Assembly: GCA_963662315.1 (NCBI GenBank)
Contig: OY759353.1
Location: 3,840,001 to 3,904,000 of the forward strand
Length of the DNA: 64,000 nucleotides
DNA from: Geopsychrobacteraceae bacterium
GTDB lineage: Bacteria > Desulfobacterota > Desulfuromonadia > Desulfuromonadales > Geopsychrobacteraceae
Reading direction: 5' to 3'
Numbering within the stretch: position 1 is the stretch's first letter; each line of letters starts with the position of its first letter. The notes under the pieces were generated by a model. That model saw only the letters and a list, made by a program, of their open reading frames with translations, had not been told where the DNA came from and did not search any database. The position numbers and the translations under genes are program-made. Shown here piece after piece: positions 1-64,000 of the stretch.

Positions 1-912
1 GCGGCATTTGCCATTGTCGGCATGGGGAAGCTGGGCGGGCTCGAACTGAATTATCACTCGGATCTCGATATCATCTTTATCTTTGAAGGCGCTGGAACAA
101 CCCGTCCCCTGCCGACAACCGACGTCACGCGGTTTCGTCAGCTCAGCAGTTACGAATACTTTGCCAAACTGGCACAGCGGATCATTTCCATCCTTACCCT
201 GGTCACGCGCGAAGGGGTGGTTTATCAGATTGATACCCGGCTGCGTCCGTCGGGAAATCAGGGGCCGCTGGTTTCAGGGTTTGATGCTTTTGTTCGCTAT
301 CATCAGGAATCCGCCCAACCCTGGGAGCGTCAGGCCATGACCAAGGCTCGGGTCGTATGCGGCCCTCCAGATTTTTGCCGGCGCTTGCAGGGGGTTATCA
401 GTGAATTGACTTTTGAACGACCTCTACCGGAGAATTTGAAAGAAGAGATTTCTCGCTTACGTGACCGGATGGAAGTAGAAATTGCTAAAGAGAATGATAA
501 GCTGATTAATATCAAGACCGGGCGCGGAGGTATGGTTGATGTTGAATTCATTACCCAATATCTTCAATTGCTGCACGCCGGTTCCGTAACCGAATTGCGT
601 CAGCAAGGAACCATTGCCCTGCTTGAATGTCTCGCCGAGAAACAGCTGATATGCAAAAATGATGCACGTCAACTGATTACTGGCTATCGGTTTTTAAGGC
701 GCCTTGAAAACCGTCTCAGGTTATTGTACGACCAGTCGATCAATGAATTGTCTACACAGCCAGCTGTTTTACGCAAGGTTGCTTTAAGTCTTGGCTTTGG
801 AACTCAGGGACTTAAGCCGGAAGTAGAGTTTCTCGACACCTATCAGCGCATCACCGAAGGTATACGAATGCTGCTTGAAAAATATTTGCGAGGGAACCAT
901 GGCCAACGCTGA
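1..912 (+). CDS. glnE: Glutamine synthetase adenylyltransferase, C-terminal part (5' end outside window)
   Basis: Frame is open from base 1 (AAFAIVG-MGKLGGLELNYHSDLD); motifs IDTRLRPSG, WERQA and IKTGRGGMVDVEF are typical of GlnE. Confidence 0.95.
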   Translation, partial: AAFAIVGMGKLGGLELNYHSDLDIIFIFEGAGTTRPLPTTDVTRFRQLSSYEYFAKLAQRIISILTLVTREGVVYQIDTRLRPSGNQGPLVSGFDAFVRYHQESAQPWERQAMTKARVVCGPPDFCRRLQGVISELTFERPLPENLKEEISRLRDRMEVEIAKENDKLINIKTGRGGMVDVEFITQYLQLLHAGSVTELRQQGTIALLECLAEKQLICKNDARQLITGYRFLRRLENRLRLLYDQSINELSTQPAVLRKVALSLGFGTQGLKPEVEFLDTYQRITEGIRMLLEKYLRGNHGQR

Positions 913-2794
913 AAAAAGAATCCTGATTATCGAGACCGAACTCGATCTACGTTATTTTTTACAGCAGGCGTTCAGCTCCGCCGGATTTAGAGTGGACGCT
1001 GTTGAGCGTGGCGCGGACGGTTTGAAACTACTGCTCACCGAAGAATTCCACTTGGCTTTGATCAACCTTGATATGCCCGAAATTTCCGGAGCCAATATCT
1101 GCCGTGCTCTGCGTAAGCACGACCAAACCAGGGAGTTGCCCCTGGTAATGATCTCCAATAAACCCTTCAACCCTGATACGTATGAGCAGGACAAACAAGC
1201 CTGCAATGTCGATGAGTTTTTGTATAAACCGATCACCGGCATCGATTTGGAGAATATGCTTGAGCGTGTGTTTAAGCGCCGCTCCCAACGTGCGGAGAAG
1301 AAGGAACAACCGATTCGGGATTTTACTATTCCGATTCTGCTGCATCGCTTTTATATGGAGAAGGAGACCGGGTTACTGCACCTTAACCACGGAAGTGCGA
1401 AAAAGGTGGTTTATATCAAGGAGGGCTATCCGATTTTTACCCGTTCCAACGTTCTGAATGAGTGTCTGGGGCGGATGCTGGTCAAAGAAGGGCGCATCAC
1501 CCAGGTTGACTGTGATCAGTCGGTGGAGCTCAGCCGCGCTTCCGGGCGTCTGCAAGGGACTGAATTGATCGGCATGGGGCTGTTGACACCCAAGGAGTTG
1601 CATGAAGCGCTGATCCATCAGGTCACTGAAAAATTATTGTCCACATTTTCCTGGCGCAACGGAACCTGGCAGTTTATTCCCGGTAAGGATTTTAAACGCA
1701 ATGTCACCCGTATCCAATTGACCCCAGCCACGCTTATTGCCAAAGGGATTGAACGTTTCTGGACCAGCGTGCAGCTCGATGACTATCTGGCGCCGTTTCG
1801 CTCAGATTACCTGAAGCAGACGGAAGACCCTCAATATCGTTTTCAGGATGTTGAGTTGAGTAAGCGTGGTCAGGCTATTCTGAAGAGTTGTCGAGGCACC
1901 CATACCCTTGAGCAGATCCTCGATGAACATCCTCTGGCGCGGCGAGAAGTACAGAAGATTCTTTCCGCGTTGTTAATCTCAGAACTTGTTGAGCGTCATA
2001 CGTTGCCGCAACCGGTTGCTGACGACGACATTGCCGTTGATGATGGTGACAAGATCATCGATTCCAAGTTGCGCTATAAAATTCTTGATGATTACCAGCG
2101 GATCGTTGGATCCAACTACTTTGTTGCTCTTGGCATCGCTGAGGATGGTAGCTCGGCAGAGGCACGGCGGGCCTACTATCGCCTGGCCAAAGAGTATCAC
2201 CCCGACCGCTATTTGGGGGGCGATCTTTCGCGCGAGATGAGCACCAAGATTAATGAGATCTTTCAATATGTTACCCAGGCCTATACGGTGCTGAGCGACC
2301 CGGAGACCCGTGCGAAATATGTTGAAGAACTGCATCACGGTCCAGCCAAGAAACTTGACATCAATCAGATTATCGAAGCTGAAGGAGCCTATCAGGAAGG
2401 GCGTGCTCTGATCAAAATCCGGCATTATGTCGGGGCAGCTAAGACCCTGAAGCGGGCTATCGAATTGAGTCCTGAAGAACCTGAGTATATGTCTGCTTAT
2501 GCCTGGGCGCTGTTCAAATCTAACCCTGAAAATGAGCAGATTCTCAATCAGGCACTGGAAATTCTGCTGGCAGCCAGGGAGTTAAATGCGCAGAACGATA
2601 TGACTCATTTGTATCTTGGTCATGTTTATCATGCGCTGCGCAAAGACCGGCAGGCCGAGAAAGCGTTTGAAATGGCGGTACAGGCCAATCCTGATTGTAC
2701 CGAAGCGTTGCGGGAACTGCGTCTGCTTAATTTGCGACGTGAGCATGTTCCTCAGAGTAAGGGCCTGTTTGGCAAGTTTCTTAAGAAGGATTAG
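899..2794 (+). CDS. Receiver-like + DUF4388-like + DnaJ (HPD) + TPR protein
   Basis: N-terminal REC fold, J-domain motif RRAYYRLAKEYHPDRY, C-terminal TPR-like helices; ATG at 899 overlaps the glnE end. Confidence 0.8.
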   Translation: MANAEKRILIIETELDLRYFLQQAFSSAGFRVDAVERGADGLKLLLTEEFHLALINLDMPEISGANICRALRKHDQTRELPLVMISNKPFNPDTYEQDKQACNVDEFLYKPITGIDLENMLERVFKRRSQRAEKKEQPIRDFTIPILLHRFYMEKETGLLHLNHGSAKKVVYIKEGYPIFTRSNVLNECLGRMLVKEGRITQVDCDQSVELSRASGRLQGTELIGMGLLTPKELHEALIHQVTEKLLSTFSWRNGTWQFIPGKDFKRNVTRIQLTPATLIAKGIERFWTSVQLDDYLAPFRSDYLKQTEDPQYRFQDVELSKRGQAILKSCRGTHTLEQILDEHPLARREVQKILSALLISELVERHTLPQPVADDDIAVDDGDKIIDSKLRYKILDDYQRIVGSNYFVALGIAEDGSSAEARRAYYRLAKEYHPDRYLGGDLSREMSTKINEIFQYVTQAYTVLSDPETRAKYVEELHHGPAKKLDINQIIEAEGAYQEGRALIKIRHYVGAAKTLKRAIELSPEEPEYMSAYAWALFKSNPENEQILNQALEILLAARELNAQNDMTHLYLGHVYHALRKDRQAEKAFEMAVQANPDCTEALRELRLLNLRREHVPQSKGLFGKFLKKD

Positions 2795-2798
2795 CTTG

Positions 2799-3566
2799 CT
2801 ATTGCTGTTTTCTGATCAAACCCAGGTCAAGCAGGTGACGTGGTTGAATGTTGCCTGCCGCGGCGATCATGCTGTGGCGAATCTGGGGAATATCCTTGCT
2901 GAGCGTGGCGATGAGCTGTTTCATGCGCTGACGCTGCTGATCTTCCTGGGCCGCCGCCGGACAGCCACAGTTGATAAGCGGAAATTTCCTTAGCTGGCTG
3001 TAGGCCCGAATATCCTGTTCCTCCACATAAACCAGTGGCCGGATGACCGTATGCTGACCGTTGTCAGCTTCAAGTTTGGCACTCATCGCCGCAATGGTAC
3101 CAACATAAAACTGGTTCAGAAGCAAGGTCTCAATAACGTCGTCAAGGTGATGCCCCAGCGCAATTTTGTTGCATCCCAGTTCTGTTGCCAGCGTATACAG
3201 GTGCCCACGTCGCAACCGCGCACAGAACGCACAGTAGGAAGATCCCGGCCGGAGCTTCTCTTCAATAATCTGGTAGCTTGCTGTTGTTTCCATGCGGTAG
3301 GTAAAACCGTGGTTTTGCAAGTGCTGCTCAATAATGTTTTTCTGGTAGCCGGGGAAGCCGGCATCAAAATTGACGGCAATCAGTTCATATTTAACCGGTG
3401 CCTTGCGGCGCAGAGCCTCAAGAACATGCAAAAGCGTGTACGAGTCTTTGCCTCCGGATACCCCGACGGCAATGCGGTCTCCATCCTCAATAAGATTAAA
3501 GTCGCCAATCGCCTTACCGACCAGCTTGCGAATCTTGTTGAATAATTTCAGTTCTGTGTTTTTCAT
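2799..3566 (-). CDS. ttcA: tRNA 2-thiocytidine(32) synthetase
   Basis: PP-loop SGGKDS, CAFC-ARLRRG, ALGHHLDD, C-terminal CGC; ATG at 3566 preceded by AGGAGA. Confidence 0.92.
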   Translation of the reverse strand: MKNTELKLFNKIRKLVGKAIGDFNLIEDGDRIAVGVSGGKDSYTLLHVLEALRRKAPVKYELIAVNFDAGFPGYQKNIIEQHLQNHGFTYRMETTASYQIIEEKLRPGSSYCAFCARLRRGHLYTLATELGCNKIALGHHLDDVIETLLLNQFYVGTIAAMSAKLEADNGQHTVIRPLVYVEEQDIRAYSQLRKFPLINCGCPAAAQEDQQRQRMKQLIATLSKDIPQIRHSMIAAAGNIQPRHLLDLGLIRKQQ

Positions 3567-3720
3567 GTCTCTCCTTTTCCTTCGTGGAACAGCATTTGTA
3601 AAAGAAAAAGGCGGAAAATTCAAGTCTTCCTGGTCCTGATAGGTAACTTGGAGCGGTTTTTGCTTTTAGTATCCAGGTACGTCAAAATTATTATCCCGGT
3701 TGTAAGGATGGAGGACCTGT

Positions 3721-4470
3721 ATGAGTATCGATACGCTACGCTCTGTCGCTGCTTCCCTGGCACCACTGATGGATGGTGACGGTCAGGTGCAGGCGGCTGG
3801 AAAAGGCACTGCACGTTTTGCTAAACTTCTTGATGGCCTTTCTAGTGCTCCGGAATCGTTGCGTAAATCACCACAGGGATTAGCGTCAATGGCCCATCTG
3901 ACTCAGCTTCAGATGTTGCATAGTCTGTTCGTTGACGAAGAGGATAACGACGACAATGACAGTCTGTTTACCGCAGCACAGACTTTAGGAGAATTCAGTC
4001 TGCTGCAGGCACAGAAAAGTCAATATATTGACAAGTATTGTGCGCATCAGCGACCTTCTGTGCAGCTGAATCAACCCCAGGAGCGTCAGGATATTGACCG
4101 GCTTATTGATCAGGTTGCTGAAAAAGTCAGTCTGGCACCGGCTCTTATTCACTCCGTAGTTGCCACTGAAAGTGCCTACCGGACTGATGCCATATCTCCC
4201 GTCGGTGCACAGGGATTAATGCAGTTGATGCCGGAAACCGCAAAAGAGCTTGGTGTAACCGACAGCTTTAATGCCCATGAAAATCTGCTGGGTGGCAGCC
4301 GCTACCTGAAGCAGTTGCTGGATAAATATGATGGTGATCTTGATCATGCCCTGGCCGCCTATAATTGGGGGCAGGGGAATGTTGATCGCCATGGCCTGGC
4401 CAAAATGCCGGCAGAAACACGTAACTATCTGGCAAGAGTCAAGTCACTATTGGGTAACCAGGCGCTATAG
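3721..4470 (+). CDS. Lytic transglycosylase (SLT domain)
   Basis: Motifs ES..AISPVGAQGLMQLMP, ALAAYNWG and ETRNY. Confidence 0.92.
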   Translation: MSIDTLRSVAASLAPLMDGDGQVQAAGKGTARFAKLLDGLSSAPESLRKSPQGLASMAHLTQLQMLHSLFVDEEDNDDNDSLFTAAQTLGEFSLLQAQKSQYIDKYCAHQRPSVQLNQPQERQDIDRLIDQVAEKVSLAPALIHSVVATESAYRTDAISPVGAQGLMQLMPETAKELGVTDSFNAHENLLGGSRYLKQLLDKYDGDLDHALAAYNWGQGNVDRHGLAKMPAETRNYLARVKSLLGNQAL

Positions 4471-4481
4471 GGACGCTATTC

Positions 4482-5117
4482 TCATGTCGTTGTTGTCTGG
4501 CCGAAGCGCCGTAATTGGCGGTCATGGTAGCCGCTGAGAGTGACCAGGGCCAGAATAGCACCGATCAGGGCTAAAGCCATGTCAGATTGGGTGTCCCAGA
4601 TATAGCCCTGGGTGCCGAGAAAAGCATCTGCTGCTTCATGCGACAGCAGGGCAACCCACCACTCGATCAGCTCGTAAAAGGCACTGATCGCCAGGCAGAT
4701 ACAGATGATAAAAAAGTTCTGCCACCCGTGTCCATTCACAACTCGAAGGCGGCTCAGGATCTCTCTGGCAACCAGCGCTGGCACAAAGCCCTGGGCAAGG
4801 TGGCCAACTTTATCGTAGTTATTCCGGCTCAGTGAAAAAAACTCTTTTAGCCAGTCAAACAAAGGTACCTTGGCATAGGTATAGTGGCCGCCAACCATCA
4901 GGATAAGACAGTGAATCAGGATCAGCTGGTAGGCCAGAGAGGAAAGGGGGAAGCGTTTAAAGGTGAGTGCAAGGATGGCAAGGCCGAGCAGCGCCGGAAA
5001 CACCTCAAGAAACCAGGTCAACTTATCGGAGGGGTCGATGACCGACCAGATGAGAACCGCAAAATAGATCAATAACCAGACAATAATCGCATGTTTTTCC
5101 GGCCGGGCTGTCGTCAT
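4482..5117 (-). CDS. DUF2238/YjdF-like membrane protein
   Basis: Motifs GGHYTYAKVP, RNNYDKVGH, YELIEWW and FLGTQGYIWDTQSDM. Confidence 0.85.
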   Translation of the reverse strand: MTTARPEKHAIIVWLLIYFAVLIWSVIDPSDKLTWFLEVFPALLGLAILALTFKRFPLSSLAYQLILIHCLILMVGGHYTYAKVPLFDWLKEFFSLSRNNYDKVGHLAQGFVPALVAREILSRLRVVNGHGWQNFFIICICLAISAFYELIEWWVALLSHEAADAFLGTQGYIWDTQSDMALALIGAILALVTLSGYHDRQLRRFGQTTTT

Positions 5118-5125
5118 GTCCGCTC

Positions 5126-5479
5126 CTAATAGGTTTGATACATTTCTTTGCCGTTAGCAAGGTTGAGCCAGCCTTTGGCAATACGGTAAATGAGCCAAAG
5201 CATTCCTGCCGTCAGTATAATATAGCCAACCAGGAAGAGCAGGGTGATAAGCCCGATCGCTGACCACAGCAGACCGAACCAGAACGTTCTGATCTGCCAG
5301 CGGAAGTGCGATTCAAGCCAGGTTCCTCTGACATCATCACGTTTTACATAATTAATGATGATTGCGGCAAACAGCGAGATGCCAAAGAAGAAAGACAGCG
5401 CCTGAAGGGCATAAATAAGGGTAGTGATGTTACGGGCGCTGTTATCATTGCCGGGGATGGTGATGGGTTCTTGGTACAT
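5126..5479 (-). CDS. Small membrane protein (DUF4870-like)
   Basis: Motif INYVKRDDVRGTWLESHFRWQIRTFW with hydrophobic helices. Confidence 0.75.
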   Translation of the reverse strand: MYQEPITIPGNDNSARNITTLIYALQALSFFFGISLFAAIIINYVKRDDVRGTWLESHFRWQIRTFWFGLLWSAIGLITLLFLVGYIILTAGMLWLIYRIAKGWLNLANGKEMYQTY

Positions 5480-5605
5480 TGCTGATCCGCTGCTTTCAAT
5501 AATTGATTTGAGAATAAGATATATTCTTCAAGCAGTATAGCTGAGCAGGGCAGGTAAAGAAAGTGTGTTGACTAACGCAAAATATGGAAAAATCGGTGCC
5601 GGGGT

Positions 5606-5650
5606 AAACAGACAGGCCTCCCATATTAACTGCGGGAGGCCTGTTTGTTT
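5606..5650 (-). terminator. Intrinsic terminator hairpin downstream of the FadR gene
   Basis: Inverted repeat AAACAGACAGGCCTCCC..GGGAGGCCTGTTTGTTT. Confidence 0.7.
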
Positions 5651-5695
5651 AGATGCTTCGCGTATGTGTACATGAGGAGCCGTCCGAGGAGCAGA

Positions 5696-6418
5696 TCAGG
5701 CCTGGCTGGATGATTCCATAAGCAACGCTTGATACAGGTTACGACTGGTCATCAGATGATTCCTCATGGCTTTGCGCGCTTCAACTTCCTCATTCGCTGA
5801 AATTGCCGCGTAAATGCGATGGTGTTCCTGAAGAATCTTGCGCAGGTAGTCTTTCAGTTTGTCTGGATCCATTTCGTTTTTATAAAGCCGCGAGCGAGGG
5901 ATAACCTTATCCTGTAAAAAATTGAAAAATTCGACGTAACGGGAATTGTTGGTCGATGCGGCAATGGCTTTGTGGAAATCATAGTCTGCCGTATCTGCGG
6001 AGTGACCGGCTTCAATAGATTTTTCCATAACGCGCAACGATTCCAGCAACTTCATCAGTTGGGCCGTAGTCCGGCGTGTGGCAGCCAGTCCGGCGGCTTC
6101 AATCTCTACTGCCATCCTTAACTCAAGAACCTCTAGGATGTCAGACAAATCAGCGTATTCAGCATTGAAAAGGGTGTTTTTTTCTTCCCCTTTTGTCTGA
6201 TGTAAAACATAGACGCCAGCCCCCTGGCGTGATTCAAGAATCCCCGCCGCTTTCAGTGCGGCAATCGCCTCGCGGACAACCGTTCTGCTAACGCCGAACT
6301 GTTTGGTTAGCGTAGGTTCGGTCGGCAGGCGCATTCCTGGTCTGTAACGACCTTCTTTAATGTCGGTCTGCAGTGATTTAATGACTTTGTCAGTCAGTGA
6401 AACGCGTGGTGTTACCAT
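5696..6418 (-). CDS. FadR/GntR-family transcriptional regulator
   Basis: wHTH RLPTE..L...FGVSRTVVREAI and an FCD domain with DYDFH. Confidence 0.93.
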   Translation of the reverse strand: MVTPRVSLTDKVIKSLQTDIKEGRYRPGMRLPTEPTLTKQFGVSRTVVREAIAALKAAGILESRQGAGVYVLHQTKGEEKNTLFNAEYADLSDILEVLELRMAVEIEAAGLAATRRTTAQLMKLLESLRVMEKSIEAGHSADTADYDFHKAIAASTNNSRYVEFFNFLQDKVIPRSRLYKNEMDPDKLKDYLRKILQEHHRIYAAISANEEVEARKAMRNHLMTSRNLYQALLMESSSQA

Positions 6419-6532
6419 CTCTATCTCCCTGGAAATTAATCCAGCATCATAAGTCAGAACAACACAAATGATCAATACTAAAACAGTATCTTTGAATATG
6501 ATTATATGTGTTCTGTTAATTCGTACTACGCA

Positions 6533-6562
6533 TTGACAATATTGATATGATAACCGTATTAT
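6533..6562 (+). promoter_or_regulatory. Possible sigma70 promoter for the DHDPS-garR-glycerate kinase operon
   Basis: TTGACA-N18-TATTAT in the divergent intergenic region. Confidence 0.35.
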
Positions 6563-6677
6563 GCAAACGCATCTGGATGGAGGGCGTTTGTTGGCAGTTC
6601 GGCACGAGACTTAATTATTGGACAATCGATATCGGTCGAAATAGAGATCCAATATACATGAAAAATAGAAGACTTTT

Positions 6678-7210
6678 ATGGATATAAGCTTTATCAAGAG
6701 GGTTATCCCTCCCATCGTTACACCGACTAACGAAAATGATGTCATTAAAGAATCTGTTCAGTGCGACATCGTTGATCATATCATCAAGGGTGGAGTACAC
6801 GGTATACTGGCATTAGGCAGTAATGGTGAATTCTATGGCCTCGATCCTGAGCAGCAGGAGCGTAGCGGCCAGATTGTTATTGATCAGGCCGCTGGCCGCG
6901 TACCGGTTTACTTCGGTATCGGGAGCATTACGACCCGCGAGTGTGTCAAGTGGGCTAAAAAAGCTGAAGAGCTCAAAGCTGATGCAATCAGTGTTCTGCA
7001 TCCCATGTTCATTGGGCCCAATGATGAAGAAATGTACCAGCACTTTAAAGCCGTCGCTGAAGCAACCAGCACTGCCAGTGCTGATTTACAACAATCCTGA
7101 TCGGATTTGATATGGGCGAACCGATCAAACCGAATACTCGCAGCAATCCGGAAGTTCTTGCGGTCCTGCAGAAACATCTGGATACCCTGGACGCAAAGAA
7201 GCTGGTTTGA
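6678..7210 (+). pseudogene. DHDPS/KDG-aldolase-family pseudogene (frameshift plus large internal deletion)
   Basis: N-terminal IPPIVTP and LGSNGEF; the frame shifts before LPVLIYNNPDRI, then jumps to a C-terminal-like GFDMGEPIKP...KKLV*. Confidence 0.8.
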
Positions 7211-7259
7211 TTTTAGCGGATCAGTTTGAAGACAAAGAATCAACAACAAGGAGCGAATC

Positions 7260-8144
7260 ATGAAAATCGGATTTATCGGACTTGGCATCATGGGCAAACC
7301 CATGAGCAAGAACCTGATCAAGGCAGGTTACGATCTGGTCGTCTGTGACCTGAACCCCGCAGCCGTTGCAGACGTTGTTGCCGCTGGCGCAGCCAGCGCC
7401 CCAAGCGCGAAAGCCGTTGCAGAAGTTGCTGACGTCATCATCACCATGCTCCCCAACGCACCCCAGGTCAAAGCCGTTGTACTGGGCGCCGATGGTGTTC
7501 TTGAAGGGGCCAAGCCGGGCAGTGTTGTCATCGACATGAGCTCCATCGCTCCGCTCGCCAGCCAGGAAGTGGCTGCCAAACTGGCGAAAAAAGAGGTCGC
7601 CATGCTTGACGCTCCGGTCTCAGGCGGCGAACCGAAAGCCATCGATGGCACCCTGTCGGTTATGGTCGGGGGCGAGAAGGAGGTTTTTGACAGGTATTAC
7701 GATATCATGAAAGCCATGGCCGGTTCCGTTGTCTACACCGGAAAAATTGGTGCCGGCAACGTCACCAAGCTCGCCAATCAGATGATCGTTGCCATCAACA
7801 TCGCGGCCATGAGCGAAGCCCTGGTGCTGGCCACCAAGGCCGGTGTCGAACCTGACCTGGTCTATCAGGCCATTCGTGGCGGTTTGGCCGGCAGCACCGT
7901 CCTTGACGCTAAAGCGCCCCTGGTCATGGATCGCAAATTTGATCCGGGTTTCCGCATCAGCCTGCATATCAAAGACCTGGCTAACGCTCTTGACACCGCT
8001 CATGAAGTTGGTGTACCGGTACAGATGACAGCAGCCGTCATGGAAATGATGCAGGCCATGAAAGTCGACGGCATGGACGGCCTCGATCACGGCGCCCTGA
8101 TCCGTCACTACGAGAAACTTGCCCGGGTTGAAGTCAAGCGCTAA
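7260..8144 (+). CDS. garR: 2-hydroxy-3-oxopropionate (tartronate semialdehyde) reductase
   Basis: Motifs MKIGFIGLGIMGKPMSKNL, DAPVSGGEPKAIDGTL and KLANQ. Confidence 0.93.
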   Translation: MKIGFIGLGIMGKPMSKNLIKAGYDLVVCDLNPAAVADVVAAGAASAPSAKAVAEVADVIITMLPNAPQVKAVVLGADGVLEGAKPGSVVIDMSSIAPLASQEVAAKLAKKEVAMLDAPVSGGEPKAIDGTLSVMVGGEKEVFDRYYDIMKAMAGSVVYTGKIGAGNVTKLANQMIVAINIAAMSEALVLATKAGVEPDLVYQAIRGGLAGSTVLDAKAPLVMDRKFDPGFRISLHIKDLANALDTAHEVGVPVQMTAAVMEMMQAMKVDGMDGLDHGALIRHYEKLARVEVKR

Positions 8145-8289
8145 GCAAACCAAGGCACTTTCATAATGGCTTTGGTAAGGGCTGCAATCAGCAGCCTTTG
8201 GCAAAGCTTGCAACAATCCACATCAGGCTATTTCCGGCACGACTCCAGGGGGCTTTTCAGGCTTCCGTCAATCACATTGGATAGATATT

Positions 8290-9429
8290 ATGAAGATCGT
8301 TATTGCCCCCGATTCGTTTAAGGAAAGTTTAAGCTCCATGGAGGTTGCGTCAGCGATTGAAGCGGGTTTTAAAGCCATCTATCCGGTTGCTGAATATGTG
8401 AAGCTGCCGATTGCCGATGGTGGCGAAGGAACCGTTGCCGCTCTGGTCGAAGCGACCGACGGAGAACTCGTCAAACTGAATGTCACCGGTCCCCTGGGCA
8501 CCTCCGTCGAATCCTTTTATGGACGCAGTGGTGACGGGAGGACTGCCGTTATCGAAATGGCTGCGGCCAGTGGTCTGGACCTGGTCCCGCCTGCCCGGCG
8601 CAACCCACTGGTAACGACCAGCTTTGGTACCGGGGAGCTGATTTTACATGCCCTTGATAGCGGTGTTCGTAACTTTATTATCGGCATTGGCGGCAGTGCG
8701 ACCAATGATGGCGGCGTGGGCATGCTGCAGGCATTAGGTGCTAGGCTGCTGGACAGTAATGGTACCCAGATTGGCTATGGAGGAGGGAGTATCGCCTCGC
8801 TGGACAGTATTGAAACCAGCGGTCTTGATGCCCGCCTCAAGGAATGTCGCGTTCAGGTGGCTTGCGATGTCGATAACCCTCTGACCGGTGAGCGTGGTGC
8901 CTCTGCCATTTTTGGTCCTCAAAAAGGCGCGACCCCTCAGATGGTTGCTCAACTTGATCAGAACCTTGCGCATTTTGCGGAACTGATTCGCAGGAATTTG
9001 AATAAGGATATCGAGCGGAGCGCCGGCGCTGGAGCTGCAGGCGGTATGGGCGCGGCCCTGCTGGCTTTTCTTGAGGCCGATCTGCGCCCCGGGGTTGAGA
9101 TTGTTGTTGAGGCCATCAAACTGGCAGATGCCGTCAAAGGAGCCAGTCTGGTGATTACCGGCGAAGGTCGAATGGACAAGCAGACCGTATTCGGAAAGGC
9201 TCCTATAGGTGTTGCCAAAGTTGCTGCCGTGCAGAAGGTTCCGGTTATCGGTCTGGCAGGCAGTCTAGGCGATGGGGTTGAGGCCGTTTTTGAGCATGGT
9301 ATCACGGCGGTTTTCAGTGTTGTCACTGGACCCTGTTCCTTGGAACAGGCTCTAAACGACGCCAGCACCAATATTGAAACTACAGCTCGCAATGTCGCTG
9401 CGCTGTTGCAATGCCAACTTTGGCTTTGA
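8290..9429 (+). CDS. garK: Glycerate kinase (GarK/GlxK family)
   Basis: Motifs MKIVIAPDSFKESL, DGGEGT, GGSATNDGG and TGEGRMD. Confidence 0.92.
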   Translation: MKIVIAPDSFKESLSSMEVASAIEAGFKAIYPVAEYVKLPIADGGEGTVAALVEATDGELVKLNVTGPLGTSVESFYGRSGDGRTAVIEMAAASGLDLVPPARRNPLVTTSFGTGELILHALDSGVRNFIIGIGGSATNDGGVGMLQALGARLLDSNGTQIGYGGGSIASLDSIETSGLDARLKECRVQVACDVDNPLTGERGASAIFGPQKGATPQMVAQLDQNLAHFAELIRRNLNKDIERSAGAGAAGGMGAALLAFLEADLRPGVEIVVEAIKLADAVKGASLVITGEGRMDKQTVFGKAPIGVAKVAAVQKVPVIGLAGSLGDGVEAVFEHGITAVFSVVTGPCSLEQALNDASTNIETTARNVAALLQCQLWL

Positions 9430-9675
9430 ATGACAGGAGTTCCATAAGGCCAAGTGCTGAGCCCTTCAAACGCTAGCCAGCAGTCGAGAATTCCTGCGGT
9501 GCCTCTATCTCCGGCGATGGAGTTTACGCTTTCGCCGGTAATATGCGGAACAGGGGATTTATGTTGATGACAAGATTTAGAGCGAGATCAAAATTATGTA
9601 ATTGAGTCTATGAAGAGAGGGCGTCAGTGGCGCGATTCTGTTCATCTTTTTTAAGCCACGCAGGAGTTATTCTTT

Positions 9676-11109
9676 ATGTTTCGTCGTACAAAAATTGTTT
9701 CCACTCTTGGGCCTGCCAGTGAAGGAGAAGCTCAGCTTAATGCCTTGGTTGAGGCCGGAGTTAATGTTTTTCGTCTTAATTTTTCCCATGGTGACCATAA
9801 GAACAAACTGGAACTGATCGAACGGATTCGCAGAATTGCTGCAGAAAAGGGGAGTAATGTCGCTATTCTGGGAGATTTGCAGGGCCCCAAAATCCGTACC
9901 GGTCTGATGAAAGGCGGTTTCATGGAATTGGTCAGCGGTACCGAAGTGGTCGTAACAACCAGTACCGTTGAAGGTGAAGGCACGACTATTCCGACCATTT
10001 ATGAAAATCTGCCCAAAGATGTCAAACCGGGAGACCGAATTCTTCTTGATGACGGTCTTATGGATATGGAAGTTATCAGCGTCGAGGGGCAGGATGTTCA
10101 TTGTAAGGTTATTACCGGGGGCAAGCTTAAAGACCGTAAAGGGATCAATTTACCCGGAACCAAGGTTTCAGCTCCGGCGTTGACCGAAAAAGATCTCGAA
10201 GATCTGGAGTTTTGTGTCGCCCATAAAGTCGATTTCCTGGCGTTGTCATTCGTGCGTAAAGCCTCCGATGTGCAGCATATGAAGGACATTCTGGCCACTA
10301 AAGACCATGCTCCTCTGATCGTATCCAAAATTGAAAAACCTGAAGCGGTGGAAAATTTCGATTCCATCCTCGAAGTAACAGATGCTGTCATGGTTGCCCG
10401 TGGTGACCTTGGTGTCGAAATGAGTCCGGAAAAGGTGCCGTTGATTCAGAAGATGATTATTCAGAAGTGCAATGCAGCGGGCAAGCCGGTGATTACCGCA
10501 ACCCAGATGCTGGAAAGTATGATCACGAATCCGCGCCCGACCCGTGCGGAAGTTTCTGATGTTGCCAACGCGATCCTGGATGGCACCGATGCGATCATGC
10601 TGTCGGGAGAAACTGCCGCCGGCAAATACCCGGTTGAGGCGGTCAGTGTCATGGACCATGTTGCGCGCGATGTTGAGCAGAGTGTTCAGTACCTGAATCG
10701 TATGGTCAGTCCCAAGCTGATTTATCACGGGAAACAGTGCATGACTGAGTCGATTGGCCATGGCGCCTGCCAGATTGCTGAAAATGTTGGTGCCGCAGCG
10801 ATTCTTGCCTTTACCCAGACCGGCAGTACTGCGGCCCTGGTATCCAAATATCGTCCCAATCTGCCGATTTATGCCATGACTCCCAATGAAGAGGTCAAGC
10901 GGCGCATGTCGCTGTATTCCGGAGTCCGGGCGGTGCGGGTGACCAACTATGACTCCACCGAACTGCAGGTCATGGCTGTCGAACAGGCAGCGTTAAAAGC
11001 CGGGGTTGTGAAAACCGGAGACGTCACCGTTATTACCATGGGGAGCCCGGTACGCCAGTCGGGCACCACCAACCTGCTCAAGGTTCACTTGATCGGTGAA
11101 GTTATCTAA
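9676..11109 (+). CDS. pyk: Pyruvate kinase
   Basis: Motifs RRTKIVSTLGP, RLNFSHG, DLQGPKIR, MVARGDLGVE and TATQMLESM. Confidence 0.97.
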   Translation: MFRRTKIVSTLGPASEGEAQLNALVEAGVNVFRLNFSHGDHKNKLELIERIRRIAAEKGSNVAILGDLQGPKIRTGLMKGGFMELVSGTEVVVTTSTVEGEGTTIPTIYENLPKDVKPGDRILLDDGLMDMEVISVEGQDVHCKVITGGKLKDRKGINLPGTKVSAPALTEKDLEDLEFCVAHKVDFLALSFVRKASDVQHMKDILATKDHAPLIVSKIEKPEAVENFDSILEVTDAVMVARGDLGVEMSPEKVPLIQKMIIQKCNAAGKPVITATQMLESMITNPRPTRAEVSDVANAILDGTDAIMLSGETAAGKYPVEAVSVMDHVARDVEQSVQYLNRMVSPKLIYHGKQCMTESIGHGACQIAENVGAAAILAFTQTGSTAALVSKYRPNLPIYAMTPNEEVKRRMSLYSGVRAVRVTNYDSTELQVMAVEQAALKAGVVKTGDVTVITMGSPVRQSGTTNLLKVHLIGEVI

Positions 11110-11110
11110 G

Positions 11111-11146
11111 AAAAAGACCTCCCTGGCAAACTGGGGAGGTCTTTTT
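11111..11146 (+). terminator. Intrinsic terminator after pyk
   Basis: Inverted repeat AAAAAGACCTCCC..GGGAGGTCTTTTT. Confidence 0.85.
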
Positions 11147-11187
11147 GTATTGATAGGGATACCAGATATACTGCAGGAGAAAATGTT

Positions 11188-11268
11188 TTGAATTCGATCA
11201 AAACTGTAGCCCTAGCGGATGGCACCAAAGTGCCCGCCCTTGGTCAGGAAACCTGGTATGTGGGGGGA
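11188..11268 (+). pseudogene. N-terminal remnant of an aldo/keto reductase
   Basis: KTVALADGTKVPALGQETWYVG resembles an AKR N-terminus (vPalGqGTW); CAGGAG RBS upstream; similarity is lost after about 27 codons. Confidence 0.55.
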
Positions 11269-11786
11269 TGGCCGGCAGCAATTTATCCAGGTTCCTCTGG
11301 ATATTGTCTGGGTGTTGAAATATCTGTGCCTTCGTTTGCTGAGGGCATTGATATTACTGATATGCCCTATTTCATCCTGAAGCAGGCCGGTCATTTCCAA
11401 ACAAAAACTGCGCCCCTGATTTTCTGAGTTTGTCTTCCGTGACAACGAATCTAGCGCAGCACTCACTGACAATATGCTTGTTCAGCACAACACGCATAAC
11501 TATAATGGCACAGAACTTTCCGTGTTTGGTCCTTCAACCTTAAAACGGGATTCTGACAAAAGAGAGGGGTTTTTCCATTTATACCTCCAAATATCGGCAT
11601 AGCTGGAAAAATATCGATTTCAAAGAAACTGGAAATTATTTTCCATGTTTGAGTAAGAATATATTACTAGGTGGAAAATTCTCCAGTCTATAGACGCCTA
11701 TATATGGACTATTTTCCATCTATCAATACTGTTGGTAGTACCAATTAAAATAACGAAATTTTCATTTCTATTAAGGACAATTACTA

Positions 11787-12776
11787 GTGGGTAGTGAAGC
11801 AAAAATATCTGTCTTCTTCTCATGGCAATCTGATTCTTCTAACAAAACAAACCTTAGCTTGATTGAAGATTGTCTAAAGAAGGCAGTAAAAGAAATTTCT
11901 AAAGAAGAATCAATAATTGTCATCGTTGACAGAGACACAAAGGGGGTCGGTGGAACACCTAGTATAGTTGATGCGATTTTGAAAAAAATAAGAAGTTGCG
12001 ATGTATTTGTATGGGACGCAACGATAATTAACGATATGCCAAGACACACACCAAACCCTAATGTTCTTCTTGAACTTGGATATGCACTTGCAATTGTTGG
12101 GGAAGGGAGAATCATTGGGGTCATGAATGAAGCAAAAGGAAATGGCCCGGAAAAGCTACCATTCGATCTAGTGCATAGGCGTTGGCCAATTCGGTACCAA
12201 CTAGATGATTCTGACCCCAAGTTTGAAGAAAATAAAAAAAACACGAAAAATTTTCTTACAAGTACATTTGCAAGGGCACTCAGAGAAGCCATCAAAGAAC
12301 CCAAAATAGGAGCAGTCCATAGTGACATAGATTTTCTTACTGCGAAGGTTCTTTGGGGGTGCATTAATTCTACATGGGTGCAGAACTGGCTCATGTTTAG
12401 AAAAAACAACATTCAATACGATAAACGTGAATATCGTGACAAACTTGAAGATTATTGCGACATCGCCTCAAAGCCGGAAAATAGCTTTTCTGAAAATACC
12501 CTTGGGGAGTTGCACGGAAATTTGATCAATGCCATTCAGGGGTATCTATGGGCCGCTGCAGTTGAAATGGTTCCCTGTTTTGGCAATGAAGATGCCTACG
12601 TTATCAACGCCAAAGATCAAGCTCGGCAACATGGATGGATTGAGAATTATGACGAAATGTACGATCGACAAGTAGGAGAGCTGAGAAAAGGAATTAATGC
12701 AGTAGAAAATGCGTGGGATCTTTATGTGCAGAGTCTCCGGGTTAAATACCCAGAAATTACCCACGACTTAATGTGA
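11787..12776 (+). CDS. TIR/nucleoside-deoxyribosyltransferase-like domain protein, possible defence gene
   Basis: Motifs VFFSWQSD, DRDT.G..G.P.I, CDVFVWD, PNPNVLLELGYA and LPFDL; AT-rich relative to the flanks. Confidence 0.6.
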   Translation: MGSEAKISVFFSWQSDSSNKTNLSLIEDCLKKAVKEISKEESIIVIVDRDTKGVGGTPSIVDAILKKIRSCDVFVWDATIINDMPRHTPNPNVLLELGYALAIVGEGRIIGVMNEAKGNGPEKLPFDLVHRRWPIRYQLDDSDPKFEENKKNTKNFLTSTFARALREAIKEPKIGAVHSDIDFLTAKVLWGCINSTWVQNWLMFRKNNIQYDKREYRDKLEDYCDIASKPENSFSENTLGELHGNLINAIQGYLWAAAVEMVPCFGNEDAYVINAKDQARQHGWIENYDEMYDRQVGELRKGINAVENAWDLYVQSLRVKYPEITHDLM

Positions 12777-12809
12777 TGTTTCGAGGATTTAAAAAATTCA
12801 AAACTGCCA

Positions 12810-13012
12810 ATCGGGTAGCCGGGGGTTTTGCTCCCCCAGCCCCCACACCACCCGGCATGCGGGTCCGCACCGGGCGGTTCGATGAAACTACCGGGCCGTA
12901 GCCGGGTAATGTCGCTTCACCCACAGGTCTTTGACAGAAACTAAACCCTGATCCTTCAGCACTGGTTAGTCATGCCGGAATGGGCCGCCAGCCGGCGGGA
13001 CATGGCCCACGC
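12810..13012 (-). mobile_element. 3' fragment of a group IIC intron (maturase C-terminus, domains V and VI)
   Basis: Minus strand GAACCGCCCGGTGCGGACCCGCATGCCGGGTGGTGTG (DV, CGC triad) then DVI ending GGCTACCCGAT; upstream peptide WAMSRRLAAHSGMTNQ/LKDQGLVSVKDLWVKRHYPATAR* has a 1-nt frameshift. Confidence 0.85.
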
Positions 13013-13030
13013 GGAGTTCCGGGGACAGGC

Positions 13031-13774
13031 GGAGTTCCGGGGACAGTATATAGATCTTTGACAAAGTCTTGTTTCCTGATAGTCTTTTTCTTATGGCAAG
13101 AATAGCACGAGTTATTGCACCGGGCTTGCCCCATCATGTAACGCAACGGGGCAACCGGCGGCAGACGACATTTTTTTGCGATGAGGATTTTCAGATTTAT
13201 ATCGATCTGATGGCTCATTGGTGTGCCAAGTATCATGTGGATATCTGGGCTTGGTGCCTCATGCCAAACCATGTTCATTTAATTGCGGTGCCAACAGATG
13301 AAGCCGGCCTGGCGCGTGCGATTGGTGAAGCGCATAGACGCTATACCCGACATATCAATTTCCGCCATGATTGGCGGGGTCATCTGTGGCAAGAACGTTT
13401 TGCTTCTTTCCCTATGGACGAAGCCTATCTGCTTGCCGCTGCGCGTTATATAGAAATGAACCCTGTCGCTGCAAACCTGGTCTCTGACCTTGGGCAGTAC
13501 CCCTGGAGTAGTGCGAAAGCGCACCTCAACGACCTGGATGATGGTCTGGTGAACCGCGCTCCACTATTGGATCTGGTTTCAGACTGGCAAAGTTTCCTGA
13601 AGTTAAGTAACGAAGAAGAACTGGAGATTTTGCATAAACATGAGAAAACAGGGCGACCACTTGGGAATTTGTCATTTGTTGAAAGTATCGAAGTTCTATT
13701 AGCACGGACATTGCGGCCTCTGCCACCAGGCCCTAAAAAGAATGATTAGTTCTATATACTGTCCCCGGAACTCC
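13031..13774 (+). mobile_element. RAYT-like element copy 1, bounded by 24-bp terminal inverted repeats
   Basis: GGAGTTCCGGGGACAGTATATAGA at 13031-13054 and its reverse complement at 13751-13774; extra 16-bp end copy at 13013-13028. Confidence 0.85.
13093..13749 (+). CDS. Y1 HUH transposase (RAYT/TnpA-Y1 family), copy 1
   Basis: MARIARV..PGLPHHVTQRGNRRQ, HUH motif MPNHVHL, GHLWQERF, catalytic Tyr in RYIEMNPV, YPWSS. Confidence 0.92.
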   Translation: MARIARVIAPGLPHHVTQRGNRRQTTFFCDEDFQIYIDLMAHWCAKYHVDIWAWCLMPNHVHLIAVPTDEAGLARAIGEAHRRYTRHINFRHDWRGHLWQERFASFPMDEAYLLAAARYIEMNPVAANLVSDLGQYPWSSAKAHLNDLDDGLVNRAPLLDLVSDWQSFLKLSNEEELEILHKHEKTGRPLGNLSFVESIEVLLARTLRPLPPGPKKND

Positions 13775-13777
13775 CCC

Positions 13778-13949
13778 CATGAGAAAACAGGGCGACCACT
13801 TGGGAATTTGTCATTTATTGAAAGTATCGAAGTTCTATTAGCACGGACATTGCGGCCTCTGCCACCAGGCCCTAAAAAGAATGATTAGTTCTATATACTG
13901 TCCCCGGAACTCCAGCTATATACTGTCCCCGGAACTCCCCCGGAACTCC
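13778..13949 (+). repeat. Tandem re-copy of the RAYT 3' end plus stuttered right-end repeats
   Basis: 13778-13913 copies 13639-13774 (one mismatch seen); shorter end copies follow at 13916-13938 and 13938-13949. Confidence 0.9.
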
Positions 13950-14058
13950 AGCCAATTTGATAGGCAGCCCCCTTCTCTGGGGTATATCGGTTCGCCCAAA
14001 CACCAAGTCCTCCGTCACTCTGGCCATGCGTAAATGATGGTTTAAGTTTGTTTGGAAC
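13950..14058 (-). pseudogene. Truncated orphan toxin tip beginning at VPN (Tox-REase-5-like start)
   Basis: Manual translation VPNKLKPSFTHGQSDGGLGVWANRYTPEKGAAYQIG, cut by a RAYT end; the DGG.G.W...A.YQ pattern recalls the start of restriction-endonuclease-fold toxins. Confidence 0.5.
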
Positions 14059-14087
14059 ATTTCTTTAGCTTAGAAATGTTCCAAACA
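14049..14087. repeat. Perfect 16-bp inverted repeat containing the cassette site
   Basis: TGTTTGGAACATTTCT-ttagctt-AGAAATGTTCCAAACA. Confidence 0.9.
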
Positions 14088-14090
14088 CAA

Positions 14091-14426
14091 TCAAACCTCT
14101 ACGAACTTATTCCCGCTATCAAAATGTTTAACCAATTCCTGTATTAGAAATTCGTAAACCGAATTTGATGCACTATCCGATGGCAAAAAATAGATTTTAG
14201 ATAAGTAATACCTTTTTCCTAAAGCATCATTAACCAGCTTCAAACCTGAAAGAACTTGGTCCAAAACCTGTGCAGAAGAAGTCCTCGCCTTCAAATCATT
14301 TTTAACATCCCATTCTACGACTTCTACAGCGGTTTCTTGTTCAGAAAAACTAACACCTAGAATGTTATCCTGAGAACCCGTCATCCGAGCAACTTTATAA
14401 ACGTTTCCATCTTTTACAAATTGCAT
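14091..14426 (-). CDS. Putative immunity protein 1
   Basis: 111 aa, translationally coupled (TAATG) to the upstream toxin; AT-rich. Confidence 0.7.
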   Translation of the reverse strand: MQFVKDGNVYKVARMTGSQDNILGVSFSEQETAVEVVEWDVKNDLKARTSSAQVLDQVLSGLKLVNDALGKRYYLSKIYFLPSDSASNSVYEFLIQELVKHFDSGNKFVEV

Positions 14427-15475
14427 TATTCAACCCCCCAAGGAAAACCTCTCCAACGCCAATCAACTCTGTCATGAGCTTTGCTATAACCAGAATCATA
14501 TTTCAACTCATACCACCTTTCGGCAATTTCATGTTTCATCCATGTGATATCGGCGTCAGTATGTGTTCCGCTTTCTAAGCGCTTCCAAGCCTGAGCCTGC
14601 TCTATCGTACTATCAAATCTTCCTACCGTTGCCGGGATACCCTGATCCACATAACGATCCAGTAAATGCTCGTTATAGAAAACGTGATCTTTTACTTTTT
14701 GAATATTTCCAGGTTTGAAGCCTGTACTTGATGCAATTGCAGAAACATCTGAATCACTTGCCCTTATTGCATCATATAGATCATCTGCTGATGCCGTATA
14801 TCCTCCACCACCAGTTTGTTTTAGTGGTGAAGTGTTGTTTGCAATATAGCGACGTATCAGCGCTTGTTGTTCGCCACGCTCCAAACTGGAAATATCTGCT
14901 GGAATCATAATTGAATCAGCCTGATAACGCGAATACCAATTTGCAGCTGCCGCTTTTACTTGTTTATTCGTTTCCTCACCGGATTTCTTATCCGGCTTGG
15001 CCTGTTTTATTTCCTGTTTCTCAGTAGCTTTCAGACCCTGATTGTCCACAGTTTTGACAACATTCCTTGATAAAGATCTCTGCTGGCTGTGGGTTTGCGG
15101 GGCCATGATTTTACTATAAGCAGATGAGACTATTCCCTGCAGGTTTTCATATTGGTTTATTCCTGACAGGCTGGCGACCCAGCGGCCTTTTTGGGGATTG
15201 TTCGGGTAGTCAGGGTCCTGCTGCCAGTAGACGACCCCCAAGAAGGGGAGCTTCATAGAGTAGACGAGGCAGACTTCCATCTTGTCAATTTTTTTTAGCA
15301 GCTCATCAAGCCCCTGTTGATAATTGCGCCACTGGGCAGGAACGAATTCGTTTAGATTATGAATGCTGGTAAAACCGTCACAATAGGCGTCACGGACATC
15401 GTTTTTAGCGAAAAACGGATTGGAAATATACGGCAGGTCAGCAACCGTAATATCTCTGGCAGCAACAAGTCTCAT
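14426..15475 (-). CDS. Polymorphic toxin 1: shared N-terminal domain plus HExxE..AH C-terminal domain
   Basis: First ~130 aa are near-identical to 17662..18798 and 23642..24781; unique tip YDAIR..DV..IA..TG..KDHVF...RFD...AWKRL..G...HEIAE...YSKAH. Confidence 0.75.
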   Translation of the reverse strand: MRLVAARDITVADLPYISNPFFAKNDVRDAYCDGFTSIHNLNEFVPAQWRNYQQGLDELLKKIDKMEVCLVYSMKLPFLGVVYWQQDPDYPNNPQKGRWVASLSGINQYENLQGIVSSAYSKIMAPQTHSQQRSLSRNVVKTVDNQGLKATEKQEIKQAKPDKKSGEETNKQVKAAAANWYSRYQADSIMIPADISSLERGEQQALIRRYIANNTSPLKQTGGGGYTASADDLYDAIRASDSDVSAIASSTGFKPGNIQKVKDHVFYNEHLLDRYVDQGIPATVGRFDSTIEQAQAWKRLESGTHTDADITWMKHEIAERWYELKYDSGYSKAHDRVDWRWRGFPWGVE

Positions 15476-15546
15476 CGGTATCCCCCCTCAAGGATAAAAT
15501 AAGTTGCTATAAGAAATAACTATCTGGAAAGTTTTAATGAGAGGAG

Positions 15547-15574
15547 AGGATAGCGTTTTTTTAGCTTGAGTCAA
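15547..15574 (-). promoter_or_regulatory. Probable sigma70 promoter of the toxin genes (also present upstream of toxins 2 and 3)
   Basis: Minus strand TTGACT-N16-TATCCT; RBS GAGGGGGG before the ATG. Confidence 0.5.
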
Positions 15575-15659
15575 GATGTTTAGCAGGAATTTTAAGGGCG
15601 GTCTTTTCAACTCGGGATCAATTTTCAGAAGTTATCTTAGATAAAATCACATCAAAACC

Positions 15660-15962
15660 GCCGGGTCCCGGCCCGGCAGCCGGATTCATTTTTTCCAGCG
15701 ATGAAAAAACGAATCAAAAAAATCTTTTAAGGTCAAACACACTGACGATAGTCGATTCGGTCTACACTTTATCGTTGCTACCAGCAGTGAACAGCCCGCC
15801 CAACGATGCTATTGCATCCATGGGCAGAACCGAATTAAAGTGAATACATAAAAATGCCAACGGCATTTTTGCGGTTCTGGCCATCAGGCGCGTATTGCGC
15901 TTACTATTTGTCGCCCGCTTGGGACAAATAGTAAGGCGTTGTGCGGGGCGCAACACCGCGAC
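15660..15962. repeat. Structured non-coding repeat, copy 1 (internally deleted)
   Basis: Matches 18983-19368 and 24966-25352 but lacks the segment between TATTGCGC and TTACTATTTG. Confidence 0.85.
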
Positions 15963-15987
15963 CGTGCTTGTTTCATTTCAATCATAG

Positions 15988-16731
15988 GGAGTTCCGGGGA
16001 CAGTATATAGATCTTTGACAAAGACTTGTTGCCTGATAGTCTTTTTCTTATGGCGAGAATAGCACGAGTTATTGCACCGGGCTTGCCCCATCATGTAACG
16101 CAACGAGGCAACCGGCGGCAGACGACATTTTTTTGCGATGAGGATTTTCAGATTTATATCGATCTGATGGCTCATTGGTGTGCCAAGTATCATGTGGATA
16201 TCTGGGCTTGGTGCCTCATGCCAAACCATGTTCATTTAATTGCGGTGCCAACAGATGAAGCCGGCCTGGCGCGTGCGATTGGTGAAGCGCATAGACGCTA
16301 TACCCGACATATCAATTTCCGCCATGATTGGCGGGGTCATCTGTGGCAAGAACGTTTTGCTTCTTTCCCTATGGACGAAGCCTATCTGCTTGCCGCTGCG
16401 CGTTATATAGAAATGAACCCTGTCGCTGCAAACCTGGTCTCTGACCCTGGGCAGTACCCCTGGAGTAGTGCGAAAGCGCACCTCAACGACCTGGATGATG
16501 GTCTGGTGAACCGCGCTCCACTATTGGATCTGGTTTCAGACTGGCAAAGTTTCCTAAAGTTAATTAACGAAGAAGAACTGGAGATTCTGCATAAACATGA
16601 GAAAACAGGGCGACCACTTGGGAATTTGTCATTTGTTGAAAGTATCGAAGTTCTATTAGCACGGACATTGCGGCCTCTGCCACCAAGCCCTAAAAAGAAT
16701 GATTAGTTCTATATACTGTCCCCGGAACTCC
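15988..16731 (+). mobile_element. RAYT-like element copy 2 with 24-bp terminal inverted repeats
   Basis: Inverted repeats at 15988-16011 and 16708-16731. Confidence 0.85.
16050..16706 (+). CDS. Y1 HUH transposase (RAYT-like), copy 2
   Basis: Near-identical to 13093..13749, with a few substitutions. Confidence 0.92.
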   Translation: MARIARVIAPGLPHHVTQRGNRRQTTFFCDEDFQIYIDLMAHWCAKYHVDIWAWCLMPNHVHLIAVPTDEAGLARAIGEAHRRYTRHINFRHDWRGHLWQERFASFPMDEAYLLAAARYIEMNPVAANLVSDPGQYPWSSAKAHLNDLDDGLVNRAPLLDLVSDWQSFLKLINEEELEILHKHEKTGRPLGNLSFVESIEVLLARTLRPLPPSPKKND

Positions 16732-17101
16732 CGGTCAGATAGAGCGGTCGTCGAAAGGCAACGATCTCCATCGCCGCTTTGCAGCGCGGGCAGCGGAACA
16801 CCGGTCGTGATCGCACGGGAATCGGTTCGAGCATGACGCGCAGAACGTACTGTACCAAACGCAGAGTTCTTTTGGCGTTACCGTGCAGAAAACCATAATC
16901 CCGCACCCGGCGAAACCCTTTTGGGAGAACATGCTGGAGGACCAGCCAGAGAAAGTCTTCCCCCTTCAGGGTGAGGGTCTGCTCTTGCTGGGTCTCGCTG
17001 TCGCGATAGCGGAAAGTCACCTTTCCTTTTTGGCAGGAGATGATGTTGTTCTCGGCAATCACACCGCGATAGAGGTAGCGCGACAGATATTTCAGGGCCG
17101 T
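16732..17101 (-). pseudogene. C-terminal fragment of an IS91-family (Y2) transposase
   Basis: ALKYLSRYLYRGVIAE..VTFRYRD..FLWLVLQHVLPKGFRRVRDYGFL..CPRC; RAYT end motifs on both sides. Confidence 0.8.
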
Positions 17102-17116
17102 GGAGTTCCGGGGACA
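17102..17116 (+). repeat. Solo RAYT end motif
   Basis: GGAGTTCCGGGGACA with no transposase attached. Confidence 0.9.
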
Positions 17117-17244
17117 TCCATTTCTTTATTAGTAATCCCTTTTTCCTGCTTGAGGGCCATCAAGGATTCAAACTCTGCGCTTGCCAATGACCTTAGCTGA
17201 TCTGCTTGCTGAGAGTTAACGAGTAGCCTACTGTTTGGAACAAC
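17117..17244 (-). pseudogene. Truncated orphan toxin tip (same tip as 23012-23223, shorter)
   Basis: VVPNSRLLVNSQQADQLRSLASAEFESLMALKQEKGITNKEM begins right after the immunity 2 stop codon and is cut by a RAYT end. Confidence 0.7.
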
Positions 17245-17652
17245 CTACAATTCGATAATCACCTCAGAGTTAAATGATTCAGGCATTTGAAGAAATCTTC
17301 TCCATGCAGTAACTACGGCCTTAAATTCAGCAAGTGAAAATCTTCCTTCTGGCTGCCCAACCCATTCATCATTTACATTTATATCAACTTGAATACCATT
17401 TTGGGAAATTAAGACATCCACGTCATTTCCTTCTATATCAGACTCACTTTCGTGCCCTTCCTCTATCATTTCAACTTCAGCCAATACTCGATCACAATCA
17501 TCAATAGACTGAGCAATGCAACTTAAAATATTGGCGAGATATCGCTGATATCTCGCCACATCCTGACCATCTATAAACTCCTGGCACTGATGATAAACTT
17601 GTCCCAACACAGGATGGTTTCCACCATCAGCATAATAAAGCTTTAACTTCAC
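17245..17652 (-). CDS. Putative immunity protein 2 (cognate to the EndoU toxin)
   Basis: Acidic 135-aa protein starting 9 bp downstream of the toxin stop codon. Confidence 0.72.
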   Translation of the reverse strand: MKLKLYYADGGNHPVLGQVYHQCQEFIDGQDVARYQRYLANILSCIAQSIDDCDRVLAEVEMIEEGHESESDIEGNDVDVLISQNGIQVDINVNDEWVGQPEGRFSLAEFKAVVTAWRRFLQMPESFNSEVIIEL

Positions 17653-17661
17653 ATTGCACCT

Positions 17662-18798
17662 CTAAGGTTTCTTTGGCGTTTGATATACCGGATAAACAGT
17701 TGTTTTTGGTGAAATCCAACCCTCGACTTTGACACCGGAAGGCGTAACTGAAATCCACTTATCACCTTGAACAATCTTATTCGGGTCATTCCAAGCTGCA
17801 TCAACTTCTGTTTTAACACGGATTTCATCCCAACCTTTGGGAAACATCGTATTAGTAGAATTATTGCTAGTCTTAGTTATCCACTGTCCCGGATTCGCCG
17901 GATCGGGAACTTGAATCGTAGCTTTATATACATCTGCAACATCAGGCACCGATTCAGTTCTGGGGACAATTCGGACATCACCGTAGAGCAAAGTATGACC
18001 GCCAGTCGGTTTACCTTTTTTCGTGTAGTCAGCTTTCAATACGTGATCAAAATCTACTGGTGATTGCTGAACGTACTTGTTTGGAACAACTATCTCACCA
18101 GCAGATGATACTACAGGCCCCATCGAAAGTCCAAGCCCAGCTCTCAAACCACCAGCGGTCAACGCTGTGCCAACAACGTCATTTGTCTCAGCAGGCGTCT
18201 GAGAAAGTCGCATGCTGTAGGTACTTGCAAAGTCAGTTTGCTTAAATGCAGTAGCCTCTTGCAATACTTGATCGCCTCTTTCGGTCTCCTCAGGCCTTGC
18301 CATCACCTGCTTCTGGCCCAAAAAATTGCGTCTGCCGCCTTTGACACTGTTCTCAAACCCTTGGTTGACCACCGCTTTGGCTGTGCTGCTTTGCAAAGAT
18401 CTCTGCTGGCTGTGGGTTTGCGGTACCATGATTTTACTGTAAGCAGATGAGACTATTCCCTGCAGGTTTTCATATTGGTTTATTCCTGACAGGCTGGCAA
18501 CCCAGCGGCCTTTTTGGGGATTGTTCGGGTAGTCAGGGGCCTGCTGCCAGTAGACGACCCCCAAGAAGGGGAGCTTCATAGAGTAGACGAGGCAGACTTC
18601 CATCTTGTCAATTTTTTTTAGCAGCTCATCAAGCCCCTGTTGATAATGGCGCCACTGGACAGGAACGAATTCGTTTAGATTATGAATGCTGGTAAAACCG
18701 TCACAATAGGCGTCACGGACATCGTTTTTAGCGAAAAACGGATTGGAAATATACGGCAGGTCAGTAACCGTAATATCTCTGGCAGCAACAAGTCTCAT
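17662..18798 (-). CDS. Polymorphic toxin 2: shared N-terminal domain plus bacterial EndoU nuclease tip
   Basis: After VVPN: DFDHVL..TGGH...K...TMFPKGW...SGVKVEG...TVYP, an EndoU-type H/H/K pattern. Confidence 0.82.
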   Translation of the reverse strand: MRLVAARDITVTDLPYISNPFFAKNDVRDAYCDGFTSIHNLNEFVPVQWRHYQQGLDELLKKIDKMEVCLVYSMKLPFLGVVYWQQAPDYPNNPQKGRWVASLSGINQYENLQGIVSSAYSKIMVPQTHSQQRSLQSSTAKAVVNQGFENSVKGGRRNFLGQKQVMARPEETERGDQVLQEATAFKQTDFASTYSMRLSQTPAETNDVVGTALTAGGLRAGLGLSMGPVVSSAGEIVVPNKYVQQSPVDFDHVLKADYTKKGKPTGGHTLLYGDVRIVPRTESVPDVADVYKATIQVPDPANPGQWITKTSNNSTNTMFPKGWDEIRVKTEVDAAWNDPNKIVQGDKWISVTPSGVKVEGWISPKTTVYPVYQTPKKP

Positions 18799-18982
18799 CG
18801 GTATCCCCCCTCAAGGATAAAATAAGTTGCTATAAGAAATAACTATCTGGAAAGTTTTAATGAGGGGAGAGGATAGCGTTTTTTTAGATTCAGTCAAGAT
18901 ATTTAGCAGGAGTTTTAAGGGCGGTCTTTTCGACTCGGGATCAATTTTCAGAAGTTATCTTAGATAAAATTACATCAAAACC

Positions 18983-19556
18983 GCCGGGTCCCGGCCCGGC
19001 AGCCGGATTCATTTTTTCCAGCGATAAAAAAACGAATCAAAAAAATCTTTTAAGGTCAAACACACTGACGATAATTGATTCGGTCAACGTCTAATCGTTG
19101 CTACCCGTAGTGAACAGACCGCCCAACGATGCTGCGCATCCATGGGCAGAACCGAATTAAAGTGAGTACATAAAAATGCCAACGGCATTTTTGCGGTTCT
19201 GGCCATCAGGCGCGTATTGCGCCGTCGGCCGGCTGGTTAGATGCTGGATGTTCCTTTGGAGAGACGAAGCCCGAGTACGGACCCTTTAAAGAAGGGCGTT
19301 TTGTGCTTACTATTTGTCGCCCGCCTGGGACAAATAGTAAGGCGTCGTGCGGGGCGCAACACCGCGACCTTGCTTGTTTCATTTCAATCATAAAAGACAA
19401 CACCACCGGGTCCCGGCCCGGCAGCCGGATTCATTTTTTCCAGCGATGAAAAAACGAATCAAAAAAAATCTTTAGGTCAAACACACTGACGACAATTGAT
19501 TTTCGGTCTACGCTTATTCGTTGTTACGAGCAGAGAACAGAACGTCTGACGATGCT
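18983..19556. repeat. Structured non-coding repeat, copy 2 (18983-19368) plus partial second unit (19406-19556)
   Basis: CCGGGTCCCGGCCCGGCAGCCGGATTCATTTTTTCCAGCGAT..AAAAAACGAATC recurs after about 420 bp. Confidence 0.85.
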
Positions 19557-21551
19557 GTCGTATCAATAGACAGTGGAAGCTCATGGTCCTAATCCATAAA
19601 TTAACCAAGACTCACCGTTTTGGAGTTGTTGTGGGAGTTCCGGGGACAGTATATAGATCTTTGACAAAGACTTGTTGCCTGCTAGTCTTTTTCTTATGGC
19701 GAGAATAGCACGAGTTATTGCACCGGGCTTGCCCCATCATGTAACGCAACGGGGCAACCGGCGGCAGACGACATTTTTTTGCGATGAGGATTTTCAGATT
19801 TATATCGATCTGATGGCTCATTGGTGTGCCAAGTATCATGTGGATATCTGGGCTTGGTGCCTCATGCCAAACCATGTTCATTTAATTGCGGTGCCAACAG
19901 ATGAAGCCGGCCTGGCGCGTGCGATTGGTGAAGCGCATAGACGCTATACCCGACATATCAATTTCCGCCATGATTGGCGGGGTCATCTGTGGCAAGAACG
20001 TTTTGCTTCTTTCCCTATGGATGAAGCCCATCTCCTTGCCGCTGCGCGTTATATAGAAATGAACCCTGTCGCTGCAAACCTGGTCTCTGACCCTGGGCAG
20101 TACCCCTGGAGTAGTGCGAAAGCGCACCTCAATGACCTGGATGATGGTCTGGAGAACCGCGCTCCACTATTGGATCTGGTTTCAGACTGGCAAAGTTTCC
20201 TAAAGTTAAGTAACGAAGAAGAACTGGAGATTTTGCATAAACATGAGAAAACAGGGCGACCACTTGGGAATTTGTCTTTTGTTGAAAGTATCGAAGTTCT
20301 ATTAGCACGGACATTGCGGAGGGTGTAAAATCCTTTGTGTAAATAGACCCAGTCGGTTACAACCCGTAACCACTGGAGGAACCACAGATGTCTATACCTG
20401 ACGACCTGCTTGATAGCCTGATGAAGGACTACAAAAACCCTGAAGATCTCATTGGGGAAACCGGGCTGCTGAAACAACTGACAAAAAAACTTTTGGAGCG
20501 GGCGATGCAAACCGAGATGACCGATCACCTCGGCTATGAAAAAAACGCTCCGACTACTAATAAATCCGGCAATACTCGTAACGGAAGTTACCAGAAAAAG
20601 ATCAAGGGTGAGTTTGGAGAACTTGATATTTCTGTTCCCCGAGACCGGGATGCCAGCTTTGAACCAGCTATCCTCCCCAAAGGGCAAAGCCGATTTTCTG
20701 GCTTTGATGATAAAATCATCGCTTTGTATGCTCGCGGCATGACCACCCGCGACATCCAGGCACACTTGGAAGAAATCTATGGGGTTGAGATTTCACCGAC
20801 GCTGGTTTCTCAGGTAACCAAGGCTGTTCAGGAGGAGGTTGTTCTGTGGCAGAATCGCCCCCTTGATGATGTTTGGCCAATCGTCTACCTTGATGCTCTT
20901 CGCGTCAAGGTTCGGCAGGATAACCGAGTCATAAATAAAGCTGTCTATCTTGCTGTTGGTGTCAATCTTGACGGCGTGAAAGAGGTTCTAGGCATGTGGA
21001 CTGCCGAGAATGAAGGAGCCAAATTCTGGCTGCAGGTCGTCACCGAATTGAAGAACCGTGGGGTCAAGGATATCTTCATTGCCTGCGTCGACGGACTGAA
21101 GGGATTTCCTGAAGCGATAGAGGCCGTCTTCCCGAAAACGCAGGTTCAGCTCTGCATCGTCCATATGGTTCGGCACAGCCTGAACTACGTCTCTTGGAAA
21201 CAACGCAAGGAAGTCGCTGCCGACTTAAAAACAATCTATTCAGCGGCGACACTGGAGGAGGCTGAGTACCACCTGGAACTCTTCGGAGATAAATGGGATT
21301 CCAGCCATCCTACAATCAGCAAATCATGGCGAAACAACTGGGAGCGGATTACTCCGCTGTTCTCTTATCCGCCAGAGATCCGAAAGGCAATTTACACGAC
21401 CAACGCCATTGAGTCGGTAAATATGTCGTTGAGGAAGGTAATGAAGAACCGAGGTTCGTTCCCCAATGACGAGGCCATGTTTAAGCTGATGTATCTGGCT
21501 TTACAGAATATTGCCAAGAAATGGACAATGCCGATCCGTAACTGGCGATCG

Positions 21552-22849
21552 GGTAGTGTTCAAAATTCTGTGTCAATTCGTTACTATCATCACAACCAAA
21601 GGAATGACACATGACTCAACCCAAAATCACCTTCGATCTAGACGCTGCTCTTGCGGCCTTGCGTGAAGGCAAGGATCTCAACGGCAAAGACGGGATTCTC
21701 ACTCCGCTGATCAAGCAGCTTACAGAAGCCGCCATACAGGCCGAACTTGATGAGCACTTGGCCAATGAGGAAGGCCCGAATCGCAAAAACGGTAAAACGT
21801 CAAAAACAATCAAGTCCCTCTCGGACAGTTTTATTCTTGATACTCCGCGTGATCGCGCCAATACCTTTGAGCCCCAGCTGGTTAAAAAAAATCAGACTCA
21901 GCTTACCGATGAGTTGGAGCGGAAAATCATTGCCCTGTTTGCTCTTGGTACGAGCTATCAGGATATTCGGCAACATGTCTCCGACATGTATGGAATTTCC
22001 GTTTCCAACGGCACAATTAACGCCGTAACCGACAAGCTCTTGCCGGACCTGCAAGCCTGGCGAGAGCGCGATCTTGAAGCGATTTATCCGATCCTCTGGC
22101 TGGACGCTATCCACTACAAGGTCAAGGAAAACGGCCGTTATATCGGTAAGGCGATCTACACCATCCTGGGCCTGAACATCGAAGGCAAGAAAGAGCTTCT
22201 CGGACTCTATCTCTCCGACAATGAAGGGGCACACCACTGGTTAAGCGTTCTTACCGATCTGCATAACCGCGGGGTACAGGACATTTTGATCGCATGTGTC
22301 GATGGCCTCAAGGGTTTCCCCGAAGCTATCGAAAGCATCTATCCGAATACTGAAATCCAGCACTGCGTCATCCACCAGATTCGCAATTCGATCAAGTATG
22401 TAGCCTCAAAGAATCAAAAGGCCTTCATGGCTGATCTGAAGTGTGTCTACAAGGCAGCGACCCTCAACGCAGCGGAGCTGGCTTTGGACGACTTGGAATC
22501 GAAATGGGGTGAGAAGTATCCCATGGTCATTAAGTCTTGGCGCAGTAAATGGCCGACCTTATCCAACTATTTCAAGTACCCCGATTACGTCCGGACAGCC
22601 ATCTATACCACCAATGCTGTGGAGGCGGTTCACCGACAGTTCCGCAAACTGACCAAGACAAAGGGTGGCTTCGCCAATGAAAACAGCTTGCTGAAGCTGC
22701 TTTACGCTGGCATACTCAAGGCCTCCGAGCGTTGGACACATCCGATTCAGAACTGGAATCTGACGCTGGCTCAGCTGACCATCCATTTTCCGGGTCGGCT
22801 GGAAAAACATCTCAGTCTATGAGCCTGACACAGAATCCTGAACACCCTC
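21552..22849 (+). mobile_element. IS256-family element (inner, a different element)
   Basis: Ends GGTAGTGTTCAAAATTCTGTGTCA and TGACACAGAATCCTGAACACCCTC; 8-bp target duplication GGCGATCG at 21544-21551 and 22850-22857. Confidence 0.93.
21611..22822 (+). CDS. IS256-family transposase (intact)
   Basis: Motifs TPRDR, WLDAIHYKV, CVDGLKGFPEAI, QHCVIHQIRNS and YTTNAVE. Confidence 0.95.
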   Translation: MTQPKITFDLDAALAALREGKDLNGKDGILTPLIKQLTEAAIQAELDEHLANEEGPNRKNGKTSKTIKSLSDSFILDTPRDRANTFEPQLVKKNQTQLTDELERKIIALFALGTSYQDIRQHVSDMYGISVSNGTINAVTDKLLPDLQAWRERDLEAIYPILWLDAIHYKVKENGRYIGKAIYTILGLNIEGKKELLGLYLSDNEGAHHWLSVLTDLHNRGVQDILIACVDGLKGFPEAIESIYPNTEIQHCVIHQIRNSIKYVASKNQKAFMADLKCVYKAATLNAAELALDDLESKWGEKYPMVIKSWRSKWPTLSNYFKYPDYVRTAIYTTNAVEAVHRQFRKLTKTKGGFANENSLLKLLYAGILKASERWTHPIQNWNLTLAQLTIHFPGRLEKHLSL

Positions 22850-23011
22850 GGCGATCGGCACTGAATCAGTTTTCGATTATATTTGAAGGGCGGATGCCAC
22901 TGCTCTAACCGACGGGGCATTTACACAATCTGCTTTACACCCTCACATTGCGGCCTCTGCCACCAGGCCCTAAAAAGAATGATTAGTTCTATATACTGTC
23001 CCCGGAACTCC

Positions 23012-23223
23012 TCCGGCATAAAACCTTGTTGATTGTTGCGGTGAATCTGCGAGATTTTTCCTGTTTTCAGATCCATTGCAACGGAAAGTGCAGGCCCCAT
23101 TTCTTTATTAGTAATCCCTTTTGCCTGCTTGAGGGCCATCAAGGATTCAAACTCTGCGCTTGCCAATGACCTTAGCTGATCTGCTTGCTGAGAGTTAACG
23201 AGTAGCCTACTGTTTGGAACAAT
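23012..23223 (-). pseudogene. Truncated orphan toxin tip (possibly a YwqJ-like deaminase start)
   Basis: IVPNSRLL...KEMGPALSVAMDLKTGKISQIHRNNQQGFMP follows the immunity 3 stop codon and is cut by a RAYT end. Confidence 0.6.
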
Positions 23224-23642
23224 CAATTATTTACATTCAAACACGATGGAATTTTTCCGTTTGTCTTTAAAAAGCTTAAACATATTTCGCGAACAGTCTC
23301 TATATCATCAATTAAGCTCCGATCATTCTGAAATTGTCCCAATATAGCGATATTTTTAGCATCTTTATCTGGGTTATATAATCGGTAAATTAATCGATCT
23401 CCTTCAGAGTCAACTTCGCTACATTCCACATAACATTTCCCTGCATCACAACTTACGTTAAGACTGCATTCGCCAGGCTCATCTTCCTCTCCTTTCCAAA
23501 GGGATAGAAAGCCATTATTTGAGTACACCGAATCTAACCGTGCAAAAACTTCTCTTTCAGTTGGATTTTTCAGCATTGTACTTTGGTTCCGTTCTCCAGA
23601 GGGTGAATAAACAAACCCTCCTATGCTCAGTTGTTCGATCAT
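23223..23642 (-). CDS. Putative immunity protein 3 (cognate to the deaminase toxin)
   Basis: 139 aa, TAATG-coupled to the toxin; NPT..EV...L and DDIETVREIC..F pattern is reminiscent of Imm1-like proteins. Confidence 0.72.
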   Translation of the reverse strand: MIEQLSIGGFVYSPSGERNQSTMLKNPTEREVFARLDSVYSNNGFLSLWKGEEDEPGECSLNVSCDAGKCYVECSEVDSEGDRLIYRLYNPDKDAKNIAILGQFQNDRSLIDDIETVREICLSFLKTNGKIPSCLNVNN

Positions 23643-24781
23643 TATTCAGCCTTTGACTTAATAATTTTAAACTTGCTCATACCTGGCTCCCAATAATAAG
23701 TTTTCGGGAGGCCCGTTTTATTACTTAAAGAACGAACAGTTAAACTAGTGTATTCGTCTTTAATTGCAGCTTGCACAAGATCTTTTTGGCAAAAACCACA
23801 AACATCAAGACCATCTACATCCATTACAACATTTGAACCTTTCCCAACACCGGAATTTCGAATTTGCTGAGCCACTCCGATTTCAGCATGAGCATTTGCC
23901 ATATTGCTATTTGGATACCCACCTTCTCGTAGAGGTTTAGCCTCAACGAATTCTGAAATAAACGTTTTCTGATTCGCATCCGCTCCCAATCTAAGAGTTG
24001 GATTGATATCTTCAAATAGTTGATCGCCTACTTTTGCTCGAGCTCTAACAGATAATTCAGTGTTTGGAACCACTCTTCCACCAGCAGATGATACTACAGT
24101 CCCCTTCGAAAGTCCAAGCCCAGTTCTCAAACCACCAGCGGTCAACGCTGTGCCAACAACGTCATTTGTCTCAGCAGGCGTCTGAGAAAGTCGCATGCTG
24201 TAGGTACTTGCAAAGTCAGTTTGCTTAAAAGCAGTAGCCTCTTGCAATACGTGATCGCCTCTTTCGGCCTCCTCAGGCCTTGCCATCACCTGCTTCTGGC
24301 CCAAAAAATTGCGTCTGCCGCCTTCGACACTGTTCTCAAACCCTTGGTTGACCACCGCTTTGGCTGTGCTGCTTTGCAAAGAGGCCTGCTGGCTGTGGGT
24401 TTGCGGTACCATGATTTTACTGTAAGCAGATGAGACTATTCCCTGCAGGTTTGCATATTGGTTTATTCCTGATAGGCTGGCGACCCAGCGGCCTTTTTGA
24501 GAATTGTTCGGGTAGTCAGGGTCCTGCTGCCAGTAGACGACCCCCAAGAAGGGGAGCTTCATAGAGTAGACGAGGCAGACTTCCATCTTGTCAATTTTTT
24601 TTAGCAGCTCATCAAGCCCCTGTTGATAATTGCGCCACTGGGCAGGAACGAATTCGTTTAGATTATGAATGCTGGTAAAACCGTCACAATAGGCGTCACG
24701 GACATCGTTTTTAGCGAAAAACGGATTGGAAATATACGGCAGGTCAGCAACCGTAATATCTCTGGCAGCAACAAGTCTCAT
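23642..24781 (-). CDS. Polymorphic toxin 3: shared N-terminal domain plus cytidine-deaminase-like tip
   Basis: After VVPN: zinc-deaminase motifs AHAEIG and DVCGFC. Confidence 0.82.
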   Translation of the reverse strand: MRLVAARDITVADLPYISNPFFAKNDVRDAYCDGFTSIHNLNEFVPAQWRNYQQGLDELLKKIDKMEVCLVYSMKLPFLGVVYWQQDPDYPNNSQKGRWVASLSGINQYANLQGIVSSAYSKIMVPQTHSQQASLQSSTAKAVVNQGFENSVEGGRRNFLGQKQVMARPEEAERGDHVLQEATAFKQTDFASTYSMRLSQTPAETNDVVGTALTAGGLRTGLGLSKGTVVSSAGGRVVPNTELSVRARAKVGDQLFEDINPTLRLGADANQKTFISEFVEAKPLREGGYPNSNMANAHAEIGVAQQIRNSGVGKGSNVVMDVDGLDVCGFCQKDLVQAAIKDEYTSLTVRSLSNKTGLPKTYYWEPGMSKFKIIKSKAE

Positions 24782-24965
24782 CGGTATCCCCCCTCAAGGA
24801 TAAAATAAGTTGCTATAAGAAATAACTATCTGGAAAGTTTTAATGAGAGGAGAGGATAGCGTTTTTTTAGCTTGAGTCAAGATGTTTAGCAGGAATTTTA
24901 AGGGCGGTCTTTTCAACTCGGGATCAATTTTCAGAAGTTATCTTAGATAAAATCACATCAAAATC

Positions 24966-25539
24966 GCCGGGTCCCGGCCCGGCAGCCGGATTCATTTTTT
25001 CCAGCGATAAAAAAACGAATCAAAAAAATCTTTTAAGGTCAAACACACTGACGATAGTCGATTCGGTCTACACTTTATCGTTGCTACCAGCAGTGAACAG
25101 CCCGCCCAACGATGCTATTGCATCCATGGGCAGAACCGAATTAAAGTGAATACATAAAAATGCCAACGGCATTTTTGCGGTTCTGGCCATCAGGCGCGTA
25201 TTGCGCCGTCGGCCGGCTGGTTAGATGCTGGAGGTTTCTTTGGAGAGATGAAGCCCGAGTACGGACCCTTTAAAAAAGGGCGTTTTGTGCTTACTATTTG
25301 TCGCCCGCCTGGGACAAATAGTAAGGCGTTGTGCGGGGCGCAACACCGTGACCGTGCTTGTTTCATTTCAATCATAAAAGACAACACCACCGGGTCCCGG
25401 CCCGGCAGCCGGATTCATTTTTTTCCAGCGCTGAAAAAACGAATCAAAAAAATCTTTAAGGTCAAACACACTGACGATAATTGATTCGGTTTACGTTCTA
25501 TCGTTGCTATCAGCAGTGAACAGACCGCCCAACGATGCT
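24966..25539. repeat. Structured non-coding repeat, copy 3 (24966-25352) plus partial second unit (25390-25539)
   Basis: Same multi-hairpin sequence as 18983-19556. Confidence 0.85.
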
Positions 25540-25784
25540 GTCGTATCAATAGACAGTGGAAGCTCATGGCCCTACTCCATAAATTAACCAAGATTCACCG
25601 TTTTGGAGTTGTTGGGTAAATAATATCTCAAAAGAGTCAGAGATTGGTCAGAAATCACCTATATAATGGATTAATTGGCAATATGAGAAGCCTGATCGAA
25701 GACTTTCATTCGGTGGGCATTAAAATTTTTAATATTATATGTGAGGTGTAGAGATTCATGGGATTCAGGTTTTTCTACAGACTC

Positions 25785-26228
25785 GTTAGCTTTACCATCA
25801 AGGAAGTCACATGCAATTTGAAGAACAAGTATTCATCGCCGCATCTGCTGAAGAGGTGTTCAGGTTGTATGCTGACGTAAGCAGCTGGTCTACATGGGAT
25901 ACTGAGGTAAAAGCATCTTCCATTGACGGGGTATTTGCTTCTGGTGTCAATGGTCAGCTTCAGCCTACTAAAGGACCAAAAGCAAAAATTACCATCACAG
26001 AAGTGTTTTCCAACTACTCGTTTACGGTAGAAAGTAAGCTCCCTTTGTGCATTATGCTCTTTGAACATGAACTTTCGAAACGTTCGGGGGGTACGAATGC
26101 CTTGCATCGAATAAGCTTTGAAGGTTTGCTTTCACCTTTGTTCGGTTGGCTTATTGGCTCTCAAATTCGGAAAGGGCTGCCGGGTACGTTGCAGGGCCTG
26201 AAGCAGGTTGCCGAACAACAAAGCTAAC
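25785..26228 (+). other. Integron gene-cassette-like boundaries around the SRPBCC gene
   Basis: GTTAGCTTT 26 bp before the ATG and its exact complement AAAGCTAAC overlapping the TAA stop. Confidence 0.5.
25811..26227 (+). CDS. SRPBCC/polyketide cyclase-like protein
   Basis: I.ASAEEVFRLYADVSSWSTWD N-terminus and C-terminal helix LQGLKQVAE. Confidence 0.85.
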   Translation: MQFEEQVFIAASAEEVFRLYADVSSWSTWDTEVKASSIDGVFASGVNGQLQPTKGPKAKITITEVFSNYSFTVESKLPLCIMLFEHELSKRSGGTNALHRISFEGLLSPLFGWLIGSQIRKGLPGTLQGLKQVAEQQS

Positions 26229-26413
26229 AAGTTTTGTTGGGGGGCTGGCGGGCCTTTACCTGACCGGTTTTCAGGCGCACTGTGTCTCCAAATCGGCCGC
26301 TACATTTGGAAGATTGACCCTCTTCCATAATCTTAAATTGTTCATTTACAGATATTATTCCTTTGGCCATGCTATAACGAAAAGAATCATCAGCAATGGA
26401 AAGGATCTTCTCC

Positions 26414-27217
26414 ATGTCATCACATTTAACGATTGCCCTGGCGCAGGTGTCAGTTGCGCGTGAAAAAAATATGAATCTGGATACAGCTCGGCGCTGTGTT
26501 GCCAAAGCAGCAGGTATGGGCGCAGAGCTGGTCATCTTCCCGGAAATGTTTATGTCCTGTCCGCAGCAAGGAGTCCCTCTGGCGATGGCGGCGGAGGCGT
26601 TAGATGGTGAGTTTGTTACTGCTTTGGCGGCTCTGGCAAAACAGTACCAGCTGGCCATAATGTCCGGTGTCTGGGAGACGGTGGAAGGGGACACTGAACG
26701 GGCCGCGAATGTTGTCATTACCCTTGATAAAACGGGAGCTCTTATTTCCCGTTATAACAAGATTCACCTGTTCAACGCTCTGAGTGTCAGGGAGTCGGAT
26801 CAGATGATTGGCGGCCACACTCCCCCGGACAATTTTGAACTGAATGGCATCAGGGTCGGAATAGCGATCTGCTATGATCTGCGCTTCCCTGAGATCTTTC
26901 GCTATCATGCAACCCGTGGGGTCGACCTTGTCATTGTTCCGGCGGCCTGGTATTCCGGCCCTCTTAAAGAGGATCACTGGCTGACTTTGTTACGGGCTCG
27001 GGCGATTGAAAACACCATGTACGTTGCGGGGTGTGATCTGTGTGGTAAGGCCTTCTCCGGTCGGTCAGTCTGCTTTGATCCGTTTGGCGTACCGTTGACC
27101 GATGCCGGTGAAGGGGAAAACGTAGTGATAACCAGGGTTGAGAAACAACGGGTTACAGATATTCGTGAAAAACTTCCGTGCCTTGAACACCTCCGCCCTG
27201 ATTTGTTGTCTTTTTAA
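26414..27217 (+). CDS. Carbon-nitrogen hydrolase (nitrilase superfamily, Nit/YbeM-like)
   Basis: Motifs FPE, YNKIHLF, ICYDLRFPE and RARAIEN; start could be 26396. Confidence 0.9.
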   Translation: MSSHLTIALAQVSVAREKNMNLDTARRCVAKAAGMGAELVIFPEMFMSCPQQGVPLAMAAEALDGEFVTALAALAKQYQLAIMSGVWETVEGDTERAANVVITLDKTGALISRYNKIHLFNALSVRESDQMIGGHTPPDNFELNGIRVGIAICYDLRFPEIFRYHATRGVDLVIVPAAWYSGPLKEDHWLTLLRARAIENTMYVAGCDLCGKAFSGRSVCFDPFGVPLTDAGEGENVVITRVEKQRVTDIREKLPCLEHLRPDLLSF

Positions 27218-27350
27218 GAGGGCACTCCATCCGCTTGTGCGGGTATGGCCGAACGTAGGTCTGTCCTTTTTCGCGAACAGGTCTATGAAAATGGCGATTC
27301 ATTTAATTCAAGCCGGACGGATCATCTTCGTGATTTCGGCGTATTAGATT

Positions 27351-27378
27351 CCCTCCGGTCACTCGAGTTACCGGAGGG
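27351..27378. terminator. Hairpin between convergent genes
   Basis: CCCTCCGGT..ACCGGAGGG. Confidence 0.5.
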
Positions 27379-27417
27379 TCGTTGTTCAATGGAAAAAGAG
27401 CAGTTTCCGGCTGAGAA

Positions 27418-29895
27418 CTAATTGGTCAGTGCATCTTTTACTGCCCGGGCCAACTGTTCAGTGGAATATGGCTTATAGATAAACCTGTGGGCTCCGGCAG
27501 CCAAAGCTTCTATTACGTCATTACTCTCCGAGAAACCACTGACAATAATCGCGCGCTGAGCAGGATGCTTCTTGATGATTTCTAAATAAGTTTCCTTGCC
27601 GTTCAACCCTGGTGGCATGAGCATATCGATAATAATCAGGTCCGGTGGACATTGTCTAACTGCCTCTATCGCCTGTTCACCACTGCTGACGGCAGCTGCC
27701 TGGTAGCCACACGACTCAAGCATCTGGCAGGCAAGGTCACGCATATGGGGTTCATCGTCGACGACCAGAATTTTTTCACCATGACCATTTGGGGCGGCTG
27801 TAGCTTCGGGATGTTCCATGATGGTTTCTGTATCACTGGCAACCGGGAAATAGAGACTGAAAGACGTCCCCTGCGGACTGCTATCGACCAGGATTCGACC
27901 ATTGTGGTCCTGAACGGTGTTCCAGACCACGGCCAGGCCTAAGCCAGTGCCGCTGCGACCCAGGGTCTTTTTCGTGTAAAAGGGTTCAAAAATATGCTCA
28001 AGGTCTGCCTGAGAAATACCGGTCCCTGAATCGCGGATCTGCAGCAAGATGTAATTGCCTGGGGCGGGCATGCGACCGGATGCATCCGTGGGCAGAATAC
28101 TGGTAGTCGTTGTCGAGATGGTGATGGTTCCAATACTCTCTATGGCTTCTGCCGCGTTATTGACCAGATTCATCATGATTTTGTTGATATGAATTGGCGA
28201 GGCGGACATGAGTGGTATGTCTGGAGCCCAGTGGGTTTTGATATCTACCCCCGGGTAGCCTTTAGCCAATTTCTGGAACTCAGGTGAATTCAGGTATTCC
28301 TTTATCAACTCATTCAGATTGACAGGAATCCGTGCGGTTGCGGCACCCTTGGCAACGGTGAGCAGATCGGCCACAATCGCGGCGGCCCGGCGACCGGCGT
28401 CACGGATGACGCTGAGCGGTTTGCGCAATTCACTGTGCTCGGGAAGTTTCTTGATGATCAGCTCTGGGTAACCGGTAATTGCAGCCAGAATATTATTCAG
28501 GTCATGAGCAACACCACCGGCCATAAGTCCGATAGCTTCCATCTTCTGCGCCTGCTGCAGTTGTTTTTCAAGGGCCTCATTCTTCCTGGCCGTACGTTTG
28601 ATCTCGGTAATATCCTCAGAAATACCAATCAGGTGAGTTGCGACACCCTGTTTGTCCAGTAGCGGGATTTTCCGGGTGTGAAGGGTGCGTAACCCGGATT
28701 GGGGGGTGAACACGGATTCTTCCGGGATATCAACCAGCTGCTTGCCTGCAAGGACGTCTCTGTCCATTTGGGTAAAGTGTCTGGCCTCTTCTTCCTGAAA
28801 AACTTCAAAATCACTTTTACCGATAATGTCCCGAGCCGGTACGCCGATAATCGTTTCCCCGGCCTTGTTGAACAGGACGAACCTTAATTTCTTGGCTTCC
28901 TTAACAAAAACAACGTTGGGAATATTATCCAGTATGGCATCGAGGAAGTTTCGATTGTCGTTTAGCTCGGCAGAGTATTGTTTGGCCTGCTCAAGTGCTT
29001 CAATGGTCTTTTTCTTGATGAGATGTTCGTGATGCTGCCACAGAAACACCAGGATGGCACCAATGCAGGAAAGTAAACAACCAAAGATCAGAATCCTGGT
29101 CCGGTTGGGAGATGGTTGCTGCCAGCCCTGCAACGGCAGCGCTGCAAGTTGCCAGCTGCCGCCGGGGATATGAACTTCGATGGTCACCGGGTTGGCACTG
29201 AAGACGCTCTCGTCGCCAGCAATGAGCCGACCTTGATTCCCCAGGCCATCTGCTCCGCGGAGGGCAATACGCAGAGTCTGTTCAGAAGAGAAAAAACCTG
29301 CGCTGGTCAGGAGTTTGTCCTTATCAATTACGATGCTGGCCAGCCCCCAATAGATAGAGTTATCTGGGTGCTCGGGGTCAACGGTAAAAATAGGGGTACG
29401 ACTGATAAAGGCGCTCCCCCCCTGAATCAGATTGACCGGTCCGGCAATAATAGTTTTACGTTCTTCAATTGCTTTTTTAACGATTGGCCACTGTTGACGG
29501 TTCTGCTCATAATTGAGCCCCAGGGCATTTTCATTCCCCTTCAAAGGGTGAACAAAGCTGATAGTATTATCTGGTGCTATGCCGATATTGATGATGAAAT
29601 TCGGCGTGCTCAGTATTTCATCAGCGATAGCATGGAAAACTTGCTGATCAAGATGAGGATAGGCGGTAAAGAAGGCAGTCAGGGAGCGGGTCAGGTAATA
29701 ATTGTTATAAATTCCCGTTTCCAGACCGACACTGATGTTGCTCAGTTCGCTGATCACCTCTGTTTTGAGGGTTTGCTGATACCTCTGCCCGTCAAGGTAG
29801 AGCAGGGCAATGGTCAGGCACAAAAGCAGAATTCCAGTAGCGAAACTGATGGCTAAAGATAATCTGGAAATATTTGAATAATTTTGTAACCGCAT
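27418..29895 (-). CDS. Hybrid histidine kinase (CHASE-PAS-HisKA-HATPase-REC)
   Basis: AGPVNLIQGG (CHASE), GGVAHDLNNIL, GTGLGL, C-terminal receiver. Confidence 0.92.
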   Translation of the reverse strand: MRLQNYSNISRLSLAISFATGILLLCLTIALLYLDGQRYQQTLKTEVISELSNISVGLETGIYNNYYLTRSLTAFFTAYPHLDQQVFHAIADEILSTPNFIINIGIAPDNTISFVHPLKGNENALGLNYEQNRQQWPIVKKAIEERKTIIAGPVNLIQGGSAFISRTPIFTVDPEHPDNSIYWGLASIVIDKDKLLTSAGFFSSEQTLRIALRGADGLGNQGRLIAGDESVFSANPVTIEVHIPGGSWQLAALPLQGWQQPSPNRTRILIFGCLLSCIGAILVFLWQHHEHLIKKKTIEALEQAKQYSAELNDNRNFLDAILDNIPNVVFVKEAKKLRFVLFNKAGETIIGVPARDIIGKSDFEVFQEEEARHFTQMDRDVLAGKQLVDIPEESVFTPQSGLRTLHTRKIPLLDKQGVATHLIGISEDITEIKRTARKNEALEKQLQQAQKMEAIGLMAGGVAHDLNNILAAITGYPELIIKKLPEHSELRKPLSVIRDAGRRAAAIVADLLTVAKGAATARIPVNLNELIKEYLNSPEFQKLAKGYPGVDIKTHWAPDIPLMSASPIHINKIMMNLVNNAAEAIESIGTITISTTTTSILPTDASGRMPAPGNYILLQIRDSGTGISQADLEHIFEPFYTKKTLGRSGTGLGLAVVWNTVQDHNGRILVDSSPQGTSFSLYFPVASDTETIMEHPEATAAPNGHGEKILVVDDEPHMRDLACQMLESCGYQAAAVSSGEQAIEAVRQCPPDLIIIDMLMPPGLNGKETYLEIIKKHPAQRAIIVSGFSESNDVIEALAAGAHRFIYKPYSTEQLARAVKDALTN

Positions 29896-30300
29896 GAATG
29901 CGCAAGTTCCGTTAGTTTATAGTGATAATAGCCTGAAGTAACCTGATACACCCCCTGATTAGTAACCTAGATTAGATTAGCAAAATTAAGTAAAACTGCT
30001 ACCTCCGTCGGTGAATTTAAATAAAAAATAACCATTTCAGGTATTCAATTTATTCTGATAATGCTGAAGGACGGGTACGGAACTTCCCATCGCAAGAGAG
30101 TCAGGTGGTTGCGCTGTAATGGTTTGAACTAAATGATATTGAGCTATTAAATCTTATAGAAATTTCTGAAAAACAACAATACATATAATGAACAATATTT
30201 AAAGATGAACACTGTTAGCAATTAAATATGGATTTTTATCATAATCTCACGAAATGAAGAAAAACTATGGAAAGTCAATCGACTGAGCTTTCACAGTTCA

Positions 30301-31422
30301 TCAGCCGACCCGATGGCGGAACAGCCAGGAAGCCGGAGGCAGGGTAACAAGGGCAATGATTATCAGAGGCCATAGTTGAGGCCAGATGGCACTGACTCCG
30401 GCGCCTTCAAGAAAAATCTGGCGCAAGGAAATCACGACATAACGCATCGGGTTTGCCAGGGTGCCGAGCTGTAGCCAGTGGGGCATATTTTCAATGGGGG
30501 TGGTGAATCCAGACAAAATTACTGCTGGCATGATGAAGACAAATGCTCCAAGCAATCCCTGCTGCATGGTCATGGCTAACGAGGACACCAGCAGGCCGAT
30601 CCCAACGATGGAGATCATGAACAGGGTCAGCACCAACAGCAGGGCAAGAAAACTGCCGCGAAATGGCAAATCGAACAACAGAACACTGCCAGCAACCAGT
30701 AGCAGGGAGTCGAAAAGGCCGAAGAAAATTCCGGGCATCGACTTGGCCAACAGGATTTCGCCTGGAGTGAAAGGTGCCACAAGTAACTGATCAAAGGTGC
30801 CGAATTCGCGTTCGCGAGCGACCGAAAGGCTGGTCAGAACCAGGACAATAACCATACTGATGGTACCGCCCAGGGGGGCAACGATATACCAGCGACTGAT
30901 CAGGTTGCGATTAAACCAGGCCCGTTGGGTCAATGCTATATGAACCGTAGAGGAGGATGCAGGCTGCTGACTCAGCCAGTTGCGGTTAAAGCGGCTGATG
31001 ATTTGATTGGCATAGTCCAGGGAGACGGCTGCAACATTGGAATTCCGACCATCGACGATAATCTGGATAGCCGCGGGCAGTCCCTGCAGCAGTTTTTCGC
31101 TGAACTCCGCACCGATGTGAATCACCATGCGAACCTCTCCGGAATCTATTGCCTTGTCAATTTCCTGCACGGAATGAAGGTAGCGTACCAGACGAAAATT
31201 TTCCGAACCGTAAAAGTCTGCGGCTACTGCCCGTGACTCACTGGTGCGGGCCTGGTCGAGCACTGCATAACGAACTGCTGTGACATCGAAGGTGGCGGCA
31301 AAACCGAACAGGAAAAACTGAATCAACGGCGGACCGATGACGATGAAGCGGCTTTTCGGGTCGCGCAGGATAATGCTGAACTCCTTGGCAATAAGGGCGA
31401 GAATGCGACGCATCAGGATCAT
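30301..31422 (-). CDS. ABC-2 permease (YbhR-like)
   Basis: Motifs SVAREREFGTFDQLLVAP and SGFTTPIENMP. Confidence 0.88.
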   Translation of the reverse strand: MILMRRILALIAKEFSIILRDPKSRFIVIGPPLIQFFLFGFAATFDVTAVRYAVLDQARTSESRAVAADFYGSENFRLVRYLHSVQEIDKAIDSGEVRMVIHIGAEFSEKLLQGLPAAIQIIVDGRNSNVAAVSLDYANQIISRFNRNWLSQQPASSSTVHIALTQRAWFNRNLISRWYIVAPLGGTISMVIVLVLTSLSVAREREFGTFDQLLVAPFTPGEILLAKSMPGIFFGLFDSLLLVAGSVLLFDLPFRGSFLALLLVLTLFMISIVGIGLLVSSLAMTMQQGLLGAFVFIMPAVILSGFTTPIENMPHWLQLGTLANPMRYVVISLRQIFLEGAGVSAIWPQLWPLIIIALVTLPPASWLFRHRVG

Positions 31423-31426
31423 GACA

Positions 31427-32557
31427 TCACTCCAGCCGCTTACTTAGTTTGCGGCGGGCAATGGCGAGCAGTAGAACGGCCATAACTGTCAGCGCCGCTC
31501 CTGCCGGCCACAAAATACTGCCGATGTTGCCAGCCAGAAACAGGGTATGACTGATTTCTACAAAATAGCGCGCCGGAATGACATGGCTGACCAGCTGGAT
31601 GAACTGCGGGGTACTTTCCAGGTCAAAAAGCATCCCGGAAAGGAAAAATGCGGGAAGAAATCCTGCGACCAGGGAAATCTGCGCGGCGACAAATTGAATT
31701 TTCACGGTCGCGGAAATTGCCAGCCCAAAGCCGAGAGACGCCAGCAAAAAGATGGAACTGAGCAGGAATAACAGCCACAGAGAGCCCTGTAACGGCACGG
31801 AAAAAATCCACATTCCTCCGGCCACGCAGATCAGCAGCCCGAGCATGCCAAGAATATAATAGGGGAGGATTTTTCCGATCAGCAGTTCATTCAGGCTGAT
31901 GGGCGTGACCAGAATCGCCTCCATGGTACCGCGTTCCCACTCTCGGGCAATAACCAGGGCGGTCAGCAGGGTGCCGACCAGGGTCATAATCAGGGCGATC
32001 AAACCCGGAACCAGAAAATTACGGCTTTCATTGGTTTTGTTAAAGCGGATCTGCGAGCGCACCTGGACACCGGGCATGAAAAGCTCTTCACCATGCGCCT
32101 TGCGCAGCTGTCGCCATTTGTCGATGGTGCCGCGCGCATAGCCCTGAATCAGGCGAGCCCGGTTGGCATCGATACCGTTGACAATGACCTGGATCGATGC
32201 CTGGTGCTGTTGCTCAAGGGTTTCCGTAAAATTGTCGCGGATCTCGATGAAACCATCAACAATTCCTGTGCTGATAAGCTCTTCAGCACGCTGACGAGAA
32301 GGAACCCGCAACGGCTTAAAATAGGGTGACAACTGAAAGCGGGCGATCAGGTCGCTGACCGCCGAACTGTGATCGCTGACAACCAGAGCCAGCAGCACCT
32401 GCCTGGGGTTGAGGGAAACCCCGTAGCCGAACAGAAAGAGCAGCAATAACGGCATCACCAGGGCCAGCAGAATACTGCTGGGATCCCGGCGAATCTGCAG
32501 GTATTCCTTGCGCAACAGACCGCGCAGGCGCATGCGTGACTGCGGAGAGCCGATCAT
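31427..32557 (-). CDS. ABC-2 permease (YbhS-like)
   Basis: Motifs KEYLQIRRDPSS and IAREWERGTMEA. Confidence 0.88.
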   Translation of the reverse strand: MIGSPQSRMRLRGLLRKEYLQIRRDPSSILLALVMPLLLLFLFGYGVSLNPRQVLLALVVSDHSSAVSDLIARFQLSPYFKPLRVPSRQRAEELISTGIVDGFIEIRDNFTETLEQQHQASIQVIVNGIDANRARLIQGYARGTIDKWRQLRKAHGEELFMPGVQVRSQIRFNKTNESRNFLVPGLIALIMTLVGTLLTALVIAREWERGTMEAILVTPISLNELLIGKILPYYILGMLGLLICVAGGMWIFSVPLQGSLWLLFLLSSIFLLASLGFGLAISATVKIQFVAAQISLVAGFLPAFFLSGMLFDLESTPQFIQLVSHVIPARYFVEISHTLFLAGNIGSILWPAGAALTVMAVLLLAIARRKLSKRLE

Positions 32558-34338
32558 GACTGAGCTCCATGTTGCTGAACGTGTTTGCTGCTGCCGGCCA
32601 GGGCAATAAAGGCGTCTTCAATGGTCGGGTCGGGGGTCGCTGCGGTCGTGACCAGGGCCCGGATTTCAGCCGGTGTCCCCTGAGCCAGTTCCCTGCCGTG
32701 CGCCATGATCAGCATACGGTCACAGTATTCGGCTTCTTCCATGAAGTGGGTGGTTACGATGACAGTGACCCCCTGCTGGGCGAAACTGTTGATACGCAGC
32801 CAGAATTCGCGCCGCGCCAGCGGGTCGGCTCCCGAGGTCGGCTCATCGAGGAAGAGAATCGCTGGTTCATGGAGCATGGCGGTTGCCATGGCTAATCTTT
32901 GTTTAAAACCACCGGGCAGGTCTCCGGCTGGCATCGCACTGCGCTCACGCAGATCAAACTCGTCCAGCGCCCAGTCCAGCCGCAGACTCAGGTGTTTGCC
33001 ATGCAGCCCATAGGCCTTGCCGTAAAAGGTCAGGTTGTCTTTGACACTGAGCTGGCGGTAGAGGGAAAATACCTGGGCCATGTACCCCAACTGGCTGCGC
33101 GCTTTGGAGGGTGCCCGGCGCAGATCCCGGTCGGCAACGCGGATGTCACCGCTGCTGGCCTTGCTTAAACCACAGAGCATACGGAAAGTGGTTGTTTTTC
33201 CGGCCCCGTTGGGACCCAGCAGACCGAATATTTCACCACGGTGAACATCAAAACTGATCCCACTGACAGCGTTAAAATCACCGAATTTCTTTCCCAGATC
33301 GCGAACTGTAACGACCACCTCATTGCGCGCTGTCGTGCTGATAGCGGTCCTGGTCTCAGGATGGTTGGTCAGTCTGTGAGCAGTCATGTCCATAAATGCA
33401 TCTTCAAAACAGGGCAAGTCAGCTGTCACTGAATGATAAGTATTTGCGGGAATAAGCTGAGCAATGGGTTGATCATAATCGGCGCTGATAACACAGCGGA
33501 CCCGGCCGGACCTTATGGTGGCATCTCTGACGGTTGGCTGTGTCGCCAGCAGGGTTTGCAACTGACGGTTGCGGTTATTTTCCAGGGCAGTGAAACTGTA
33601 GACGCGGCCTTTGACTGCCTGGCGTAAATCTGCAGGATTCCCCTGGGTCAACACGTGCCCTTGCTGCAGGACGACGACCTCGTCGCAGTGTTCGGCTTCA
33701 TCCAGGTATGAGGTGGCGACCAGTACTCCAATACCGGCTCCGTGGACCAGTTGTTCGATAATTGTCCACAGCTCCCGGCGCGAAACCGGATCAACTCCGA
33801 CAGTCGGTTCGTCTAACAGCAGCAGTTGTGGTGCTTTGATCAGGGCACAGGCCAGTCCCAGCTTCTGTTTCATTCCGCCGGAGAGTTTGCCGACCCGGCG
33901 TTGTGTGAAAGCCGCCAGATCGGTCATATCCAAAAGTCGGGCCTGCTGATGACGGCGCTGTTCTTTGGCAACCCCCTGCAGATCGGAAAACAGGTCGAGG
34001 TTTTCCTGCACCGTGAGGTCCTGGTAAAGACCGAACTGTTGCGGCATATAGCCGACCAGCTCCTGGATGACCAGCGACTCGCTGGCGCAGTTATGTTCGA
34101 GAACACTGATTGCGCCAGAGCTTGGCAACAGCAGCCCGGCAGCCAGGCGCAGCAGGGTTGTTTTGCCCGCTCCATCAGGGCCAACCAAGCCGGTGATCCG
34201 GTTACCGGCGACGTTTATGGAAATGTGATCCAGAGCGCAGACCAGCTGCTGTTTTTTCGGGATAAAGGTTTTAACCAGATCGACGGCCTGCAATGCCCAT
34301 GGTGGTTTGATTTCCGGCGGTATGGCATGCGCGCTCAT
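32554..34338 (-). CDS. Duplicated ABC ATPase (YbhF-like)
   Basis: Two Walker A motifs (GPDGAGKT, GPNGAGKT) and LSGGMKQK. Confidence 0.9.
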   Translation of the reverse strand: MSAHAIPPEIKPPWALQAVDLVKTFIPKKQQLVCALDHISINVAGNRITGLVGPDGAGKTTLLRLAAGLLLPSSGAISVLEHNCASESLVIQELVGYMPQQFGLYQDLTVQENLDLFSDLQGVAKEQRRHQQARLLDMTDLAAFTQRRVGKLSGGMKQKLGLACALIKAPQLLLLDEPTVGVDPVSRRELWTIIEQLVHGAGIGVLVATSYLDEAEHCDEVVVLQQGHVLTQGNPADLRQAVKGRVYSFTALENNRNRQLQTLLATQPTVRDATIRSGRVRCVISADYDQPIAQLIPANTYHSVTADLPCFEDAFMDMTAHRLTNHPETRTAISTTARNEVVVTVRDLGKKFGDFNAVSGISFDVHRGEIFGLLGPNGAGKTTTFRMLCGLSKASSGDIRVADRDLRRAPSKARSQLGYMAQVFSLYRQLSVKDNLTFYGKAYGLHGKHLSLRLDWALDEFDLRERSAMPAGDLPGGFKQRLAMATAMLHEPAILFLDEPTSGADPLARREFWLRINSFAQQGVTVIVTTHFMEEAEYCDRMLIMAHGRELAQGTPAEIRALVTTAATPDPTIEDAFIALAGSSKHVQQHGAQS

Positions 34339-35363
34339 GGGGTCGGTGTGTTTCTTGCCGAGGCCTCCGGAAAGCTGACGGTCACCGGCATGCCAAGGCG
34401 CAGTTCATTGTCCGGATCGGTGGTGATGATCCGGACTTCGTAGACTAGTTTGGTGCGCAGATCAGAGGTTTCAACATTCTGCGGGGTGAATTCAGCAACG
34501 GAAGAGATAAAACCGACCTGCCCCTGGAAGTGTCTGTCGGGCCAGGTGTCGCTGATAATGGTAGCGGACATGCCTTCTCTGACCAGACCCAGTTGGGGCT
34601 CAGGAATATAACAGCGCGCCCATTTCGGGGTACTCAGGGCCAGAATAAAGACCGGCTGACCAGGACCGGCCAGTTCACCAACTTCGAGCAGGCGACTTTG
34701 AATGATCCCGGCTGTCGGCGCATGCAGCTCGGTGTCAGCCAGACGGGTTTCCAGCAGGCTCAACTGGGCCTGATTGGCGGTCAGTAACGCTTTGGCCTGG
34801 GCAATATCTTCCCGCCTGGGGCCCTCCAGGGCGAGGTCCAGCTTGTTCTGCAGTTCGGTCAGACCGGCTTCTTCTTCGGCAACGATGGCTTTGGCATTAT
34901 CGCGGGTCTGGAGACTGCTGGCTCCGACACCGGCGGTTTTTTCCAGACGCTCGAGGGTTGTTCTGGCATTGGCCAGACGGATTCCGGTGGCTGAAATCTG
35001 AGCCCTGATCTGGGCTATTTCCTGTGGGCGGCTGCCGGCTTCAAGCTTGTTGACCACCTCCTGTTGTGCCTGAACCTCGGCCTTTGCCTGGTTTATCTGA
35101 TCGTGCAGGCGTTGCGAACGGATCCGTGCCAGCAACTGTCCTTGGGTGACCTGATCCCCTTCTTCAACCAGAAGTTCGGAGATCAACTCCTGTTCGGGGA
35201 ATACGAGTCGCGCGTCACGAATTTCGATGTTGCCGTAGAGCGTTAATGTCTCCTCTGCTGCAAGGCGCTGCTGGCGCCAGAGGTTAGCCCCAAGAGCAAG
35301 CCCGGAACCGGCAACAATGAGCAGTATGAGCAGCAGTCTTTTGAGTTTTAGTGGATTGGCCAT
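34335..35363 (-). CDS. HlyD-family membrane fusion protein (YbhG-like)
   Basis: Motifs LYGNIEIR, GSRPQEI and AEFTPQNVETSDLRTKLVY. Confidence 0.88.
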   Translation of the reverse strand: MANPLKLKRLLLILLIVAGSGLALGANLWRQQRLAAEETLTLYGNIEIRDARLVFPEQELISELLVEEGDQVTQGQLLARIRSQRLHDQINQAKAEVQAQQEVVNKLEAGSRPQEIAQIRAQISATGIRLANARTTLERLEKTAGVGASSLQTRDNAKAIVAEEEAGLTELQNKLDLALEGPRREDIAQAKALLTANQAQLSLLETRLADTELHAPTAGIIQSRLLEVGELAGPGQPVFILALSTPKWARCYIPEPQLGLVREGMSATIISDTWPDRHFQGQVGFISSVAEFTPQNVETSDLRTKLVYEVRIITTDPDNELRLGMPVTVSFPEASARNTPTP

Positions 35364-35556
35364 AACCAGTAGACTCCTTGAAGCAGAGAAGTCCCGCAGT
35401 CAGTACGGGGAATCACCTGGAAAATAGTGTCTGGTGTTCAGCCTCTTCGTGATCTTTCTTTTCTCCCCTGGCACAGAAAGTTATGTCGGATCAGGGCATA
35501 AATCATGAGCTGAGGGTCTTGTTCAAGCATAGCAAATCTGCCATAGATTGCTGCTT

Positions 35557-38500
35557 TTAACTCGGAGGCTTATGCTCCCGGGCATGCTGGGCAGAAAATC
35601 CGATCAGTTTCCTGATGTCCTCCAATATCAGGTATAGAACCGGGATTAACAGCAGCGTAATACCCGTGGCAAAGAGAATACCGAATCCAAGAGAAATAGC
35701 CATCGGAACCAGAAACTTGGCCTGAACACTGGTTTCAAGGATCATCGGCATCAGTCCGAAAAAAGTCGTCAATGACGTGAGCAGAATCGGCCTGAAGCGA
35801 CGCAGCCCGGCAGCGACCACGGCATCATGGATGCTCAGGCCACTGCGGCGGTTGACGTTGGCCTGATCGATGAGCAGCAGCGAATCATTGACCACCACCC
35901 CGGACAGAGCCACCAGGCCGAACATGCTGAGCAGACTGAGGTTGTAGCCCATGATGATGTGGCCGAGGACCGCGCCGATCATGCCGAAGGGGATGGCGGC
36001 CATGATCAACAGCGGCTGGCTGTAACTGCGGAACGGAATGGCCAGCAAAGCAAAGATGGTCACTAGGGCCAGCTGAAAGCCTTTCATCATACTGCCAAGC
36101 GAATCTTTGCGTTCCTTTTCTTCCCCCTCCATGTCCCAGCTTAAGCCGGGATAGTCAGCGGTCAGCTGTGGCAGCAGTTTGGTTTTCAGGTCAGAAATGA
36201 TCTGCTGTGCATTGGCCTGTTCATCATTGACGGCCGCCGAGACGTTGATGACCCGTTTACGGTCGGTGCGGTTGATTTTGGAGAAGCCTTCACTGTCAAT
36301 AATGTCTGCCGCCTGGGTCAGAGGGATTTCAGCGCCAGTTGCGGTGTGGATGCGCATGGTTTCAAAGTTCCACAAGCGGCGCCGGTCGTCTTCCGGGTAA
36401 CGCACCATCACCTTCAGTTCATTGCGGCCGCGCTGCAGGCGCAGTGCTTCGGCACCATAGAAGGCTGCGCGCACCTGACGCGCCAGGTCGGTTTCGGTGA
36501 TACCCAGGGTCCGCGCCGCCGGTTTGAGTCTGAGTTTGATTTCGCGCTTGCCGCGCGCGTATGTGTCTTCAATATCACTGACCCCCTGATATTGACCGAG
36601 TGCCGTACGGATGCGCTCAGAGGCTTTTTCAAGTACCGAAAAATCCTTGTGTGCCAGCTGAACATCGATATTGGCACCCAGCCTGACCAGGTTGGAGCGG
36701 AAGGTCAGGGAGTTAAGACCGGGGACATCCCCGACCTTCCCCCGCCAGACGGCCGAGATCTGGGTGGCCGGAATGCCCCGTTCCTCACTTTTAGTCAAAA
36801 ACATGGAAATGTTGGCCAGGTTGGTCGCAGTGGCCGTGGAGCTGCCACCAGGGCCGCCGCTGGCGACACTGCCGCCGACCAGGCTGTAAATGTTGCGCAC
36901 GATACTTTGTCCTTCAGGCAGATCGCGATCGAATTCAGCGACGGTTTCCATCCCCTTGGTCAAAATAAAATCGGCAACTTCTGCGGTTCTGCTGATGGGA
37001 ACCCCTTCGTTCATCTGAATGGCGACGGCAATTCGGTCACCATCGACCTCGGGCATGAAGGTAAAGTGGATCAGACCGTTTTTAACCACGCCGAAGGTCA
37101 GCAGCAGCGCCGCAATGCCAACGGCACAGGACGCGTAGCGATAGGTGAGGTTGAACTCGAGCATGCGCTGGTAAGGGCCGGCGACGAAGCGTTGCATGCT
37201 GTTGCCGAAACTTTTGCGGATGCGATCGAGATAGCCCAGCAGTCCGCCCGAGCTTGTGCGTGCCGTACCGAAACTCAAGTGGGCGGGGAGCACCAGCAAC
37301 GACTCAACCAGCGAGGTCATCAGCAGGGTAATGACAATGACCGGAATGACGCTGATGAATTTTCCCATCATGCCGGAGACAAAGATCAGGGGTAGAAAAG
37401 CGGCAACCGTGGTCAATACTGAGAAGGTGACCGGAACCGCGACTTCCAGGGTGCCATCAATGGCGGCCTGGGCAAACGACTTCCCCTGCTGACGCTGTTC
37501 AAAAATGTTTTCGCCGACGACAATGGCGTCGTCGACCAGGATCCCCAGGGCCAGAATAAAGGCAAACAGGGAAACCATGTTGATAGAGACGCCCAGCCAC
37601 GGCATCAGGAACAGGGTGCCGAAAAAGCTGATCGGAATCCCCAGCATGACCCACAGGGCGAGCTTTATCTCAAGGAACAGACCCAGCACAATGACGACCA
37701 GGATCAGTCCCATCAGGGCATTTTTCTGCAGAGTGTCCATGCGGCTGTTAAACAGCTCGGTGGTATCATTCCAGATGGCCAGGTGCAGACTGGAGGGCAG
37801 CTGTTTCTGTTTGCTTTGGACAAATTCGATGACGCGTTCGGAAATCTCGGTGGGCTTTTGCTCTCCGATCCGGAACACCTGCACCATCGCCGCCGGATGG
37901 CCGTCAAAACGCGCTTCGGTATCACTGTCGGCGAAGCCGTCGACAACATGGGCAATATCACCCAGGCGCACCCGGGTCCCGTCAGGGTTGGCCAGAATGG
38001 TGATATCTTCATACTCTGGCCCCCAGTAGCGACGCTCTTTGGTGCGTAACAGGATTTCTCCTGCTGTGGTTTTGACCGTGCCGGCCGGAAGGTCGAGCGA
38101 GGCCGCGTTAATAGCGGCAGCAACCTGGTTGAGGGTCAGATGGTAGCGCCGCAGGTTGCTTTCCGGCACCTCAATGGTCATTTCCAGGTCCTTGACGCCG
38201 CTCAACTCAACCTGGGTAATGTCCGGCAGGTTGAGCAACTCGTCGCGAATATTTTCGGCCTGTTCACGCAGGACATGTTCGCCGACTTCACCATAGATGA
38301 CGACGGAGATAACCTCACGGCGATTGGTTACCTTGGTGATAATCGGCTTCTCTGCCTCTTCCGGAAAGGTGGTGATGCGGTCGACTTCGCTCTTGATATC
38401 CTGCAGAACCAGATCGACATTTTCGTGGGAGTAGATTTCCGCTACGACACTGCCGACCCCTTCGGCGGCGGTTGCTTTAAGCTGCTTGATGCCATCAACA

Positions 38501-38721
38501 GCGGAAAGCGCTTCTTCAATCTTGAGAATGATCCCTTCTTCGACTTCTTCAGGTCCCGCTCCCGGGTAGGGGACGCTGACCGATACCCGGTCAAGGGAGA
38601 CCTCGGGAAAGATTTCCTGCTTGATGGACGGAGCCATGATGACGCCGCCGATGATCAGAATCAGCATCAGCAGGTTGGCCGCAACATGATTGGAGGCCAT
38701 CCATTTGACAGCACTGTTCAT
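35557..38721 (-). CDS. RND efflux transporter permease
   Basis: 1054 aa; motifs GILVDDAIVVGENI, GVVVNDS and RFRPILLTSLTT. Confidence 0.93.
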   Translation of the reverse strand: MNSAVKWMASNHVAANLLMLILIIGGVIMAPSIKQEIFPEVSLDRVSVSVPYPGAGPEEVEEGIILKIEEALSAVDGIKQLKATAAEGVGSVVAEIYSHENVDLVLQDIKSEVDRITTFPEEAEKPIITKVTNRREVISVVIYGEVGEHVLREQAENIRDELLNLPDITQVELSGVKDLEMTIEVPESNLRRYHLTLNQVAAAINAASLDLPAGTVKTTAGEILLRTKERRYWGPEYEDITILANPDGTRVRLGDIAHVVDGFADSDTEARFDGHPAAMVQVFRIGEQKPTEISERVIEFVQSKQKQLPSSLHLAIWNDTTELFNSRMDTLQKNALMGLILVVIVLGLFLEIKLALWVMLGIPISFFGTLFLMPWLGVSINMVSLFAFILALGILVDDAIVVGENIFEQRQQGKSFAQAAIDGTLEVAVPVTFSVLTTVAAFLPLIFVSGMMGKFISVIPVIVITLLMTSLVESLLVLPAHLSFGTARTSSGGLLGYLDRIRKSFGNSMQRFVAGPYQRMLEFNLTYRYASCAVGIAALLLTFGVVKNGLIHFTFMPEVDGDRIAVAIQMNEGVPISRTAEVADFILTKGMETVAEFDRDLPEGQSIVRNIYSLVGGSVASGGPGGSSTATATNLANISMFLTKSEERGIPATQISAVWRGKVGDVPGLNSLTFRSNLVRLGANIDVQLAHKDFSVLEKASERIRTALGQYQGVSDIEDTYARGKREIKLRLKPAARTLGITETDLARQVRAAFYGAEALRLQRGRNELKVMVRYPEDDRRRLWNFETMRIHTATGAEIPLTQAADIIDSEGFSKINRTDRKRVINVSAAVNDEQANAQQIISDLKTKLLPQLTADYPGLSWDMEGEEKERKDSLGSMMKGFQLALVTIFALLAIPFRSYSQPLLIMAAIPFGMIGAVLGHIIMGYNLSLLSMFGLVALSGVVVNDSLLLIDQANVNRRSGLSIHDAVVAAGLRRFRPILLTSLTTFFGLMPMILETSVQAKFLVPMAISLGFGILFATGITLLLIPVLYLILEDIRKLIGFSAQHAREHKPPS

Positions 38722-39905
38722 TGTGCGTTCTCCCCGATCTCAACCGGCCGCAGCAAGGCTCCATCAGCCGCTCCGGATAAGGTTGTCAGGATCAGGCGCT
38801 CATCGGCGGCAATGACATTGCCGATGATAATCTGGTCTTTCTCGCGGCGCAGTATATCCACCTGGCGGGTTAGTAGCCGGTTGTTGCTGTCTGCGAGCCA
38901 GATGATATTGCCGGTGTGCAATGCGCTGCGGGGGATGAGCATCACGTCTTCAAGAACGGACCCTGCCAGTTCTAGTTCGACGAACAACCCCAGGGGCAGG
39001 ACAGGTCCGGGATTGCTGACGTTAAGCTGGTAGGGGTTCTTAACGCTGACCACCAGGGTCGCCATTCTGCTGGTCGGATCGATTTCGCCAAGGCTGCGGG
39101 AAATCTCACCATGCCAGACGGCATTGCCCAACTGAGGTGCTTTGATGACAACCTGGCTCCCCGTGTCGTCATTGGAGCGGGGAATGGTCAGCCAGCGTAA
39201 TTCTGCAATCGGCAGCGGGACATGGATTTCGGCAACATCGGTGCCGGCGAATATGGCAATGGTAGTACCCGTGTTCAGGTATTGGCCGATATCAACCTGC
39301 TCTTCGCGAATCCGGCCGTTAAACGGCGCTCTGATCTCGGTCCGTTGTAAATTGAGTTCAGCTTTATGCAGAGTCGCCTGCGCTGCGGCCAGAACCGCTT
39401 CCTGCTGTCGCAGCTGCAGTCTGTGGGTCACCAGTGGCCCTGGGTCTCCTTTGCCGGGAAACTGGATGGCATCCCACTCATCCTGGGCAACGCGGGCCTG
39501 CTCCTGCTCTGTCGCCAGGGCGACTTCCGCCTGGGCGACCTGGGCCCGGGCCTGTTCGATGGCTAGTTCATAATCCCGGGTTTCGATTTTGAGCAGCAGG
39601 TCCCCTTTCCAGAATATTCCTCCGGCAACCAGACGCTGGGAAATCCAACTGATCTTGCCGCTGACCTGGGGCGTCAGGTTGATCTGCTGCCCGGCGGATA
39701 CGGTTCCTGTGGCAAATACCGTCACCTTGTGGGGTGTTGCTGCTATGGGGGCAACATCGACCAGCAATCCCTGCTCGGGGCTTGCGAGGCGCTGCGGGGC
39801 CGGCTTGAGCTGGCCGAGCATTTTCAGAGCAAAAACCGTTGCAACAATAACCAGTATTGGCAGAATGATTTTGAGTACGGGGCGCTTCTTCCTGGTTTCA
39901 GACAT
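38718..39905 (-). CDS. RND periplasmic adaptor subunit
   Basis: Motifs PQVSGKI and RTEIRAPFNG; ATG at 39905. Confidence 0.9.
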   Translation of the reverse strand: MSETRKKRPVLKIILPILVIVATVFALKMLGQLKPAPQRLASPEQGLLVDVAPIAATPHKVTVFATGTVSAGQQINLTPQVSGKISWISQRLVAGGIFWKGDLLLKIETRDYELAIEQARAQVAQAEVALATEQEQARVAQDEWDAIQFPGKGDPGPLVTHRLQLRQQEAVLAAAQATLHKAELNLQRTEIRAPFNGRIREEQVDIGQYLNTGTTIAIFAGTDVAEIHVPLPIAELRWLTIPRSNDDTGSQVVIKAPQLGNAVWHGEISRSLGEIDPTSRMATLVVSVKNPYQLNVSNPGPVLPLGLFVELELAGSVLEDVMLIPRSALHTGNIIWLADSNNRLLTRQVDILRREKDQIIIGNVIAADERLILTTLSGAADGALLRPVEIGENAQ

Positions 39906-39906
39906 G

Positions 39907-41313
39907 TTATTTCTGCTCCCTTGATGAATTTCTTTGGGCGGTAAGTTCGTCATTCATCCAACTGCCACCGAGGGCCTTCACCAGGGTAATGCGCTGGCTG
40001 AGCCACAGTCTCTGGTTGCTGATCTGCTGGCTGAGAATTCCCAATTGGTCAATTTCGCTGTTGAGCCAGTTGGTGCTGTCACTCAGCCCGGTCCGGTAAT
40101 TGTTCAGACTGGCATTCAGGTAGCCACTGTTGGCGTCTTTCTGGCGCTCAAGCAATTGCGCCCGCAAGGCGTAGTTGCGTTCACTTACCAGGCTGTTTTC
40201 CAACTCTTGCATGGCGGTCAGCAACACCTGTCGGGTCGCTGCCAGCTGTTCAGCTCTTACGGCCTGTTGTTGCTCCACAGCTGCTTGACGCCGTCCACCA
40301 TCAAATAAAGGCTGCGTTAGGTTGAGGACCAAGCTCCACAGGGTCCCATTGACATCACCATTGGTTAACGAATAGGCGGCGCGTCCCAGGGTTGCGCTCA
40401 GGTTTAGCGCAGGCAGGCGTTCCGCAATCGTCGCCGCCAGAGTGTGATCGGTTGCTTCAAGCTGATGCAGGGCACGGGCCACGTCGGGACGGCGGGTAAG
40501 GAGATCAGCAGGAAGCCCCAGGGTGACTGCTGAAGCAATATGCGGTAAGTCGACAACCTCAAGCTTGATGCTCCCCGGCGCCTGGCCAAGCAGTACCGCT
40601 ATAGAGTTTTCCGCCTGCGTCAGGGTGGTGGAATAACCAGGTAACTGGGCTTCAATGGTGGCCAGGTTGCGCTGCGCCTGGTACAGAGAACTGGCGGTCA
40701 GCAGTCCTGCCTGGTAGCGTCTGGTCACTAATTCAAGAAGACTTTCCGAACGCGCTTTCTGAACCTGCAGCAGTTTGAGGTGGGCATGCTGTTCCTGGGC
40801 GAGAAAATACTCTCCGGCCAGCTGGGCACTCAGACTGAGGAGCAGCGTTTTGACGGTATCTTCACTCGCCAGAATCTGGAGCCGCGCTGCGGCATCGCGA
40901 TCGGCAAGTTTGTTCCACAGGTCAATTTCATAGGCTGCTGCCAGGGACAGGCTGGAACTGGTTGAACGACTTTCCCCCGCCGCGCTCAGGCTTTGTGAAC
41001 GCCCTGTCGAGCCGTTAAAATTCAGGGTAGGGAAGCGGTTTGCGTGACTCTGGCGGAATTGAGCTTCAACCTGCTCAAGGCGGTGCCAGGCCTGAAGAAT
41101 GTCAAGGTTGCCGTTGAACAGTTGCTGCTCAAGCCTATTCAGCTGAGGGTCGTCAAACGCATGCCACCAGCGATCAGGGCTGGGTACCGTGGCTTGTTGT
41201 ATCCGCGAATAACTGTCAGGCACCTCAGGTGCAGGTGTTGCGACCGGTCGCAGCGGGTTGCAGGCCACCAGGAACATGAATGTTGCTAACAAAGCAGAAT
41301 GGCGGATCATCAT
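39907..41313 (-). CDS. Outer-membrane efflux lipoprotein (NodT/OprM-like)
   Basis: Lipobox LVAC; motifs WWHAFDDPQL, YEIDLW, PADLLTRRPDV and KALGGSW. Confidence 0.92.
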   Translation of the reverse strand: MMIRHSALLATFMFLVACNPLRPVATPAPEVPDSYSRIQQATVPSPDRWWHAFDDPQLNRLEQQLFNGNLDILQAWHRLEQVEAQFRQSHANRFPTLNFNGSTGRSQSLSAAGESRSTSSSLSLAAAYEIDLWNKLADRDAAARLQILASEDTVKTLLLSLSAQLAGEYFLAQEQHAHLKLLQVQKARSESLLELVTRRYQAGLLTASSLYQAQRNLATIEAQLPGYSTTLTQAENSIAVLLGQAPGSIKLEVVDLPHIASAVTLGLPADLLTRRPDVARALHQLEATDHTLAATIAERLPALNLSATLGRAAYSLTNGDVNGTLWSLVLNLTQPLFDGGRRQAAVEQQQAVRAEQLAATRQVLLTAMQELENSLVSERNYALRAQLLERQKDANSGYLNASLNNYRTGLSDSTNWLNSEIDQLGILSQQISNQRLWLSQRITLVKALGGSWMNDELTAQRNSSREQK

Positions 41314-41945
41314 TGCGGAGCCTCCAGTCCGGCTTGTAAAAATTTCAGCAGTTGATTCATTTTTTCCTCTTCATCCAAGGCGACAGAAATAAAACTGCTA
41401 CGTTTGCAAGCGCTGCTGTTGTCGCACATGACCGCACTCATCGAACCGACCAGGAATTGCAGCCGCGCCTGAAAAATCAATTCATCAAGGTCTGGCAATG
41501 CCTGACGCAAACACCCGGCAAAGTATTGAAAAAGCGGCATGGCGAGATTAATAAAGCAGTTGTGAACGGTTTGATCCGGATCATTCCAGGAGCGGCCGAT
41601 CAGACTGATAAAATTTTTCGCTCCCTCCGAGGCGCGCAGAAATTTAAGGGTTGGCTGCAGAAATGCGTACAGCAGATCGATCACTGCCGGGCGAATTTTG
41701 TTGGCAGCTGCTTTTTGCATGACCTGTTCAAGAGCCTCACGGCGTTTATGATTAAGTGGAATCAGACGCCGCTCAATGACGGCATAGAGAAGGTTCTCTT
41801 TAGAACCAAAATGATAATTAACCGCTGCGAGGTTGACACCGGCCTGTACTGTCAGAATCCGCATGGAGGTATGGTGAAAACCTTCCTGGGCGAAAAGTTT
41901 TTCTGCGCAGTCGAGCAGCAGCTTTTTCGTATCTGGAGATGCCAT
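41310..41945 (-). CDS. TetR-family regulator (PsrA-like HTH)
   Basis: AEKLFAQEGF..AGVNLAAVNYHFGSKE. Confidence 0.9.
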   Translation of the reverse strand: MASPDTKKLLLDCAEKLFAQEGFHHTSMRILTVQAGVNLAAVNYHFGSKENLLYAVIERRLIPLNHKRREALEQVMQKAAANKIRPAVIDLLYAFLQPTLKFLRASEGAKNFISLIGRSWNDPDQTVHNCFINLAMPLFQYFAGCLRQALPDLDELIFQARLQFLVGSMSAVMCDNSSACKRSSFISVALDEEEKMNQLLKFLQAGLEAPQ

Positions 41946-41982
41946 TGCAGAATGATCCTTGGGTTTGCAGATAAGTACCTGA

Positions 41983-42000
41983 TTAAAACACTCGTTTGAA
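41983..42000 (-). promoter_or_regulatory. Probable TetR operator (PsrA-box-like)
   Basis: Imperfect palindrome TTCAAACGAGTGTTTTAA just downstream of a TTGACT -35 (42006-42011, minus strand). Confidence 0.55.
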
Positions 42001-42255
42001 AAATAAGTCAACCTTTTCGCTCAGCAGGCGCTACCAAAGCAAATATTTATTTCAGGTGTCCGAACCTGATGGAAACATCACCGGAATCAGTTGTGTGAAC
42101 GGGTCGCTATCTCATTTTTTTGCCTGAAAATTAATCAAGAGATGTTTTCTCACCTGTGCAGGGACTGTGCAGGGTCGGTATTTTCTGTCTAAATAATAGG
42201 CAGAATGCGTGTGTCCCAATACGATCAGGTGCTAAAAATACTGAGTCGTAGAAAT

Positions 42256-42271
42256 TGGCACACAGTCTGCT
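42256..42271 (+). promoter_or_regulatory. sigma54 promoter of glnK-amtB
   Basis: TGGCAC-ACAGT-CTGCT with correct -24/-12 spacing. Confidence 0.75.
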
Positions 42272-42289
42272 AGAGCATTGCCACAATGA

Positions 42290-42685
<396 letters not shown>

Positions 42686-42747
42686 ATTCATTTCCGGCTG
42701 TACGTACTTAACGACAGTGATCACAATAGATTAAGGAGAAATTCACC

Positions 42748-44100
42748 ATGAAAAAACTGGTTTTGGTCCTGCTGACCTTCCTGTGCCTGATACCGACCCT
42801 CGCTTTGGCTGAGGATGCTCCGGTTTCCGAGATGTCTTACATTCTCAACACCTTTTCCTTCCTGGTCATGGGGATTCTGGTTATGTGGATGGCCGCCGGG
42901 TTCGGGATGCTCGAATCAGGGCTGGTGCGCTCCAAGAACGTGGCCACCATCTGTCTGAAAAACATCTCCCTGTTCGGTATTGCCGGCATTCTGTTTTACG
43001 TGGTCGGTTACAACCTGATGTACGCCGGTGTTGACGGTGGTTTTATCGGCAGCTTCGGTTTCTGGTCGGCCGATGATGCCGCGGCCCTGGCCGGTGATTA
43101 TTCCGGTGGCTATGCCGCCGCGTCTGACTGGTTCTTCCAGATGGTCTTTTGTGGTGCGGCCTGTTCCGTGGTCTCGGGTTGTGTTGCCGAGCGGATCAAG
43201 CTGTGGAGCTTTCTGGCCTTCTGTGTGGTGCTGACCGGGATCATCTACCCGATTCAGGGCTCCTGGACCTGGGGTGGTGGCTGGCTGTCCGCAATGGGCT
43301 TTACCGATTACGCCGGATCGACCCTGGTTCACTCCGTTGGTGGCTGGGCGGCGCTGACCGGTGCCATCATTCTGGGGGCGCGCAAAGGCAAATACGGTAA
43401 AAATGGTCGGATAAACCCGATGCCCGGTTCCAACATTCCTCTGGCCACCCTCGGAACCTTCATCCTGTGGATGGGCTGGTACGGGTTTAACGGTGGTTCG
43501 GTTCTGGCTCTGGGTGCTGCTGGCAGCGCCATCGAAATGTCCAACGTTATGGTCAACACCAACATGGCCGCCTGCGGCGGAATGATCGCCGCCATGATCC
43601 TGGTGCAGATCATGTACAAGAAAGTTGACGTGACCATGGCGTTAAACGGCGCCCTGGCAGGTCTGGTCTCCATTACAGCCGGTCCGGCCACCCCGTCTTT
43701 GGGAGCGGCAACCCTGATCGGTGCTGTCGGTGGCATCCTGGTTGTGCTGGCTGTTCCGTTTTTTGACAAGCTGAAAATTGATGACGTCGTTGGTGCTCTG
43801 TCCGTCCACCTGGTGTGTGGTGTATGGGGAACCCTGGCGGTTCCATTCACCAATGATGACGCCAGTTTCGGCGTGCAGTTTATCGGTGTCGCCGCTACGG
43901 CGGTCTTCGTGGTCATCACCACCTCTGTGGTGTGGCTGCTCCTGAAGTACACCGTCGGTATCCGCGTCAGTGAAGAAGAAGAGATGCTCGGGTGTGACTC
44001 AACGGAAATCGGTATGGAAGCCTACCCCGACTTCCAGCGCGTCAGCATTGGTGGCGCCAGTGGCATTTCCGGTTACACCTCTTCGCCGGAAGGGCGCTAA
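42748..44100 (+). CDS. amtB: Ammonium transporter
   Basis: Motifs WFFQMVF, DYAGSTLVH, LWMGWYGFNGGS and IDDVVGALSVH. Confidence 0.95.
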   Translation: MKKLVLVLLTFLCLIPTLALAEDAPVSEMSYILNTFSFLVMGILVMWMAAGFGMLESGLVRSKNVATICLKNISLFGIAGILFYVVGYNLMYAGVDGGFIGSFGFWSADDAAALAGDYSGGYAAASDWFFQMVFCGAACSVVSGCVAERIKLWSFLAFCVVLTGIIYPIQGSWTWGGGWLSAMGFTDYAGSTLVHSVGGWAALTGAIILGARKGKYGKNGRINPMPGSNIPLATLGTFILWMGWYGFNGGSVLALGAAGSAIEMSNVMVNTNMAACGGMIAAMILVQIMYKKVDVTMALNGALAGLVSITAGPATPSLGAATLIGAVGGILVVLAVPFFDKLKIDDVVGALSVHLVCGVWGTLAVPFTNDDASFGVQFIGVAATAVFVVITTSVVWLLLKYTVGIRVSEEEEMLGCDSTEIGMEAYPDFQRVSIGGASGISGYTSSPEGR

Positions 44101-44124
44101 GCGTATCTGAAGTAGATTTCCTCC

Positions 44125-44161
44125 AATAAAAAAGGCTCCCGTGCAGGGGGCCTTTTTTATT
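44125..44161 (+). terminator. Intrinsic terminator after amtB
   Basis: AATAAAAAAGGCTCCC..GGGGCCTTTTTTATT. Confidence 0.85.
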
Positions 44162-44551
44162 GTCTGCTATTATCAACCCGATTTGTTTTCACGGTTCATT
44201 TCTCAACTTCTCTGAACATGACCAAATGATCATCTTCCGGTCATGATCACATCATTTCTATTCTCTATTATCTGCCAACTTAATGAGAGAACTCCGCTTT
44301 TCATAAAAGCGGCAGCGGCGAAGATTCCCTTCGTTGTCAGCCGCTATAGAGTAAGTTCCTGACATTTTCCTACAAAATCGGACAGTTTTTCTACAGCTTG
44401 AGCTTTGACGGTCCGTTACAACTCAGGTTGAGCAGGCTGTTGCTTGGTCAATGACAGGACCACTTGCTAACTGCTGATGGTTGCCACACTGAAATAAGCG
44501 TTTATTACCACCAGCTATTCCATATTTTTGCTACGACGACAGGTGAAGAAT

Positions 44552-46525
44552 GTGCAAATAAAAAATTCCCGCTTTCAATTGATCCTCTTGGTCTACCTGG
44601 TCAGTCTGGCCATTTTTACCCTGACCAGAACCGTTCTGTTGGTAATCAGCTGGCATGATTTAGGGACTTTGTCAGCCTCGAACCTGCTGGAAATTTACGC
44701 CAGGGGCTTGTTGTTTGACAGTGCTTATTGTGCGTATGCCCTGATTTTGCCGACCCTGTATATCTGGTTGTTCCCGGCTCGTTTCTGGTCAGCCCGCTGG
44801 CATAGTTACTTAGCTCAGCTGATCGGTTTCGTTGTCCTGTACCAGATGCTGTTTGTCGCTGTTGCTGAATATCTGTTCTGGGATGAATTCAAAGTCAGGT
44901 TCAATTTCATCGCCATCGATTACTTGATCTACCGGCGTGAGGTGACTGACAACATTGTTCAGTCCTACCCGGTGGCGCTGATTATGGGGCTGTTACTGGT
45001 TGTCTGTGGGGCTGTCTTCTGGTGGCTGCGGCCAATCGTAATGCGGGCTCTAAACTGTCGGGAGCCATTTGGTGATCGCAGTTTGATTGCCATTGTTTTG
45101 TTACTGGTTCCGTTGCTGGCTTACCTGGGGTTGTCACAGTCGCTGCGGCAGTTTAGCGATAATAACTATATTAATGAACTGACCGGCAATGGTCCTTACC
45201 AATTTGTGGCAGCGTTTCGCAATAACGAACTTGATTACAATCATTTTTATAATACCTTGTCGGTGGCTGAAGCGGATCGCCTGTTACGGGAGGAAGTGGC
45301 AGAACCAAATGCTGCTTTTTTAAGTTCAGAACCGTTTGATATCCGCCGCGATATTACTGTTTCCGGTCCGGAACGGCCCCTCAATGTTATTCTGGTAACC
45401 ATTGAAAGCCTCAGCTCCGATTTTCTTGGCTACTTTGGCAACACCAAAGGATTGACCCCCAATCTTGATCGCCTGGTTGGCGACAGTCTCTTTTTTACGA
45501 ATTTCTATGCCACCGGCACCCGGACCACACGTGGCCTGGAAGCCTTGGCCCTGTCAATTCCGCCCACCCCCGGCCGCTCCATTGTCAAGCGTCTGGGGCG
45601 GGAGACCGATCAATGGTCCCTTGGACAGGTCCTGGGTGACAAAGGTTATCAGCCCTATTTTGTCTACGGCGGGCGCAGTTATTTTGAAAATATGGGGAGT
45701 TTCTTTCAGGGGAACGGTTATGCCGTTATTGATCAAAGCAGCGTGCCATCCGACCAGATCCACTTTGCCAACGCCTGGGGGATGGCTGACGAAGATCTTT
45801 ATCAGCAGGCCGTCAATACAGCCGACAGCGAATATGCCAAGCAGCGACCATTCTTGCTGCACCTGATGACCACCTCCAATCACCGCCCCTATACCTATCC
45901 GGACGGGCGTATCGATATCGCGTCAGGAAGCGGTCGTTTAGGTGCTGTAAAATACACGGATTACGCTATTGGCCAGTTCCTGCAGCAGGCCCGCAGCAAG
46001 CCCTGGTTCCGGGATACGATCTTTGTTTTCGTTGCTGATCACCAGGCCGGGAGTGCCGGTAAACGAACCCTGCCTCTGGAACGTTATCACATCCCTCTGT
46101 GGATCTATTCTCCAGCCCACATCAAGCCGCAGATCAACAGTACCCTGGCCAGCCAGGTCGATGTTGCGCCAACCCTGCTTGGTCTGCTTAACATGAGCTA
46201 TCGTTCCTGCTTTTTCGGGCGCGATATTCTGAAGTCGCCAGCCCGCCGGGCGCTGATTGCCAACTACCAGTACCTGGGGCTGTACGACGGGCAGGAGATG
46301 GCGATTCTTGAACCGCAAAAGGTGGCCAGCCTGCAAAAAATTGTCAATGGGGTACAATTAGCAGAGCAGTCGGCATTACGGGCGGATCCTTTCCTTAAGC
46401 GTGACATCAGCTATTACCAGGGGGCCGCGTACGTTTATCGTCATCGCCTGAACGCCTGGAGCCAGCGCAATGATCTGTCTGTTTCAGGGCCGCTGCATGC
46501 TGCCGTAGATGGAAGCTCACATTAA
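44552..46525 (+). CDS. LTA synthase-family membrane sulfatase/phosphoglycerol transferase
   Basis: N-terminal TM helices; motifs NVILVTIESLS, ATGTRTTRGLEA, TTSNHRPY and VADH; GTG start at 44552 inferred from the RBS (ORF is open from 44528). Confidence 0.88.
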   Translation: MQIKNSRFQLILLVYLVSLAIFTLTRTVLLVISWHDLGTLSASNLLEIYARGLLFDSAYCAYALILPTLYIWLFPARFWSARWHSYLAQLIGFVVLYQMLFVAVAEYLFWDEFKVRFNFIAIDYLIYRREVTDNIVQSYPVALIMGLLLVVCGAVFWWLRPIVMRALNCREPFGDRSLIAIVLLLVPLLAYLGLSQSLRQFSDNNYINELTGNGPYQFVAAFRNNELDYNHFYNTLSVAEADRLLREEVAEPNAAFLSSEPFDIRRDITVSGPERPLNVILVTIESLSSDFLGYFGNTKGLTPNLDRLVGDSLFFTNFYATGTRTTRGLEALALSIPPTPGRSIVKRLGRETDQWSLGQVLGDKGYQPYFVYGGRSYFENMGSFFQGNGYAVIDQSSVPSDQIHFANAWGMADEDLYQQAVNTADSEYAKQRPFLLHLMTTSNHRPYTYPDGRIDIASGSGRLGAVKYTDYAIGQFLQQARSKPWFRDTIFVFVADHQAGSAGKRTLPLERYHIPLWIYSPAHIKPQINSTLASQVDVAPTLLGLLNMSYRSCFFGRDILKSPARRALIANYQYLGLYDGQEMAILEPQKVASLQKIVNGVQLAEQSALRADPFLKRDISYYQGAAYVYRHRLNAWSQRNDLSVSGPLHAAVDGSSH

Positions 46526-46527
46526 CT

Positions 46528-48177
46528 ATGTCAGGATATACATTGAAACTGAATTCTTTTAAAATCTCCAGCCAACACCTGATCTTTTGCGTGTCTCTAT
46601 TGCTGGTTGTCTTTTACAACGGTAATTTTTTTTCAGCAGTGGCGAAAACCTACCCGCTGACGTTTGGCAATGGCGCACGCATGATTTCGGTCGCCATTGT
46701 TTTCGTGTTTTTTCTCCAGCTGCTCTTCTCCCTGTTTAATAATCGTTTTCTGCTCAAGCCGGTGCTGATCGGTGCGGTTATGGTGGCGGCGGCGATCCGG
46801 TATTACTCCGGGAGCTATGATGTCATCATTGATGTGACCATGGTGCAGAATATTCTTGAGACCGACAGCTCAGAAGCGTTTGACCTGATTAACAGTGGAC
46901 TGCTTCTCAGTCTGCTGGTGTGGGGTGTGCTGCCGGCGCTTTTGATTGGCCTGGTCAGGGTTGAACACTATCCCCTGCGCGCGGCCCTGAAACGCAATCT
47001 GGTCAATATGGGGATCGCGGTGCTGGTCATTGCGGTCTGCATGTTATCCTTCGGCAGGTTTTACGCCTCGTTTTTACGTCAGCATAAAACGTTGCGCTAT
47101 CATACCAATCCGACCTATGCCATTTACTCCGTTGGTCAATATGTTGGCAGGCAGTTCAAAAGCAGCCGTAAGCCACTGAAGCACATTGGTCTGGATGCCC
47201 ACCAGCTACCCCCTAACGGGAAACGTCGGCTGGCTATTGTTGTGGTTGGCGAAGCTGTACGTGCCGATCATTTACAGCGTAATGGTTATGCCCGGGAAAC
47301 CACGCCGCTGCTTGATCAGGAAGCAACCTACAATTTTCCTAATATGTACTCGTGCGGAACGTCAACAGCGGTTTCCGTCCCTTGCATGTTTTCGATATAT
47401 GACCGGCGCGATTACACCGACAGTAAAGGGAAAAATACTGAAAATGTCATGGATGTGCTGAACCGAGCCGGAGTGGCTGTTTTGTGGCGGGATAACAATT
47501 CGAGTTCCAAGGGGGTGGCCAATCGGATCCCTAACGAGAACTTTAAAACGCCGGATAACAATCCCGTCTGTGAGGGGGAGTGCCGCGACGAGGGGATGCT
47601 GAGTGGGCTGCAGGATTACATTGATCAGCACGCCAGTCAGGATATCCTGATTGTGTTGCATCAGATGGGTAATCATGGCCCGGCCTATTTTAAGCGTTAT
47701 CCTGCCGAATATGAAAAGTTCACGCCGGTTTGTAACAGCAACCAGCTGGAACAGTGCAGTCAGGATGAGATTATCAATACTTATGACAATGCGCTGCTGT
47801 ACACCGATTATTTTCTCGACCAGGTCATCGCGTTACTGAAAAGCAATGATGGCCGTTTTAAAAGTTCCATGCTCTATATCAGTGATCATGGCGAATCGCT
47901 GGGGGATAACGGGCTCTACCTGCATGGTATGCCTTACCTGATTGCTCCGGATGAGCAAAAGCATGTTGCCGCGACATTATGGCTGGGGGACAGTTTTAAG
48001 CAGGACATTGCTACCGATAAGTTAATGGCTGTCAGCGCCGAACAGCTTTCGCATGACAACCTGTTTCATTCTCTGCTAGGATTGATGCGCGTGCGGACCG
48101 AGGTCTACCAACAGGATAAAGATATCTTTGCCGACCTGGCAAAGACTCAGGATATTGCCCACAACAGGACGGAATAA
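46528..48177 (+). CDS. eptA: Lipid A phosphoethanolamine transferase
   Basis: Motifs VVVGEAVRADH, SCGTSTAVSVPCMFS, LHQMGNHGPAY and SDHGESLG..GLYLHG. Confidence 0.92.
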   Translation: MSGYTLKLNSFKISSQHLIFCVSLLLVVFYNGNFFSAVAKTYPLTFGNGARMISVAIVFVFFLQLLFSLFNNRFLLKPVLIGAVMVAAAIRYYSGSYDVIIDVTMVQNILETDSSEAFDLINSGLLLSLLVWGVLPALLIGLVRVEHYPLRAALKRNLVNMGIAVLVIAVCMLSFGRFYASFLRQHKTLRYHTNPTYAIYSVGQYVGRQFKSSRKPLKHIGLDAHQLPPNGKRRLAIVVVGEAVRADHLQRNGYARETTPLLDQEATYNFPNMYSCGTSTAVSVPCMFSIYDRRDYTDSKGKNTENVMDVLNRAGVAVLWRDNNSSSKGVANRIPNENFKTPDNNPVCEGECRDEGMLSGLQDYIDQHASQDILIVLHQMGNHGPAYFKRYPAEYEKFTPVCNSNQLEQCSQDEIINTYDNALLYTDYFLDQVIALLKSNDGRFKSSMLYISDHGESLGDNGLYLHGMPYLIAPDEQKHVAATLWLGDSFKQDIATDKLMAVSAEQLSHDNLFHSLLGLMRVRTEVYQQDKDIFADLAKTQDIAHNRTE

Positions 48178-48545
48178 TGCAGAAAAATACCGGGATCAGA
48201 AGGATTGTATTGGCCGGGGGGTACTCTTTGGCCGGTATCAGGGCGGCGCTACGCCATGAAGCCGCCTTTCGCCAAGAGGCGGCGTTGGCAGTGATTATGG
48301 TGATTGTCGCCTTGCTGATGCCGGTAGTCGTGACCCAACGGGTACTGCTGATCGCTTCAGTGGTGCTGGTGATGATTGTTGAACTGCTCAATTCGGCCAT
48401 TGAGGCGGTCGTTGACCGGATTGGCAGCGAACACCACGAACTGTCCGGACGCGCCAAGGATATGGGCTCGGCGGCGGTACTGATCTCCTTGCTGCTGACC
48501 CTTTACGTCTGGATTGAGATTCTCTGGCCCGTGGTTACCAACTGA
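48177..48545 (+). CDS. dgkA: Diacylglycerol kinase
   Basis: Motifs EAAFRQE, ELLNSAIEAVVDRIG and AKDMGSAAV. Confidence 0.95.
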   Translation: MQKNTGIRRIVLAGGYSLAGIRAALRHEAAFRQEAALAVIMVIVALLMPVVVTQRVLLIASVVLVMIVELLNSAIEAVVDRIGSEHHELSGRAKDMGSAAVLISLLLTLYVWIEILWPVVTN

Positions 48546-48579
48546 CGCCTGCTTTGAACCTGCAAAGGATTTAACCGCT

Positions 48580-49254
48580 ATGCGTATTCTGCTGGTAGAA
48601 GACGATAACCGCACCGCCCAGTTCGTTCGCAAAGGTTTTACGGAAGCCGGTTTTGCCGTTGATCGTGCCGCTGACGGACTGGAGGGGCTGTTTATGGCCC
48701 AGGATGCGCCCTACGATGCGGCCATTATTGACATCATGTTGCCCCGCTTGGATGGCCTGACCCTGATTGAGCGTTTGCGTAAACAGAAGATCAGCATGCC
48801 GATTATCGTTTTGAGCGCTAAAAATAGCGTTGATGAACGGGTCCAGGGGCTGCAGTCTGGTGGCGATGATTATCTGGTCAAACCGTTTGCTTTTACCGAG
48901 CTGCTGGTGCGGGTGCAGACCTTGCTGCGTCGTAGTCAGCGCCAGGAAGAAGCGACCAGCCTGACGGTGGATGATCTGGTTCTGGATATGGTCAAACGCA
49001 AAGTGCAGCGTGGTGATACCCCGATAGAGTTGCAGCACCGTGAATTTTCCCTGCTTGAATATCTGATGCGCAACAGCGGGCGGGTCGTCTCCAAGACCAT
49101 GATCATGGAACATGTCTGGGATTATAACTTTGATCCTGAAAGCAATGTTGTTGAATCGCGCATCTGCCGCCTGCGGGATAAAATTGATCTGCCCGGGGCG
49201 GCTAAACTGATCCATACCATCCGTGGCGCCGGCTATGTCCTGGAAAGGCGTTGA
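48580..49254 (+). CDS. OmpR-family response regulator
   Basis: Motifs MRILLVEDD, DIMLP, DDYLVKPF and IHTIRGAGY. Confidence 0.93.
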   Translation: MRILLVEDDNRTAQFVRKGFTEAGFAVDRAADGLEGLFMAQDAPYDAAIIDIMLPRLDGLTLIERLRKQKISMPIIVLSAKNSVDERVQGLQSGGDDYLVKPFAFTELLVRVQTLLRRSQRQEEATSLTVDDLVLDMVKRKVQRGDTPIELQHREFSLLEYLMRNSGRVVSKTMIMEHVWDYNFDPESNVVESRICRLRDKIDLPGAAKLIHTIRGAGYVLERR

Positions 49255-49257
49255 GCC

Positions 49258-50628
49258 GTGTTTAAAACCCTTGCCGCTCGTCTGACCTTCCTGTATCTGC
49301 TGCTGTTCAGTCTCCTGTCGCTACTGGTGTTCGGCATTATCTCTTATTCCCTGGAAGAAAATCTGCTCAGTCGGGCTGATGGTTATTTTGCCGAAGAGGC
49401 CGGAGAGTTTGCCAAAATTCTGCAGCAGGGCGGAGTGGACGCCGTACGTCGTGAAATCCGGCTGGAAACCGAGAGCAAAGGGGTTGATCAGCTGTTTATC
49501 CGTATTTATTCGCCAGCGAAAGGTACGGTCGCCGTGTCCGATCTGCGCAGTTGGAGAACCCTGCCGGAATTCAGCGCGATCCTGTCGACCATCAATGATG
49601 GTCCTGAATATTTCATGGTTGATCTGCCGCAAGGGAATGCCCGCATCTTTCATCATTCCATTGGCCAGGGATATATTTTTCAGGCCGGTATGCTGCTGAT
49701 CGAAGATCAGTTGCTGCTAGAGCGGCTACGGCGCTTTTTTGCCTTTGGTTTTGTCTGCACCCTGATTGGAGGCAGTTTTATCGGTTTTTATATTTCCCGT
49801 CGGGCGCTGCGGGGCGTGCACACGGTTCGGGAACGCGCAGAGTTGATCGGGCTAGGTGATTTAAGTCAGGAGATTATGTTTCAGGACAAGACCGAAGAGA
49901 TCAATCACCTGATCGCGGCGGTCAATCATATGCAACGCCAGATAAAAAAGCTGATTCAGGAACTGCAGGATGTCACCAACAATATTGCTCATGATTTGCG
50001 CAGTCCGGTGACCCGTATGCGGGGACTGGCAGAAACGACCCTGACCGGGGAACCGACCACGGAGGATTATCGCAATATGGCCGGTGCCGTTGTTGAGGAA
50101 TGTGACAGCCTGGTCGGGATGATCAACACCATGCTGGAGATCGCCGAGGCGGATGCCGGGATTAAGCGGCTCGACCTTGTTCCGGTGGATATTGCACTGA
50201 TGCTGCAGGACCTTGTCGATCTGTTTTCAACTTTGGCCGAGGATAAACATATTGGCATGACCCTGGCTGAAGCACCCGGACCATTGCTGGTCGCAGCAGA
50301 TCGTAGCCGTTTGCAGCGCGCTTTGGCCAATCTGCTTGATAATGCGATTAAGTTTACGCCGGCCGAAGGAGCGATCAGAATTTATACAGAAATTGTGGAT
50401 GGACAGGTATTCATTCACATTGCTGATAGCGGAAGCGGTATTTCCAAGGCTGACCTGCCGCGCGTCTGTGAACGCTTTTTTCGTGGTGATGGCAGTCGTT
50501 CCACTTCCGGTACCGGTCTGGGGTTGAGCCTGGTGCTGATGATCGCCCGTTCTCATGGCGGCGAGCTGCAATTGTTCAGTGAAGAAGGGCTGGGGACAGA
50601 AGCGGTACTGAGCTTGCCACTGAGCTGA
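49258..50628 (+). CDS. HAMP sensor histidine kinase
   Basis: Motifs NIAHDLRSP, NLLDNAIKFT and GTGLGL. Confidence 0.92.
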   Translation: MFKTLAARLTFLYLLLFSLLSLLVFGIISYSLEENLLSRADGYFAEEAGEFAKILQQGGVDAVRREIRLETESKGVDQLFIRIYSPAKGTVAVSDLRSWRTLPEFSAILSTINDGPEYFMVDLPQGNARIFHHSIGQGYIFQAGMLLIEDQLLLERLRRFFAFGFVCTLIGGSFIGFYISRRALRGVHTVRERAELIGLGDLSQEIMFQDKTEEINHLIAAVNHMQRQIKKLIQELQDVTNNIAHDLRSPVTRMRGLAETTLTGEPTTEDYRNMAGAVVEECDSLVGMINTMLEIAEADAGIKRLDLVPVDIALMLQDLVDLFSTLAEDKHIGMTLAEAPGPLLVAADRSRLQRALANLLDNAIKFTPAEGAIRIYTEIVDGQVFIHIADSGSGISKADLPRVCERFFRGDGSRSTSGTGLGLSLVLMIARSHGGELQLFSEEGLGTEAVLSLPLS

Positions 50629-50688
50629 GGGCTTGCTGTCCTTGCCGCGCCGAAAAATTCTCGTTTTCAAGTGGATAACCGGATAGCC

Positions 50689-51462
50689 TTACCGTCCGGT
50701 GATCGTTTGCGGAGAACTTTTAAACCATTTGAAGTAAAGGCGCTGATACTCGCCGCTTTTTTGTAATCTGTCCAAGGCGCGATTGACCTGGTCGCGTAAG
50801 CGGGTGTTGTGCGGGAAGGCGATGGCATAGTCCTGCTGCATATACAACGAGCCGACAATGGTCAGCAACTGCTGATCCTGTTTGCGCAAAAAATCAGCAA
50901 TTACCGGGGAATCAAAGACGACCGCATCGGTCCCGCCTGATAATAATTCCAAAAACATGGCATCGGTGTTGGGGAACAGCTTCAGCTCTTTGGGGCTTGT
51001 CTTGCTCCTGACGAAATCGGCGCTGGTTGTGCCAAATTTGGTGGCAACGGTTTTGCCGTTGAGATCGTCAAGAGAGGAGATGGCCAAATTATCGCTGCGC
51101 ACCAGAATCTGTAACCCCGAACGGTAATAGGGCTGTGAAAAGTCGATGGCGGCCAGACGGTCCGGTTTGATGGTGATTCCCGCGATGGCGGCGTCAAATT
51201 CGCCCTTCTGCAGTCCGGGAATAATAGCGTTGAAATTGGTCGGTTGCAGTCGGTATTCCAGATTTTCCTCCCTGGCGATAGCTTGCCACAGATCAATGTC
51301 AAAACCGACATAGTTGCCATTGCGATCCTTGAATTCAAACGGCGGAAAGTTTTTGTCGATGGCGATCAGCAGTTGTTCAGCAGCAAAAGCAGGCATAACC
51401 AGCAACTGCAAACCGATCAAGCTGAGTAGAAATCCCCAAACCAATAAATGACGCCTGCCCAT
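50689..51462 (-). CDS. Polar amino-acid (glutamine-like) substrate-binding protein
   Basis: Signal peptide; motifs FPPFEF, GFDIDLW, AGITI and DFSQPYY; GlnH-like. Confidence 0.85.
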   Translation of the reverse strand: MGRRHLLVWGFLLSLIGLQLLVMPAFAAEQLLIAIDKNFPPFEFKDRNGNYVGFDIDLWQAIAREENLEYRLQPTNFNAIIPGLQKGEFDAAIAGITIKPDRLAAIDFSQPYYRSGLQILVRSDNLAISSLDDLNGKTVATKFGTTSADFVRSKTSPKELKLFPNTDAMFLELLSGGTDAVVFDSPVIADFLRKQDQQLLTIVGSLYMQQDYAIAFPHNTRLRDQVNRALDRLQKSGEYQRLYFKWFKSSPQTITGR

Positions 51463-51465
51463 CTG

Positions 51466-52881
51466 TTAATTACCCTCTGCGCTTCGGCGTCTTTTCAGAC
51501 GCTTGCTCAGGCTCGGTTGGGCAATGCCCAGCAAGCGGGCGGCCTGGGTCTGATTTCCGGCGGCCCGTTCCAATGCGGCCTCGACCAGCAATTCACTGGC
51601 TTCGTTGAGGGTCGGCAGTTCATCGAGGCATAAGAAGGGATTGGTCGCCGGAGTTGCGGACAGCGTCTGATTGGCGGGGGTGATGCGTTCATAAAAGCTG
51701 GACATGGACAACACGCCACCGCTATGGAGACTGACGGCATTAAAAATCATACTGCGCAATTCGCGGACGTTGCCCGGAAAGCTGTAGGATGCCAGTAACG
51801 TCGCCAATTGGGGGGGCGGCGTTGGCTTGGCTTTCCCCTGATCCTCAGCGGCCTGGGCCAGGAAGTGGTCAATCAACAACGGTAGGTCTTCGCGACGTTG
51901 GCGTAACGGCGGAATGCGCACCTGGTGGGCCTGAATGCGGAAGTACAGGTCGCGCCGGAAAGCTCCGCTGGCGACCTTGTCTTCCAGATTGTGGTGGGTG
52001 GCAAAGATTATGCGGGCTTTCAGCTGCTGCGCTGTGTCACTCCCGAGCGGATAATATTCCCCTTCCTGAAGAGTCCGTAGCAGTTTGACCTGGCTGGCCT
52101 GGGACAGGTCGCCTATTTCGTCGAGCAGCAAGGTGCCTCCTGTCGCTTTATCGATCATGCCACCGCGGTCACGTTCGGCCCCGGTGAAAGCGCCGCGTTT
52201 GTGACCGAACAGGGTATCGGCAAAGGTGTTGTCATCCAGCCCGGCGACGTTAACGGCGACCAGTTCCCCTGGTGCCTGACTCAAACAGTGGACGGCCTGG
52301 GCGATCAGTTCTTTGCCGACCCCGCTTTCACCGAGGATCAGCAGGGGCTGGGACGACGAGGCAACCGCTTCAAGGTAGCGAAAGACCGTCATCATGGCCG
52401 CGCTACGCGTGACCAGATGGCTGAAGCACTCGGGCTGCTTCAGGGCACTGCTCAAAAAGTTGCGGTGCAGCTTGGTGTTTTCACGTTTCAGTTCCGCCAT
52501 CTGCACAGCGCGACGCACCCCGTCAAGCAGCCGCTCCTCGTCATCGGTTTTGACAAAGTAATCGTAGGCGCCCCGGCGCATGCAGCGCACTGCAGTATCC
52601 AGTTGGTTCAATCCCGAAATAATGACCACCAGAACCTCCGGATAATTATCATTGATCTGCTGCAGAATCTCTTCCCCCGAACTATGGGGCATGGTCAGGT
52701 CAAGCAGGACGACACCGATATCCTGTTGCCTGAGCAAGGTGAGCACATCGCGGCTGTCGCTGCACTTAACCAGATTGTTATAGCCCCCGAGGCTTTGCAG
52801 GGTGCGGCTCAGGCTGCGCAGCCAGGCAGGTTCGTCATCGACCAGCAGGATGGCAAAGTCGGGGTTGGAAGGCGAATTCAT
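51466..52881 (-). CDS. sigma54-dependent response regulator (NtrC family)
   Basis: REC domain; motifs GESGVGKE, FGHKRGAFTGA and FPGNVREL; C-terminal HTH. Confidence 0.95.
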   Translation of the reverse strand: MNSPSNPDFAILLVDDEPAWLRSLSRTLQSLGGYNNLVKCSDSRDVLTLLRQQDIGVVLLDLTMPHSSGEEILQQINDNYPEVLVVIISGLNQLDTAVRCMRRGAYDYFVKTDDEERLLDGVRRAVQMAELKRENTKLHRNFLSSALKQPECFSHLVTRSAAMMTVFRYLEAVASSSQPLLILGESGVGKELIAQAVHCLSQAPGELVAVNVAGLDDNTFADTLFGHKRGAFTGAERDRGGMIDKATGGTLLLDEIGDLSQASQVKLLRTLQEGEYYPLGSDTAQQLKARIIFATHHNLEDKVASGAFRRDLYFRIQAHQVRIPPLRQRREDLPLLIDHFLAQAAEDQGKAKPTPPPQLATLLASYSFPGNVRELRSMIFNAVSLHSGGVLSMSSFYERITPANQTLSATPATNPFLCLDELPTLNEASELLVEAALERAAGNQTQAARLLGIAQPSLSKRLKRRRSAEGN

Positions 52882-54587
52882 AAAACCTCACTACGGGGAA
52901 GAACCAGTCTGGCGCGGGTGCCGAGGCCGGGTTCAGAGTTAAATTCCAGGCGACCGTCATGTTCTTCGGCGATGGTCGATGAGATTGACAGGCCAAGACC
53001 AGTCCCCCCACTTTCGCGGCGGGTCGTGAAGAACGGGTCACTGAGCTGGGAAAGGTATTCCGGCTTGATTCCACAGCCGTGGTCCTCGACCTCGAGCCAG
53101 ACCTCGGTGGCTGAACGGCCGCTGCGCAGGATCAGCGCCTGAGAGGTATTTTCCAGTGCCTGGCAGGCGTTGATGAGCAGGTTGATGACGATCTGTTCCA
53201 AGCGTTGCTGATTGCCGCGGATCAGTGGCAACTCATCGCTCAGTTCCAGGGTAAAATGGGCGGTCGCTTTTGCGATCGGGTTGGCCAGCAGCTGCGTGGC
53301 GTTTTCAGCAACACTATTAAGGCTTACTGCCGTCATCGGTGGGGTGTCGTTGCGCTGCGAAAAGTTTCTCAGGTTCTCGACAATGTGTTTGATGCGGCTC
53401 GAGCTGTCGTACATTTCCCTCAGCATGTCGGGAATATCATCGCGCATCTGTGAATAGGGGATACGGCCGACGCTGAAATCTCCCTGCCGCTGATAATGCT
53501 TTTCCAGTAGCGGGGCAATATCGCTCCAGGCGCGTTGCAGCTGCGGCAGGTTGAGCAGCACCAGGGCATTAGGGTTGTTGATTTCATGGGCAACCCCGGA
53601 AACGAGGACCCCTAAGGAGGTCATTTTATCGGCCTGAATCAGCTGTTGCTGATGCTTTTTTAATTGCTCCATGGCGCGCTCACGCTCAGCCACCTCGAGT
53701 TTCAGGTCGGCCGTTCGCATGCGGACCTGGCGTTTGAGGGTCCAGGTCCAGAGCAGAATCAGGCTCAGAATAAAGGTAAAACTGCCCAGTAGCCCAGCGC
53801 CGATTTTCATGACCCTTTTCATGGCCATGCCGGTTTCCGTGGGGAGCAGGCCGATCCATTTGTTGTAGATCTGCTTGTAGCTGCCAGCCAATTTGGCCAG
53901 GGCCAGTCCTTCGGTGACCAACGCCAGCATCTGTGTGTTCCCCTTTTTAACCATAAAGCCGTATTCCAGGGTCAACAGAGGCTTGCCGGCAATTTTGACA
54001 TTGGTGACCTGCAGGCGGCCGATCAGATATTCACCGGACAGGGTCGCGCCGAGTACGGCTTCATACTGGCCGATAGCCAGCAGGCGCAATGCGTCTTCTA
54101 GAGATGCGACAGGTATCGCGTTGATGTCTAACTCCGGGTGCTGGCTCAGGTATTCCTGCATGGCACCATGGCGGACAACGACAACCTGTTTGCCGGCGAG
54201 TTCCTCAAGGCGGGATATGGTTGCGTCTTTGCGGGTCCAGAGTGACTCATAAAGCTGGGCGTGGGGCGGAGCAAAGTCACATTCGTTTTCCCACGTTTTA
54301 TTGTAGGGGCCGGCCAGAATGTCGATCTGGCCGGTAGCGAGCATGTGGCGCAGCTTCTGCCAGGGTGCGTGCAGGTAGATGACATCAACCCCCATGGCGG
54401 AACCGATCGCCTGGGCCAGGTCGATGTTCAGCCCTTTGGCCTGACCGTCAAAATCAATAAATTCATAGGGGGGAAGGTCGGGATCAAAGCCGATTACAAT
54501 CGGGCGTTGCGGCAACGGATCCGCTGTCGCTGAATAAAAAGGGAACAGGATGAAAAATAATAAAAGAAGGTATCTCAGTCTGACCAT
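52878..54587 (-). CDS. Sensor kinase with periplasmic amino-acid-binding (PBP) domain
   Basis: DLPPYEF PBP domain, GVAHEINNP and GTGLGL. Confidence 0.9.
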   Translation of the reverse strand: MVRLRYLLLLFFILFPFYSATADPLPQRPIVIGFDPDLPPYEFIDFDGQAKGLNIDLAQAIGSAMGVDVIYLHAPWQKLRHMLATGQIDILAGPYNKTWENECDFAPPHAQLYESLWTRKDATISRLEELAGKQVVVVRHGAMQEYLSQHPELDINAIPVASLEDALRLLAIGQYEAVLGATLSGEYLIGRLQVTNVKIAGKPLLTLEYGFMVKKGNTQMLALVTEGLALAKLAGSYKQIYNKWIGLLPTETGMAMKRVMKIGAGLLGSFTFILSLILLWTWTLKRQVRMRTADLKLEVAERERAMEQLKKHQQQLIQADKMTSLGVLVSGVAHEINNPNALVLLNLPQLQRAWSDIAPLLEKHYQRQGDFSVGRIPYSQMRDDIPDMLREMYDSSSRIKHIVENLRNFSQRNDTPPMTAVSLNSVAENATQLLANPIAKATAHFTLELSDELPLIRGNQQRLEQIVINLLINACQALENTSQALILRSGRSATEVWLEVEDHGCGIKPEYLSQLSDPFFTTRRESGGTGLGLSISSTIAEEHDGRLEFNSEPGLGTRARLVLPRSEVL

Positions 54588-54670
54588 GGTTATTCATTAT
54601 CCAAAAGCATTAAAGTATGTCAATGGTATTGAGCTCCTTCTCTGCTGATATCCCATTGCTTGCCGGGTGT

Positions 54671-54703
54671 GCGCCCCTGCTGCTGAAATGGCAGCAGGGG
54701 CGC
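54671..54703. terminator. Strong hairpin after gdh
   Basis: GCGCCCCTGCTGC..GCAGCAGGGGCGC. Confidence 0.6.
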
Positions 54704-54707
54704 TGTA

Positions 54708-57700
54708 TCAGGCCGCCTGATGATAACGGCGGCTGAGATGCCCTTTGAGCAGGAAGATGAAATCATTCTCCTTGTTGCCGTGGTAGACCATTGAGGTTGC
54801 CAGTTCTACGGCTAAAATGGCATAGCGATATTTGGCCGGCAGCTGATCTATCCGACTGTGATAACAGCTGTTGTTCTGCAGAAACTGTGGCAAATGGGTC
54901 AGGATTGCCTGCTTGAACAAAGATTCTTCACTGGTCTGCGGGTTATTGCAGAAATAGCTGAACAGCTGTTGGTAAAGATCATTGATTTCATGACTGATAT
55001 CCTCCGAAATCTGGGTGAACAGGGTGCGCCCTTCGGCTTCCTGGTGGCGCCTGAAAATTAGCCGTACTTCGTCACGGGCGCGCTGTTGCAGGATGGTCAG
55101 GACATCGCGCACATAGTCCTGCTTGTGGGTGATAAATTCCTCCTGGCTCATAACCAGATTGGCGATGATTTCATAAGAGGAGGAGATAACGCCACACTTG
55201 TTGGCTGATGAATCGCGTAGCAGGATAATCCCTTTATTCTGTAATTCGTTGCGTGCTGCCGGAGTGATAAATGAGTTGGCGCCCTCAACAATGGCGCGGG
55301 CCGATGGAGTGCCATCAGAGCTGAAAAACTTTTGCCAGTTGTCCATATCGATGGTTTCAGGTCTGCCGCCACCGGGAATGAACAGATCGGCCTGAACTGA
55401 AAAGGGAAGGCTGTTGAACTGGCTGTAAAACTCATCAACAGAAAGCCATTCTTCGTGGAGCTCGCCGTTATCGCAGCTGACTTTGCGATACAGTTCCCTG
55501 AGCCCGTCTTTACGGCGCTGATTCCGGTAGAGGATAAAATCACCACCGGCCAGGCAGGCTGGATCAAACTGGTCAATATCGTGTTTGAGCAGCAGTCGGG
55601 ACAGTTCCTGGGGTTGCGCTCCCTGCGGGGCGAACAGGGCACCACTGCCATCGAGGATCAATTTAATGGCAACCTGCGGACACTTGTCGAGCAGCAGTTT
55701 CATGGCATTACCAGCCACATCCCCGGCCGGTCCACCGGTAAACTTGACGCTGAATGGTGTCTGGTGACAAGCGATCCCGAGCTGTTCAAGAGTCACTTCG
55801 GCGAAGGTGACAACCCCGGCAGAGGTGACACCGAATTCCTTGTGATTGATGCCGACCTGTTTCCCGGAGATCAGTCCGATCCCCAGTACGTAACCACGCC
55901 GCTGTGATTCTTTGGCGATGGTCTCGATCATGATATCGTGCATGTTTTCGTCGGGGCCCAGCTCAATCGCTTCCTCTTCCCCATAATAATCGACGACCTG
56001 CGGATCCTTGATGTGCCCATCCTGCCAGACGAAAATATCGAGAAAAGCGCTGATAAAGCTGTACTGCAATTTATACAAACGCTGCTGGACCAGTTGCGGG
56101 TCGCGTGCTGAAAAGGCATTGAGAACCGCAACCATTTTCGAGCCACCTTCAAAAATATCCTTGTTTTTTAAATGCTGTGTGTGAGCCAGGACCGCAGTTT
56201 CTTTGAACATGGTGTTGGCGCAGGTGACGTAATCATCGCGATCATTGGCGATCAGCGTGCGCCAGCCACCACGGGCGATATCTGAATAACCCATGTGGTA
56301 GCCGACCCCATAGCGGCCAAAGAAAAAGGTGATGCGGAAAGGCGTATCGGGCGGCAGGTCTTCCGTGAAGCAGGAGTCCAGATCCTGCAGGTAGGCTGGA
56401 TCAAGACGAAACGCCAACGCCTGTTTGGCTACAACGAAAAAGTTGGTCTTCAGGGTGTGACGAATAAAGCTCAGGCAACAGCGGAAGATCTTGCGCCGGT
56501 AAGAGTCGACCCGCTTGTGACCGGTGTTATAATTCTCAACAGTTTTGACCAACTGGTCCATGAGGTGGTGGTACTGTCTGTTCTGCGCACAAATGGCTGG
56601 ATCAAAGCGTTCGCGAAACAGAGCAATAAACTGCAGACACAGGTCGGGGTGGCTATAGAAGGCCCGTTCGACCCCTTCCAAATCATAGCGGTCACTGCTA
56701 TGGGCCAGGTTGGTGTGGCAGAAGGCGATGAAGGCATTAACCAGGGTAGCGTCTTCGCCACTGAGAATTTTATGGGTGACAAAATCCTGATAGGCCTGAG
56801 AACGGGTCTGGAGCAACTGGGTGTTGTACAGTTCTTTGCGTAAGCGAATGAACTGGTCGCTGGTGTCGCTGCTCAGGTCGACCTCCTGCTTGCGGACGTA
56901 AAAGGTCCCCAGGAAAACCGGATGGATGCCGTTGCTTAAGGTCAGGCAATAGGTGCGTTTGATGCCGATCCCCAGGCGTTTGAAAACTTCCATGATCTGC
57001 AGCAGAAAGTCGCGCTGTGGCGGGTTGCTGACGCCGAACAGGATACGGTTTTCCACGGCACCGTCATGCCCGGCGGCTTCTTCGACGTCAAGATAGATCC
57101 CGCCATTGCTCCTGAGTTGCTCATACAGGTGCAAAATCTGGGCGACCCGTTGTGATGGTGAGTTTTCCACATAGTTGCGGTGATTCAGCCACAGAATGTT
57201 CAGCAGGGAGTCAAACTGATTGAGGTCAAAGTCAGGGTAGTTCTGCTTAACGCTTGTCGCGACCTGCTCTTCGAGAGTCATGGGGATATTAATGGGCTGC
57301 TCAAGCCCGGCGGCGATCTCCTGATGGCTTTTGCGGTCAAACTCAAAGCGTTGGATTTCGAGCATTTGATCGAGTCCGGGAATTTTCCCGTAAGACTGGG
57401 TAATGTGGGCAAAGGAAATGTCTTTTTCCCGCAGGGTGCTTAATGAATCATACAGGGAGCCGGGCTGATTGAGCCGGGCCAGGATCAGTTTGTCCTCGGT
57501 GTCGGCCAGAATGCGTCGCTTATTGCTGGCGAGACTGTCCAGAATCGTTGCCAGGATACTGATGGCCTCCGGTTCCTGGCGCATTGACAAGAAAAAATAG
57601 GGGTGCATCTGCTGTTCCAGCCAGGCCAGGTTGGTTCTGGCTTTGAGCTGATTGTTTTCGATGGCCTGTTCAACCTGGTGCAACATGGTACTTTCACCTG

Positions 57701-57710
57701 CGAGAGTCAT
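54708..57710 (-). CDS. Large NAD-dependent glutamate dehydrogenase
   Basis: Motifs DIARGGWR, KNKDIFEGGSK, GPDE, GINHKEFGVTS, GGPAGDVAGN, EGAN and NKCGVISSSYE. Confidence 0.9.
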   Translation of the reverse strand: MTLAGESTMLHQVEQAIENNQLKARTNLAWLEQQMHPYFFLSMRQEPEAISILATILDSLASNKRRILADTEDKLILARLNQPGSLYDSLSTLREKDISFAHITQSYGKIPGLDQMLEIQRFEFDRKSHQEIAAGLEQPINIPMTLEEQVATSVKQNYPDFDLNQFDSLLNILWLNHRNYVENSPSQRVAQILHLYEQLRSNGGIYLDVEEAAGHDGAVENRILFGVSNPPQRDFLLQIMEVFKRLGIGIKRTYCLTLSNGIHPVFLGTFYVRKQEVDLSSDTSDQFIRLRKELYNTQLLQTRSQAYQDFVTHKILSGEDATLVNAFIAFCHTNLAHSSDRYDLEGVERAFYSHPDLCLQFIALFRERFDPAICAQNRQYHHLMDQLVKTVENYNTGHKRVDSYRRKIFRCCLSFIRHTLKTNFFVVAKQALAFRLDPAYLQDLDSCFTEDLPPDTPFRITFFFGRYGVGYHMGYSDIARGGWRTLIANDRDDYVTCANTMFKETAVLAHTQHLKNKDIFEGGSKMVAVLNAFSARDPQLVQQRLYKLQYSFISAFLDIFVWQDGHIKDPQVVDYYGEEEAIELGPDENMHDIMIETIAKESQRRGYVLGIGLISGKQVGINHKEFGVTSAGVVTFAEVTLEQLGIACHQTPFSVKFTGGPAGDVAGNAMKLLLDKCPQVAIKLILDGSGALFAPQGAQPQELSRLLLKHDIDQFDPACLAGGDFILYRNQRRKDGLRELYRKVSCDNGELHEEWLSVDEFYSQFNSLPFSVQADLFIPGGGRPETIDMDNWQKFFSSDGTPSARAIVEGANSFITPAARNELQNKGIILLRDSSANKCGVISSSYEIIANLVMSQEEFITHKQDYVRDVLTILQQRARDEVRLIFRRHQEAEGRTLFTQISEDISHEINDLYQQLFSYFCNNPQTSEESLFKQAILTHLPQFLQNNSCYHSRIDQLPAKYRYAILAVELATSMVYHGNKENDFIFLLKGHLSRRYHQAA

Positions 57711-57851
57711 GACCTGCTCCTTGTTATTAATCGTCTCTGCTATATTTGTCGGTAAATGTGAAAGATCTGGTACTTAAGTACCGCCATCGGGACGTCCCCG
57801 ATGGCAACTGATTAATCGATATCGGCGTTGCGCTCGTTTTTTCTCTCTTCA

Positions 57852-58832
57852 TCAGAAAATGGAATAGCCGGTTTGGCGGACAAAAGCCTCAAGTGCCGCA
57901 ACGCCCGCCAGGGAATTGCCATTGCAGTCAAGTCCGGGGGACCAGACACAGATGCTCATCTGTCCCGGAACAATAGCGACGATGCCTCCGCCCACGCCAC
58001 TTTTGGCCGGCAGCCCGACGCGATAGGCAAATTCGCCGACGGCGTCATACATACCGCAGGTTAACAATAACGAATTGATTTTCTGGGTCTGCTCAGCGGA
58101 GATAATCCGGTGCCCGGTCGCAGGGTCGACACCGCGGTTGGCCAGGAACAGCGTGCAGCGAGCCAGGTCGCAACAGTTCATGGCAATGGCACATTGATGG
58201 AAATAGGTATCAAGCACCTGCTCAACATCATTGGTGATGTTGCCGTAACTCTTCATGAAGTTGGTCAGGGCTGCGTTACGATGACCATGCTTTTTTTCTG
58301 ATTCGGCAATTTCAAAATCGTATTGTAGTGAGGTGTTACCTGACAGGTTTTTGATAAATTGCAGAATGGAATTTTTGGCGTTGCCGAAATTGGATATCAG
58401 GTAATCGGCAACCACCAGAGCCCCGGCATTGATCAGCGGGTTACGTGGGATGCCATGGTTCTGTTCAAGCTGAATAATGGAATTAAAGGCATTGTTTGAG
58501 GTTTCGCGGCCGACCCGGCTCCAGATTTCTGTCGCATGCTGCTGAAGGGCCAGAATCAGCGTCAACGCTTTAGAAATACTCTGAATTGAAAACAGCATGT
58601 CGGCCTGGCCAACGCGGTATACCTGGCCGTTGATGGTGGTGACGACCATGGCAAAATGATTGGGACTGACGTTGGCCAGGGCTGGAATATAACTGGCGAC
58701 CTTCCCCTTGCCCAGCAGAGGTTTGATCTCTTTGGCAATGTCTTCCAGAATCGTTTGTAGTGAGGCGCCCTGCCCGGACAGATCCGGGCAGGGGAGGAGT
58801 TCTAAACATGTCGCTGCATCACTCATTGTCAT
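57852..58832 (-). CDS. glsA: Glutaminase
   Basis: Motifs GKVASYIPALA, FSIQSISK, NPLINAGA and PAKSGVGGG. Confidence 0.95.
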   Translation of the reverse strand: MTMSDAATCLELLPCPDLSGQGASLQTILEDIAKEIKPLLGKGKVASYIPALANVSPNHFAMVVTTINGQVYRVGQADMLFSIQSISKALTLILALQQHATEIWSRVGRETSNNAFNSIIQLEQNHGIPRNPLINAGALVVADYLISNFGNAKNSILQFIKNLSGNTSLQYDFEIAESEKKHGHRNAALTNFMKSYGNITNDVEQVLDTYFHQCAIAMNCCDLARCTLFLANRGVDPATGHRIISAEQTQKINSLLLTCGMYDAVGEFAYRVGLPAKSGVGGGIVAIVPGQMSICVWSPGLDCNGNSLAGVAALEAFVRQTGYSIF

Positions 58833-58852
58833 GCGCTCCCAGGTGTCAAGTG

Positions 58853-60343
58853 TCAGCCAAGTTCACTGACCGGTTGTTGAAGAGACTCCAACGCTTCAGA
58901 CGCAACCCGGCTGGAATCCGTTGATTTGCCATCCCAGGCGGCCGGATCAATATCGAGATCGGCAAATTGCTCCGGATGAAAGACCGGATGCTCAATTCCG
59001 GCTTTGAGCTGGGCGCGATAGTCAGCCAGCAGCCTGGTGACAATCGGAAACATCATCATCATCGCCAGCAAATTGACCACGGCCAGAACGCCCATCAACG
59101 GATCGGAAAAGAAGAACACATCGGTCGCCCCAGGAGCTGTGGATCCGACAAACAGTACGGTAATAACAGCGATACGCAGGACCATGACCGCTGCTTTTTT
59201 CTGGGTCAGAAAGGTCAACGCGTTCTCACCCAGATAGTAGTTGTAGATGATAGAACTGAAGGAGAAGAGCAGGATGGCGGCGGTCAGGAAGTATTGCGAC
59301 CAGGCCCCAACCTGAGACACCAGCGACTGCTGGGTCAGCACCACGCCGTCGATCGATTCGGCGCCGGGGACATAAACATCACTGAGTAAAATCAGGAAAG
59401 CGGTACAGCTGCAGATCACAATGGTGTCAATAAAGACCGACAGCGACTGGGTAATCCCCTGGCTGATGGGATGGTTGACTTTGGCTGTTGCGGCAACGTT
59501 TGGTGCTGACCCTAACCCTGCTTCATTGGAAAACAGGCCACGGCGTAGTCCCTGAGTCAAGGCCGCGCCCATACCACCGCTTACCGCTTCCTGAAAACCG
59601 AAAGCATTTTGAACGATGCTGCTGAACACTGCGGGAATTTCAGAAATATTCAGAATGATAATCAGGACGGCCATGCCCAGATAACCGATTGCCATCACCG
59701 GGACGACGACATCGGCGACTTTTGCAATGCGCTGGATGCCACCAAAAACAATGAAGGCGGCAATAATAGCCAACAGTGAACCGGTCCAGATACGTTCGAT
59801 GCCCAGGCTGTCAAGGGCTGCTCCAGCTACGGTATTGCCTTGAAAGGCGTTAAAGCCAAGGGCAAATGCGGCAATCATGCAGACCGCGTAGATAGCGGCA
59901 AACCACTTATAGTCTTTACCTAAACCATGGAGAATGGCGCGCGCCGGGCCACCTCGAAAGGTACCATCACCGTTGGCGCGTTTGAAAACCTGGGCCAGGG
60001 TGCTTTCGACCAGACTAGTCGCCATGCCGACCAGGGCGATCATCCACATCCAGAAGACGGCCCCGGGTCCGCCCAGGGTTATGGCGACCGCAACACCGGC
60101 AATGTTTCCTCCGCCGACCCGGCCGCCAACCGACAGCAGAAGCGCTTCGCGGCCTGAGATTGTTTTGTTGTCCAGGTTCTGATTCTGCCCTTTCAGGACC
60201 TGGAACATACGGATGAAAAATTGGAATTGGACAAAGCGACTGGAAATAGTGAAAAAGAGACCGATAATGACGAGAAAGGGAATCAACGCCCAGCCCCAGG
60301 TCAGATCTCCGATGGTTCCAAATAGTGAATGCAAAAATTCCAT
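58853..60343 (-). CDS. Alanine/glycine:cation symporter (AGCS), probable glutamine importer
   Basis: Motifs GNIAGVA, GGPGAVFWMW, RGLFSNEAGLGS and VFIDTIVIC; ATG at 60343 with GGAGG RBS. Confidence 0.9.
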   Translation of the reverse strand: MEFLHSLFGTIGDLTWGWALIPFLVIIGLFFTISSRFVQFQFFIRMFQVLKGQNQNLDNKTISGREALLLSVGGRVGGGNIAGVAVAITLGGPGAVFWMWMIALVGMATSLVESTLAQVFKRANGDGTFRGGPARAILHGLGKDYKWFAAIYAVCMIAAFALGFNAFQGNTVAGAALDSLGIERIWTGSLLAIIAAFIVFGGIQRIAKVADVVVPVMAIGYLGMAVLIIILNISEIPAVFSSIVQNAFGFQEAVSGGMGAALTQGLRRGLFSNEAGLGSAPNVAATAKVNHPISQGITQSLSVFIDTIVICSCTAFLILLSDVYVPGAESIDGVVLTQQSLVSQVGAWSQYFLTAAILLFSFSSIIYNYYLGENALTFLTQKKAAVMVLRIAVITVLFVGSTAPGATDVFFFSDPLMGVLAVVNLLAMMMMFPIVTRLLADYRAQLKAGIEHPVFHPEQFADLDIDPAAWDGKSTDSSRVASEALESLQQPVSELG

Positions 60344-60492
60344 GATACCTCCCTGTTGTGTAATCAAGCTGTCTACCAGAGGTTCCTGATGGCAGCTTAT
60401 TAATCCCGGCAACAGCAAAAAGCCCCAAGGCACTCAACGCCTTAATTTTGCTGGTTGGCCGGAGAATGTGGCAACAATTAGAACGTAGGTTT

Positions 60493-60508
60493 AGCAACAC
60501 CGGTGCCA
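60493..60508 (-). promoter_or_regulatory. sigma54 promoter of the AGCS-glsA-gdh operon
   Basis: Minus strand TGGCAC-CGGTG-TTGCT, a consensus -24/-12 site. Confidence 0.85.
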
Positions 60509-60585
60509 GTTTTAAGGGAATCTGATAACTAGCTGAAATCATAAAATAATGAACTGCTCATTGACGTTCTTGCGGCCGTCTTGAA

Positions 60586-60694
60586 GGGTATGGCAAAAGC
60601 TATGGGTGGTGAGTGCCGATAAGGTTAAAGTGCGGTGAATACAGGAGGTCGCCTGGGTATGGCAAAAACTATGAAGATAGCTTTTGCCATACCC
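60586..60694. promoter_or_regulatory. Three 18-bp repeats, candidate enhancer sites
   Basis: GGGTATGGCAAAA(G/A)CTAT at 60586-60603 and 60655-60672, inverted at 60677-60694. Confidence 0.7.
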
Positions 60695-60833
60695 TTTTGT
60701 GGGGATGACGGTTTAGGAAATGAGGATTTTTGATCAGAGTTTCCTCGGGGAAGTGATTAGCGCTTTCAGCTAACATTGAAATGTGTTAGTTTTTGTTAAT
60801 GGCGGGGTTATGTGCTTGCTTACGCGAGGGTTT

Positions 60834-62000
60834 ATGACCGGTTCAGATTTTGTACATTTAAGAAAATATGTCACGCCTGAAATCATTTTCGGTAGTGGCT
60901 CCAGGCATTTTGCCGGCCGTTATGCTGCGCAGTTTGCTGCTGGAAAGGTGTTACTGGTTTCTGATAAGCAGGTGGCAGCGACGCCATGGTTTACTGATGT
61001 CTGTACCAGCCTAGACAAGTCAGGTATTTCTTATGTGCCGTTTACAGATATTTCGCCAAATCCTCGCGTTGAACAGGTCCGGGCCGGGGTGGACGTGTAC
61101 CGCCGTGAGCAGTGTGATGTCATTGTTGCCGTTGGCGGAGGCAGTCCCATGGACTGCGCCAAAGCTATCGGAATTGCCAGTTCAAATCAGCAGGATATTC
61201 TTGATTTTGTCGGTGTTGACCGGATCCTTCTGCCTGTTCCTCCGTTTATTTTTATTCCGACTACCGCAGGCTCTTCCGCAGATGTTTCCCAGTTTTGTAT
61301 CATTCTCGACACGGCCGAGGCCCAAAAGGTTGCTATTGTCAGTAAAGCCATCGTTCCGGATGTTGCTTTGATCGACCCCGAGTGTACTCTGTCGGCGGAT
61401 CTGTATCTGACGGCCTGTAGTGGTATTGATGCGTTGACTCATGCGATTGAAGCTTTTGTATCGACCGGTAGCGGTGTGTTGACCGATAGCTCTGCCTTAG
61501 AAGCGATCAAATTGCTTCATGCCAACCTTCCCGGGCTGATGCAGGCTCCTTTGGATATTGAGTTGCGCAGTAAGATCATGCTGGGGAGCATGAAAGCCGG
61601 CCTGGCTTTTTCCAATGCCAGTCTGGGGGCGGTCCACGCCATGGCGCATAGCCTGGGAGGCGCCCTTGATATGGCCCATGGCGAGTGCAATGCCATGCTG
61701 CTTAATCATGTGATCGCGTTTAATTATGACGCGGCACCGGAACGTTTTGTCCGTATCGCAGCAGCTATTGGATTGCCGGTTAAAGGGGAGACCCATGCCG
61801 GTGTGAAAAAATGTTTGCTGCAGGATATTGAGCGGTTTAAACAACGCGCCGGTATTGTGCGTACTTTGCGGGATAAGGGGGTCGGCATGGCTGATCTGCC
61901 TCATCTGTCATATAAAGCCATGTCAGATGCCTGTATGTTAACCAACCCGCGCAGAGCGTCTCAGGCTGATATCAGAACAATTTTTGCCGAAGCGATGTGA
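60834..62000 (+). CDS. Iron-containing alcohol dehydrogenase, ErcA-like
   Basis: Motifs LRKYVTPEIIFG, GGGSPMDCAK, PTTAGSSADVSQF, DALTHAIE and HAMAHSLGG. Confidence 0.85.
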   Translation: MTGSDFVHLRKYVTPEIIFGSGSRHFAGRYAAQFAAGKVLLVSDKQVAATPWFTDVCTSLDKSGISYVPFTDISPNPRVEQVRAGVDVYRREQCDVIVAVGGGSPMDCAKAIGIASSNQQDILDFVGVDRILLPVPPFIFIPTTAGSSADVSQFCIILDTAEAQKVAIVSKAIVPDVALIDPECTLSADLYLTACSGIDALTHAIEAFVSTGSGVLTDSSALEAIKLLHANLPGLMQAPLDIELRSKIMLGSMKAGLAFSNASLGAVHAMAHSLGGALDMAHGECNAMLLNHVIAFNYDAAPERFVRIAAAIGLPVKGETHAGVKKCLLQDIERFKQRAGIVRTLRDKGVGMADLPHLSYKAMSDACMLTNPRRASQADIRTIFAEAM

Positions 62001-62009
62001 CGATAAAAT

Positions 62010-63050
62010 CTATGGCTCTGGCAGGTTGGGGACGTCTGATCCGAGCAGTATGGCCAGCCAGCGGGTCGATTCATTCACTTCCAGAGCAATTTTTACAATC
62101 ATGGTCAGCGGCACGGAAAGCAGCATGCCGACCGGTCCCAGAATCCAACCCCAGAAAACCAAAGAGAGAAAGACCACCAGCGCAGACAAGCCAAGCTTCT
62201 GTCCCATCATGCGCGGTTCAATGATACTCCCCATAACCAGATTGGTTGCCAGATAGACCAGCGCGACCAGCAATGACGGGAAAATCCCAAGTTGCACCAG
62301 GGCGAGTAAAATAGCCGGAATCGCCGCGATAATCGAGCCGATATTGGGAACGTAATTAAGCAGAAACGCGATCATGCCCCACAATAACGGGTAGTCAAGA
62401 CCGAGCAGGAGCAGGGCTACCGCGATGACAATCCCGGTTACAAAGCTGACCAGGGTCTTAATGGCCAGATACTGTTTGACACCATCGACGAACAGATCGA
62501 AGGTCGCCAGGGATGTATCGGCATCGAGCAGGGCGGCCCGCAGTTTTCCCGGCATGCCAGCTGCTTCGAGGAGGATGAAAATAACGGTGAGCAGAATCAT
62601 GAACGAGTTGGTCAGCACCCCGCCGGCGGTGGCCAGCATACTGGCTGCTGATTGCATGATGGCACCCGGGTCGAAATGTTCAAGAATAATATTTTTTGAC
62701 AAGTGAATACCGAAGGATTCAAGCCAGGTGAACATCTCGAGGGTCTGCAGACGTAACTTCTGCTGGTAGGTCGGTAGTTGGGTGGTGAAATCATTTACCG
62801 ATGTTCCGACTATGGTCAGGACCCCCAGGCCACCGAGCATGACCACGGAGATAACAATAAGCATGGCCAGAGACGCCGGTACTTTTCTTTTTTGGAGCCA
62901 GAAAAAAGGACCGGCGCAGATGATCGAAATAAAAAAAGCCAGTAAAAATGGGACGATCAGAGCCTGTGCAGTTTTAAGGCCGGCAAAGATAATGATCAAT
63001 GCCGCCAGGATCAGCAGTACACGGTTGCTTTTATGAGGAGTTTTGGACAT
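62010..63050 (-). CDS. AI-2E family transporter
   Basis: Motifs YLAIKT, LNYVPNIGS and FWGWILGPVGMLLSVPLT. Confidence 0.92.
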   Translation of the reverse strand: MSKTPHKSNRVLLILAALIIIFAGLKTAQALIVPFLLAFFISIICAGPFFWLQKRKVPASLAMLIVISVVMLGGLGVLTIVGTSVNDFTTQLPTYQQKLRLQTLEMFTWLESFGIHLSKNIILEHFDPGAIMQSAASMLATAGGVLTNSFMILLTVIFILLEAAGMPGKLRAALLDADTSLATFDLFVDGVKQYLAIKTLVSFVTGIVIAVALLLLGLDYPLLWGMIAFLLNYVPNIGSIIAAIPAILLALVQLGIFPSLLVALVYLATNLVMGSIIEPRMMGQKLGLSALVVFLSLVFWGWILGPVGMLLSVPLTMIVKIALEVNESTRWLAILLGSDVPNLPEP

Positions 63051-63192
63051 GACTCTGATATCCGGTACTTTATCAGTGAAGAGTTCTATCGACTTTGACG
63101 GGTTCCACTCAAATAAACCGCATGTCTGATGTCCTTGTCAATAACTTCAGAAAACCGGAGTGATTTTTGTCGCAGCAGGGTACGGCTGGTGG

Positions 63193-63627
63193 TTATTTCA
63201 GTGTGCAGCGCAGCATTTTGACACCGTCCCGAAAGTAGACTTCCATTTTGTTGGGATTGATGGTGTTGATGACGCGTCCCATACCAAAAACCGAGTGTTG
63301 TATGATATCACCGGTTTTGAAAACGGTTTTAAAGCTGTAAGGAACAGCATCGGAGGCCTTGCTTTCGTTAAGCTGAGCGGCCCATTCCAGTTCAGTTTTT
63401 GCTACTTTGGCCGGCCTGCTGGCTGTCGATGATAGCGCACTTTTGTTGCGTTCCGATTTGACGGTGGGCGCTGCACTGCGGTAATTGTGAGTACTACCAC
63501 AGGTGTTGCATTCAACCCGAACTACCTTGCCGTCAACCATGGCAACGATGGTGTGGTTGGTGACATCTTTGCATTTACTGCACCGGGAGGCGATGTAATC
63601 TCCGGCGGATAATTTTTTTTCAGACAT
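63193..63627 (-). CDS. Conserved hypothetical Zn-ribbon protein
   Basis: CSKC..NHTIVAM..CNTCGSTH and a C-terminal GDIIQHSVFGMG. Confidence 0.75.
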   Translation of the reverse strand: MSEKKLSAGDYIASRCSKCKDVTNHTIVAMVDGKVVRVECNTCGSTHNYRSAAPTVKSERNKSALSSTASRPAKVAKTELEWAAQLNESKASDAVPYSFKTVFKTGDIIQHSVFGMGRVINTINPNKMEVYFRDGVKMLRCTLK

Positions 63628-63758
63628 ACATACTCCTTGGGAAAGGGACCCGTTTTACCCTTTGCTCGTCGCACTGTCAATCCTCTTTCCTGGTGGATCG
63701 TCAAAAATAAGGTTGTGCCTGTGGCATAGACGGGGGGATTCTGGGAGTTGCAGCAGTG

Positions 63759-64000
63759 TTAAAGGCGATGAATTTCTTGCGCCCATTTAACCGCATCAAG
63801 ATACACCTGTGGTAGCAGCTGCTCGTCAATGCCAAGTTTTGCAGCATTATCGGACAGGCTGTCCCATTCCCCCTTCTCCATGGCTTTGACGAGTTCAAGG
63901 ATGTGGCCCAGTGGTCCTGTTGCATTGACCAAGGCGGCCTGAATATCCTCTTCAACCTGAATTTCATTAAGAATCTCGTCAATGGGGCGGGACATGATTA
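63759..64000 (-). CDS. C-terminus of an EAL/HDOD-like protein (5' end outside window)
   Basis: The tail M.RP..EIL..I....DI..AL....GPL..IL.L..A.EKGEW...YLDAVKWA is typical of YuxH-like HDOD proteins. Confidence 0.6.
   Translation of the reverse strand, partial: IMSRPIDEILNEIQVEEDIQAALVNATGPLGHILELVKAMEKGEWDSLSDNAAKLGIDEQLLPQVYLDAVKWAQEIHRL

Follow-up and report, generated by a model that had tools for sequence, protein, structure and literature searches.

TIRtrons and the TIRYT transposases that they encode were described by Di Nocera, De Gregorio and Rocco in 2013 (PMC3733652), and the classes of TnpA-Y1 enzymes by Quentin et al. in 2018 (PMC6006769). In the sections of these papers that deal with such enzymes, the class 2 TnpA-Y1 signature is an HUH motif together with a catalytic Tyr in Y---NP (PMC6006769), and a GGGGWSAS motif characterizes TIRYT inverted repeats (PMC3733652, PMC6006769). 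TIRYTs are presented there as longer than RAYTs, with a C-terminal extension and with ends that are single, dimeric or grouped (PMC3733652, PMC6006769); in subclass 2.1 the extension carries an HTH-like domain (Bac_DnaA_C, HTH_23 or HTH_28; PMC6006769). The same sections show no activity for any TIRYT (PMC3733652, PMC6006769).

We analysed a 64,000-nucleotide stretch of a Geopsychrobacteraceae genome (the window), in which an element of this sort alternates with toxin-immunity units. The element is a TIRtron, with one TIRYT gene (HUH, Y1; sister group of the RAYTs) between inverted ends, and it represents a known but barely studied kind of small mobile element.

A TIRtron in four near-identical copies

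The window contains three 744-bp elements in direct orientation, with pairwise identities of 98.4-98.8% (9 differences per 744 positions between A and B, 11 between B and C, and 12 between A and C). Three near-identical elements alternating with toxin units were also what the preliminary description had reported. Between its 27-bp inverted ends, copy A (13031-13774, plus strand) carries a TIRYT gene that probably spans 13093-13749 (Pfam Y1_Tnp, 6e-14), and copy B (15988-16731, plus strand) has an intact TIRYT gene, probably at 16050-16706. In copy C (19634-23011, plus strand), two IS256-family transposase genes (20388-21614 and 21611-22822) with a 9-bp target duplication split the element at its position 686, so that its parts lie at 19634-20319 and 22945-23011. 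Together with copy D elsewhere, the genome holds four near-identical copies (6-12 differences per 744 positions, 98.4-99.2% identity), with reading frames intact in A, B and D. Variants are shared among these four in conflicting patterns, which gene conversion between the copies would be expected to produce. The 27-bp inverted repeats are 96% complementary and carry GGGGACAG, which matches GGGGWSAS, at positions 9-16 of the left and right ends alike; GGGGACAG or GGGGACAC is conserved across homologous loci. Single ends are no more foldable than shuffles (z from 0.30 to -1.00), and we found neither self-complementarity nor local hairpins in them.

HVH and RYIEMNP motifs are found in the element translation, and H60, H62, Y119, N123 and P124 are invariant or nearly so among 27 aligned homologues. 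An AlphaFold model of the copy B TIRYT (pLDDT 89) has its closest PDB match in 4er8_A, the REP-associated tyrosine transposase of E. coli (E 6.9e-7, TM 0.72 on the target); the TnpA proteins of ISDra2 and IS608 come next. The protein has the Y1/HUH core with the catalytic Tyr in Y---NP that marks class 2, and its gene is flanked by terminal inverted repeats other than REP palindromes, the arrangement of a TIRtron. It probably belongs to subclass 2.1 of TnpA-Y1 (Quentin et al. 2018, PMC6006769). About 95 residues lie C-terminal of the Tyr motif, with helices predicted at 141-203 in the model; this C-terminus gave no Pfam HTH or Bac_DnaA_C match, even at E values up to 10, and a paralogue at 0.35 Mb has a Bac_DnaA_C match (2.1e-5).

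The elements had been called RAYT-like HUH elements. The HUH/Y1 enzyme is indeed there, but it is not a REP-associated RAYT: the NCBIfam model REP_Tyr_transpos (NF047646) scores 76.9 bits, below its cut-off of 80, the ends are plain inverted repeats and not palindromic REPs, and we found no dispersed REP/REPIN population in the genome. We also rejected an IS200/IS605 identity, given inverted ends, no local hairpins and no common flank sequence at the copies.

Copy D and a 97% identical copy in a different genus (G023) adjoin ordinary genes, without toxin neighbours, and G002 has a decayed orthologue of copy D. The occurrence of near-identical copies at several unrelated sites, and of one in another genus, is the pattern by which an autonomous insertion sequence is recognized, and on sequence grounds it argues for recent movement of a mobile element. 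The element has multiplied recently, with one copy at an old resident locus and three in an acquired island. As first reported for the window, there is no target duplication, either at the four genome copies or at the G023 copy. Flanks are non-contiguous at all four genome copies. An empty site was searched for each copy and found for none, so clean insertion by the element was not seen.

A recurrent break point and truncated neighbours

The octamer GGAGTTCC occurs at 12 sites in the window against 1.82 expected, a count reached by 0 of 100 shuffles. It lies on the plus strand at 13013, 13031, 15988, 17102 and 19634, and on the minus strand at 13767-13774, 13906-13913, 13931-13938, 13942-13949, 16724-16731 and 23004-23011; the twelfth site (9436) is unrelated to the elements. 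The other 11 are the full or partial end copies of the preliminary description, whose minus-strand coordinates mark the start of a longer motif and are hence offset from these positions. Mapped genome-wide, a 15-mer version of the end motif has 12 sites, all 12 inside the four copies and their partial ends.

Besides the three elements, the window contains six more partial ends, and in each the outer edge is whole and the inner length varies, just as had been claimed. A 16-nt partial left end (13013-13028, plus strand) belongs to an 18-nt perfect tandem duplication (13011-13046, plus strand), which comprises 2 nt of flank and the first 16 nt of the left end and breaks directly after GGGGACAG; its architecture recurs in other homologues. 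Nested extra right ends of 136 nt (13778-13913), 23 nt (13916-13938) and 10-12 nt (to 13949) lie outside copy A (13778-13949, plus strand). A solo 15-nt left end, GGAGTTCCGGGGACA (17102-17116, plus strand), is joined to the "tip" downstream of toxin unit 2, and a break after 15 nt is also seen at locus L098. Truncated end copies stand 16-24 nt before the next motif at 7 of 30 loci (the window and homologues from the order), as well as at 3 of 21 loci from metagenomes and at 1 of 7 loci of paralogues. Across homologues, they adjoin complete ends externally, with the break directly after the motif. We read this break point as the putative nick site, and DNA seems to break and rejoin preferentially at the element ends.

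The neighbours of every copy are truncated sequences, cut at differing points, in agreement with the preliminary description. A 3' terminal piece of a group II intron (12807-13012, minus strand; Rfam RF00029, 43.8 bits, 12810-12879) breaks off at copy A's left end, and eight other genome copies of this stretch continue past the equivalent of 13010-13012 with shared sequence. A 370-bp internal fragment of an IS91-family (Y2) transposase (16732-17101, minus strand; Pfam Y2_Tnp 8.7e-19, profile positions 119-179 of 183), with no other match in the genome, is cut on both sides: it lies between the right end of copy B and the 15-nt left end, and the sequence beyond these two ends is not IS91 on either side. 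The cut in the tip falls at 17117 in one case and at 23012 in the other, and that in the toxin upstream region at 15986 and 19632. Unit 2 stands between two left ends of equal orientation, and its homology to unit 3 ends at 25614, equivalent to 19631, exactly at the left end of copy C. No inner junction between element and unit is common to any two modules, and we found no read-through product with a shared inner junction.

Toxin-immunity units and their association with Y1 genes

Unit 1 (14091-15475, minus strand) consists of a toxin gene (14426-15475), whose C-terminal domain has no Pfam match, and a presumed immunity gene (14091-14426). Its upstream region (15476-15986), cut at the copy B left end, contains pieces of a repeat, R, at 15649-15729 and 15891-15986. 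Unit 2 (17117-19632, minus strand) comprises the tip (17117-17244), an immunity gene (17245-17652) and an EndoU toxin (17662-18798), with R copies upstream at 18972-19052 and 19192-19473. Unit 3 (23012-25614, minus strand) comprises a tip (23012-23222), a DUF6911 immunity gene (23223-23642) and a deaminase toxin (23642-24781), again with R copies upstream. The first 135 amino acids are nearly identical in the three window toxins, and the unit 1 toxin has this N-terminal part in common with 7 paralogues. In total the genome has eight paralogous toxins, three of them in the window island, with domains that vary (EndoU, deaminase, RNase A-like, colicin-DNase/WHH) and an adjacent small immunity gene. 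They occupy four loci, with N-termini 93-96% identical. Among 7 genomes of the genus, the family occurs only in the source genome; its N-terminal domain matches no Pfam family and, in a collection of 5.8 billion proteins, is found only in the source genome and in one 62% relative.

What had been taken as the toxin upstream region turned out to be largely R, a dispersed intergenic repeat present at many non-toxin loci (127 nhmmer hits, both strands counted). We also considered whether the toxin units might be integron gene cassettes, which have an attC site at the cassette boundary and form an array next to intI. R arrays begin about 10 kb downstream of an integron integrase gene (genome 2835995-2836939; TIGR02249, 480.7 bits, cut-off 265); inspection by eye of the recurrent junction between R and toxin unit revealed no attC cores (RYYYAAC / GTTRRRY). 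Toxin loci also contain IS256, IS91, IS110, IS481 and group II intron debris. The window island is an acquired segment of about 15 kb, made up of three TIRtron copies, three toxin-immunity units and other mobile-element debris; pyruvate kinase and CN_hydrolase are 1.3-1.4 kb apart in G002 and G003.

A Y1/TIRYT gene lies within 3 kb at all four loci of this genome-specific polymorphic toxin family, so we regard the association as real. Six of 11 PF01797 hits fall in 0.94% of the genome, and none of 200,000 random placements hit all four toxin loci. The Y1 genes involved represent at least four diverged lineages (30-46% identity), and at two of the loci (4.2 Mb and 3.99 Mb) a toxin unit has a diverged TIRYT element directly beside it. 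The association with toxins suggested earlier holds at these four loci, but not at the fourth copy, the G023 copy or the orthologues L055-L082, whose 72 flanking ORFs have no polymorphic-toxin domain, the recognised ones being ordinary genes.

Explanations for the arrangement and comparison with known systems

The explanation we favour, with guarded confidence, is that DNA next to the ends of a mobile TIRtron has been rearranged in a permissive toxin island. The enzyme would nick an end directly behind the motif, 16 nt in from the edge. If the DNA were broken and rejoined there repeatedly, the short duplicated end pieces outside complete ends would result, and joining of an intact end to nearby non-homologous points would delete or rearrange the intervening DNA; such joins would leave neighbours truncated and produce no target duplications. 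Alternation of elements and toxin units could then result from insertions and end-adjacent rearrangements, in whatever order we may infer for them, in a repeat-rich island, with homologous exchange between copies contributing. It counts against this passive reading that it needs many events, since flanks are non-contiguous at four of four copies, element ends enclose the IS91 fragment left and right, unit 2 has a left end of equal orientation on each side, and the homology of units 2 and 3 stops at the copy C left end. The Y1 genes near all four toxin loci, the fruitless search for empty sites and the lack of TIRYT activity in the cited sections also weigh against it.

The preliminary description had proposed that the enzyme captures and amplifies toxin units. 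Because the other copies and orthologues have no toxins beside them, R occurs at non-toxin loci and other mobile debris is present, this is possible but goes beyond what the data show, with no common inner junction among the modules. In its explicit form, the TIRYT would copy the element plus DNA on one side, by read-through or one-ended transfer, and insert the module again precisely where a resident copy ends, giving head-to-tail arrays of element and toxin-immunity unit and spreading toxin units to new loci. The junctions of a variable point with an intact left end (13012, 15986 and 19632), the position of unit 2, the IS91 piece between a right end and a left end, and the family-wide placement of new end copies just outside existing ends would all fit, yet the inner junction differs in every module, and copy D and the G023 copy have no cargo. 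Similarly, Y1 genes at all four toxin loci, with diverged TIRYT elements adjoining units at two of them, and a toxin family limited to one of 7 genomes of the genus that nevertheless occupies four loci with such similar N-termini, would suit active mobilisation; however, the ORFs around the L055-L082 homologues lack toxin domains, the family is found in no other species genome, so that the association is known from one genome, and the toxin units' own dispersed flanking repeat could mediate their spread. We consider this form rather unlikely.

A similarly doubtful alternative is that the TIRYT is inactive or domesticated, and that general homologous and illegitimate recombination among element copies, R, toxin N-termini, introns and insertion sequences built the mosaic in an acquired junkyard island, the end "stutter" being replication slippage. 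Slippage, however, leaves unexplained why breaks follow the same 8-mer in elements whose proteins are only 27-35% identical. The gene-conversion-like variant mosaic, the many repeat families and insertion sequences at toxin loci, and the direct orientation of the window copies, which permits deletion or duplication by unequal exchange, agree with such recombination, but the 98.4-99.2% identity of the four copies and the 97% match in another genus point to recent whole-unit movement. It speaks for this alternative that the TnpA-Y1 literature describes most class 2 Y1 genes as low in copy number and passed on vertically, and against it that reading frames are intact in copies A, B and D.

That mis-joined repeats produced the triplication and nested ends is hardly credible: the region is repeat-rich and no read or contig seen in the public runs spans the whole triplication of about 10 kb, but the genome is one 4.71-Mb contig, each junction is flanked by unique sequence of its own, 9-12 positions distinguish the copies, contigs from runs that may derive from the source strain bridge 13884-15136 (copy A ends into unit 1; X6, X8, X9) and 16702-17174 / 16820-17168 (X6, X9) with 0 differences, a contig from a run of another labelled organism (X10) covers 13778-14072, and the element has about 3.2-3.5 times the word depth of unique pieces (X6, X8), weak evidence since contig depth is not a copy number.

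Polymorphic toxin-immunity arrays (Rhs, CdiA, MafB orphan modules) combine a conserved N-terminal part with a variable C-terminal toxin. The units here likewise have a conserved N-terminus, variable toxin domains and an adjacent small immunity gene, but the eight paralogues, at 338-397 aa, are complete genes and do not represent the 3' orphans of a giant one. IS91/ISCR rolling-circle elements (Y2 HUH) carry adjacent genes by one-ended transposition. Their pattern of one fixed end and a variable other boundary is what the capture reading proposes; they differ in their two-tyrosine enzyme class and their ends, and here no read-through product shares an inner junction. IS200/IS605 elements (IS608, ISDra2) have the same Y1 HUH fold and, similar to the copies here, make no target duplication. 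In contrast, their hairpins are subterminal, inverted ends are lacking, the transposase is short (about 130-150 aa) and insertion takes place beside a fixed tetra- or pentanucleotide, with no such target seen at the flanks here.

REPtrons and their RAYTs (E. coli TnpA-REP, PDB 4ER8) provide the best structural match and share the HUH and Y---NP motifs, and short two-end doublets that fold as hairpins in the relatives G001 and G002 are REPIN-like. Here, however, the ends are non-palindromic and unfolded alone (z about 0), the genome has no dispersed REP/REPIN, and the RAYT model stays below its cut-off. As in TIRtrons, a Y1/HUH gene lies between plain inverted repeats with GGGGWSAS, the protein is longer with a C-terminal extension, and the ends are single, dimeric or grouped. 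The protein C-terminus gave no Pfam HTH/Bac_DnaA_C match, although one paralogue did. Whereas TIRtrons usually have a single close copy in a genome, this genome has four that are near-identical, and another genus has one at 97%. A regular break after the motif in the end duplications and the clustering of the element in polymorphic-toxin loci are further differences.

Element copies, partial ends and their neighbours

The genome carrying the window is a single contig of 4.71 Mb. In the window, GGAGTTCC occurs at 12 sites compared to 1.8 expected, and none of 100 shuffles reached 12. Eleven of these are sites listed in a preliminary description of this DNA, and they lie within three copies of a 744-bp element and six partial ends. 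The copies are A (13031-13774), B (15988-16731) and C (19634-23011, interrupted). The partial ends, both left (16 nt at 13013, 15 nt at 17102) and right (136, 23 and 10-12 nt, within 13778-13949), keep the outer edge and vary in inner length. Copy C was interrupted by an ordinary later insertion: at element position 686 it contains two IS256-family transposase genes and a 9-bp target duplication. These two genes (20320-22944; 408 and 403 aa) are different, stand back to back inside copy C, and are bounded as a pair by the one duplication.

DNA next to the element is cut at varying points. A group II intron 3' piece ends at 13012, and other copies in the genome run further. An IS91-type gene is present as a 370-bp internal piece, cut on both sides. 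The stretch 3' of the immunity genes, here called the tip, breaks off at 17117 in one case and at 23012 in the other; the toxin upstream regions break off at 15986 and 19632. In the genome, the IS91 piece, the tip and the DNA to the right of copy A are each found nowhere else, and copy D, a fourth copy outside the window, has a truncated copy of R, a dispersed intergenic repeat, as its right flank. When we sought contiguous flanks around the genome copies, simple insertion was demonstrable for none. A search for empty sites in relatives of the genus gave, in G002, an orthologous decayed copy instead, and the flanks of the copy in G023, from another genus of the family, have no match in the sole other genome of that genus. 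No target duplication flanks any of the four genome copies or the G023 copy, and with metagenome ends included we found neither a duplication nor a target consensus. The preliminary description had reported the motif sites with intact outer edges and variable inner lengths, the variably truncated neighbours and the lack of target duplications, and its observation as a whole is confirmed.

Identity and distribution of the element

The element holds a single gene, probably of 218 aa from the ATG at 16050, with a Pfam Y1_Tnp match (6e-14) and the motifs HVH and RYIEMNP. A search of PDB sequences with the protein gave nothing at E up to 0.01, but a fold search did give matches: a structure model built from 27 homologues (pLDDT 89) matched best 4er8_A, the E. 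coli REP-associated tyrosine transposase (RAYT; E 6.9e-7, TM 0.72 on the target), followed by the TnpA proteins of ISDra2 and IS608. The 'RAYT-like HUH' label of the preliminary description holds for the HUH/Y1 fold, which is near TnpA-REP, but not for a RAYT proper. With the NCBIfam RAYT model the protein scores 76.9, below the cut-off of 80. The element's ends are simple inverted repeats of 27 bp; a single end does not fold by itself (z 0.3 to -1.0), and we found no local hairpins in them. The end motif is also not dispersed, all 12 of its 15-mer sites in the genome lying in the four copies and partial ends.

Di Nocera et al. 2013 (PMC3733652) gave RAYT-like genes between terminal inverted repeats the name TIRtrons, encoding TIRYTs; many of those repeats have GGGGWSAS in common and are found singly, as dimers or in groups. 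The classification of Quentin et al. 2018 (PMC6006769) places most TIRYTs in subclass 2.1 of class 2, a class with the signature Y---NP and usually low copy number. Positions 9-16 of both element ends read GGGGACAG, which matches GGGGWSAS. For the C-terminal HTH of subclass 2.1 there was no Pfam match in the element protein; a paralogue at 0.35 Mb has a Bac_DnaA_C match. The element is a TIRtron encoding a TIRYT, a further member of an already known kind.

Copy D is intact (genome 3420170-3420913) and orthologous to the decayed copy in the congener G002, so it stands at an old resident locus. Copies A, B and C differ from one another at 9-12 of 744 positions, whereas copy D is nearest to the other three (6, 8 and 9 differences); conflicting shared variants among the copies suggest gene conversion. 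A decayed, 90% copy lies at genome 678546-679469 (0.679 Mb) and lacks positions 273-340; it directly adjoins another Y1 gene, 33% identical. The G023 copy, at 97%, sits between ordinary genes. Homologues at E up to 1e-40 were found in 94 of 233 genomes of the order, as one close copy in most of these. G001 and G002 also carry back-to-back doublets of both ends (~55 bp, without the gene; L050 3710, L051 3770, L052 3352), and one such doublet when folded gave a strong hairpin (-18.5 kcal/mol, z -5.4).

Toxin units, their island and the link to the element

The three toxins of the window (genes at 14426-15475, 17662-18798 and 23642-24781) share a nearly identical N-terminal 135 aa and differ in their C-terminal domains: one without a Pfam match, one EndoU and one deaminase. 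Each gene is followed by a small, presumed immunity gene. The family has eight complete genes (338-397 aa) at four genome loci, the others being at genome 349208, 3991904, 4206673, 4210935 and 4213098; their N-termini are 93-96% identical, and their C-terminal domains include EndoU, deaminase, RNase A-like and colicin-DNase/WHH types. The N-terminal domain (~135-240 aa) has no Pfam match. The family was found in none of six other genomes of the genus. A collection of 5.8 billion proteins contains only seven paralogues from this genome and one 62% relative with CHAP and PG_binding domains, and a scan of genome contigs gave one weak match only. The paralogue at 0.35 Mb lies directly 3' of phage-type tail sheath and gp19-type tail tube genes (L027 4260-8401, genome 346260-350401); judging from these neighbours, a contractile injection system may carry the family as cargo. 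The ORFs scanned at 326-372 kb included neither baseplate genes nor further tail genes.

Because the flanking pyruvate kinase and CN_hydrolase genes are 1.3-1.4 kb apart in G002 and G003, the window includes an inserted island at about 11.3-26.2 kb. We rejected 25614, the right edge of unit 3 (the third toxin-immunity unit), as its border, since the Polyketide_cyc2 gene at 25811-26227 is likewise absent from relatives. The island gene at 11787-12776 has a weak CAP12/Pycsar TIR-domain match (2.5e-4, below cut-off) and may be a defence gene. Shared TIR-gene synteny beside the element in the window and G039, another genome compared, was also rejected, the two proteins being unrelated (E 0.21).

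The 'toxin upstream region' is largely repeat R, which has a core of ~284 nt and often recurs in tandem every ~423 nt. R occupies 15649-15986, 18972-19473 and 24956-25458 in the window as well as many other loci (127 nhmmer hits, both strands counted), many of them without toxins. It contains strong hairpins and also a GC stem that resembles a terminator, with a run of T after it. At seven toxin units and several other loci, partial R copies start near model position 197-205, and group II intron pieces adjoin R at several loci. An integron integrase gene lies at genome 2835995-2836939 (TIGR02249, 480.7 bits, cut-off 265), and R arrays start ~10 kb downstream of it in the same orientation. R or the toxin units might thus be candidate integron cassettes; self-comparison of 13 kb next to intI revealed no attC-like array, and inspection of the R/toxin junction showed no attC cores.

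A Y1 gene lies within 3 kb at all four toxin loci, and these genes belong to diverged lineages (30-46% identity). The space within 3 kb of a toxin gene is 0.94% of the genome and contains six of the 11 PF01797 hits; random placement hit all four loci in 0 of 200,000 trials. At 3.99 Mb, a paralogous TIRtron with ends reading GGAAAAGGGGACAGGC, the left one with a 36-nt tandem duplication, has a truncated intron piece on one side and, on the other, a toxin upstream region that breaks off within R. At 4.2 Mb, a TIRYT paralogue ends ~75 bp downstream of an immunity gene. Three IS110-family elements, 99.9% identical (L023 3037-4518, 5075-6549 and 9267-10748; genome 4.20 Mb), each abut a TIRYT paralogue or its 3' fragment, as if targeting the TIRtron end. 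The toxin loci also contain other mobile DNA: IS256, the IS91 piece, the three IS110 copies and an IS481 element. Elsewhere, 72 ORFs flanking homologues (L055-L082) include one Fic, one Mrr and one CAP12-type TIR protein and no polymorphic-toxin domain, and the neighbours of copy D and the G023 copy are ordinary genes. The association with toxin loci is strong and specific to this genome, the one genome in which our searches found the toxin family.

Proposed rearrangement at the element ends

Left of copy A, a perfect 18-nt tandem duplication (13011-13046) consists of 2 nt of flank and the first 16 nt of the end. This design recurs in distant homologues, where a truncated end copy stops right after the 8-mer and the next copy follows 0-8 nt on. 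Such stutter pairs are present at 7 of 30 loci of the window and order homologues (11 pairs; five in a row at L069), at 3 of 21 metagenome loci (four pairs at L104) and at 1 of 7 paralogue loci of this genome (L030, protein 27-35% identical). Breaks after 15 nt were seen at 17102-17116 and at L098, and longer terminal duplications were also found, with the outer edge intact every time. From the recurrent break point, we infer that the ends are hot spots with a predicted nick by the enzyme between positions 16 and 17 (GGGGACAG^T). Breakage and rejoining at this nick, combined with another cut a few bases beyond the element, would produce the stutter.

On balance we lean towards a mobile TIRtron whose ends would give rise to rearrangements nearby, within a permissive toxin island. 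The non-contiguous flanks and the end-bounded pieces fit breakage and joining at the ends. It is unlikely that the element is a passenger with an inactive enzyme. A purely passive history needs many events: flanks are non-contiguous at all four copies, an element end delimits the IS91 piece on each side, left ends stand on both sides of unit 2, and units 2 and 3 cease to be homologous precisely where copy C has its left end.

Active mobilisation of the toxin units is likewise improbable. The preliminary description proposed that a nickase joins a fixed end to variable sites and thereby captures toxin units. This interpretation is supported in part. Joining at a fixed end fits; toxin capture fares less well, since block transfer predicts common inner junctions and no two element-unit modules share one. 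End-adjacent deletion or rearrangement fits the flank pattern as well as capture does, and the 72 flanking ORFs argue against a general toxin association. A specific version, which we consider slightly less probable still, would make TIRYTs end-targeted, flank-carrying mobilisers: the enzyme would nick after GGGGWSAS, the element would be copied along with the adjacent toxin-immunity unit, and the product would be joined exactly at the end of a resident copy. If true, it would yield head-to-tail arrays of element and unit, seed new toxin loci and explain why four diverged TIRYT lineages occur at all four loci of a toxin family confined to this genome. It would also be the first concrete cellular role for RAYT-like enzymes, that of diversifying interbacterial weapons.

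Although no read or contig among the run data examined spans the whole array, an assembly artefact is highly improbable, as contigs of public runs X6, X8 and X9 bridge 13884-15136 and those of X6 and X9 bridge 16702-17174 and 16820-17168, all with 0 differences. The source strain may be among these bridging runs, and 13778-14072 is covered in a run whose label names another organism.

Although TIRYTs and RAYTs are widespread, little is established about their role and mode of DNA cutting, and few works in the literature searched mention TIRYTs. This locus is a natural case of a whole TIRtron multiplied and spread across genera; across the family, end copies are broken directly behind GGGGWSAS, a footprint that points to a predicted cleavage site, and the locus links a TIRtron strongly, in this genome, to a new polymorphic toxin family. 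Should the enzyme indeed link its ends to foreign DNA, this would be a new route of toxin-immunity gene shuffling; otherwise, the locus would remain well suited to the first TIRYT biochemistry.

Compared to known systems, E. coli TnpA-REP is the best match in fold, but the element ends here are non-palindromic inverted repeats. The end doublets of this TIRtron family in G001 and G002 resemble REPINs or MITEs. Similar to the TIRtrons of PMC3733652, many of which carry GGGGWSAS in their inverted repeats, both ends here carry GGGGACAG. In contrast to the usually low copy number that the classification in PMC6006769 gives for class 2 Y1 enzymes, this genome has four near-identical copies.

Follow-up and report, generated by a model that had tools for sequence, protein, structure and literature searches.

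The window, the whole 64,000-nucleotide stretch of DNA analysed here, contains three toxin units, each consisting of a toxin gene, a putative immunity gene and the beginning of a further, displaced toxin tip (Table 1). The three toxins belong to a family of eight paralogues in this genome, about 340-400 aa long, and all eight have in common an N-terminal domain of 134 aa that is 94-100% identical. A Pfam scan of the eight toxins gave no match within residues 1-240, and this carrier domain, which is now defined, represents a rare and unnamed family. The tips behind it include EndoU, Deam_C, RNAse_A_bac, Colicin-DNase/WHH and unclassified domains, so that the family shows the constant N-terminal region and variable C-terminal toxin domains of polymorphic toxins.

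Our ORF reading places an open frame of 93-139 aa in the immunity position directly 3' of seven toxins; T8 is followed by a longer frame of up to 173 aa. We regard these small ORFs as putative immunity genes. The downstream gene varies together with the tip: the EndoU tip keeps its partner (81-91% aa identity) in four loci elsewhere (L009, L010, L011 and L013). Transposase genes are also found in the window, namely three Y1 (RAYT) genes, two of the IS256 family and one Y2 fragment.

Table 1. Features of the three toxin units and neighbouring elements in the window
Feature	Position	Strand	Description and basis
Unit 3 shared 5' region	24782..25614	-	Toxin-unit 5' region (repeats, RBS); further copies 18799-19631 and, shorter, unit 1 copy 15476-15986
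Toxin T4	23642..24781	-	ORF, 379 aa; residues 1-134 are the N-domain, then a long linker and a VVPN junction before a deaminase-like Deam_C tip; PF24241, E 3e-36, residues 242-372
T4 junction motif	24061..24070	-	GTTCCAAACA (V-P-N + A)
T4 putative immunity gene	23223..23642	-	139 aa, DUF6911; PF21852, E 1e-13; directly 3' of toxin
Motif copy, unit 3	23211..23220	-	2 nt past T4 immunity stop; orphan tip start
Unit 3 orphan tip fragment	23012..23220	-	VPNSRLLVNSQQ...; lacks its own start codon; ended by REP/RAYT
Toxin T3	17662..18798	-	378 aa; carrier as T4, VVPN junction, EndoU nuclease tip; PF14436, E 3e-12
T3 junction motif	18078..18087	-	13 nt GTTGTTCCAAACA counting preceding codon
T3 putative immunity gene	17245..17652	-	135 aa; 81-91% identical relatives accompany EndoU tip elsewhere
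Motif copy, unit 2	17232..17241	-	3 nt past T3 immunity stop (TAG gtt GTTCCAAACA); orphan tip start
Unit 2 orphan tip fragment	17118..17241	-	99% identical to that of unit 3; ends at 17118
Toxin T2	14426..15475	-	349 aa; N-domain as T3/T4, different short linker common with T5, unclassified tip, no VVPN junction
T2 putative immunity gene	14091..14426	-	111 aa; by position
Inverted motif pair	14039..14097		Perfect 16-nt arms, 7-nt spacer; between T2 immunity stop and orphan tip
Unit 1 orphan tip fragment	13948..14058	-	VPNKLKPSFTHGQ...; ended by REP repeats
RAYT (Y1 transposase) element	15988..16732	+	745 nt; PF01797; a copy beside each unit
Further RAYT copies	13031-13775; 19634-20319 and 22945-23011		Last copy split by IS
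Two tandem IS256-family transposase genes	20388..22822	+	Within RAYT copy 3; PF00872, E 4e-123 and 9e-92
Y2 (IS91-type) transposase fragment	16709..17062	-	C-terminal part, adjoining unit 2 orphan; PF04986, E 9e-19

These toxins probably travel as cargo of type VI secretion. The genome encodes one T6SS with TssC, Hcp and five VgrG genes, none of which (0 of 5) adjoins a toxin. In another genome (G579) an array with a VPN-type toxin on a different carrier is flanked by hcp-vgrG on one side and a PAAR gene on the other, and an array in Motiliproteus is followed by a VgrG-like fragment.

Cassette boundaries in the window and genome

The motif TGTTTGGAAC had been reported on the plus strand at 14049, 17232, 18078, 23211 and 24061, and all five copies are present. 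We found a sixth, overlooked copy on the opposite strand at 14078. Shuffled sequences lead to an expectation of 0.11 copies for the window, and none of 100 shuffles reached six. Across the whole genome there are 17 copies where about 9.5 would be expected; eight of these coincide with a toxin junction or the start of an orphan.

Units 2 and 3 were described in the earlier note as near-identical flanks around unrelated inserts, and self-BLAST agrees. The upstream flank 18078-19631 matches 24061-25614 (95%) and the downstream flank 17118-17243 matches 23097-23222 (99%), while the sequences in between hold an EndoU tip with its immunity gene (17244-18077) and a Deam_C tip with its own (23223-24060). 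The site-to-site spacings of 846 and 850 nt were likewise correct. An apparent joint of 17243 to 18078 in public assembled contigs proved to be the paralogous unit 3 contig. In T3 and T4 the motif encodes V-P-N at the switch from linker to tip, as had been claimed, and it recurs directly after all three immunity genes, in the V-P-N frame where a start-less orphan tip begins. In unit 1 this copy lies 32 nt past the immunity stop, in units 2 and 3 it lies 2-3 nt past it.

The same description does not extend to the toxin of unit 1, which has no motif at its switch. The variant TGTTTGCAAT at 14836 does exist, but it falls inside the tip of this unit and marks no breakpoint. The 787-bp insert proposed for unit 1 is not bounded by the motif on its left side, since homology to units 2 and 3 stops at 15072 in self-BLAST, at about residue 134, and the next ~35 residues are common only to the paralogue T5. 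T2 is one-sided: on the left it breaks within the carrier homology near residue 134, and on the right it ends where the displaced tip has its VPN.

In the genome as a whole, five of the eight paralogues have VVP(N/D) as the tip junction at the end of the common linker, and three (T2, T5 and T8) break elsewhere. The genome also has six orphan tips (five distinct ones), each of which starts exactly at (V)VP(N/D). They begin 2-32 nt past the immunity stop, except for T6o, where an IS110 insertion lies in between. The upstream identity kept by VPN orphans is only 10-13 nt (3-4 codons) every time. Lacking a start codon, these tips are presumably silent. Intact pairs of orphan and immunity gene are found in four further loci (L009, L013, L135 and L142).

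The junction in other genomes and its codons

One EndoU and immunity cassette can be compared in four contexts, namely T3 in the window, a metagenome contig (L009), Motiliproteus (L011) and a Cellvibrionaceae MAG (L013). Inside the cassette the nucleotide identity is 87-93.5%, and three unrelated upstream and four unrelated downstream flanks join it exactly at the motif. An Rhs orphan array of the classical kind (L010) also has this cassette, therefore cassettes also travel by other routes. The motif is absent from many carriers of the same EndoU tip (7 of 10 EndoU proteins and 36 of 38 loci examined), among them proteins of the Pyocin_S, Rhs, FHA and PAAR-like types. Tips with the sequence 'KKLT.QLDRLR' are found in both Rhs arrays (L010) and VPN arrays (L134).

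The same junction is present on unrelated carriers, for example in L136, which has a LysM carrier, and in L137, whose carrier reaches an hhalign probability of 0.3% against the present N-domain. Three more unrelated carriers (P0015, P0018 and P0019) have it at the protein level. Further arrays came to light in G570, G699 and G579 through clusters of 13-mers spaced 0.93-1.03 kb, and in G686, G498 and G718 through single 13-mer matches.

For a codon test we used 18 junctions that had been located without the motif, 11 from this genome and seven from L009, L011, L013 and L068, leaving out the arrays located through the motif. All 18 read GTT CCA RAC, with no variation at synonymous positions. The base at +10 is A in 17 of the 18, though the next residue may be K, S, T, N or R, and a serine after the junction is always encoded by AGY in this set. 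Among genome ORFs of at least 300 aa, only 14 of 293 VP(N/D) tripeptides have codons of this type, five of the 14 being in the toxins, and the internal VPD of the EndoU tip varies synonymously among copies of the same cassette. Because VP(N/D) uses other codons elsewhere, the constraint lies on the DNA. The earlier note had asked whether breakpoints in homologous loci are scattered and whether synonymous positions vary freely; independent genomes break at the motif around the EndoU cassette and the synonymous positions are invariant, and therefore both tests favour a DNA-level site.

Possible routes of tip exchange

We favour, with moderate confidence, the explanation that these loci are polymorphic-toxin orphan arrays in which short-homology or homology-facilitated recombination at the motif swaps the tips. 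The tandem genes would encode polymorphic antibacterial toxins. Each has the 134-aa carrier domain and a linker, and tip and immunity gene form a cassette of ~0.85 kb in the order motif, tip, immunity gene, motif, next tip and so on. The 10-nt GTTCCARACA, coding for Val-Pro-Asn/Asp and the first base of the next codon, would be the in-frame crossover point, with recombination taking place within the motif alone or with longer one-sided homology. Only the first tip is fused to the carrier and would be expressed, the start-less tips downstream presumably being silent, and a crossover may fuse a different tip to the carrier or insert or displace a cassette. Since unrelated carriers and cassettes have only the motif in common, recombination would both use the motif and keep it identical. 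The pathways we infer are those of the host, either homology-facilitated illegitimate recombination or template switching between short repeats, and a dedicated neighbouring recombinase would be unnecessary. Precedents are the VENN-only CDI orphans, the silent WDWVKN cassettes and the model for T6SS modules discussed below. Against this explanation, RecA-dependent exchange normally needs far more than 10-13 identical bases, random microhomology joining alone would not strike one site every time, T2, T5, T8 and many EndoU carriers have no motif, and the Rhs array of L010 has the same cassette. No recombination event was seen in the public runs, all of which are assembled contigs.

The site-specific, integron- or shufflon-like exchange suggested earlier is right about the tip and immunity cassettes and their in-frame 10-nt borders, but no such enzyme was found. 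A recombinase encoded in trans might still recognise GTTCCARACA and excise or insert the cassettes in frame, possibly as circles, in the manner of an integron. We consider this doubtful, even though it would suit both cassette borders lying exactly on the motif in four contexts, the invariance of the 10 nt at synonymous and out-of-codon positions alike, and the presence of the site on unrelated carriers. At two of 35 junction sites (T2o in the window and L143a; chance ~2e-4 per site) a second, perfectly inverted copy lies no more than 30 nt away, resembling a two-arm core site, but the other 33 have no inverted partner with fewer than two mismatches within 100 nt, hence no attC-like structure, and are single half-sites without symmetry. 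Ten nucleotides are also short for a known recombinase. The Pfam scan confirmed that the window has no tyrosine or serine recombinase, and the same holds for 100 kb around each of the eight toxin loci and for the scanned arrays of Motiliproteus, G579, G699, G686 and G498. The genome has ten matches to PF00589, the family in which an integron IntI was sought, all of them outside the window and more than 100 kb from the toxin loci. Within an array all motif copies are direct repeats of the same strand with no recombinase nearby, unlike a shufflon with its inverted repeats around invertible segments and its Rci recombinase. No excision product was seen in assembled contigs, which would miss rare ones. 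Equally doubtful is a wider form of the idea, that GTTCCARACA is the site of a trans-acting recombination system common to marine and aquatic Gammaproteobacteria, which loads cassettes onto any carrier ending in the site. If true, this would amount to an integron that serves protein C-termini, one cassette pool supplying unrelated delivery domains.

It is unlikely that the constraint acts on the protein only, with VP(N/D) as a processing or linker signal for tip release, the DNA identity simply inherited, and the orphans left by ordinary C-terminal displacement as in Rhs and CDI. One codon set with a background share of ~3% stands at 18 of 18 independent junctions before about 15 unrelated tips, base +10 is kept across five different next residues, and the upstream identity of orphans is always 10-13 nt rather than of varying length. 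This explanation does fit the sole variable base, which gives the chemically alike Asn or Asp, and the descriptions of VENN, DWVKN and VKYDT junctions, which likewise end in N or D (PMC3150448, PMC4287609). It also agrees with the start of Pfam tip domains just past the motif and with cassette identities of 87-96% between genera, which imply recent transfer. The local HUH transposases (RAYT/Y1 or IS91-type Y2) are highly improbable as the agents that move the cassettes. Each of the three units has a RAYT element downstream, this island holds three of the four full genomic copies, and the Y2 fragment abuts the unit 2 orphan. The IS91-type Y2 family inserts next to GTTC, and these are the first letters of the motif. 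However, RAYT copies are missing from the five other toxin loci of the genome, none was seen in the arrays of other genomes, and L011, L013 and L137 suggest exchange without Y1/Y2 genes. The RAYT elements are later insertions, because their ends truncate the orphans at differing places; moreover, the cassettes have no element ends or hairpins and the Y2 gene is a truncated fragment.

Relation to known systems

In the CDI cdiA-CT/cdiI systems described by Poole 2011 (PMC3150448), as here, a conserved carrier is followed by a short junction peptide and a variable tip with its immunity gene, and start-less orphans lie downstream, some joined by the motif only and with IS elements among them. The premise that CDI orphans normally keep longer homology was too strong, as some are described there as having nothing in common beyond the VENN-coding sequence (PMC3150448). 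The present toxins are proteins of about 350-400 aa with a 134-aa carrier domain and VP(N/D), whereas CdiA has several thousand residues, a CdiB partner and VENN (PMC3150448); upstream identity is 10-13 nt in every orphan seen here and variable there, and here one motif serves several unrelated carriers. Pfam domains of TPS/FHA-repeat CdiA, CdiB and PT-VENN are absent from the eight toxins and their neighbours.

The class 3 MafB toxins of Neisseria are likewise small polymorphic toxins, secreted there and presumably here, with arrays of start-less tip cassettes. Jamet 2015 describes the class 3 mafB-CT cassettes as start-less and silent; they begin at a short junction motif, (W)DWVKN, and continue into an immunity gene, and exchange was deduced from genome comparison (PMC4287609). 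The present toxins showed no DUF1020 domain or signal peptide (Pfam, residues 1-240), the motif and the taxa are different, and the DNA-level invariance across genera and carriers is measured here. In Rhs systems, too, tip and immunity modules are displaced downstream and reusable (Koskiniemi 2014, PMC3967940). The Rhs orphans of L010, however, keep ~100 residues of core up to DPLGL, so that RecA exchange is amply served, whereas VPN orphans keep 3-4 codons. Rhs toxins are marked by YD repeats and a DPxGL core end; none of the present toxins has an Rhs Pfam match, and an Rhs context is found only in L010 and L139, which are from other organisms.

Integrons have IntI, attI and attC, and their promoter-less cassettes of ~0.5-1 kb point in one direction, with the proximal one alone expressed (PMC5361080). 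The arrays here resemble them in having promoter-less, one-directional cassettes with a repeated site in between and, presumably, expression of the proximal one alone. They have no integrase or structured palindromic attC, and the site lies in a reading frame where it fuses protein parts. For T6SS modules, Kirchberger 2017 proposed homology-facilitated illegitimate recombination and noted a likeness to integrons with the integrase absent (PMC5361080). In the Vibrio cholerae effector-immunity modules described there, new modules also push old ones downstream, but the old effector is lost, immunity genes alone accumulate and the breakpoints follow no fixed motif (PMC5361080). The present arrays retain whole tip and immunity units, joined at a single fixed 10-mer.

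The arrays are most likely a new version of polymorphic-toxin orphan arrays. Tip swapping in polymorphic toxins has so far been explained mainly by analogy. For Rhs and CDI the model is homologous recombination, and for T6SS modules 'perhaps' illegitimate recombination facilitated by homology. The present arrays narrow the exchange point to a single invariant 10-mer on several unrelated carriers in several genera. A motif scan can find the pool of tips, which numbers about 15 or more and includes several without family assignment, and the motif array offers a clean, testable substrate for the mechanism of tip exchange.

Toxin units and cassette edges

Three tandem toxin units lie on the minus strand at ~12.9-25.7 kb of the window. 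Each unit opens with a 5' region common to all three, followed by the toxin gene, a small gene immediately after the toxin gene, a fragment of a different toxin tip that has no start codon (the orphan) and, on the opposite strand, a RAYT element. The toxins T2, T3 and T4 each have their own ATG with a G-rich ribosome-binding stretch in front, and share a 134-residue N-terminal domain (N-domain) without a Pfam match. The remaining genes of the window are housekeeping and efflux genes, and no T6SS genes were found in its 64 kb. Upstream of each toxin gene we observe families of 77-111-nt repeats (15653-15986, 18976-19631 and 24959-25614); a GC-rich hairpin with a T run after it is among them, and they are also present at further toxin loci and in other parts of the genome. 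Close to the toxin island but outside it, an ORF of 329 aa at 11787-12776 (+) matches the CAP12/Pycsar TIR effector domain weakly and below threshold (E 2.5e-4, 21.5 bits vs a cut-off of 24.7) and may be a defence gene.

Features of the three toxin units (window coordinates)
Feature	Position	Strand	Unit	Remarks
Toxin T2	14426-15475	-	1	
Small gene behind T2	14091-14426	-		
Toxin T3	17662-18798	-	2	tip: EndoU nuclease PF14436
Small gene behind T3	17245-17652	-		
Toxin T4	23642-24781	-	3	tip: Deam_C deaminase-like domain PF24241
Small gene behind T4	23223-23642	-		DUF6911
RAYT element, copy 1	13031-13775			Y1 transposase; 745 nt, 27-30-nt inverted ends
RAYT element, copy 2	15988-16732			as copy 1
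RAYT element, copy 3	19634-20319 + 22945-23011			as copy 1

The motif, GTTCCARACA on the coding strand, encodes V-P-N/D plus the first base of the next codon. Six copies of TGTTTGGAAC are found in the window against 0.11 expected; the five located by the earlier note are all present, and the sixth, inverted, lies at 14078. The near-identical flanks around unrelated inserts that had been described for units 2 and 3 are also recovered by self-BLAST. The two units are 95% identical upstream of the motif at 18078/24061 and 99% identical downstream of the motif at 17232/23211, reaching 17118/23097, and are unrelated in the 834 and 838 nt between. Because the flanks match up to the motif and the interiors do not, both cassettes (toxin tip plus putative immunity gene) are bounded by the motif on both sides. 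The boundary claimed for unit 1 does not stand: the variant at 14836, read as 'YIAN', lies within the T2 tip and was discarded as a junction. T2 leaves the sequence common to the toxins earlier, at ~residue 134, and its next 35 residues are matched only by the paralogue T5.

The genome is a single contig of 4.71 Mb (GC 48.9%) with eight toxin paralogues, T1-T8. In T1, T3, T4, T6 and T7 the linker is the same, with 100 residues and VVP(N/D) at its end; T2 and T5 have another, shorter linker in common, and T8 diverges from its paralogues at ~residue 155. Behind the immunity genes lie six orphan tips, five of them distinct, each with (V)VP(N/D) as its exact starting point; they are named after the toxin they follow: T1o, T2o, T3o (the same as T4o), T6o and T7o. 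Toxin loci hold 8 of the 17 genomic copies of the 10-mer and 12 of the 104 copies of the 9-mer GTTCCARAC (~72 expected genome-wide). A further site, at genome position 4230644/4231404, was considered as a degraded array and dropped, as no coding context was found. The long linker contains F.STYS.RLSQTPA (residues ~185-215), a stretch similar to the first residues of two WHH/colicin-DNase tips, that of T8 and that of a protein from our searches, P0052; the linker may be what is left of a former tip. The second toxin island (T6-T8, genome 4206272-4213098, outside the window) contains IS110-family transposase genes, one insertion parting the T6 orphan from its immunity gene, and a further repeated element adjoins the T6 and T7 orphans.

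The N-domain, the carrier domain of these toxins, is rare. It was found in none of 60 related genomes, and in a set of 5.8 billion proteins only in this genome's proteins and in one metagenome protein (P0008), whose tip is CHAP plus PG-binding. Five more relatives, all weak, came from a full HMMER search of 1.84 billion representatives; one of them has a PT-TG pre-toxin domain. A distant member with 26% identity heads the Motiliproteus array, and 300 other genomes from the order of G061 hold two weak members, both lacking the VPN junction. AlphaFold2 modelling from an 11-row alignment (mean pLDDT 50.3, pTM 0.39) gave a model too poor for fold searching.

Conservation and spread of the junction

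Searches with the T3 immunity protein and an EndoU-tip alignment retrieved three further copies of the T3 cassette, on a metagenome contig (L009), in Motiliproteus sp. MSK22-1 (L011) and in a Cellvibrionaceae MAG (L013, where the tip start is missing and the downstream site is present). In DNA alignment the four copies are 87-93.5% identical inside the cassette. Three of the copies extend upstream of the cassette, into flanks unrelated to one another, and the likeness begins at GTTCCA(A/G)ACA. After the immunity stop, ...TAG GTT GTTCCAAACA is common to all four, and past this downstream motif all likeness is lost: each copy continues into a different next tip, which in L009 and L013 is intact and accompanied by an immunity gene of its own. 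GTTCCAAACA is also present, as F-[EQ]-VPN, in a T6SS sheath-region gene, at genome position 33477 and in L059 (G061), where it is a conserved coding coincidence and not a junction.

The same cassette, IS-truncated and with an immunity protein of 81% aa identity, is found on a metagenome contig (L010; 8405 nt covered) within a classical Rhs orphan array, whose orphans retain ~100 residues of the Rhs core. Cassettes therefore also move between junction types. This contig carries in addition a tip, 'KKLTVQLDRLR...', found again in genome G570 (L134) as a VPN cassette; tips cross from one of these array types, Rhs and VPN, to the other. Public reads were searched as assembled Logan contigs, in which rare variants are not visible. 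In an algae metagenome (X1, depth ~3.6) an immunity/tip piece is ~91% identical, with a likeness that stops at 17243 and a continuation that has no motif. An apparent joint 17243->18078, skipping 834 nt, was ruled out as a deletion: its 943-nt source contig fits the unit 3 cassette and flanks by length. Missing cover at 17895-18078 in the sequencing run X5 was not taken as evidence.

A constraint on the protein alone would let synonymous motif positions vary freely, as the earlier note pointed out. Instead, a single codon set is used at the junctions found without the motif as probe (the seven motif-found arrays described below being left out of this test): 18 of 18 read GTT CCA AAC or GTT CCA GAC. 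The base that follows is A in 17 of them, though the next residue is K, S, T, N or R; a Ser directly after the junction is AGY every time, and the codon before it is GTT or GTG in 13. The genome's codon shares are 0.39 for GTT, 0.19 for CCA, 0.45 for AAC and 0.36 for GAC. Among 293 VP(N/D) tripeptides in genome ORFs of >= 300 aa, 14 have the junction codons, five of these being toxins, and two VPD tripeptides within the EndoU tip vary synonymously among the same four cassette copies. Synonymous positions thus do not vary freely, and the constraint lies on the DNA. The single variable base yields Asn or Asp, and a protein-level role of VP(N/D), such as a processing site, may exist alongside.

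The junction is not confined to one carrier. At the protein level, 12 of 39 EndoU matches were read: VP(N/D) directly precedes the tip on three more unrelated carriers (P0015, P0018 and P0019) and is absent before it in seven other proteins (Pyocin_S, PAAR-like and others). Among 38 genome-contig loci with EndoU matches the full junction occurs in L011 only; L047, L048, L049, L052 and L053, whose matches have no tip start, were left out of this survey. Across 400 genomes from the class to which the window belongs, the 13-mer (motif plus preceding codon) gave 22 single matches, no more than the backwards control, and the 23 loci read around them, one being the T1 orphan itself, held no further toxin junction. 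Another 19 site regions read around motif matches contained one toxin junction (L068). In 400 genomes of the Motiliproteus order, which is that of G061, the 13-mer occurs in clustered pairs with a spacing of 0.93-1.03 kb, on two contigs of G570 and in G699 and G579. Seven of 15 regions read from this order are arrays (L134, L135, L136, L137, L139, L142 and L143), and the other eight (L138, L140, L141 and L144-L148) are ordinary ORFs or non-coding. The arrays are laid out as [VP(N/D)-tip of 130-190 aa][immunity][VPN-tip]..., and their unrelated carriers include a LysM protein and another with an hhalign probability of 0.3% to the N-domain. Further tips in the arrays of other genomes are Tox-SHH, CdiA_C and Col-Pyo DNase. 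A T6SS context is seen in G579, whose toxin has hcp-vgrG on one side and a PAAR gene on the other. Our genome encodes a single T6SS and five VgrG proteins, and no VgrG gene adjoins a toxin.

How cassettes may be joined

The data place the joining of cassettes at the motif and show that the DNA sequence of the motif is maintained. The precision of the junction and the use of one 10-mer across carriers are the best arguments for a dedicated recombinase acting on the motif in trans. No tyrosine or serine recombinase is encoded in the window, in agreement with the earlier note, and the co-occurring enzyme it proposed to look for did not emerge elsewhere: the genome's ten tyrosine and three serine recombinase matches all lie more than 100 kb from the eight toxin loci, and there is none among the ORFs around arrays in other genomes. 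We consider such a recombinase improbable. The RAYT element has four full genomic copies, three downstream of the window's toxin units (copy 3 split by two tandem IS256-family genes, 20388-22822) and one at genome position 3420170. It was rejected as the main driver and is read as a later settler, because the other five toxin loci have no copy and its ends cut the orphans at differing points. Inverted partners are lacking at 33 of 35 junction sites. The exceptions, T2o (window 14039-14097; 16-nt arms, 7-nt spacer) and L143a, have a perfect inverted copy within 30 nt (~2e-4 per site expected). In L143 (G718:C123, minus-strand position ~1744) the second copy lies within the coding sequence of the tip, at a place with four mismatches in the homologous L009 tip. 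Template switching may have left these inverted copies behind, or they may belong to a recombinase site with two arms.

On balance we lean towards host-mediated recombination at the motif, because no enzyme is linked to the arrays, the long flanks are available for exchange within one family, even very rare events can become fixed when selection for new toxin/immunity types is strong, and comparable motif-only sharing has been described for orphans (PMC3150448, PMC4287609). The motif might act alone, through short-repeat template switching, or might supply the short end in homology-facilitated recombination that has its anchor in the carrier. The T2 locus suggests the latter, and PMC5361080 proposes such an event for Vibrio modules.

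Cassettes joined at this motif are a real, non-random feature. No description of the VVPN junction was found in the literature searched. The system fits best among the orphan-cassette arrays of polymorphic toxins, as a new variant with a rare carrier domain; its junction is unusually sharp, conserved as DNA and common to several carriers.

Follow-up and report, generated by a model that had tools for sequence, protein, structure and literature searches.

Eight full-length genes at four places in this genome encode proteins with an almost constant N-terminal domain (N-domain), whereas the C-terminal tip and the small gene downstream differ in each. The genes probably encode orphan type VI secretion system (T6SS) cargo effectors, in which a divergent PIX-like N-domain would load the protein onto VgrG. 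Three of the genes lie in the 64-kb stretch of DNA analyzed here (the window), as counted in an earlier, sequence-only reading, which left five further members of the family elsewhere in the genome unseen. The putative toxin cassettes of the window and their surroundings are as follows.

14426 to 15475, minus strand: toxin 1, 349 aa; N-domain at residues 1 to 132 (nt 15080 to 15475), type I linker, tip without a family
14091 to 14426, minus strand: candidate immunity gene 1, 111 aa; ATGA overlap with the toxin 1 stop
15476 to 15990, minus strand: conserved region upstream of toxin 1, with promoter-like site, ribosome-binding site (RBS) and REP-like palindromes
17662 to 18798, minus strand: toxin 2, 378 aa; N-domain at nt 18403 to 18798, type II linker to about residue 241
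17245 to 17652, minus strand: candidate immunity gene 2, 135 aa; 9-nt gap after the toxin 2 stop
18799 to 19640, minus strand: conserved region upstream of toxin 2, containing an internal 423-nt duplication
23642 to 24781, minus strand: toxin 3, 379 aa; N-domain at nt 24386 to 24781, type II linker
23223 to 23642, minus strand: candidate immunity gene 3, 139 aa; ATGA overlap with the toxin 3 stop; DUF6911
24782 to 25640, minus strand: conserved region upstream of toxin 3
17118 to 17252, second copy at 23097 to 23231, strand not given: flank 3' of cassettes 2 and 3
13069 to 13749, plus strand: Y1 transposase gene (IS200-like, RAYT-type)
20388 to 22822, plus strand: two tandem Mutator-family (IS256-type) transposase genes between cassettes 2 and 3

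Across the three window proteins, residues 1 to 132 vary at only about 7 positions, and no alignment is found between the tips, which bears out the earlier description of near-identical N-termini ending in unrelated tips. The tip of toxin 2 is EndoU_bacteria (Pfam; residues 249 to 371, 47.7 bits) and that of toxin 3 is a Deam_C deaminase (Pfam; residues 242 to 372, 124.7 bits). The tip of toxin 1 matched neither Pfam nor PDB sequences; in the ESM Atlas it falls near clusters of hypothetical proteins, one with Pyocin_S on 37% of its members, a lead only. The segment joining head and tip had been called a low-complexity linker, a description that falls short, as the linkers fall into conserved types, two main ones and a variant, whose break points lie near residues 132, 165, and 241. 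Each toxin gene is followed by the small, tightly linked gene reported for it, at a spacing of −1 to +9 nt in the window. Candidate immunity gene 1 has no Pfam family, and gene 2 has a weak Pfam match to UPF0231, below cut-off.

The upstream DNA of the three toxins is 94 to 99.5% identical across 425 to 839 nt and carries a promoter-like site (TTGACT-16-TATCCT) about 70 nt 5' of the toxin starts (15574 to 15547 for toxin 1) and a strong RBS, GAGGGGGG, 7 nt 5' of the ATG, so the shared promoter and RBS noted previously were found again. An in-frame TGA lies 5 codons 5' of M1, which marks M1 as the true start; together with the strong RBS, it excludes M1 as a false start inside a longer gene. 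The 3' flank of cassettes 2 and 3 (96% identity over 135 nt; 99% over the 126 nt aligned in a second comparison) has no further copy in the genome. The cassettes are interspersed with near-identical copies of the Y1 transposase gene at 16026 to 16706 and 19672 to 20328. At 11787 to 12776, the window has a weak CAP12/Pycsar TIR match, and the locus of a relative in a Sedimenticolaceae metagenome-assembled genome (MAG) contains a type I restriction system as well as a HepT/nucleotidyltransferase pair.

Over the whole genome, the eight N-domains are 94 to 100% identical, and the downstream small open reading frame (ORF) lies −1 to +13 nt from the toxin gene in seven of eight copies and at +29 nt in one. 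Four of the eight tips scored above the Pfam cut-off (EndoU, Deam_C, Colicin-DNase/WHH, and RNAse_A_bac); one more has a weak RNAse_A_bac match, and three have no Pfam match. Tabulating C-terminal diversity, as had been proposed, gave eight different tips on eight copies, and the C-terminal ends of relatives differ as well. The family shows what is generally expected of polymorphic toxin-immunity systems, namely, a constant head, alternative tips of known toxin families, and an adjacent small candidate immunity gene. With Rhs, CdiA, and MafB systems it shares the constant head, exchangeable tip-immunity modules, clustered cassettes, and recombination-prone conserved junctions, but the proteins lack Rhs repeats, FHA, VENN, PAAR, and a MafB N-domain, and, in contrast to the promoterless fragments of orphan arrays, each cassette forms a whole gene and has a promoter and a start of its own.

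No match to residues 1 to 135 of the three window toxins was found with hmmscan against Pfam-A (E ≤ 0.1), and in particular no Rhs, PAAR, LXG, MafB, or CdiA head was matched in their N-terminal part, in line with the absence of Rhs, PAAR, LXG, and MafB hallmarks claimed before; NCBIfam likewise had no match to the N-domain. The domain is predicted as a small alpha/beta fold (pLDDT 77). The recommended Foldseek comparison of this model with the PDB gave no usable match (best E, 1.1), nor did VIA-align against 48,161 chains (best Z, 3.1). The best PDB sequence match to the N-domain profile, a guanylate-binding protein (E = 0.014), was judged to be due to chance. The nearest ESM Atlas clusters are automatically named "Hcp family" (scores of 0.84 to 0.87, under the 0.9 line; a lead only), and an Hcp identity was rejected on these scores and because the predicted alpha/beta fold differs from the Hcp barrel. 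Because the shared N-terminus begins at residue 1, stays the same from one tip and immunity gene to the next, and matches no library family or solved fold, the sequences support the view that it serves a polymorphic toxin family as carrier or delivery module.

The N-domain is very rare, with 19 matches among 1.84 billion cluster representatives. The family was found in none of 40 relatives and in none of 400 genomes of the phylum sample, and when 72,556 plasmids were searched with the N-domain by tblastn, only chance matches emerged (E ≥ 6). Its hosts are this genome, Sedimenticolaceae MAGs, Rhodocyclales MAGs, and two genomes of the wider GTDB order. In 14 of 14 remote relatives the domain begins at the N-terminus (match starts at residues 1 to 6), followed by C-terminal ends that vary (WHH/Colicin-DNase, PT-TG, and others); a closer relative (P0008) carries a CHAP and PG_binding tip.

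PIX is described in a preprint as the N-terminal delivery domain of Enterobacterales T6SS effectors, among them Pse3 and Pse4 of Pantoea agglomerans (bioRxiv 10.1101/2023.07.16.549128). According to that preprint, about 140 PIX residues alone are secreted and bind VgrG; the tally is 224 unique proteins in 1571 genomes, under a definition of RPS-BLAST E ≤ 1e-9 and coverage ≥ 70%; and the genes have an orphan location, a putative immunity gene ≤25 bp downstream, and T6SS-positive genomes (bioRxiv 10.1101/2023.07.16.549128). A comparison family was recovered via Colicin_D-tipped ORFs in an Enterobacteriaceae sample (genera Pantoea, Klebsiella, Serratia, and Cronobacter). Among its members are Pantoea agglomerans proteins of 348 aa and Colicin_D-tipped relatives of 329 aa, which are 70 to 75% identical over residues 1 to 213/215 and have unrelated tips. 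This family fits PIX, an assignment made by five descriptors and not by accession; the Pse3 accession, WP_064704874.1, was absent among the members listed for 18 clusters. The AlphaFold model of a Pantoea protein of this family has a mean pLDDT of 44, a quality insufficient for comparing structures.

Aligned with hhalign, the toxin family and the PIX-like family scored 35.7 (E = 2.6e-5; 113 columns; query residues 2 to 127), against a mean of 12.0 (standard deviation, 2.5; maximum, 20.9; best E, 0.009) for 100 column shuffles and 12.7 for the reversed profile. A separate profile-profile run gave an E value of 1.1e-4 (Prob, 56%; 110 columns), and addition of two bridging sequences, both detected by the toxin-family profile and not by the PIX profile, gave 7.6e-7 (Prob, 91.8%; 75 columns), with a second set of 100 column shuffles reaching a maximum score of 18.8 and a best E of 0.022; these Prob values (56 to 92%) are moderate, and both profiles are shallow (Neff, 3 to 4). 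The two families have in common the motif D-[LFI]-P-x-I-x-x-P-x-x-A, represented in the N-domain by D-L-P-Y-I-S-N-P-F-F-A, and a further one behind it, G-x-V-x-L-[LV]. When the 15,704 ORFs of the genome were searched with a PIX-type HMM made from 42 N-termini, none of the eight toxins fell below an E value of 1, and the one that appeared at all ranked 123rd (E = 98), so the toxins fail this stand-in for the operational definition of PIX.

On these grounds the N-domain seems to be related to PIX, although very remotely. In both, a domain of similar length (about 135 to 140 aa in PIX, about 132 aa here) starts at residue 1, and behind it come a linker that paralogues have in common and polymorphic tips, for a total of about 330 to 400 aa; an immunity gene (here a candidate) follows within a few bases (one copy here at +29 nt); the genes are orphans distant from T6SS genes in T6SS-positive genomes; and the profile similarity is co-linear from the N-terminus. 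The differences are that the N-domain is too divergent for the PIX-type HMM, that its hosts lie outside the Enterobacteriaceae, that it is much rarer (19 of 1.84 billion representatives, against 224 PIX proteins in 1571 genomes), and that one genome here carries eight copies. The sequence-only reading had taken the N-terminus to be undescribed and to define a new toxin class, a view that a match to a described delivery domain was to count against. "Undescribed" holds for Pfam, NCBIfam, and the PDB, and it gives way to the remote profile similarity to the PIX-like family; a match to a described delivery domain accordingly exists at the level of remote homology and is missed by the PIX-type HMM. 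The new class is not supported, since PIX agrees with the N-domain in place, size, linker-plus-tip layout, and orphan habit and the family that fits PIX matches it by profile, so a PIX-like N-domain would widen a known class and found no new one. Word searches of the literature turned up no PIX-like domain described from beyond the Enterobacterales, which falls short of proof of absence.

Among other T6SS markers, RIX is described as a 55-residue, arginine-rich domain confined to Vibrionaceae and Moritellaceae and as necessary and sufficient for T6SS effector secretion (PMC10435454). It resembles the N-domain as an N-terminal marker on polymorphic T6SS cargo effectors and, compared by description, differs from its roughly 132 residues with 4 Arg in the first 55 (PMC10435454). 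MIX, FIX, and WHIX embody the same concept of a common module marking diverse T6SS effectors; the N-domain matched no Pfam or NCBIfam model.

A T6SS loading domain similar in function to PIX, RIX, or MIX that shares no ancestry with PIX, and would then be a marker-domain class of its own, is unlikely, although the strongest of the alternatives. It would account for the failure of the PIX-type HMM on all eight toxins, the silence of Pfam and NCBIfam, the hosts outside the Enterobacteriaceae (Sedimenticolaceae and Rhodocyclales MAGs and this genome), and the absence of the family from the 40 relatives and the 400 phylum genomes. Heads of this kind can also be swapped: a type B N-terminus in Enterobacterales, which aligns with neither the toxin family nor the PIX-like family (E = 0.22 and 0.048), sits on the same linker and Colicin_D tips. 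An independent origin leaves unexplained a profile match that is co-linear from residue 2 over 75 to 113 columns and far above all 200 shuffles, in addition to the agreement with PIX in size, position, and layout.

The T6SS is the most likely secretion route, as the genome has a complete T6SS cluster at about 22 to 43 kb (TssA, B, C, E, F, J, K, L, and M, with Hcp, ClpV, TagF, FHA, and VgrG; TssG was not recognised by Pfam) and five VgrGs, four of which (VgrG2 to VgrG5) have a common 710-aa core of 97% identity and different ends. The suggested tabulation of co-occurrence with secretion systems found TssC in four of four family-bearing genomes checked, a sample of only four, against 7 of 40 relatives and 53 of 141 genomes of the order sample. 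Four congeneric species have TssC and lack the family, so a T6SS does not require these toxins. No T6SS gene adjoins any of the eight copies or lies next to the cassettes at the four annotated loci (the window and relatives). That the window holds no secretion genes was upheld for T6SS and contractile systems, none of whose genes turned up among 38 further window ORFs; at 30.3 to 41.3 kb the window has efflux genes of RND and ABC type together with HlyD and OEP.

Those ABC, HlyD, and OEP genes could be read as a type I exporter, one of several other exits for which the N-domain might be the ticket, along with a contractile sheath-tube device and bacteriocin-like release by lysis or vesicles; we consider such a route improbable. 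Next to the HlyD and OEP genes are an AcrB-type pump and ABC-2 permeases, as is typical of efflux, and the toxin sequences, read directly, have no RTX-type C-terminus and, as reported earlier, no signal peptide. A sheath-tube device is suggested by the copy at genome position 349208, which lies 810 nt downstream of an orphan pair (genome 346260 to 348398) of a sheath gene (Phage_sheath_1C) and a gp19-type tube gene (E = 2e-43), and by the "Hcp family" name of the nearest Atlas clusters, a sub-threshold lead. The pair stands beside only one of the eight copies, the genome has a single other tube gene, standing alone, and no Baseplate_J, which falls short of an extracellular contractile injection system (eCIS), and a 21-kb Sedimenticolaceae locus has neither a sheath nor a tube gene.

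Slightly less probable still is that the cassettes are intracellular toxin-antitoxin or abortive-infection modules with the N-domain as sensor or regulator. Their place in low-GC, transposase-rich islands near defence-like genes, including the weak TIR match and the restriction and HepT genes of the Sedimenticolaceae MAG, is in keeping with this, and tight toxin-antidote pairs would fit such logic, but the tip families (CdiA-CT RNase A, EndoU, colicin DNase, and deaminase) are those usually seen in polymorphic toxins that are exported, a peptidoglycan hydrolase such as the CHAP and PG-binding tip of P0008 would be useful only beyond the cytoplasm of the producer, and the similarity to PIX also counts against it.

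Very improbable is an N-domain that acts after delivery, in target-cell entry or tip activation, while something else loads the secretion machine. Nothing speaks directly for it, and no DUF4123, DUF1795, or DUF2169 adaptor gene lies beside the cassettes. In CdiA-CT toxins the entry domain sits directly before the tip and not at the protein N-terminus, as the N-domain does. The equivalent 140 PIX residues, moreover, are reported in the preprint to be secreted alone and to bind VgrG (bioRxiv 10.1101/2023.07.16.549128). An equally slim chance is given to an N-domain that is no T6SS tag and instead directs the protein to some minimal, so far unrecognised delivery route, for instance one centred on the orphan sheath-tube pair just ahead of one family member, in which case the likeness to PIX would reflect a broader and older superfamily of "D-phi-P-x-I-x-x-P-x-x-A" docking domains serving more than one contractile machine.

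As T6SS cargo with a PIX-like head, the eight-gene family would consist of orphan antibacterial effectors whose residues 1 to about 132 dock onto a VgrG spike of the genome's own T6SS. Behind the conserved linker would stand an exchangeable toxic tip, in the window a putative EndoU RNase, a putative deaminase, and one without a family, and the small downstream gene would protect the producer. Promoter, N-domain, and linker, being near-identical, would offer homology for recombination that swaps tip-immunity modules, and the surroundings, rich in Y1 transposase genes and REP sequences, may spread the cassettes.

A divergent PIX-like head beyond the Enterobacterales would extend the PIX class to a superfamily, with the short conserved motif as the candidate site of contact with VgrG, and would make it possible to search for orphan T6SS effectors overlooked by current profiles. 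Among the eight cassettes are at least three tips without family assignment, each paired with a candidate immunity partner, and, with four VgrGs that have a 97% identical core and different ends, they would make this genome a natural system for one spike type with many cargo effectors.

The three toxins of the window share a near-identical head (residues 1-132, the N-domain).

Toxin genes of the window
14426-15475, minus strand: toxin 1, 349 aa, tip without a Pfam family
17662-18798, minus strand: toxin 2, 378 aa, tip EndoU_bacteria (Pfam)
23642-24781, minus strand: toxin 3, 379 aa, tip Deam_C (Pfam)

The sequence-only reading of near-identical N-termini on three genes with differing tips was borne out: only ~7 positions vary within residues 1-132 of the three aligned proteins, and past the linker they do not align. 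The tightly linked small gene it placed after each toxin is also there (111 aa, its start overlapping the stop of toxin 1; 135 aa, 9 nt after toxin 2; 139 aa, overlapping toxin 3, family DUF6911 [Pfam]). Pfam agrees that the N-terminus carries no hallmark domain, with zero matches to residues 1-135 of toxins 1-3 at E ≤ 0.1, and an NCBIfam search of the toxins gave no match. The common promoter and ribosome-binding site were likewise confirmed, the upstream DNA being 94-99.5% identical across 425-839 nt, with a promoter-like TTGACT-16-TATCCT and a ribosome-binding site (GAGGGGGG) 7 nt ahead of the toxin ATG. Since a TGA lies in frame five codons 5' of M1, the toxin proteins truly start at M1.

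The upstream regions are palindrome-dense (window 15653-15986, 18976-19474, and 24959-25458), with a near-perfect 36-nt inverted repeat (CTTACTATTTGTCCC...GGGCGACAAATAGTAAG) and a G+C-rich 77-nt hairpin module occurring five times at a spacing of 423 nt. In sequence, these palindromes look like REP-type elements, and they may have an additional terminator or insulator role.

The window cassettes (upstream region, toxin, and small gene) lie in a ~14.7-kb low-G+C stretch (40-48% versus 50-58% in the surroundings), bounded by a pyruvate kinase gene and a CN-hydrolase gene. The island is a mobile-element patchwork.

Other genes of the island
11787-12776, plus strand: 329-aa protein at the island edge, weak CAP12/Pycsar-effector TIR match (E 2.5e-4, under the cut-off), a possible defence gene candidate by that match
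13069-13749, 16026-16706, and 19672-20328, plus strand: Y1 transposase genes (IS200-like, RAYT-type) in three near-identical copies, lying among the toxin cassettes
16709-17062, minus strand: C-terminal fragment of an IS91-type (Y2) transposase, between cassettes
20388-22822, plus strand: two tandem Mutator-family transposase genes, between cassettes

The genome (single contig, 4,709,195 bp) holds eight N-domain copies at 94-100% identity (tblastn): one at 0.349 Mb, three in the window (3,840,001-3,904,000 of the contig), one at 3.992 Mb, and three at 4.206-4.213 Mb. All eight are complete genes (338-397 aa) with distinct tips, each followed at −1 to +29 nt by a small ORF. Tips outside the window include Colicin-DNase/WHH and CdiA-CT-type RNase A; one has a weak RNase A match under the cut-off, and two have no family match. 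Past residue 132, the linkers of the eight genes fall into conserved types, one shared by five genes as far as a "...VVP[ND]" boundary at about residue 241 and a second, in two genes, to about residue 165; one gene has a variant linker. The eight genes are a polymorphic toxin family. All share upstream sequence (at least 143 nt, mostly 250-430 nt), and the conserved promoter, head, and linker could act as a recombination platform. Every copy has a Y1-transposase-like match within 6 kb, and only 16 such tblastn matches exist genome-wide, which suggests that the cassettes travel or accumulate with Y1 transposase elements.

The N-domain is rare. Among 5.8 billion proteins, a word-indexed search brought up 114 candidates, of which 8 belong to the family; seven come from this genome, and the eighth is metagenomic, its head 65% identical and its tip made up of CHAP and peptidoglycan-binding domains. 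When 1.84 billion cluster representatives were scanned in full with HMMER, 19 matched at E ≤ 1e-3, five of them the genome's own. The remote matches (E 1e-6 to 6e-4) begin within the first six residues in 14/14 cases and have diverse C-termini; named sources of relatives are Rhodocyclales MAGs and one Sedimenticolaceae MAG. An 18-sequence family profile (A3) matched 0/40 relatives (six species of the same genus among them), 0/400 genomes in a phylum sample, and, at E ≤ 1e-3, 2/400 genomes sampled from the GTDB order to which the enterobacteria belong; in the order sample, matches at E 0.01-1 in 29 further genomes were taken as noise. One order-sample match is a 383-aa protein whose tip also occurs on the Sedimenticolaceae relative; the other (genome G1043, L069:539-5905) is a 731-aa member with three paralogous 347-aa ORFs in tandem after it, which match no Pfam family and are possibly an immunity gene array. 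The Sedimenticolaceae relative adjoins a weak NarE-like ADP-ribosyltransferase ORF and a weak Imm49-like ORF (L021:5650-6150 and 11212-12009) and lies beside a type I restriction system with an inserted HepT/nucleotidyltransferase pair.

PIX, a published T6SS loading domain, is described in its preprint (bioRxiv 10.1101/2023.07.16.549128) as the 140-residue N-terminal domain of Pantoea agglomerans Pse3 (348 aa) and Pse4 (Colicin_D tip); past it runs a homologous stretch to residue 213/215, dispensable for secretion, and PIX genes are always orphans, ~95% with a downstream gene at ≤25 bp. A Colicin_D search of an Enterobacteriaceae sample (400 genomes; 18/401 match) gave Colicin_D-ended ORFs of ~330-370 aa with two alternative N-termini on one common linker. 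One N-terminus recruits 44 proteins, including six 348-aa Pantoea agglomerans proteins, 329-aa Colicin_D proteins of Serratia, Klebsiella, Pluralibacter, and Yokenella, and proteins of Cronobacter and Lonsdalea. Over residues 1-213/215, the 348-aa Pantoea proteins and three of the Colicin_D forms are 70-75% identical; past that, identity drops to 17-19%. As the former value matches the 72% published for Pse3/Pse4, we take the recruited family to be PIX by its fit to the description; the Pse3 accession is absent among the members listed for the family. The other N-terminus (type B) occurs at three loci.

Type B genes in Enterobacteriaceae genomes G1046 and G1360
L047:709-1782, L049:712-1782, and L063:694-1788: head of ~150 aa (MFRLLRAWDAERELSPADFQYILSPRDA...), joined to the linker and Colicin_D tips that the PIX-like head also carries

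Type B gave no hhalign alignment with the PIX-like or N-domain family and could represent a further delivery domain, perhaps one not yet described.

Profile-profile comparison of A3 with 42 PIX-like N-termini scored 35.7 (E 2.6e-5, probability 75%, 113 columns), beginning at N-domain residue 2 and enterobacterial residue 6; 100 column shuffles averaged 12.0 (sd 2.5, maximum 20.9), and the reversed alignment scored 12.7. In a separate comparison based on a full-length alignment, E was 1.1e-4 (probability 56%, 110 columns), and adding two bridging proteins found by the N-domain profile raised the probability to 92% (E 7.6e-7, 75 columns, shuffle maximum 18.8). The aligned core pairs D-L-P-Y-I-S-N-P-F-F-A (N-domain) with D-F-P-N-I-I-H-P-N-M-A (PIX-like) and, later, G/M-x-V-x-L-V with G-K-V-V-L-L. 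An argument against PIX membership is that the HMM built from the PIX-like N-termini fails to pick the eight toxins out of 15,704 genome ORFs. Judged from these profiles, the N-domain and PIX are quite probably distant homologues, with the N-domain outside the operational definition of PIX.

The AlphaFold model of the N-domain (18-sequence alignment; mean pLDDT 77, >80 for most of residues 1-100) predicts a strand, four helices, three strands, and a helix. Neither the model (Foldseek, VIA-align) nor the sequence profile matched a solved structure. The model of a Pantoea PIX-like protein (pLDDT 44) was too poor for fold comparison.

No T6SS gene adjoins the toxin copies at the window or three other annotated loci, an orphan placement reported likewise for PIX. 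The earlier claim that the window lacks secretion genes holds for T6SS and contractile-system genes among its remaining ORFs; AcrB-type pump, ABC-2 permease, HlyD, and OEP genes lie at window 30-41 kb. Encoded in the genome are a single complete T6SS cluster (~22-43 kb) and five VgrGs, of which a 688-aa one lies inside the cluster, adjoining a DUF2169 gene. A core of 710 residues, 97% identical, is common to the remaining four; of these, one ends in a 77-residue tail, one in an Rhs cage, and two in ~490-residue extensions conserved to about residue 1030 and differing only in the last ~170 residues. The spikes are therefore themselves polymorphic, with swapped ends.

VgrG genes sharing the core
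L016:15501-17864, L018:5231-8848, L020:7002-10592, and L019:2946-9536: three share sequence to about residue 1030

TssC was found in 4/4 family-bearing genomes examined, against a background of 7/40 relatives and 53/141 genomes of the order sample; four congeners have TssC and lack the toxin family.

A less likely rival route, delivery by a sheath-tube device instead of the T6SS, is raised by one copy, at 349,208, which lies 810 nt downstream of such genes.

Genes directly 5' of the cassette at 349,208
346260-348398 (L066:6260-8398): orphan contractile-sheath gene and gp19-type tail-tube gene, without baseplate genes

However, the genome has no other sheath gene of that type, no Baseplate_J match, and, besides this pair, just a single isolated tube gene (1047988-1048446). 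The conserved cassette DNA at this copy starts only 275 nt before the toxin, and the adjacency is probably incidental.

The N-domain is most likely a delivery head on polymorphic toxins, for the T6SS; we infer T6SS secretion, VgrG binding, toxicity, and immunity for the family. Of the proposed new class of delivery-domain toxins, the delivery head stands, with the T6SS as the likeliest route; its novelty was overstated, because PIX, the closest system described, has the same design and a sequence relationship that is distant yet detectable. The novelty lies in a non-enterobacterial branch, rare and very divergent, that has expanded to eight cassettes in a single genome, and in a conserved motif that may mark a docking surface.
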